In this document: positions 1-19,433 of the stretch, piece after piece
Position numbering within the stretch: position 1 is the first letter of the stretch
Layout: each line of letters starts with the position of its first letter
Source: Octopus sinensis
Lineage: Eukaryota
Assembly: GCF_006345805.1 (NCBI RefSeq)
Contig: NW_021824252.1
Location: 1-19,433, forward strand
Length of the DNA stretch: 19,433 bases
Direction of reading: 5' to 3'
The notes under the pieces: generated by a model
What the model saw: only the letters and a program-made list of their open reading frames with translations
The model's database searches: none
What the model was told of the DNA's origin: nothing
Program-made: the position numbers and the translations under genes

Positions 1-304
1 GAACACGTTGCTGTTAAAAGCAGCGATCCACCCGTGGAAGACTGGACCGAAGCCGGCGCCTTGAGAACAGCTGCTAGGTATCGATGGTCGACTCTATCGA
101 AGGCTTTACTCTGATCTAAATTGATCAAAGCCCCACCCGCGCCAGCGTTGTTACCCACCCTCTCTATGATGTAGCGCATGAGATGGAGATTATCGTGTAT
201 CGACCTGGTCGGCACGGCGCATGTCTGCACCTTGCCAATCAGCTTGTCCACGACAAGCGCCAATCTCTTGGCTAACACCTTGGCTAACACCATTGAGCAG
301 AGTG
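1..304 (-). mobile_element. 5'-truncated, frameshifted non-LTR retrotransposon (Tx1/L1-like) ORF2 reverse transcriptase fragment; continues beyond window start
   Basis: Manual minus-strand translation: TLLN / VLAKVLAKRLALVVDKLIGKVQTCAVPTRSIHDNLHLMRYIIERVGNNAGAGGALINLDQSKAFDRVDHRYLAAVLKA, then a frameshift near 57 to AGFGPVFHGWIAAF. LDQxKAFDRVDH and QTCAVPxRSIxDN are typical Tx1/L1 RT motifs. Confidence 0.92.
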
Positions 305-709
305 TAACAATAACAGGACATCACGACTAGGACGAATTAAACTCAGCTGGCGTGTTAGGAATGTGCCTTGGGGCAGAGAAAAAAAATGTTGATGTTACCA
401 CGACCGCTGCCGGACTCAAATCAGTGACAGTGGTTACTGGGAAAAACATTAAATAGATATTCACAAACAGGTCTCTCCTCATCGAAAACCGGTAATTACC
501 GTACGTTGACAAGGGGCAAAACCTCGAAACTGCAGTCCGTGCGTATCACTTAGGTTTACGAGAGGGGATGACCTCCCTTTGCAAATATCATAAGGGCACA
601 GAAAGTGTGCCTAAAGCCAGCTGGAGACGATGATCTCCTGGGGCTAAAAGCTACAGTAACACCCACCCTTAGTGGTTAGCTATATTGAGATGGCTAGTAT
701 ACTTTACGT

Positions 710-801
710 TATATTATTATTATATATATACATATATATATATTTTACACACACACACACGCGCACACACACACACATATATATATATGTGTGTGTATGT
801 A
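710..801. repeat. Compound (TA)n/(CA)n/(TG)n microsatellite
   Basis: Directly visible. Confidence 0.95.
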
Positions 802-1028
802 TTAAGCTATGTATTTAGCGCTTAATTTGATGTAGATTGTTGTCAGCGGGTATTTTAACTTAAAGGTACAGTACTCAGCTGGAATTCGAGGGATGTGAGC
901 TCGAGTCCCGTGGATGTCTGTTGACAACTTTTTTTCCATCTTATAAGGGTAATAATACCCGATCTTTCTGCTAATTTCACGACTATACTGGGTTCGAAAT
1001 ATTACCTTCTCTGTATAATACGATACAA

Positions 1029-1151
1029 CTAGCGGTTCGGCAAAACAGATCGATATAATAAATACTAGGTTTACAAAGAATAAGTCCTGGGGTAGATTTC
1101 TTCGACTAAAGACGGTGTTCAAATGACTGAAACAAATAAAAGAATAAAAGA
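1029..1151 (+). mobile_element. 3' fragment of SINE family A
   Basis: Matches 1472-1603 (TAGCGGTTCGGCAAAA...AAATGACTGAAACAA), with a (TAAAAGA)-type tail. Confidence 0.85.
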
Positions 1152-1175
1152 AATATGTGGTTATATATATTCACA

Positions 1176-1338
1176 GACGCAGGAGTGGCTGTGTGGTAAG
1201 TAGCTTGCTAACCAACCACATGGTTCCGGGTTCAGTCCCACTGCGTGGCATCTTAGGCAAGTGTCTTCTGCTATAGCCCCGGGCCGACCAATGCCTTGTG
1301 AGTGGATTTGGTAAACGGAAAACTGAAAGAAGCCTGTC

Positions 1339-1393
<55 letters not shown>

Positions 1394-1603
1394 ATATATA
1401 TATGTAGGTGTTGTGTTGTGTGTCCCCAGCATGCTTGACAACCGATGCTGGTGTGTTTACATCGCCGTCACTTAGCGGTTCGGCAAAAGAGACCGATAGA
1501 AGAGTACTGGGCTTACAAAAGAATAAGTCCCGGGGTCGATTTGCTCGACTAAAAGGCGGTGCTCCAGCATGGCCGCAGTCAAATGACTGAAACAAGTAAA
1601 AGA
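1176..1603 (+). mobile_element. Full-length tRNA-derived SINE, family A (octopus OR-like, CORE-like segment, internal microsatellite)
   Basis: A-box TGGCTGTGTGG (1186-1196), B-box GGTTCAGTCCC (1229-1239), CORE-like TTAGGCAAGTGTCTTC, internal (TA)n at 1340-1402. Highly similar to 15683-16100. Confidence 0.9.
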
Positions 1604-1657
1604 GAGACACACAGATACATTCGTATATAACAATACCAGGGTGCAATCTCTATCAAT

Positions 1658-1842
1658 CCTTTTTACTATAGGCCTAAGGCCTGAAATTTGTGAGGAGGGG
1701 ACTAGTCGATTACATCGACCCCAATACTCAACTAGTATTTAATTTATCGACCTCGGCGGAATTTGAACTCACAACGTAAATATGGATCAAATGTCGCTAA
1801 GCATTTTGCTCGGCGTGCTAACGATTCTGCCAGCTCACCGTT
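1658..1842 (-). mobile_element. SINE family B (Meta/MESC-core-like) with internal deletion and 14-bp TSD
   Basis: Perfect flanking direct repeat CAATCTCTATCAAT at 1644-1657 and 1843-1856. Homologous to 5543-5760. B-box-like GAGTTCAAATTCC on the minus strand. Confidence 0.88.
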
Positions 1843-2287
1843 CAATCTCTATCAATGAGATAGCAACACAAGACTGAGGCAAACGAATTGTTTAATGAAG
1901 CCGGAGTATATAAACAGCCGAAAGACAAGCTACACAAAAGACGGAGTATGAGCGGGTGGATGGGAGCACTGGTGAGAAGGTGACAGTGGGTGGAGTGTGC
2001 AGGCATTTAGGGTTTGCTGGCTAACTTGGTTGGCTGACGGGTGGGAAGGGTGGACTAATGGCTGAATGTGTGGCTTATGTATATAATTAGAAATTCTAAA
2101 GGCTTTTCTGGAATTTTCTACCCCTCTCTAACATCACCCTACTTTATCACCTCTCACTCTTGCTTTCCTCGCTCTCCCTGTTTCTCCTTCTTCCCCCCCT
2201 CCCGTCTCTTACGCCCTTCCACCCTCAATTTCACTCCATGTTTCTATGTTCATTAAAATGAAATGCAACGTGCTTCGTGTCTCCTGC

Positions 2288-2812
2288 GTATATATATTTA
2301 TTATGTATATGTATGTGTGTGTGTTTGTGTGAGTGTAGATATACGTCCATTCACACACACACACACATACACACACACACACCATACACTATACACTATG
2401 CACATACATATACACAAACACACACATACATATACTCGTGTACGCGCATGCATACAGTCGCGTGCCAAGAAAGCGAATGTGATTGCTTTTGCTGTCGCAC
2501 ATGGAACAGCACGGTGGTGAACGTACATACATACGGGTATGTATGTGTGTTTAGACAGAGAAAATACACACACACACACACACACACGTAATATATTATA
2601 TATATATGCATATGTATGTGTGTATATGTATGTGTGTGCATGTTTGTGTGTATATATGTGAACATAAATGAGAAATTGTGTATGAGTTGATGTAATATGT
2701 GTGTAATATGAACCTATATGTGCATGTATACTCATAAAGCCTCATATGTACGTTTGTAAGTTTGTTTTGTGTCAGTGTGTCTGTATGCGTAAGCGTGTAT
2801 GTGTGTGTGTGT

Positions 2813-2845
<33 letters not shown>
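2288..2845. repeat. Degenerate (TG)n/(CA)n/(TA)n microsatellite region
   Basis: Directly visible; explains the His/Thr and Cys/Val ORFs here. Confidence 0.9.
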
Positions 2846-3167
2846 CTAGAATTCGTCTTGTAAAGTATTTAGTATAACTTTCTTTGTCCTTGCTATCCAA
2901 ATGTATTCCGGTTAATAACTCGAGTTATTTCTTTCCACAAATTTTTATTTAAATTAAGCAAATTATGCGGCCCATAAATGCTTTTTACTCATTGTTTAGA
3001 TGCCTTGTGTCTAGTTGGAGTGAAGTTAGTGTGAAGCTAAGCGGATGACGCACAATGAGGCAGAGATATCCCTGGTTGCTAGAACAAAATGTATTTTCCT
3101 CAGTGGTATATTATAATTCTGGAGAATTGTTATCTCCGGTTTTCATTTAGATTTGATTACAATTGCA

Positions 3168-3640
3168 GCGAGGTGAAAAGCAAAGTTGACCTCGACGGAA
3201 TTCGACCACAGAATGCCAGATGGTGGATTAAACACTGCAAGGTATTTCGTCCAATGCTCTTTCTGACAACTCTGCCTGTTCACCGCATGGTTTTGGTACT
3301 CCGTTTTATCGATCCTGGAAGAGTAAAATGCGAAGTTAGTCTAAGGTGGACTTGAACTCACACTGTAGAGAGCCAGAATTTAATATTTCGAGGCATTTCG
3401 TTCGACACTAACGAGTTTGCCATTGCAATGCCGCCAGATAGATACTTCACTTATGACCAACAGAAGACTGAAAAGCAAAGCCAGTTCACTGCGTGGTACG
3501 CTATTTTTATTGATCCTGGAAAAGTGAAATGTGAAGTTAACCCCGGCGGGATTTGAACTCATAATGCAGAGAGTCGGAATTTAATACCTCTAAGAGATTC
3601 GTCCGACGCTGTAACGATTCCACCATTCCACTTACGCGCA
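3168..3640 (-). mobile_element. Three old tandem fragments of SINE family B (head plus core)
   Basis: Recurring GGTAC..TTTTAT(C/T)GATCCTGGAA..AAATG(C/T)GAAGTTA..TTGAACTCA..GAATTTAATA at ~3296 and ~3495, with a further partial copy at ~3170. Similar to 5622-5760. Confidence 0.75.
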
Positions 3641-3642
3641 GG

Positions 3643-3851
3643 TCTTTTATCTTTTATCGTTTACTTGTTTCAGTCATTAGACTGCGGCCATGCTGAGGCA
3701 CTGCTTTGGATAATTTTTAGTCGAATGAATCACTCACAATACTTATTTTTAAAATCCTGGTACTTATTCTATCGGACACTCTAGCCGAATTACTAAGTTA
3801 CGGAATCGGAAACACACCCGCACCGATCGTCAAGCGATGGTGGGACAAACA

Positions 3852-3890
<39 letters not shown>

Positions 3891-4051
3891 AAGGGCTTCT
3901 TTCAATTTCTGCCTGCCAAATACAGTCACTGTACTTTGGTCGGCCTGAGGCTATAGTAGAAGACACTTGCCCTAAGTGCTACGGAGTGGGACTGAACCCA
4001 GAACCATGTGGTCGGGAAACAACTTTTTTACCACACAGCCATGCCTACTCC
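3643..4051 (-). mobile_element. Full-length SINE family A, with internal (CA)n
   Basis: Reverse complement of 1176-1603 (TTACTTGTTTCAGTCATT...GTGGGACTGAACCC...ACCACACAGCCA). Confidence 0.9.
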
Positions 4052-4149
4052 AGATAGATACTTCATTAATCGCAAACGAAAAGATGAAAAGCTAGGATGA
4101 CTATAAAAACCAGTAGAAAATAGAGATTTAACTAGTCTATAATGCTATC

Positions 4150-4402
4150 GTGGAGGCGCGTGGCTTAGTGGTTAAGGTGTCAGCATCATGATCGTAAGAT
4201 TGTGGTTTCGATTCCTGGACCGGGTGACGCGTCGTGTTCTTGAGCAAAATACTTCATTTCACGATGCTCCAGTCCAGTCAGCTAGCAAAAATGAGTAATG
4301 CTGCGATGGACTGGCGTCCCATCCAGCTGGGGAACACATACGCTTATGAAACCTGGAAACCGGGCCCATGAGCCTGGCTGAGCTTTAAAAGGGCACATTT
4401 AT
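4150..4402 (+). mobile_element. tRNA-derived SINE family C (CORE-like plus V-domain-like) with 12-bp TSD
   Basis: A-box TGGCTTAGTGG (4161-4171), B-box GGTTTCGATTCC (~4204-4215), V-SINE-like CTGCGATGGACTGGCGTCCCATCCAG. TSD TATAATGCTATC at 4138-4149 and 4403-4414. Confidence 0.88.
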
Positions 4403-4816
4403 TATAATGCTATCAATGGATAGTTATGTGAGGACTTATTAAAGCGAGCCTATAAAATAATTTTTTGTTTTCCTCGGGCGAAGTTTAACTCTTGTCTTGT
4501 CTCATTTTCGCGTTCATTTTTACAATACAAGTATTACTCAACCCAACAGAATTTTATCAGAAAATTTTTACCTGATATTAAGGTTTCTTTTTCTTTCCTT
4601 TCCTTTTTTCTTTCTTTCTTTTTTTTTTTTTTTTGATATGCTTAATCCAAAAATGGAATCCGTTCCTTTTTTTACCATTACATTTAGATTTCAAAATAAC
4701 CCCTACCCAATATTTTACCTCATTTTTCAGAAAAATGCAATATATATATGAAATTCAGTACAAGTGTTTATTACAATTTATTTATTCTGCTTCTTAATGG
4801 AAATATATTGACCTCT

Positions 4817-5865
4817 GGGCCACTGCTCACTCTGCAAAACTAGCAAAGAAATATGAAGTCGTGAAAGCAGTGCTAGAGAAAATTAAGTACCTCAATCATC
4901 AGTGACATGCGTAGACTTTAAGAGGTCAGTTTTCTCCTGCGACAACAAAGTGGACACGCCAAATACTCATGCTTTTCCTGTATGTGGGGCAACACAGCTA
5001 TGGTAAAGCATTAGGTGATCAAAGAATGGCCGCAGCAAGCATTAGTTACAGGGTCTTTTAATATGGTTGAAGAGCTTTTAGTTGAACTGGGAGAAATCAT
5101 CCTACCTCTACTCCACATCAAATTTGGTATTACGAAGCAGTTTGGACTATGCTTTCATTACATCTACAGCACATTTCTCGGTCTAAGCAGTGCAAAAATA
5201 AAAACATGAGAATTTCATGAGCCACAAATCACTAAATTGATGAAAGATGGGAACTGTGAATCCAATGAATTTCATTGAAGCAGCAGCATGGAATTCGTTT
5301 ATGATTTTAAATTACTTTCTGGGCAACAAGAAAACAGCCAATTATGTCGAAATAATCGACAACATGCTGAAGAACTTTCAAAAGTTGTGAGTAAATATGA
5401 ACACAAAGCTACACTCCCGCCACAGCCACCTAGATAAATTCCTTGAAAATCTTGGTGCCGCAAGTGACAAACTGGCAAAATGTTTCCATCAGAACATAAC
5501 ATCAATGGAACAAAAGTATCAGGTCAGATGGGATTTACATATAATGGTTTCAAATTCTGGCACAAGGCTAACAGTTTGCGGGGAAGGATTAAGTCGATTA
5601 CATCGACCCCAGTGTTTAACAGGTACTTATTTTATTGACACCGAAAGGATGAAAGGCAAAGTTGCCCTCAGCTTCATTTGAACTCAGAACATAAAGACGG
5701 ACGAAATTCTGCTAAGCATTTTGCCCAGTGCACTAACGATTCTGCCAGCTTGCCGCCTTAAAGAACTTTCATATGATGGCAGACTAATGCTGGAACTTGG
5801 CTCGGGATCTTCCTGAGGTTTAGCACTCAAGAAAATCACCCAAACGCGAATTCATGAGAAGTTAG
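4817..5865 (+). pseudogene. Transposase pseudogene (C-terminal catalytic half), with multiple stops and frameshifts and a SINE insertion
   Basis: Pieces read AHSAKLAKKYEVVKAVLEKIKYLNHQ*, CVDFK/VSFLLRQQSGHAKYSCFSCMW, IILPLLHIKFGITKQF, PQITKLMKD, EAAAWNSF, FLGNKKTANY, HSHLDKFLENLGAASDKLAKCFHQNITSMEQKYQVRW and MMAD*CWNLARD. These match the LPPLHIKLG...HLDFFPENLGAVSDEHGERFHQDI...MLADYCW transposase family. Confidence 0.9.
5543..5760 (-). mobile_element. Full-length SINE family B (Meta/MESC-core-like) inserted in the transposase
   Basis: Minus strand reads GGCGGCAAGCTGGCAGAATCGTTAG...GAGTTCAAAT...GCCTTTCATCCTTTCGGTGTCAATAAAATAAGTACC. Approximate TSD CATAT(A/G)ATGG at 5538-5547 and 5770-5779. The transposase frame resumes after it. 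Confidence 0.88.
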
Positions 5866-6291
5866 ACATAATCATTGACGTAAATTGCTAGTAGGAATTT
5901 TAGGGTTTTTACTAGTTTTTCAGTAGTTTGGTGAAAAACCAATTTTTATGTATGTTTGTATATTATGCCTTGTTACTCACAAGTTATTTTATTGAAAAAA
6001 AAAACCAAATTAAATTCTATGGCTACTGCATCTTAAAATCTTGACTTGATGGCAACAAATGGATGTCATTTTTGCACTCTGTGTCAAAAAAAAAAAAAAC
6101 CTAGTTCCGGTCCAAATCTTTTGAGAAGACGGAATTTTTGTTTTTGTTGTCCTGTGTTATTCCAGTGACCTATCTACTAGAATTATTTTCCTAATACTAA
6201 TTACAGTCAGAATATCGAGCAGAATTATTTGTTTCTCTAGTTATTTATTCGATTTTCTCCATCTAGCGTCTGTAAGGTTTACAAAACTGAC

Positions 6292-6361
6292 ATTTGAACT
6301 CAGAACATCAGAATAAATGCAGAGAGGAATTTTCTCCGATGCGCTAACGACTCTGCCAATT
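6292..6361 (-). mobile_element. SINE family B head fragment
   Basis: ATTTGAACTCAGAACAT...GCTAACGACTCTGCCA matches 5676-5748. Confidence 0.7.
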
Positions 6362-6442
6362 TTGAATAAACTAAGCATGCATTTACCTACATCACTGTCT
6401 CGTCACCGAACTAAGAGTTGCTGCCAAAATGTTCCCCTTACC

Positions 6443-6940
6443 TCCACTGCCGCTACACCGCCGCCACCACCACCACCACCACCATCACCAACAACAACAA
6501 CATTAAGATTGCCAGGAAGAAAACCAAACCGAGGTGAGAATTCTAACCATTTTCACCGTTACTGAACTAATTCAACCGAATTTTAGTAATTTCATTCATT
6601 AAACCGTCTTGTTAATTGGCGCTACTGTTGTTATTGGTGTCGTTGCTGTCTTTAATAGGCAGTAGTGGAAGCAGTGGTGGTGGTGGTGGTGGCGGCGGCG
6701 GCGGCGGCGTCAATGGTGGTTGTGTTACTGCTGGTGGTGGTGGTTCTGGTAGTGGCGGTCACGATGGTGTTAATTGCTGGTGGTGGTGGTGGCGGCGGCG
6801 GCGGCGGTGGCGAAGGTAGTGGTATTGGTATTACTGTGACATTGACGGTGTTGGTGGAGGCAGTGGTGATAGTGAAAGTGGTGGCGGTAGTGAGAGCAGC
6901 AACCTTTATGGTGGTGGCGACGGCAGCGGAGGCGGTGTTT
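6443..6940. repeat. Trinucleotide low-complexity tracts: (CCG/CCA/CAA)n at 6443-6502 and (GGT/GGC)n at ~6615-6940
   Basis: Directly visible. Confidence 0.9.
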
Positions 6941-7344
6941 AGCTCCAGTGCAACACATCATCCAACAAACCTGTCATCAAAGCTGTTCTAGCTGTAACTA
7001 TCCAGTAATTTATTTCAGACTTAAATGTATCTAGGAATAAATTATTTGAAGTGTCCTTCTATTATTTCAAGTACGTATTGTATGATTTGAAGGGTGTTTG
7101 GTTGCTACGTTTAACAAGTCAAGCGCCCGAGTAAAGGGTTCTGTCTTTTATCGTAATTCAGGCTATAATATAGACCAGTGATTCTAACCGGGGTCCATAT
7201 GGCCCTTGGCGGGGGTCCACATAAGATTTTATTGTTAAAATTTATGCGCAATAAATCGCTTATACTTCTACAATACACGAAATATTTTAATTTTTTTTTC
7301 ATACAGATCCTAACTAGATGGCACTCCGGCAGTTACAACAAAAG

Positions 7345-7649
7345 TTCCAGTTTTGATCCAATCAACGTAAAAACCAGCTCGTGAAATTAACGTGCAAGTG
7401 GCTGAGCACTCCAAAGACACGCGAATCCTTAACGCAGTTCTCAGGGAAATTCAATGTGACACAGAATGTGACAAGGCCGGTTCTTTAGATTACAGGGTGC
7501 AACTCACATTTGCCAGTTGACTGGACTGGAGCAACGTGAAATAAAGTGTCTTCTTCAAGGATACAACGCAGAGCTAAGAATCGAACTCACAACCATACGA
7601 TTTACGATCGTGAACAGAATACCCAAACCACTAAGCCAAGTGTCTTCAC
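7345..7649 (-). mobile_element. tRNA-derived SINE family D (same head and CORE-like part as family C, different 3' half)
   Basis: Minus strand reads TGGCTTAGTGG...GAGTTCGATTC...ACACTTTATTTCACGTTGCTCCAGTCCAGTCA, as in 4161-4290, then diverges. Confidence 0.82.
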
Positions 7650-7859
7650 TTACAACTTCTTTTATTCTTTTACTTGTTTCCGTCATTTGACTGCGGCCAT
7701 GCTGGAACACCGCCTTAAAGTGTTTTTTGTTGAACAATTCGATCCCAAGACTTATTTTTATGCCTAGTACTTGTTCTATCGATTTCTTTGCCGAACCGCT
7801 AAGTTACGGAAACGTAAATACACCAACACTGGCTGTCAAGAAACAGATGCACAAAGAAT

Positions 7860-7925
<66 letters not shown>

Positions 7926-8109
7926 TATATATATATATATATATATATATTACATACATATATATATAACTTATAAATAAGGGAAAAAAAAAAATTTTAA
8001 TGCCAAATATGCCGAAAATTGGAGATATTGTCCATTACCATATAATTTATCACAATACGCACGCTACTCGAAAAAAAAAGCCGACAGAAATTTCTAAAAA
8101 ATTCCATTA

Positions 8110-8177
8110 TTACCATATCGGACCGATTTCAGGGTTAGTTCGTAAGAACCCTCCTTCGTCAGTGATAAATGTGGCAA
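8110..8177 (-). ncRNA. Type I hammerhead ribozyme (mirror copy, one G shorter in stem II)
   Basis: Minus strand: TTGCCA CATT TATCA CTGACGA AGGAGGGTTCTTACGAACTAACCCT GAAA TCGG TC CGATA TGGTAA. Confidence 0.7.
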
Positions 8178-8203
8178 AGAAATAAAGTATTTCATTTATT
8201 TCT

Positions 8204-8272
8204 TTACCACATTTATCACTGACGAAGGGAGGGTTCTTACGAACTAACCCTGAAATCGGTCCGATATGGTAA
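8204..8272 (+). ncRNA. Type I hammerhead ribozyme, minimal stem III
   Basis: CTGACGA 8219-8225. Stem II AGGG/CCCT plus GTTC/GAAC. GAAA 8252-8255, near-palindromic TCGG, cleavage triplet GTC 8259-8261. Stem I TATC/GATA plus TTACCA/TGGTAA with a CATT bulge, and an A.C mismatch next to the core. Confidence 0.8.
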
Positions 8273-8701
8273 TAATGGAATTTTTTAGAAATTTCTGTCG
8301 GCTTTTTTTTTCGAGTAGCGTGCGTATTGTGATAAATTATATGGTAATGGACAATATGTCCAATTTTCGGCATATTTGGCACTAGAAATTTTTTCGTTTG
8401 CTCTTATTTATAAGTTGTTTATAATTTTAACCGTTAAAGGTATTTTTTAATATGCTGGCCATTGATAAAATTTTTTTTTTTCGAAATATTTATATATAAA
8501 TATTTTAAAATATATATATATTTTAATATATATAATATATATACGACAGGCTTCTTTCAGTTTCTGTCTACCACATCCATTCACAAGGCTTTGGTCGGCC
8601 CGAGGCTATAATAAAAGACACTTAACCAATGTGCCATGCAATGGGACTGAGCCCAAAACCATGTGGTTGGGAAGCAAGCTTCTTACCACACAGCCACACC
8701 T

Positions 8702-8845
8702 TGCAGTGGATGAGCACCCCACAGACACGCGAAGCCTTAACGTAGTTCTCAGGGAGATTCAGCGTGACACAGAATGTGACCAGGCCGGCCCTTTGAAATG
8801 CAGGCACAGCTCACTTTTGCCAGTTAACTGAACTGGAGCAACGTG
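8702..8845 (-). mobile_element. Internal fragment of SINE family D
   Basis: Matches 7393-7538 (AGACACGCGAA..CCTTAACG..GTGACACAGAATGTGAC..CTGGAGCAACGTG). Confidence 0.85.
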
Positions 8846-9164
8846 TATATAATTACATTAATTTTTTTTATATACATCGAATGGCTGTGGGGGCCCAGGT
8901 GAGAAAAATAGGTTTCAAATGAGTTGATAGGCAAAAAATGATTGGGAACATCTGATACAGGGTCAGTGATAAGAGCAAATATAGTCCTTGGGCCTGTTGT
9001 TATTTAGTGCCGGGTCCAAACTGGTCCAACAAATTGCGAGCATTCATTGTATAAATGTAATCTTTCCTTCCCCCCACCTTCTCTGTTTCCCTCTCTTTTT
9101 TGAAGAGTGCGTTTACGTGTGCATATATATTCTTTATCTTTTACTCATTTTACTTCGAGCTCCT

Positions 9165-9308
9165 TGCAGTTTCCGTCTACCAGATCAACTCACAAAGTTA
9201 TCGCCGGTCCGAGGCTATAGCAGTAGACACTTGCCCAAGTTGCCACGCCGTTGGTTTGTACTGGAGCCATGCGCTCGGGAAACAAATTCCTTACCACACA
9301 CTCAAGCC
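9165..9308 (-). mobile_element. Degenerate 5' half of SINE family A
   Basis: CAGTTTCCGTCTACC..CTCACAA..GAGGCTATAGCAGTAGACACTTGCCCAAG..TTACCACAC. Confidence 0.8.
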
Positions 9309-9342
<34 letters not shown>

Positions 9343-10087
9343 CATAATATAATATAAATAATATATATATGCATATATACATATGTATATGTACATACAT
9401 CTATTTGTATATATATATGCATATGTGGACACAGGACGTCACGAAGCGTGTACAACCAAAAGTACGAAGCACGAGTACATGGAACATGAACTATTCTTTC
9501 GAACAACGAAAGACACAAATGGAAAACAAAACAAACAACATAAAGAACGACCCTTCATATGTTGTTGGCTGTTTTTTTTAGTCTCGTATTTCGAGCATTT
9601 AACAAAAATATACGCTTTCGATAAAACAGTTTCTCCAGCAAAGCAAATTAAATAAAATTTGGGATTTTGTGGAGAGTCAAAATTGGTAACACAAACAGGA
9701 CAGTGAAAACAAACAGGAAAAGTTGCTAAGCCTAAACGAGGTTCTGGTGGTGAACGTGTAAATCAAGTTTAGACAGGACACAAACAAGAACACGTCTTCC
9801 TTGTTCCAGCTATAACAAAGAGAAAGATGGTCGATGGTCACGTAGGAGCCACGTGAGCAAGAGAAGAGGAGTGAGGGGGAGAGAGTGTGGGAGAAGAGGA
9901 GGTAAAAGAATAAGAGAGAGAAAGAGAGAAAAACGAAAGAGTAAAAAGATCGTATAGAGTGTGCATCAGAATTAAGATAAAACTTACTTGGAAGCGGATG
10001 CGTGGCGTTCAGTCATATAATAATCATACAATAATATAAATAATATTTGTATTTATATATATATATGCATATGCAATACGTATATGT

Positions 10088-10108
10088 ACATACTTACATC
10101 TATTCGAA

Positions 10109-10199
<91 letters not shown>
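10088..10199. repeat. Long near-perfect (TA)n
   Basis: Directly visible; further (TA)n tracts at 10399-10599 and 10757-10825. Confidence 0.97.
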
Positions 10200-10202
<3 letters not shown>

Positions 10203-10398
10203 GGTCCCGGGTTGATTCGGGTTTAACCACAGTAAATAAGGTACTCAATACATAGCAGAGTAAAATTAATTTATTATATAGAAGGAGCTTCTACAGGACT
10301 AGAACTGTTTCATTCAAGAGAAATCTTCAGGAAGCCCTGAAGATTTCTCTTGAATGAAACAGTTCTAGTCCTGTAGAAGCTCCTTCTATATAATAAAT
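10200..10398 (-). mobile_element. Short fold-back element with perfect 63-bp arms (10269-10331 / 10336-10398) and a hammerhead; Penelope pLTR-like
   Basis: Arms are exact reverse complements, loop AAGC. On the minus strand the hammerhead is followed by AATAAA (10270-10275) and a ~70-bp tail running into (TA)n. Confidence 0.85.
10285..10337 (-). ncRNA. Complete type I hammerhead ribozyme
   Basis: Minus strand: GGGCTTC CTGAAGA TTTC TCTT GAAT GAAACAG TTCTAGTC CTGTA GAAGCTC. Stem I is 7 bp (one GU), stem II TTC/GAA (U.U at its base), stem III ACAG/CTGT, GUA cleavage site between 10292 and 10291. Confidence 0.85.
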
Positions 10399-10490
10399 AT
10401 ATATATATATATATATATAATATATATATATATATAAATATATCTATTTCTTTTATTCTTTTATATATATATATATATATATTTCTTTAT

Positions 10491-10569
<79 letters not shown>

Positions 10570-10601
10570 TCTATATTAATATATATATATATATATATAG
10601 A

Positions 10602-10752
10602 TAAAGTAGATGTAACATTTTCAGGCTTCCAGTGACAATGGCCACAGGCCATAATGCTCCATTTAACCATTTCTGATGCTACTGGATTTTAATCTCCAAC
10701 TCTGGCATGAAACCGTTTCGTAATTTAGCTATTGTCATGCTCCATGAACTCG

Positions 10753-10826
<74 letters not shown>

Positions 10827-10977
10827 TACGAGTCAGGGAGCATGACAATAGCTAAATTACGAAAAGTTTCATGCCAGAGTTGGAGATTAAATCCAGTAGC
10901 CATCAGAAATGGTTAAATGGAGCATTATGGCCTGTGGCCATTGTCACTGGAAGCCTGAAAATGTTACATCTACTTTA
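10602..10977. repeat. ~153-bp inverted repeat (10602-10755 / 10826-10977) with a (TA)n spacer; right copy continues as unique sequence to ~11220
   Basis: TAAAGTAGATGTAACATTTTCAGG...CTCGTAA versus TTACGAG...CCTGAAAATGTTACATCTACTTTA, with a few indels and substitutions. Confidence 0.92.
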
Positions 10978-11624
10978 CGGATCTTAGGGCCTGAAGTGAA
11001 AAATAGGAATGGAGTTCATGAAAGAGTTCACCCAGATTAAAACCAAAGAAAACGGATATTTAGTTCATCGGAGTTATACCACTTGGATTGGGACCTCCAC
11101 CCAATGTCCGCCACAGTATATACGATATTTATTTGTAGGGTAGAGATAAGGCAAAGGCGTGGTGGAGATAGAGATGTTGGGGGTTTGTGAGGATGGGAAA
11201 AGTATGGAAAAGTCAATTTTAAAAGCATGTATGGTCTTGTACATGTGTGTGCGTGTGTATGGGTTCACATGTATCCGAGTCAAATGTGGTGGCAACAAAC
11301 TTAATGTTAATTCTTCACATTGCTTTGTTTACGTCTTCGGTTTCGGCAAATGTCCCCGTGGAGGAAATGCCAGACTCAAAAACCAAAACCAAAAAAGAAA
11401 AATGAAAGAAATACTGTGGTTGATCTGTTCGTGTAAAATTGGGAGAAAACTCCGATGGGGAGAAGAAGCAACGTTTATATTTATGGTGCAGCTGGTTCAG
11501 TTTGCAGAGGAATCAGCCAGTCAGTCAATCAATCAATCAATCAGCTAGATTTGTCAGTCATCGTTTCAAAACATTTGGGTGATTGATTGAATGACCGAAC
11601 GATTATTCAAGCAATCCATTAATT

Positions 11625-11711
11625 AATAATGGTTTCAAATATTTAGTGTTTCACTTGTACTTAATTTATCGACCTCGAAAGGATGAAAAGCGGAGTCGAC
11701 CTCGGCGGAAT
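11625..11711 (-). mobile_element. SINE family B 3'/core fragment
   Basis: ATAATGGTTTCAAAT..GTACTTAATTTATCGACCTCGAAAGGATGAAAAGC..GTCGACCTCGGCGGAAT. Confidence 0.8.
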
Positions 11712-11733
11712 ATATAGTTATTTGCCTTACAAA

Positions 11734-11762
11734 CCCGAGCAACGCCGGGCGATACTGCTAGT
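11734..11762 (+). mobile_element. Helitron-type 3' terminus (isolated)
   Basis: GC hairpin CCCGAGCAACGCCGGG (11734-11749), 8-nt spacer, CTAG (11758-11761) followed by T. Confidence 0.65.
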
Positions 11763-12031
11763 ATATTATAAGTACACACATATATGTATAGATACAAACA
11801 ATTCTCCCAGAAATATACAACCAAACGTGTGTGTGCATGTGTGTGTGTGTGTGTGTGTAATTCATTGTTTTGATATCCACTGTCCATTTTTTAAAAAGAT
11901 AGTAGGATGTGATGAGGTAGGTTTGAGTATTATTTCTAACGGGTTAGGACACTTAAGAGACTATACCTCGTCAGATGTGTATGCGTGTGTATGGCGCGGT
12001 CGCTGTTTTTTCATTTGTTGTTATTTTATAT

Positions 12032-12033
<2 letters not shown>

Positions 12034-12093
<60 letters not shown>

Positions 12094-12122
12094 TTCTATG
12101 TGTGTGTGTGTGTGTGTGTGTG
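12034..12122. repeat. (CT)n followed by (GT)n microsatellite
   Basis: Directly visible. Confidence 0.95.
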
Positions 12123-12419
12123 ACCTATTAGCTGCTGTCATTTGACACGTTCATCTGAAACAAACATCTTTGAAGACGCTGTCTTTAATAGATAAAATTA
12201 ATGGCAAACAATGAGAACGTAAATCTTATGTTCAAAACATTATCTACAACAACAACAACAATAACAACGACAACAACAAAACACACACACACACTTAAAA
12301 GTAATATCAGTAACCGTACACAAACAACACAACCAACCACCACCACACCCACCAACGACAACAAAGATTAAAGATAAACAATATAACATATTTTTTTCTC
12401 TCACTCTTAATACAAACTC

Positions 12420-12875
12420 ACGCACGCGCCACACACATAATATGCATATATATATACATATACATATATAGATATATTATTTATATAATATATATATTAT
12501 ATATATATATATATACTTATATATACACACATCTAAAATAGATGTGTGAATAAGTGTGTATATCTGTATACATGTATATGCATATATATGAATACTATCA
12601 ATATATATATGTACAATATATATATGTATGTATATATATCTATATATTTATACATTTGTATTATGTAGGTATATGTATGTATATGTGTGTGTGTGTGTGT
12701 GTATGGGTGTTGGTGATTATGCTAATTTTCATATCATATCTTTATCTCAAAAATTGAAGTGGTCTTGGGTGTGTGTATATATATATATAATATATATATA
12801 TATATCATTTACATATACTTGTGTGTGTGTGTGTGATGTATATATATATCATTTACATATGTGTGTGTGTGTATA
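12420..12875. repeat. Degenerate TA/TG low-complexity region
   Basis: Directly visible. Confidence 0.85.
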
Positions 12876-13015
12876 CAATTATTGCCGTATAAGATAGATA
12901 ATCAGTTGCATGGGCAGACATGTTAATATCACTGCGAATGGATGAGATAAGAGATTGGAATGACAATACATATATGTAAATAGATAAGGTGGAGGGAAGA
13001 TGACAGAAGGAAAGG

Positions 13016-13019
<4 letters not shown>

Positions 13020-13087
<68 letters not shown>

Positions 13088-13460
13088 TAAAGTCAGACAA
13101 GTTAGACATGAAGAAATATAGAAGAAAGAAAGAAAGAAAGGAAGAAAGGAAGAAAGAAAGAAAGAAAGAGAAAATGGAACAAAGAAGAAAGAGAGAAAAA
13201 GGAAGGAAGGAAGGAAGAAGGAAGAAAAGAAGAGAAAATTAAACAAAGAGGAAGGAGAGAAAAAGGAAGGGAGGAAGGAAGGAAAGAAAGAAAGAAAGAA
13301 AGAAAGAGAAAATGGAACAAAGAGGAAGGAGAGAAAAAGGAAGGAAGTAAGAAAGGAAGGAAAAAAAGAAAGAAAGAAAGAAAGAAAGAGAAAATGGAAC
13401 AAAGTGGAAGGAGAGAAAAGGAAGGAAAGAAAGAAGGAAGGAAGGAAGGAAGGAAGGAAA
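13020..13460. repeat. Polypurine tract: (GA)n then a GAAA/GGAA minisatellite with a ~70-80-bp higher-order unit
   Basis: Anchor GAGAAAATGGAACAAAG recurs at ~13168, ~13306 and ~13388, with a variant at ~13232. Confidence 0.9.
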
Positions 13461-13609
13461 GCCAGTTCCTGTTATTTGTATTATTTCAACGTTTCGAAGA
13501 TGATAATGATGATGATGATGGTGTTGATGGTAAAGTAGAAAGAACGGGAGGAAGAAGGCTTAAAGGTGGATCGAAGAGGAGAAATAGGGAAAAGAAATAG
13601 ATGAGAAAA

Positions 13610-13715
13610 GGGGGGAGGAAGGGAGGAGGAGGAGGAGGAGGAGAAGAAGAAGAAGAAGAAGAAGAAGAAGAAGAAGAAGAAGAAGAAGAGAAGAAAAAGA
13701 AGAAGAGAAGAGATG
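13610..13715. repeat. (GGA)n then (GAA)n trinucleotide repeat
   Basis: Directly visible. Confidence 0.95.
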
Positions 13716-14239
13716 ATAAAAAAGCGCGATATGTTGGCGCATTTCATTACATATATCTGCATACGCGCCTGTGCGCGTGTGTTTTTGTATGTATGCATAT
13801 ATGTATGTATGAATGTATGTATGCATATATGTATGTATGTATGAATGTTTGTATGTATGCATGCATGAGAACAGCCCGCTGCAATGTGGTAAAGTACAGC
13901 TATCTAATTGCCTATTATCCCATTTAGTTGTTCTACAAAGTTACAAACCTATATTAAGATGTCTACTCGAAATGTCTTTTTCTGTCCTAAACTCACCGTT
14001 GTATATGACAACAAATTATTTCCTTATTTCATTTGCCAAAATGTCTTTTTGGTTAACTCCGTCAACAATAATATAATGATTGGTTTAATAATAATATAAT
14101 GATAGCGTCTCCAAAACTGACTTATTTCGATTCAGTGCTACACACATTTCTGATTAAATATATTTGACTTCGCTTTAATTGTTGCTGAAAAATGAAAGCA
14201 TAAAAACTGATTACTTGTCACATTTATGAAGAAACGCAG

Positions 14240-14549
14240 ATTAAGAAATTCGCTTTGAAACCACATGGTTTCAACTTCAGTTTCACTGCGCGGAACCTAA
14301 TGCAAGTTTACTATAGCCTCAGGCCTAGTAATGCCTCATGAGTTTGGTAGAGGAAAACTGAAAGAAGTCTGTTGTATAAATAAATATGTACACACACACA
14401 CGACGGGCTTCTTTCAGTTTCTGTCTACCAAATCAACTCACAAGGTTTTGGTCGGCCCGAGGTTATAGTAGAAGACAAGGTACCACGCAGTGGGACTGAA
14501 CCCGGAACCATGTGGCTGGGAAGCAATATTCTTACCTCACAGCCACGCG
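14240..14549. mobile_element. Two convergent 5' halves of SINE family A (+ strand ~14240-14376, degenerate; - strand 14400-14549)
   Basis: AACCACATGGTT..CTATAGCCTCAGGCC..AACTGAAAGAAGTCTGT versus CGACGGGCTTCTTTCAGTTT..GTGGGACTGAACCCGGAACCATGTGG. Confidence 0.8.
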
Positions 14550-14765
14550 ATATATATATATATACATATATATATTCATATATATATATACATATATATA
14601 TATATTCATATATATATACGTAAATATAAGAGAGTTACCGTTAAGTGGTTAACTCTAGTGCTACAAATAGCTCCTTATTCTAGTATAGCCACCGAAGTTG
14701 TTTCCACAAAAGAAATAACATTACCTTCAACGTAAGGAAAGCGAAATACAACGAAAAGATAGATT

Positions 14766-14843
14766 AATGCTGAACAATTGTTTCTTTATTAATATAATAT
14801 GCAATTATACTCACATATTTATCTATAAGTCATCTGTAGCATT
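14766..14843 (-). ncRNA. Variant type I hammerhead-like motif, copy 1
   Basis: Minus strand: AATGCTA CAGATGA CTTAT..AATATG..CATATT..ATAAA GAAAC AATT GTT CAGCATT. Stem I AATGCT/AGCATT, palindromic stem III ACAATTGT. The core reads CAGAUGA rather than CUGAUGA. Confidence 0.55.
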
Positions 14844-15244
14844 TGTCCTCGATACAATTTATCAGACCCTCACGGGCGATAAATACCCATGCGGTCTGAT
14901 CGATTGCATACATAGTTGTGATTTAGCCTCTCCGCCAAAAGCATGCTAAGACTTAGTGGAAGCTAATACTGCATATAATATTTACTGCAGCATATTAAAT
15001 TTATAAATTCATAAATGAGGTTGAAAAATTTAATAATACCATCAGTTTAACACTAAGTGGCCTAGCACATAAAAACCAGGGAGACAGTACAAATTTATAC
15101 GTAAATATAAGAGAGTTACCGTTAAGTGGTTAACTCTAGTGCTAGAAATAGCTCCTTATTCTGGTATAGCCACCGAAGTTGTTTCCACAAAAGAAATAAC
15201 ATTACCTTCAACGTAAGGAAAGCGATACAACGAAAAGATAGATT

Positions 15245-15322
15245 AATGCCGAACAATTGTTTCTTTATTAATATAATATGCAATTATACTCACATATTTA
15301 TCTATAAGTCATCTGTAGCATT
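15245..15322 (-). ncRNA. Variant type I hammerhead-like motif, copy 2
   Basis: As copy 1, but the stem I 3' strand is CGGCATT (U-A to U.G, pairing preserved). Confidence 0.55.
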
Positions 15323-15419
15323 TGTCCTCGATACAATTTATCAGACCCTCACGGGCGATAAATACCCATGCGGTCTGATATGTATGTATGTATGTATGTA
15401 TATATATATATCTATATAT

Positions 15420-15489
<70 letters not shown>

Positions 15490-15682
15490 CGCGTGCACAC
15501 ACACACACACACCACAAAAATATAATCAAACGAGAAACAAACGATTCCTTCAAAGGGATGTGAAACATCCAATCCACTAGTACAACAGTTAAAAGGGTAT
15601 AATTATAATATCAAATGAAATAAAGAAATACAATTGACAAATTAAAAACTTATTTACATTATAATATAATATACTATAAAAA

Positions 15683-16100
15683 GGCGTAGGAGTGGCTGTG
15701 TAGTAAGTAGCTTGCTTACGAACCACATGGTTCCGGGTTCAGTCCCACTGCGTGGCACCTTGGGCAAGTGTCTTCTACTATAGCCTCGGGCCGACCAAAG
15801 CCTTGTGAGTGGATTTGGTAGACGGAAACTGAAAGAAGCCCGTCGTATATATGTATATATATATACGTGTGTGTGTTTGTGTGTCTGAGTTTGTCCCCCT
15901 AACATTGCTTGACAACCGATGCTGGTGTGTTTACGTCCCCGTAACTTAGCGGTTCGGCAAAAAGAGACCGATAGAATAAGTACTGGGCTTACAAAAGAAT
16001 AAGTCCCGGGGTCGAGTTGCTCGATTAAAAAAAAAAGGCGGTGCTCCAGCATGGCCGCAGACAAATGACTGAAACAAGTAAAAGAGTAAAAGATTAAAGA
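15683..16100 (+). mobile_element. Full-length, young-looking SINE family A
   Basis: GGCGTAGGAGTGGCTGTG..GGTTCAGTCCC..CCTTGGGCAAGTG..GACTGAAACAAGTAAAAGAGTAAAAGA; highly similar to 1176-1603. Confidence 0.92.
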
Positions 16101-16174
16101 GTATGTACCCTTCCCCATTTTTCCACTCCATTTTTCATCGATCTTATTTTATTATATTCTATTTCATTTCTGTA

Positions 16175-16862
16175 TACACGCACACATACTTACACACACA
16201 CATACATATACGCACACACGCACACACATGAACGCACATATACCTCCCCCACACACATACGCACAACACACATACATGCACATACATACACACACATACA
16301 TGCACACACACATACGTACACGCGCACATGAACGCACATATACCTCCATACACAACCCCACGCACACACTCACATATACACACGCTCATACACACACACA
16401 CACATACATACGCATACTTACACGCACACGCACACACATGAATGCATATATGCCTCACATATACCTCCCAGAAACACCACACACACACACACACACACAC
16501 GCACATACAAGCACACACACAAAACATACATACACGCGCGCGCACACACACACACATATACACACGCACACATATACACACACGCACATGCACGCATGCA
16601 CACACACACACGCACAGGAATGCATACCTAACACACAGAACCCCACGCACACACACATACACGTACACACACACGCGCGCACATGTACACACAACTAGAC
16701 GCACATACATACACACACGCACACACACAAACGCACGCACATACACGCAGAAGAACTCACATATACCTCCACACACACTACCCCCACACAATCCCCCCCA
16801 CACACAGACGCACATACGCTCACATACGCACACACACTCACATATGCACACACACATATGCA
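16175..16862. repeat. CA-rich degenerate minisatellite with a recurring CATGAACGCACATATACCTCC anchor
   Basis: Anchor or variants at ~16227, 16327, 16437, 16617 and 16752. Confidence 0.88.
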
Positions 16863-17647
16863 CTTACATATTTTCTGGAATACCTATGTATTGAATTTCA
16901 TCAAATTTGCAGATGAGGGTTATTTCCCTCTTTACACAGCGAAACAAAATTATAATCGTGCCACATGTATCCCATACTACTGATTTTCTGAATTTCTTTG
17001 AAATAAGAAATATATGTTCACTGGGTTTGTAAAAGAGAGCAAAGCTACAGGAAACCAAAAGACGAATGATCACAATAAGCAGTCAGCTACAGTACCCTAG
17101 TCGTTACCTCTCCCAATGTAGTATTCCTCATTATGCAGGTGACAGGCACAGCCGTAAGATGCATTACGAATCTATAGCAATTGGACGGGCGTGACCCAAC
17201 TGAAATAAACATTAGCAACTGTGTGACGTGAGGGCTAAGGAGAAATGAAAGTTGGAGTTTGAAAATGACCACTATACTGATACGTAACTGGACAGAATAA
17301 ATATACAATCTATAAATGTCTTTAGATAACCAGTCACTCATCTGGGAAGGCCTTGAAATCAATGCTACCGTGTGTGGGCTACGTGTGACCCAGTGATAAT
17401 GAAAAGACTAAAAGGAGATCTGCAATCAAATAACTTTACTCAACACTTTGCAACTGAAACAGTGGAAGCAAAGATACCTCTCATTTACTTGACAATTTAT
17501 GCAGCACATTGCAGAAATCACAATCTAAGTGTATGTCAAAGCAAACTCTAACACTGTTGTACCATTGAATTACAAATAATGCTCATATTCTATGCTCGGA
17601 TGACCCCCACAGCTTCCAAGAGTACAACTATTCGTCTTTGCTTAGAT

Positions 17648-18290
17648 AAAATGACAAAATTGTTGGTGTTAAGTCCCCATGAAGGGATCTTTCTAACTTG
17701 TAAGAAAATGAAATTTTATAAATATTACTTCATTTGTATCTAATATCTATGGTTAAAATTTCATCAACAGCAAAAATATATGAATTGTCATGGGGGTTGT
17801 GGCCCTTATGCATAGAATATGATTTCCAAATTTCGTAAAGATCCATTCAGTACTTTTGACTTAGTTTTGGATCATAAAAGAAATGACTAAAATTTGGGAG
17901 TTAAGGCCCCCATCAGGGTGTCTTAGAATCCTCATGTGAAGTGGTAATTTTGAGAATACTTCTTGATGTGTGTCAATTACCCATGGTTGAAATTTCATCA
18001 ACATCGAAAATTTATGAATTTTCATGGGGGGTTCTGCCCCCTTTAAGCTATCTGGAATTCAAACCAAACCTATTGCATTATACCCGTCCTTATGCATTGA
18101 ATCTAAGTTTCAAATATCATAAGGATCCATTCAGTAATTTTGGTCCATAAAATTGTATGAAATACACAGCATTACCCTTCTTCTTGGGTTTCGATTTTGT
18201 GTTCCAAATTTCATTATGATCGGTGCAGCAGTTTTCGAATGTATAAGTAATACACGAACACATAAAAACATTGTCTTTGATATAATAAAT
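17648..18290 (-). mobile_element. Old non-autonomous Helitron/Helentron-like element: 5' region plus ~235-bp internal tandem repeats
   Basis: Minus strand near 18290 reads TTATATCAAAG..TGTGTTCGTGT..AAAACTGCTGCACCGATCATAATGAAATTTGG, resembling Lep1-type Helitron 5' regions. Diverged tandem units start at ~17648 and ~17881. No clear 3' CTAG end found. Confidence 0.5.
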
Positions 18291-18299
18291 GTGAATGTA

Positions 18300-18306
18300 C
18301 ACATAT

Positions 18307-18394
<88 letters not shown>

Positions 18395-18473
18395 ATATAT
18401 TATGTATATATGTATATATATTGTATATATATATATATGTTATGTATATATATATATATGTATTATATATATC

Positions 18474-18550
<77 letters not shown>
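18300..18550. repeat. (TA)n-rich tract; also (TA)n/(TG)n at 18815-18984
   Basis: Directly visible. Confidence 0.95.
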
Positions 18551-18552
<2 letters not shown>

Positions 18553-18627
18553 CACAAAGATAAATTGATTGATACAACTGAGTGGGCAACAAAATATGTG
18601 ACACAGCGTAGTGCTTTTTTTATGTTG

Positions 18628-18985
<358 letters not shown>

Positions 18986-19054
18986 CACACAAAAGATAAA
19001 TTGTGTGGGCAAACAAAAATATGAGATACTGCCTAGTGTCTTTTTTTATTTTGA

Positions 19055-19358
19055 TAAGCCTGGTACTTATTCTATCAGTTTCTTCTTGTGAAACCAGTAA
19101 GTTATGAGGATGTAAATAAACGAACAGCAGTTGTGAGGCAGTGATGAGAGAGAAACACAAAGATACATACACAGACTTACATATATACATACATATATAT
19201 ACGATTGATTTCTTTCCGTTTCTGTCTACAAAATCCACTGACAAGGCTTGGTTGGTCTGAGGCTATAGCAGAAGACACATGCCAAGTCACCACACAGTGG
19301 GACTGAACACAGCACCGTGTGTTTTGGAATGAAGTTTGTTACAGCCACACTTGTACCT
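19055..19358 (-). mobile_element. Diverged SINE family A lacking its 3' tail
   Basis: GTTTCTGTCTAC..GAGGCTATAGCAGAAGACAC..AGTGGGACTGAAC..ACAGCCACAC. Confidence 0.82.
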
Positions 19359-19433
19359 ATGTATGTGTGTATGGGTGTATATATGTATGCATGTATAAAT
19401 GTAATATATATGTGTACATATTACATGTACATC

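What the first reader, a model, noticed from the sequence alone, without database searches (positions are those of the whole stretch)
10200..10398. Perfect 63-bp-arm hairpin whose turning point lies inside stem I of a complete hammerhead
The minus strand gives a complete hammerhead (7-bp stem I, CUGAAGA, GAAA, 4-bp stem III, GUA site; U.U at the base of stem II), followed by AATAAA and a tail into (TA)n. The inverted copy starts 1 nt before CTGAAGA, so it has the core but lacks the 5' strand of stem I. Zero mismatches between the arms suggest a recent event or conversion. A read-through transcript would sequester the ribozyme in a perfect duplex.
Basis: partly seen in the sequence, partly recalled or inferred. 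Interest (0 to 1): 0.75.

Follow-up and report, generated by a model that had tools for sequence, protein, structure and literature searches.

The report
Head-to-head Penelope-like retroelement stub with hammerhead
The perfect 63-bp hairpin is one of about 400 near-identical head-to-head stubs of a Penelope-like retrotransposon sitting in (TA)n repeats, it was likely made during integration rather than by a local inversion, and its hammerhead motif is the family's own, predicted but untested, ribozyme.

Summary
The arms are 10269-10331 and 10336-10398, 63 nt, 100% complementary, with a 4-nt loop. The minus strand carries every hammerhead core nucleotide.

It is not a one-off inversion. The unit is a repeat family in a 2.7-Gb genome: 1,468 exact 3' ends, 401 palindromes with the same centre region, and 11 with exactly this junction.

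Longer copies run upstream into a reverse transcriptase plus GIY-YIG endonuclease ORF, so this is a Penelope-like element (PLE). The window copy is only the first ~136 nt of the PLE leader. It lies in (TA)n, with an inverted partial copy and a one-sided 69-nt tail, which are published PLE insertion signatures.

The turning point lies where inverted arms stop family-wide, 29 nt downstream of a TATAAAT box. That is likely the transcript's 5' end.

The hammerhead motif sits 138 nt upstream of the ORF's ATG. A relaxed descriptor hit 1 in 36 Mb simulated. Shared variants fall only at N7 and loop 2. Against it, stem II is 3 bp plus U·U, no Rfam model matches, and no cleavage footprint was found.

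Verdict: a new member of a known kind. Cleavage is untested.

The parts
10114..10199 (.). (TA)n microsatellite flanking the 3' end of the direct copy (target DNA)
   Evidence: Sequence. Of the 1,489 exact 22-nt 3' ends found, 1,468 are followed by ATAT. The other 21 are followed by a base other than A, and 20 of those 21 still run into (TA)n.
10200..10335 (-). Direct copy: the first ~136 nt of the PLE leader, from GCUUCC (second base of the parent's AGCUUCC) to ...GGGACCUAC, the family's constant 3' end (start site A)
   Evidence: In L092 the same sequence continues CUAC-AUAU-CCUAGCACACCC, then 46 nt to the ATG of the RT-EN ORF. 48 exact copies of that continuation exist.
10200..10268 (-). 69-nt one-sided 'tail': the segment between the two cDNA start sites, present only in the direct copy
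   Evidence: Inverted arms of the family end in UAUAUAAUAAAU (all 13 inverted copies among 30 sampled). The PLE 'tail' is described as the sequence between two RT start sites in PMC11167929.
10285..10337 (-). Hammerhead motif: stem I 10337-10331/10291-10285, CUGAAGA 10330-10324, stem II+loop 10323-10312, GAAA 10311-10308, stem III+loop 10308-10293, predicted cut 10292|10291
   Evidence: Variation pattern. No Rfam match.
10332..10335 (.). 4-nt loop of the palindrome (AAGC on +, GCUU on -). These are the bases of the direct copy that the inverted copy lacks
   Evidence: This junction type occurs at 11 loci, out of 401 loci with the same centre region.
10336..10398 (+). Inverted partial copy: starts at CCUGAAGA (base 6 of the parent leader) and ends at ...AAUAAAU (start site B). 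It has the hammerhead core but no 5' strand of stem I and no tail
10399..10437 (.). (TA)n-rich flank on the other side of the insertion
   Evidence: Sequence.
7961..8495 (.). Second, unrelated head-to-head repeat: left copy 7961-8186 (-), right copy 8195-8495 (+). Each carries a hammerhead-like motif (8162-8116 on -, 8219-8266 on +) with a longer stem II
   Evidence: The family has 3,184 first-look candidates; the 39 scored full-length matches elsewhere in the genome are 92-96% alike, and the inverted partners share one outer end.

Best explanation
The locus is a dead, leader-only insertion of a Penelope-like retrotransposon (PLE) in a (TA)n microsatellite, and its palindrome was likely made during integration, not by a later inversion.

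Shown:
- The 136-nt direct copy is the 5' leader of a family whose longer copies continue into an RT + GIY-YIG endonuclease ORF.
- The family has about 1,500 exact 3' ends, all at ...GGGACCUAC next to (TA)n.
- About a quarter of them carry an inverted partial copy, head-to-head.

Inferred mechanism:
- The PLE enzyme nicks both strands of the (TA)n target.
- cDNA synthesis is primed where TA-repeat DNA can pair with the RNA: at CUAC-AUAU (site A) for the direct copy and at UAUAUAAUAAAU (site B) for the inverted copy.
- Both cDNAs run to the 5' end of the RNA. That end lies at AGCUUCC, 29 nt after a TATAAAT box, and is probably the transcription start.
- The two ends are joined there, or one cDNA folds back on itself.

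The hammerhead motif is the family's own PLE-type ribozyme motif at the very start of the leader. It is predicted to cut after GUA, 138 nt upstream of the ATG. Cleaved RNA evidently is not the usual template.
For: Family and termini:
- 40 scored copies, including the window's own, are 97-100% alike.
- 1,468 exact 3' ends against 0 in the control.
- In an unbiased sample of 30 loci: 15 long copies, 2 simple 5'-truncated copies, 13 with an inverted arm.

PLE identity:
- ORF P0001 has LYRDDG, FLDV, SNHP, CNCx5Cx5C and VY..YIG..R..H motifs.
- It aligns with 780-937 aa homologues at E 3e-82 to 9e-36.
- Its nearest Atlas clusters carry RVT_1 + GIY-YIG.
- L092 shows pLTR, TATAAAT, AGCUUC-HHR, 92 nt, CUAC, AUAU, 46 nt, ATG MLTRIDLD..., aligned to the homologues' N-termini.

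Junctions:
- 401 palindrome centres. Of the 50 listed, 24 are the perfect CAGGAAGCUUCCUG, 11 are one base shorter and 15 are assorted.
- No inverted arm extends 5' of AGCU.
- The outer ends vary by a few bases inside the TA-rich patch.

Literature:
- PLE insertions are 5'-truncated, often with an adjacent inverted 5'-truncated copy and a one-sided tail. (TA)n is the reported preferred target of the Naiad PLE clade, and HHRs are typically in pLTRs of canonical PLEs (passages of PMC8557442).
- A PLE protein cleaves and extends both DNA strands, starts RT internally at two nearby sites, and its HHR is not needed for insertion (main text of PMC11167929).

Hammerhead:
- The descriptor gives 1 hit in 36 Mb simulated.
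- Shared variants inside the motif occur only at N7 (27/110) and loop 2 (11/116, 20/116, 8/119).
- Head-to-head tandem arrays of 245-249 and 420-423 nt units each hold the motif.
Against: PLE identity:
- Pfam gives only sub-threshold RVT_1 and GIY-YIG hits, and only in homologues.
- A profile search of solved structures found nothing.
- The PLE call therefore rests on motifs read by eye, homologues, Atlas neighbours and architecture.

Transcription start: it is inferred from the TATA box and the arm limits. No RNA 5'-end data were available, because the runs are contigs only and RNA status is a guess.

Mechanism: it is not settled. Among shorter palindromes about half, by my reading of the 50 listed, are symmetric, which fits fold-back or centre deletion, and half are asymmetric, which fits two independent cDNAs.

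Hammerhead:
- Stem II is only 3 bp plus a U.U where G10.1-C11.1 is usual.
- The MFE of the parent motif (-8.7 kcal/mol, z = +0.3) forms stems I and III but not stem II.
- No Rfam hammerhead model scores at E<=10.
- 5' ends or junctions at the predicted cut are not enriched. About 2-4 of the 50 listed short palindromes turn there. Of the 30 sites read (46 in all) with a base other than G after GUA, 4 are true junctions and only 1-2 could mark a cleaved end.

This locus: no independent contig bridges this locus's own centre.
Confidence: 0.82

Rival explanations
1. One reading: a single recent local inversion-duplication or gene conversion at this locus happened to break inside stem I of a hammerhead.
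For: The arms are 100% identical.
Against: - 401 loci have the same centre region, 11 have the identical junction, and the flanks differ.
- The junction types vary, with at least 14 types among 50 listed loci.
- Inverted arms share one outer end in all 13 inverted copies of the unbiased sample.
Confidence: 0.02
2. Assembly or sequencing artefact: chimeric fold-back long reads create false palindromes on a small unplaced contig.
For: - The window is a whole 19.4-kb unplaced contig.
- No Logan contig bridges this exact centre.
Against: - The same structure sits on chromosome-sized contigs at hundreds of places, with diverse junctions.
- An independent run (X16) holds many contigs with joints that are mostly symmetric about the same centre.
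- The structure is an expected PLE signature (PMC8557442).
Confidence: 0.04
3. The hammerhead is only a look-alike: a chance or decayed motif in the PLE leader that does not self-cleave. The rest of the explanation stands.
For: - No Rfam match.
- Weak stem II with U.U, and a fold no better than shuffles.
- No excess of ends at the predicted cut.
- PLE hammerheads are reported to cleave poorly in vitro (passages of PMC4209133).
Against: - All core bases are present, and chance gives about 1 hit per 36 Mb.
- It lies in the pLTR/leader, where PLE hammerheads are known to lie (PMC8557442, PMC11167929).
- Subfamily variants spare the core and the stems.
- It is kept in the tandem arrays.
- A second PLE-like family in the window has its own motif.
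Confidence: 0.33
4. A palindromic non-autonomous master element (a hairpin SINE or MITE-like foldback) amplified as such, so the palindrome was copied, not remade, at each locus.
For: 24 of 50 listed junctions are identical, and the outer ends are nearly uniform.
Against: - The copies lack the TATA box, so they carry no promoter of their own.
- The junctions differ between loci in small insertions and deletions.
- Outer ends extend by different numbers of parental bases (L010, L018, L022).
- The structure is asymmetric, with a 69-nt tail on one side only and no terminal inverted repeats at the outer ends.
Confidence: 0.08

Closest known systems
Penelope-like elements with C-terminal GIY-YIG endonuclease (canonical EN+ PLEs; PMC8557442, PMC11167929)
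   Same: - RT + GIY-YIG ORF.
- Leader/pLTR with a hammerhead motif upstream of the ORF.
- 5'-truncated insertions with an adjacent inverted 5'-truncated copy.
- A one-sided tail, partial tandems, and an AT-rich or (TA)n target.
- cDNA start site next to an AC-rich hairpin (CUAG-CACACC-CUAG, read).
   Different: - The tail is 69 nt, against the reported 30-40 bp.
- The main cDNA start lies 46 nt upstream of the ATG, not 111-118 nt inside the ORF. One tandem array does end about 109 nt into the ORF.
[quoted passage not shown]
- The clade within PLEs was not determined.
PLE 'minimal' type-I hammerheads (Cervera and de la Pena 2014, PMC4209133)
   Same: - Type I topology with an open stem I of about 6 bp.
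- Location in the flanking repeat.
- No loop-loop contacts evident.
- High copy number and near-identical copies.
   Different: - Published min-HHRs have a long helix II (6-8 bp) and little or no helix III.
- Here helix II is 3 bp plus U.U, and helix III is 4 bp with an 8-nt loop containing CUAG.
Animal non-LTR retrozymes (PMC7229834 by listing and abstract; bioRxiv 10.64898/2026.07.22.740005 by abstract and outline)
   Same: The family also forms tandem arrays of 245-249 and 420-423 nt units, each with the hammerhead motif. This fits the claim that retrozymes derive from PLE pLTRs.
   Different: - The window copy is a single head-to-head stub, not a tandem array.
- Circular RNA was not testable.
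- The array units end at PLE start sites, not at the ribozyme cut.
Twin-priming 5' inversions of mammalian L1 (recalled: Ostertag and Kazazian 2001, not read here)
   Same: - A 5'-truncated direct part plus an inverted upstream part.
- Internal priming by the second target strand at a microhomology patch.
- Inversion-plus-deletion forms exist (L036, L048, L057).
   Different: - Here the two parts usually overlap completely, giving a true palindrome.
- The enzyme is a GIY-YIG PLE protein that nicks both strands.

Membership tests
Hammerhead ribozyme (type I) | Conserved core C3 U4 G5 A6 N7 G8 A9 ... G12 A13 A14 ... A15.1-U16.1 H17 | tested here: met
   CUGAAGA 10330-10324, GAAA 10311-10308, A10308-U10293, A10292. 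The core definition is recalled knowledge and agrees with PMC4209133.
Hammerhead ribozyme (type I) | Three helices around the core, with a stable helix II (usually G10.1-C11.1) | tested here: inconclusive
   Stem I is 6 bp in the parent and 7 bp here. Stem III is 4 bp. Stem II is only 3 bp plus U.U at 10.1/11.1. The MFE fold forms stems I and III but not II, z = +0.3.
Hammerhead ribozyme (type I) | Match to curated covariance models (Rfam hammerhead families) | tested here: not met
   No hammerhead hit at gathering score over the window, nor at E<=10 in 221-nt and 65-nt stretches.
Hammerhead ribozyme (type I) | Variation across relatives spares the core and keeps the pairs | tested here: met
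   Over 134 copies, shared variants inside the motif occur only at N7 (27/110) and loop 2 (11/116, 20/116, 8/119). Core and stem positions are at most 4.1%, apart from the first base after the cut (21/123), where 30 of the sampled loci had been picked for not having G. No compensatory pair changes are available, so this is weak support. Part of the sample was conditioned on an exact stem III.
Hammerhead ribozyme (type I) | Site-specific self-cleavage after H17 | not testable with these tools
   Genomic footprints were sought and not found: about 2-4 of 50 listed short palindromes turn at the cut. Of the 30 sites read (46 in all) with a base other than G after GUA, 4 are true junctions and only 1-2 could mark a cleaved end.
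Penelope-like element (EN+) | Single ORF with a PLE-type reverse transcriptase and a GIY-YIG endonuclease | tested here: met
   - P0001 motifs and alignment A1.
- Homologues at E down to 3e-82.
- Atlas neighbours with RVT_1 + GIY-YIG.
- A 652-aa open frame in L087 and the N-terminus in L092.
- Pfam hits are below cut-off only.
Penelope-like element (EN+) | 5'-truncated insertions, often with an adjacent inverted 5'-truncated copy and partial tandems (pLTR) | tested here: met
   - 13 of 30 sampled copies carry an inverted arm.
- 401 + 81 palindromic loci.
- A 4.4-kb head-to-head pair in L084+L032.
- A tandem dimer in L035 and tandem arrays.
Penelope-like element (EN+) | One-sided 'tail' between two internal RT start sites | tested here: met
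   69 nt (10200-10268) are present only in the direct copy. Inverted arms end at the second site. The length differs from the 30-40 bp reported.
Penelope-like element (EN+) | Hammerhead motif in the flanking repeat or leader, upstream of or at the ORF start | tested here: met
   The predicted cut lies 92 + 46 = 138 nt upstream of the ATG in L092.
Non-LTR retrozyme | Tandem repeats of a few hundred nt, each with a type-I hammerhead, expressed as circular RNA | tested here: inconclusive
   Arrays exist elsewhere in the genome (L147, L148), but the window copy is not tandem. Circular RNA could not be tested.
microRNA precursor (Rfam sub-threshold hits) | Score at or above the family's gathering threshold | tested here: not met
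   The best hit is MIR9486 at 80.5 bits against 100. All such hits merely fit a long perfect hairpin.
MITE / foldback DNA transposon | Terminal inverted repeats at both outer ends, and no RNA-type 5' truncation series | tested here: not met
   The outer ends differ (GUAGGUCCC... against ...AAUAAAU), there is a one-sided tail, and there is a 5'-truncation series with a constant 3' end.

The most novel reading that the evidence does not exclude
The several hundred leader-only, head-to-head stubs are not just debris. Each is a ready-made perfect hairpin gene covering the PLE's own first 63-66 nt, including its hammerhead. Read-through transcripts from any of about 400 loci would give long perfect dsRNA. 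That dsRNA could feed small-RNA silencing or heavy A-to-I editing directed at the leader of active copies, so the element's own integration mechanism would breed its repressors.

A second bold reading: the hammerhead sits at +1 of the mRNA, so cleavage would take off the cap and switch an RNA from message to non-template.
Probability: 0.12. Interest if true: 0.7.

Novelty: new member of a known kind. Interest (0 to 1): 0.4.

Why it matters
The integration mechanism of Penelope-like elements is still open. One in vitro study reports that both DNA strands are cut and extended and that reverse transcription starts internally at two sites.

This family supplies a large natural set of footprints of those steps in an invertebrate-type genome:
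- about 1,500 constant 3' ends in (TA)n
- a second start site 69 nt upstream
- about 480 head-to-head junctions that pile up at one base, 29 nt after a TATA box

That makes three things directly testable: the transcription start, the role of UA microhomology in priming, and the way the two cDNAs are joined.

It also adds an unusual hammerhead variant (U.U at 10.1/11.1, a 4-bp helix III) that curated models miss. And it warns that perfect hairpins in such genomes are often PLE stubs, not microRNA genes or inversions.

Tried and rejected
- Rfam: whole window at gathering score and three short stretches at E<=10. There was no hammerhead or other ribozyme hit, only generic miRNA-hairpin scores below threshold.
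- Pfam on 12 ORFs from 10 kb upstream of two long copies and on P0001: nothing usable.
- Profile of alignment A1 against solved structures: only a chance GFP hit.
- Earlier findings of this scan near the locus: none.
- The look-up of sequencing runs: no RNA holder listed. All runs are Logan contigs and RNA status is a guess.
- Read laying on X1, X7, X16 and X17: short unitigs. None bridges this locus's own centre, and nothing can be said on RNA ends or expression.
- tRNA-derived SINE on the + strand, suggested by GGGUUGAUUCGGG resembling a tRNA T-arm: dropped. The truncation series fixes the sense strand as minus, and the copies continue into a PLE ORF.
- HDV-like or other ribozyme, or a 3' splice site (UAG|CUUCC), as the cause of the discrete 5' end: no model match, and the branch-like UUAAC lies too close to the AG. 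The TATA box at -29 is the better fit, but this is an inference.
- Footprints of hammerhead cleavage: one tandem junction exactly at GUA| (L035/L111) and a few palindromes turning there, with no excess over neighbouring positions.
- A pure snap-back model and a pure twin-priming model each fail to explain all copies.

Full report
OBSERVATION

The palindrome is exactly as described. The arms are 10269-10331 and 10336-10398, 63 nt, 100% complementary, with 4 nt between them.

On the minus strand I read the following hammerhead elements:
- stem I 10337-10331 with 10291-10285
- CUGAAGA 10330-10324
- a weak stem II (U.U, U-A, U-A, C-G, loop UCUU) at 10323-10312
- GAAA 10311-10308
- stem III ACAG/CUGU with an 8-nt loop
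- GUA, with the predicted cut between 10292 and 10291

A descriptor of my own requires stem I of at least 5 bp, stem II of at least 3 bp with one mismatch allowed at its base, stem III of at least 3 bp, and the full core. It finds this motif and gives 0 hits in 6 Mb plus 1 hit in 30 Mb of simulated sequence of local composition. The motif is therefore not expected by chance in a 19-kb window.

No Rfam hammerhead model scores, neither at gathering threshold nor at E<=10 in stretches of 221 and 65 nt. The many miRNA hits are below threshold and merely fit a long hairpin.

IT IS A REPEAT FAMILY, NOT A LOCAL EVENT

The window is a whole small contig of a 2.7-Gb assembly.

- The 141 nt from the turning point to the (TA)n gave 40 scored full-length matches, including the window's own, at 97-100% identity. 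Many of them have an inverted partner beside them.
- The exact 26-nt 3' end plus ATAT occurs 1,468 times, against 0 for the control.
- Of 21 further exact ends followed by a base other than A, 20 still run into (TA)n.

I took the first 30 such ends along contig C1 as an unbiased sample:
- 15 continue upstream without inversion.
- 2 are simply 5'-truncated.
- 13 carry an inverted arm. Two of these are a local duplicate.

All 13 inverted arms end outwards in the same TA-rich patch, UAUAUAAUAAAU. This holds even where the flank is not (TA)n (L056). The exact end varies by a few parental bases (L010, L018 and L022).

The constant end ...GGGACCUAC and the truncation series fix the sense strand as the window's minus strand.

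WHAT THE FAMILY IS

Long copies extend at least 1.4 kb upstream. One locus (L084+L032) is a head-to-head pair with arms of about 4.4 kb.

Its sense frame, P0001 (445 aa), has these motifs:
- LYRDDG (RT motif C), FLDV and SNHP
- a CNCx5Cx5C linker
- VY..YIG..R..H, as in GIY-YIG nucleases

P0001 has homologues of 780-937 aa at E 3e-82 to 9e-36. They share these blocks (alignment A1).

Pfam gives only sub-threshold RVT_1 and GIY-YIG hits in two homologues and nothing for P0001 itself. The nearest ESM Atlas clusters carry RVT_1 + HTH_animal + GIY-YIG. An RT followed by a C-terminal GIY-YIG nuclease is the hallmark of EN+ Penelope-like elements (PMC8557442, passages).

Locus L092 shows the full arrangement on one strand:
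- repeat body
- TATAAAT, then 29 nt
- AGCUUC-CUGAAGA...GUA|GAAGCU, then 92 nt from the cut to ...GGGACCUAC
- AUAU-CCUAGCACACCCUAG, with 46 nt from CUAC to the ATG
- ATG MLTRIDLDTSLKNITIPP..., which aligns with the N-termini of the homologues

That read-through junction occurs 48 times exactly.

So the constant 3' end of the insertions is an internal site of the transcript, 46 nt before the ORF. The window copy is only the leader.

HOW THIS MATCHES PUBLISHED PLE BIOLOGY

Craig et al. (PMC8557442, passages read) describe PLE insertions as follows:
- They are highly 5'-truncated, often in partial tandems.
- They often have an inverted 5'-truncated copy immediately adjacent.
- They have a 30-40 bp tail at one end only.
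- They report (TA)n as the preferred target of the Naiad clade.
- Hammerheads typically lie in the pLTRs of canonical PLEs.

Frangieh et al. (PMC11167929, main text read) report for a purified anole PLE protein:
- It cleaves and extends both DNA strands.
- Reverse transcription starts internally at two adjacent sites next to an AC-rich stem-loop, and the tail is the sequence between them.
- The hammerhead cuts 26 nt after the start codon, needs protein to cleave, and is not needed for insertion.
- No RNA-seq reads end at the cut.

The window shows the same set of features:
- a (TA)n target
- a direct copy ending at site A
- an inverted copy ending at site B
- a 69-nt one-sided tail between the two sites (10200-10268)
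- a hammerhead motif in the leader
- an AC-rich hairpin right after site A

Two things differ here. The tail is longer. Both start sites carry UA-repeat sequence (CUAC-AUAU and UAUAUAAU) that can pair with a TA-repeat primer. I infer that this pairing sets both the start sites and the target bias.

THE TURNING POINT

A pattern spanning the centre finds 401 loci. Of the 50 loci listed:
- 24 have the perfect, spacer-less CAGGAAGCUUCCUG.
- 11 are one base shorter.
- 15 have small insertions or changes.

The window's own type, in which the direct copy starts at GCUUCC and the inverted copy at CCUGAAG, occurs at 11 loci.

No inverted arm extends 5' of AGCU, although the long copies continue there. 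That base lies 29 nt downstream of a conserved TATAAAT. I therefore infer that it is the transcription start, and that the stubs arise when cDNA started at the leader's own site A runs only about 137 nt to the RNA's 5' end. Two run-off cDNAs ending ...GGAAGCT-3' could pair through the self-complementary AGCT, which would give the commonest junction.

A further 81 loci turn nearer to the tail. By my reading of the 50 listed, about half are symmetric and about half are asymmetric. Inversion-plus-deletion forms also exist (L036, L048, L057). A run of the same organism holds contigs with joints mostly symmetric about the same centre (X16).

The data therefore do not decide between three routes:
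- two independently primed cDNAs
- fold-back of one cDNA
- later centre deletions

IS THE HAMMERHEAD REAL?

For:
- The core is complete.
- Chance expectation is low.
- The motif lies where PLE hammerheads lie.
- Across 134 copies, the only shared variants inside the motif are at N7 (A to U, 27/110) and in loop 2 (11/116, 20/116, 8/119). Core and stems stay at 4.1% or less. The one exception, the first base after the cut (21/123), reflects how 30 of the sampled loci were chosen.
- Two head-to-head tandem arrays (units of 245-249 nt and 420-423 nt) keep the motif in every unit, which is retrozyme-like.
- A second, unrelated head-to-head family in the window (7961-8495) has its own motif with a 4+4 bp stem II.

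Against:
- Stem II is 3 bp plus U.U.
- The parent motif's fold is no better than shuffles and lacks stem II.
- No Rfam model matches.
- Neither 5' ends nor junctions pile up at the predicted cut.
- The single tandem junction exactly at GUA| (L035) stands alone.
- Published PLE hammerheads also cleave poorly alone (PMC4209133, passages).

I put the chance that this is a true hammerhead descendant at about two in three. The chance that the isolated monomer cleaves well is lower.

A read-through RNA does fold into the perfect 63-bp duplex (-119 kcal/mol, z = -20).

The AAUAAA is part of start site B. There is no A-tail, so nothing supports a poly(A) signal.

The parent's stem I is 6 bp.

LIMITS

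- RNA data were not usable.
- No independent contig bridges this locus's own centre.
- The PLE clade was not assigned.
- Supplements of the cited papers were not opened.
- I found no paper describing hammerheads in PLEs of this kind of genome in three searches. One repeat-annotation paper lists PLEs without mentioning hammerheads (PMC13282606, passages).

Noticed in passing
window 7961-8495: A second, unrelated head-to-head repeat: left copy 7961-8186 (-), right copy 8195-8495 (+). It has a hammerhead-like motif in each arm (CUGACGA, 4+4 bp stem II, GAAA, 4-bp stem III with a 3-nt loop, AUA cut). The family has 3,184 first-look candidates. Its inverted partners share one outer end at query position 229 and have variable inner ends.
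   Followed up: partly
L147 (G000:C16:42874700-42877900) and L148 (G000:C9:87420100-87422700): Head-to-head tandem arrays of the same family. There are 7.6 + 5.4 units of 245-249 nt and 2.5 + 3.3 units of 420-423 nt. Each unit runs from the TATA box through the hammerhead and start site to about 35 or about 109 nt into the ORF, which is retrozyme-like.
   Followed up: partly
L035 / L111 (G000:C1, about 1599711): A tandem dimer whose unit junction lies exactly at the predicted hammerhead cut (…CCUGUA joined to a (U6A)n stretch). It was the only such case among the 30 loci read of the 46 found.
   Followed up: yes
L084+L032 (G000:C3:117545300-117565100): Two copies of about 4.4 kb lie head-to-head. 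Both are truncated inside the RT domain, about 150 nt apart. There are about 3 kb of internally repetitive non-coding sequence between the ORF stop and the hammerhead.
   Followed up: partly
window 10200-10230 (+ strand): GGUCCCGGGUUGAUUCGGG resembles a tRNA T-arm / box B. I judge it a coincidence, because the family's sense strand is the other one.
   Followed up: partly
P0011: One homologue of the RT-EN ORF is filed in a public database as a 'PH domain-containing protein' with unrelated Pfam domains. It is likely a gene model that fuses a host gene with a PLE fragment.
   Followed up: no

What the first reader, a model, noticed from the sequence alone, without database searches (positions are those of the whole stretch)
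14615..15379. Retrozyme-like 1.6-mer with a non-canonical CAGAUGA hammerhead core in both repeats
Two ~285-bp near-identical direct repeats each hold, on the minus strand, AATGCTA-CAGATGA-stem II-GAAAC-AATT-GTT-C(A/G)GCATT. Stem III is a palindrome (ACAATTGT), as in minimal hammerheads that cleave as dimers. The one substitution inside the motif keeps stem I pairing. Cleavage at both sites would release a 479-nt monomer (15251 to 14773) able to circularise. The U4-to-A core change is either a natural variant or an inactivating mutation that predates the duplication.
Basis: partly seen in the sequence, partly recalled or inferred. Interest (0 to 1): 0.8.

Follow-up and report, generated by a model that had tools for sequence, protein, structure and literature searches.

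The report
Decayed copy of a Penelope-type retrozyme
This is one likely broken copy of a small non-coding jumping element with a self-cutting RNA motif, found a few hundred times in this animal genome; its odd catalytic core occurs in this subfamily at this one locus only and is likely decay rather than a new ribozyme type.

Summary
In detail: two 98.6%-identical ~285-bp repeats 479 nt apart, each with a minus-strand type I hammerhead-like motif. The element is one copy of a (TA)n-targeted, 5'-truncated, often inverted family, the architecture of non-autonomous Penelope-like elements (non-LTR retrozymes). Of 231 exact family motifs in the genome, 184 have canonical CTGATGA, 42 CCGATGA, 4 CAGATGA (2 here) and 1 CGGATGA. 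CAGAUGA is therefore sporadic, not a consensus. The family's stems covary, and many canonical copies are predicted to fold as dimeric hammerheads. A young autonomous PLE with the same target is the likely mobiliser, but no terminal-repeat homology was found. The more interesting side result is that U4C cores amplified in two separate clades, and intact paralogues are predicted to pair with this copy's cut site. Cleavage may therefore be dispensable or supplied in trans. No cleavage, circle or expression was shown.

The parts
14615..15379 (-). Whole insertion, 1.6 units of a ~480-495-nt non-coding repeat unit (non-LTR retrozyme / non-autonomous Penelope-like family)
15096..15379 (-). 5' direct repeat (unit positions 1-284)
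14901..15095 (-). Rest of the unit between the repeats; found in paralogues as part of the same permuted unit
14615..14900 (-). 3' direct repeat, ending at the family's first fixed 3' end (unit position ~287) in (TA)n
15245..15322 (-). Hammerhead motif 1: stem I, core CAGATGA (15315-15309), long stem II, GAAA, palindromic stem III, GUU triplet; predicted cut between 15252 and 15251
14766..14843 (-). Hammerhead motif 2, same lesions; predicted cut between 14773 and 14772
15314..15316 (-). Private ACA in place of family GCT/GCC: G2.1A (15316) and position-4 A (15314)
14835..14837 (-). Same private ACA in the second repeat
15252..15261 (-). Stem III palindrome AACAATTGTT (second copy 14773-14782); substrate half, intact
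14773..15251 (-). Cut-to-cut interval, 479 nt; a monomer only if both sites are cleaved (not shown)
15340..15379 (-). Stable hairpin upstream of the ribozyme (-23.3 kcal/mol for 45 nt); the insertion's 5' end falls at its base; second copy 14861-14900
14626..14631 (-). TCTTAT motif just before the (TA)n tail, also at both 3' ends of the autonomous PLE family
14550..14618 (.). (TA)n target microsatellite, 3' side
15380..15489 (.). (TA)n/(TATG)n microsatellite, 5' side; no target-site duplication can be read

Best explanation
This is one copy of a family of non-coding, hammerhead-bearing repeats that was likely inserted into a (TA)n tract by a Penelope-like reverse transcriptase/endonuclease, and its two ribozyme cores are likely inactive on their own. 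Shown: the family, its fixed 3' ends in (TA)n, variable 5' truncation, inversions, more-than-unit copies, covarying stems, and the privacy of the ACA change. Inferred: a family RNA was copied by target-primed reverse transcription from an internal AT-rich point for 1.6 unit lengths, on a circle or a tandem transcript. The template already carried G2.1A and A4, so both repeats received them, and each repeat later gained two changes of its own. Predicted: ACA pairs with UGU of stem III and closes the core. Intact family members would cleave as dimers through the palindromic stem III.
For: Core counts 184 CTG / 42 CCG / 4 CAG / 1 CGG of 231 (CTG by subtraction). With the subfamily's flanks required, CAG occurs only in this window: 2 hits plus 1 unrelated chance hit, against 73 CTG and 12 CCG. 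In 60 loci, 89 of 103 collinear runs end at unit position 280-292 or 370-392; 31 of 60 loci hold both orientations; 31 of 103 runs are >=500 nt; 5' starts are scattered. This matches the PLE pattern in PMC8557442 (passages). No long open frame in the unit. Covariation: 26 cells with both sides changed against 8.3 shuffled (0/500), 5 pairs, 96% paired against 31-61% when slid. Repeats of one locus share private changes at 0.275% (direct) and 0.547% (inverted) against 0.019% between loci (Fisher p 4e-8 for direct). Folding: window ACA-UGU pairs P 0.89-0.98. The dimeric hammerhead pairing (three diagnostic pairs all >0.5) forms in 23 of 35 distinct CTGATGA motifs and 0 of 2 window motifs. Mutations in the CUGA turn gave low activity in a deep scan of a type III hammerhead (PMC9901934, passages). 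A young PLE with an 811-aa frame (RVT_1 E 2e-7; GIY-YIG weak, E 0.067; CX4CX2C linker) has the same target and two 3' ends.
Against: No cleavage assay. U4C, another position-4 change, is reported to keep enough activity in vivo for a viroid (PMC3088659), so position 4 tolerates something. No autonomous element homologous to the unit was found: none in 30 loci of the young PLE beyond one chance neighbour, and none linked in 20 divergent relatives. The mobiliser is therefore inferred from shared target and ends only. In whole-transcript folding, the cis double hammerhead was <=0.12 for canonical loci as well as for the window, so folding is a weak guide. The count of pairs with both-side changes alone was not above shuffles (118/500), and related sequences inflate such scores. 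Gene conversion between the repeats could also have spread ACA.
Confidence: 0.8

Rival explanations
1. Cheater lineage: core-defective units (U4C clades and this copy) keep an intact substrate half and are cut in trans by intact paralogue RNAs pairing through the palindromic stem III. They would then circularise and retrotranspose.
For: Both private lesions lie in the enzyme half; the substrate half is family-typical. In predicted heterodimers, canonical L026 and L041 cores engage both window sites (P 0.61-0.68, 0.66-0.82, 0.71-0.87). U4C makes up 42 of 231 motifs and amplified in two separate clades (99/95 and 97/82; one clade rejected, p-AU 1.8e-31). Both repeats share ACA, as expected from one template copied more than once.
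Against: Only 2 of the 7 partners tested engaged both window sites (L002 engaged one; L010, L019, L045 and L072 did not pass all three pairs). It needs co-expression, which was not shown. Uncleaved tandem transcripts explain the same copies without any cut. The U4C loci of the sister subfamily were hand-picked for that core (7 of the 20 regions).
Confidence: 0.15
2. Cleavage is dispensable: the family retrotransposes from uncleaved read-through or tandem transcripts, and the ribozyme is decaying (GUA to GUU, C10.1-A11.1, U4C, then A4). This is compatible with the best explanation and addresses the family rather than the locus.
For: GUU in 61 of 71 and C at 10.1 in 26 of 71 copies; U4C amplified twice. 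Only 1 of 103 runs starts and 1 ends within 120-140 around the cut site. Naiad PLEs thrive without hammerheads (PMC8557442). 8 of 9 Xenopus retrozyme dimers did not cleave in vitro (bioRxiv 10.64898/2026.07.22.740005).
Against: Compensatory changes in stems I and II across subfamilies, and a re-paired stem I in an ~80%-identical sister subfamily, argue for selection on the fold. One subclade within the U4C clade is back to CTGATGA with a compensated stem I. A circle would also leave no ends at the cut site.
Confidence: 0.35
3. CAGAUGA is an active natural core variant.
For: Present in both repeats; the window pair groups with a clade in which position 4 had already changed (97/92; 99/95); natural core variants with low activity exist (PMC3088659 section 8).
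Against: 3 loci of about 225, each in a different subfamily, none amplified. It is accompanied by G2.1A and an alternative core-closing helix. Not seen in any public contig covering those positions in the 7 runs laid (contigs drop rare variants, so this is weak).
Confidence: 0.05
4. Assembly duplication, or a local tandem duplication of a single inserted repeat.
For: Small unplaced contig (the window is the whole of C723); no raw reads available; no allelic copy of either flank in the assembly.
Against: The repeats differ at 4 places. The spacer is family sequence in the same permuted order seen at many loci; 50 of 103 runs cross the unit junction.
Confidence: 0.05

Closest known systems
Metazoan non-LTR retrozymes (Cervera and de la Pena 2020, PMC7229834; passages read)
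   Same: Non-coding, low-GC tandem unit with a type I hammerhead; dimer-type stem III; no LTR, PBS or PPT seen.
   Different: Unit of ~480-495 nt against ~170-400 nt there. Mostly dispersed 5'-truncated and inverted copies in (TA)n rather than long arrays. Long stem II and GUU triplet. No circle or cleavage shown, and this copy's core is mutated.
Retrozymes as non-autonomous PLE derivatives (bioRxiv 10.64898/2026.07.22.740005; parts 1-3 of 5 read, supplements closed)
   Same: Co-occurrence with autonomous PLEs; unit length within their 51-972-bp range.
   Different: They show homology to PLE pLTRs in Xenopus; no homologous pLTR was found here. Their survey covers vertebrates, three insects and one coral. 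By their definition (complete motif in consecutive units) this copy is not an active retrozyme.
Endonuclease-positive Penelope-like elements (Neptune-type linker) and their pLTR hammerheads (PMC4209133 parts 1-2 of 4; PMC8557442 passages)
   Same: Partial tandems, inverted 5'-truncated copies, two 3' ends, microsatellite targeting, palindromic stem III.
   Different: No RT/GIY-YIG frame in this family. The second 3' end is ~100 nt further on, not 30-40 nt. The ribozyme has a long stem II and lacks the G10.1-C11.1 pair.
U4C viroid hammerhead variant (as cited in PMC3088659, passages and section 8)
   Same: Position-4 change retained in nature.
   Different: There it is a replicating viroid with reduced activity. 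Here U4C is amplified in retrotransposed copies, and the window has A plus a stem I lesion.

Membership tests
Non-LTR retrozyme | Head-to-tail repeats of a few hundred bp, non-coding, low GC | tested here: met
   479-nt period; up to 2.6 units at C20; no long frame; GC 0.28-0.34
Non-LTR retrozyme | Type I hammerhead in each unit (family level) | tested here: met
   184 of 231 motifs canonical; covarying stems
Non-LTR retrozyme | Intact catalytic core in this copy | tested here: not met
   A at position 4, A2.1-C1.1 mismatch, C10.1-A11.1 mismatch in both repeats
Non-LTR retrozyme | Self-cleavage in vitro | not testable with these tools
   folding predictions only
Non-LTR retrozyme | Expressed as linear and circular monomer RNA | tested here: inconclusive
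   no holder on record as RNA; only contigs of runs guessed to be RNA
Non-LTR retrozyme | Target-site duplication | tested here: inconclusive
   both ends lie in (TA)n; no empty allele in the assembly
Non-autonomous Penelope-like element | Fixed 3' ends, 5' truncation, partial tandems, inverted copies, microsatellite target | tested here: met
   89 of 103 runs, 31 of 60 loci
Non-autonomous Penelope-like element | Homology to the pLTR of an autonomous PLE | tested here: inconclusive
   none found with one PLE family or around 20 relatives; other PLE families among 17,277 candidate hits not examined
Autonomous PLE | RT + GIY-YIG open frame | tested here: not met
   six-frame translation of the element
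Minimal (dimer-dependent) PLE hammerhead | Short palindromic stem III, unstable as monomer | tested here: met
   monomer stem III P<=0.06 in 6 of 6 motifs tested; dimer pairing in 23 of 35 canonical motifs
Minimal (dimer-dependent) PLE hammerhead | G10.1-C11.1 pair and 7-8-bp stem II | tested here: not met
   U-A or C-A at that position and ~15-bp stem II

The most novel reading that the evidence does not exclude
Core-defective retrozyme lineages (two amplified U4C clades, and this doubly broken copy) spread as cheaters: their RNAs are cut in trans by intact paralogues through the palindromic stem III, circularise, and are copied more than once round by a Penelope reverse transcriptase.
Probability: 0.15. 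Interest if true: 0.7.

Novelty: new member of a known kind. Interest (0 to 1): 0.3.

Why it matters
The locus itself is a decayed repeat copy. The family is useful because the role of hammerheads in Penelope-like retrotransposition is described as unclear (PMC8557442). This genome offers a natural series in one family: GUA and GUU triplets, U4, U4C and A4 cores, and paired or mismatched stem II base, each with a record of how many insertions it produced. Measuring cleavage across that series, alone and in mixed dimers, would test directly whether cleavage is needed, dispensable or shared in trans.

Tried and rejected
Rfam scan: no hammerhead hit, only microsatellite/hairpin noise. Template jump at the cleavage site: all 4 differences between the window repeats lie downstream of the cut (p 0.09 alone), but across 27 direct pairs the rates were 18/799 upstream against 77/2471 downstream, Fisher p 0.23, so not supported. 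PLEs next to L047 and L067 as parents: they have their own short hammerheads and no homology to the unit, so likely co-targeting of (TA)n. Empty allele: none in the assembly. L031 CAGATGA hit: unrelated sequence. Expression: no RNA holder listed. In runs guessed to be RNA, three contigs of two studies stop at 14774-14775, 1-2 nt from the predicted cut, but at least six listed contigs cross it and polymorphic branch points (14773, ~14802) can explain the stops, so this is no evidence. Cis double-hammerhead folding in whole transcripts did not separate window from canonical loci. Earlier scan findings: none by sequence or words. Literature: searches for hammerhead/Penelope/octopus and octopus/Penelope/ribozyme listed no description of this family (listings only, open-licence library). 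'Octopus' is a recalled guess from the flanking SINEs and is untested. No U4A activity figure was found. A 2017 paper on dimeric PLE hammerheads is recalled only and was not held. Supplements of the 2026 preprint could not be seen, and those of the other papers were not read.

Full report
Observation. The two repeats (14615-14900, 15096-15379) differ by three substitutions and a 2-nt indel and are 479 nt apart. Each carries on the minus strand AATGCTA-CAGATGA, a long hairpin, GAAAC-AATT-GTT and C(A/G)GCATT. Both ends lie in TA-rich microsatellites. Rfam found no hammerhead. The window is a whole 19-kb contig of a 2.7-Gb genome.

The family. A DNA search gave 1,117 candidates, of which 40 were scored at mostly 85-95% identity. 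With the subfamily's flanks required, the genome holds 73 CTGATGA, 12 CCGATGA and 3 CAGATGA matches; two of the latter are this window and the third is unrelated sequence. A wider pattern gave 231 motifs against 0 in the reversed control: 42 CCG, 4 CAG, 1 CGG and, by subtraction, 184 CTG. A few of the 184 are ATGATGA copies matched in a shifted register. The two other CAG motifs are single loci in other subfamilies. These are exact-match counts and therefore lower bounds.

The ribozyme. In 65 aligned motifs (53 distinct; 4 of 69 near-duplicate rows dropped), the fold has stem I AATGCTG/CAGCATT, a 15-pair stem II and a 3-pair palindromic stem III. It is 96% paired, with 26 doubly changed cells against 8.3 in shuffles (0/500) and far above slid controls. 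The number of covarying pairs alone (5) was not above shuffles. The cleavage triplet is GUU in 61 of 71 copies and GUA in 8. The window differs from all other sampled loci by G2.1A with A at position 4, and has a C-A mismatch at the base of stem II that 24 of 69 other copies share. The new ACA is predicted to pair with UGU of stem III at P 0.89-0.98. Monomer stem III is unstable in all six motifs tested. The dimeric hammerhead pairing forms in 23 of 35 distinct CTGATGA motifs, 0 of 8 CCGATGA motifs and 0 of 2 window motifs. Whole-transcript folding did not favour the cis double hammerhead for any of three loci, so these predictions are indicative only. Published data say CUGA-turn mutants have low activity (PMC9901934, passages), while U4C lowers activity but allows viroid infectivity (PMC3088659, passages and section 8).

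How it moved. Across 60 de-duplicated loci, 89 of 103 collinear runs end at one of two positions (42 at 280-292, 47 at 370-392), 56 of those 89 with at least 10 TA in the next 30 nt. 5' ends are scattered, 31 loci contain inverted copies, 50 runs cross the unit junction and 31 reach 500 nt or more. This is the insertion pattern described for Penelope-like elements (PMC8557442, passages). The unit encodes no protein, which fits non-LTR retrozymes (PMC7229834, passages) and the proposal that they are non-autonomous PLE derivatives (bioRxiv 10.64898/2026.07.22.740005, parts 1-3 of 5). Repeats within a locus share private changes 14-29 times more often than copies at different loci and differ about 6-7 times less at common polymorphisms (two block duplications left out). 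This points to one template per insertion. It cannot separate a circle from a tandem transcript, and gene conversion is not excluded.

The likely mobiliser. A young PLE family (150 scored hits at 93-100%, 17,277 candidates) has 811-aa frames with RT, a CX4CX2C linker and a weakly scoring C-terminal GIY-YIG domain. It inserts in (TA)n with two alternative 3' ends, each after TCTTAT. It shares no pLTR homology with the unit, and no linked frame was found around 20 more distant relatives. Its role is inferred, and its clade was not tested by phylogeny.

Position of this copy. The two window repeats form a clade (100/92) inside a 97/92 group dominated by U4C copies. In a second tree they are its basal branch (99/95), so a C-to-A path is likely but not shown. 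U4C amplified in this group and again in a sister subfamily of ~80% identity; one origin is rejected (p-AU 1.8e-31), although reversions also contribute to that value and the sister loci were picked for their core. Both window lesions are in the enzyme half. Two of seven partners tested are predicted to engage both window cut sites, which keeps trans cleavage open as the most novel reading.

Public data. No holder is on record as RNA and the best DNA holder has 34% of the words. No contig in the seven runs laid showed the window's allele where those positions were covered, which is weak because contigs drop rare variants. There is no allelic site in the assembly.

Verdict. A real feature and a new member of a known kind. 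CAGAUGA is most likely decay in one copy (confidence 0.8). Interest 0.3, carried mainly by the family's natural series of core variants.

Noticed in passing
L113:3370-3420 and L083-L112 (G000 autonomous PLE family): The young autonomous PLE carries a minimal hammerhead with the U3-A8 core covariation (TTGAAAA) and a CCGG palindrome, predicted to fold as a dimer. U3-A8 is already described (PMC4209133, PMC3088659).
   Followed up: partly
L139-L144, L147, L152: Sister subfamily at ~80% identity with a re-paired stem I (AACCTCTG/CAGGGTT) and many near-identical U4C copies; about two thirds of the 42 CCG motifs.
   Followed up: partly
L128-L135: A further family with the same GAAACAATTGTAC end and canonical core but no alignable flanks to this unit, also ending in (TA)n; no PLE frame linked.
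   Followed up: partly
L070:1336-1582 and L007: Repeats within one locus differ at several subfamily-diagnostic sites (L070 has one CCG and one CTG core), suggesting two templates or recombination in one insertion.
   Followed up: no
window 15340-15379 and 14861-14900: Hairpin upstream of the ribozyme with apparent compensatory changes between subfamilies (ATCAGACC/GGTCTGAT here, ATTGGACC/GGTCTAAT in L047); function unknown.
   Followed up: partly
L067:1445-1600: A family copy stops 7 nt after the predicted cut site and abuts, in opposite orientation, the 3' UTR of an older PLE.
   Followed up: partly
window 7988-8394 and 10602-10977: Long near-perfect inverted repeats (167 nt at 98%; 77 nt at 100% around a TA tract), possibly foldback or inverted PLE-type insertions.
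   Followed up: no
window 14345-14545, 15683-15878 and about 1181-1321, 3856-4051, 8537-8701, 9151-9261: Several copies of a very abundant SINE-like repeat; the two nearest appear to point away from the element, so neither is an evident promoter for it.
   Followed up: no
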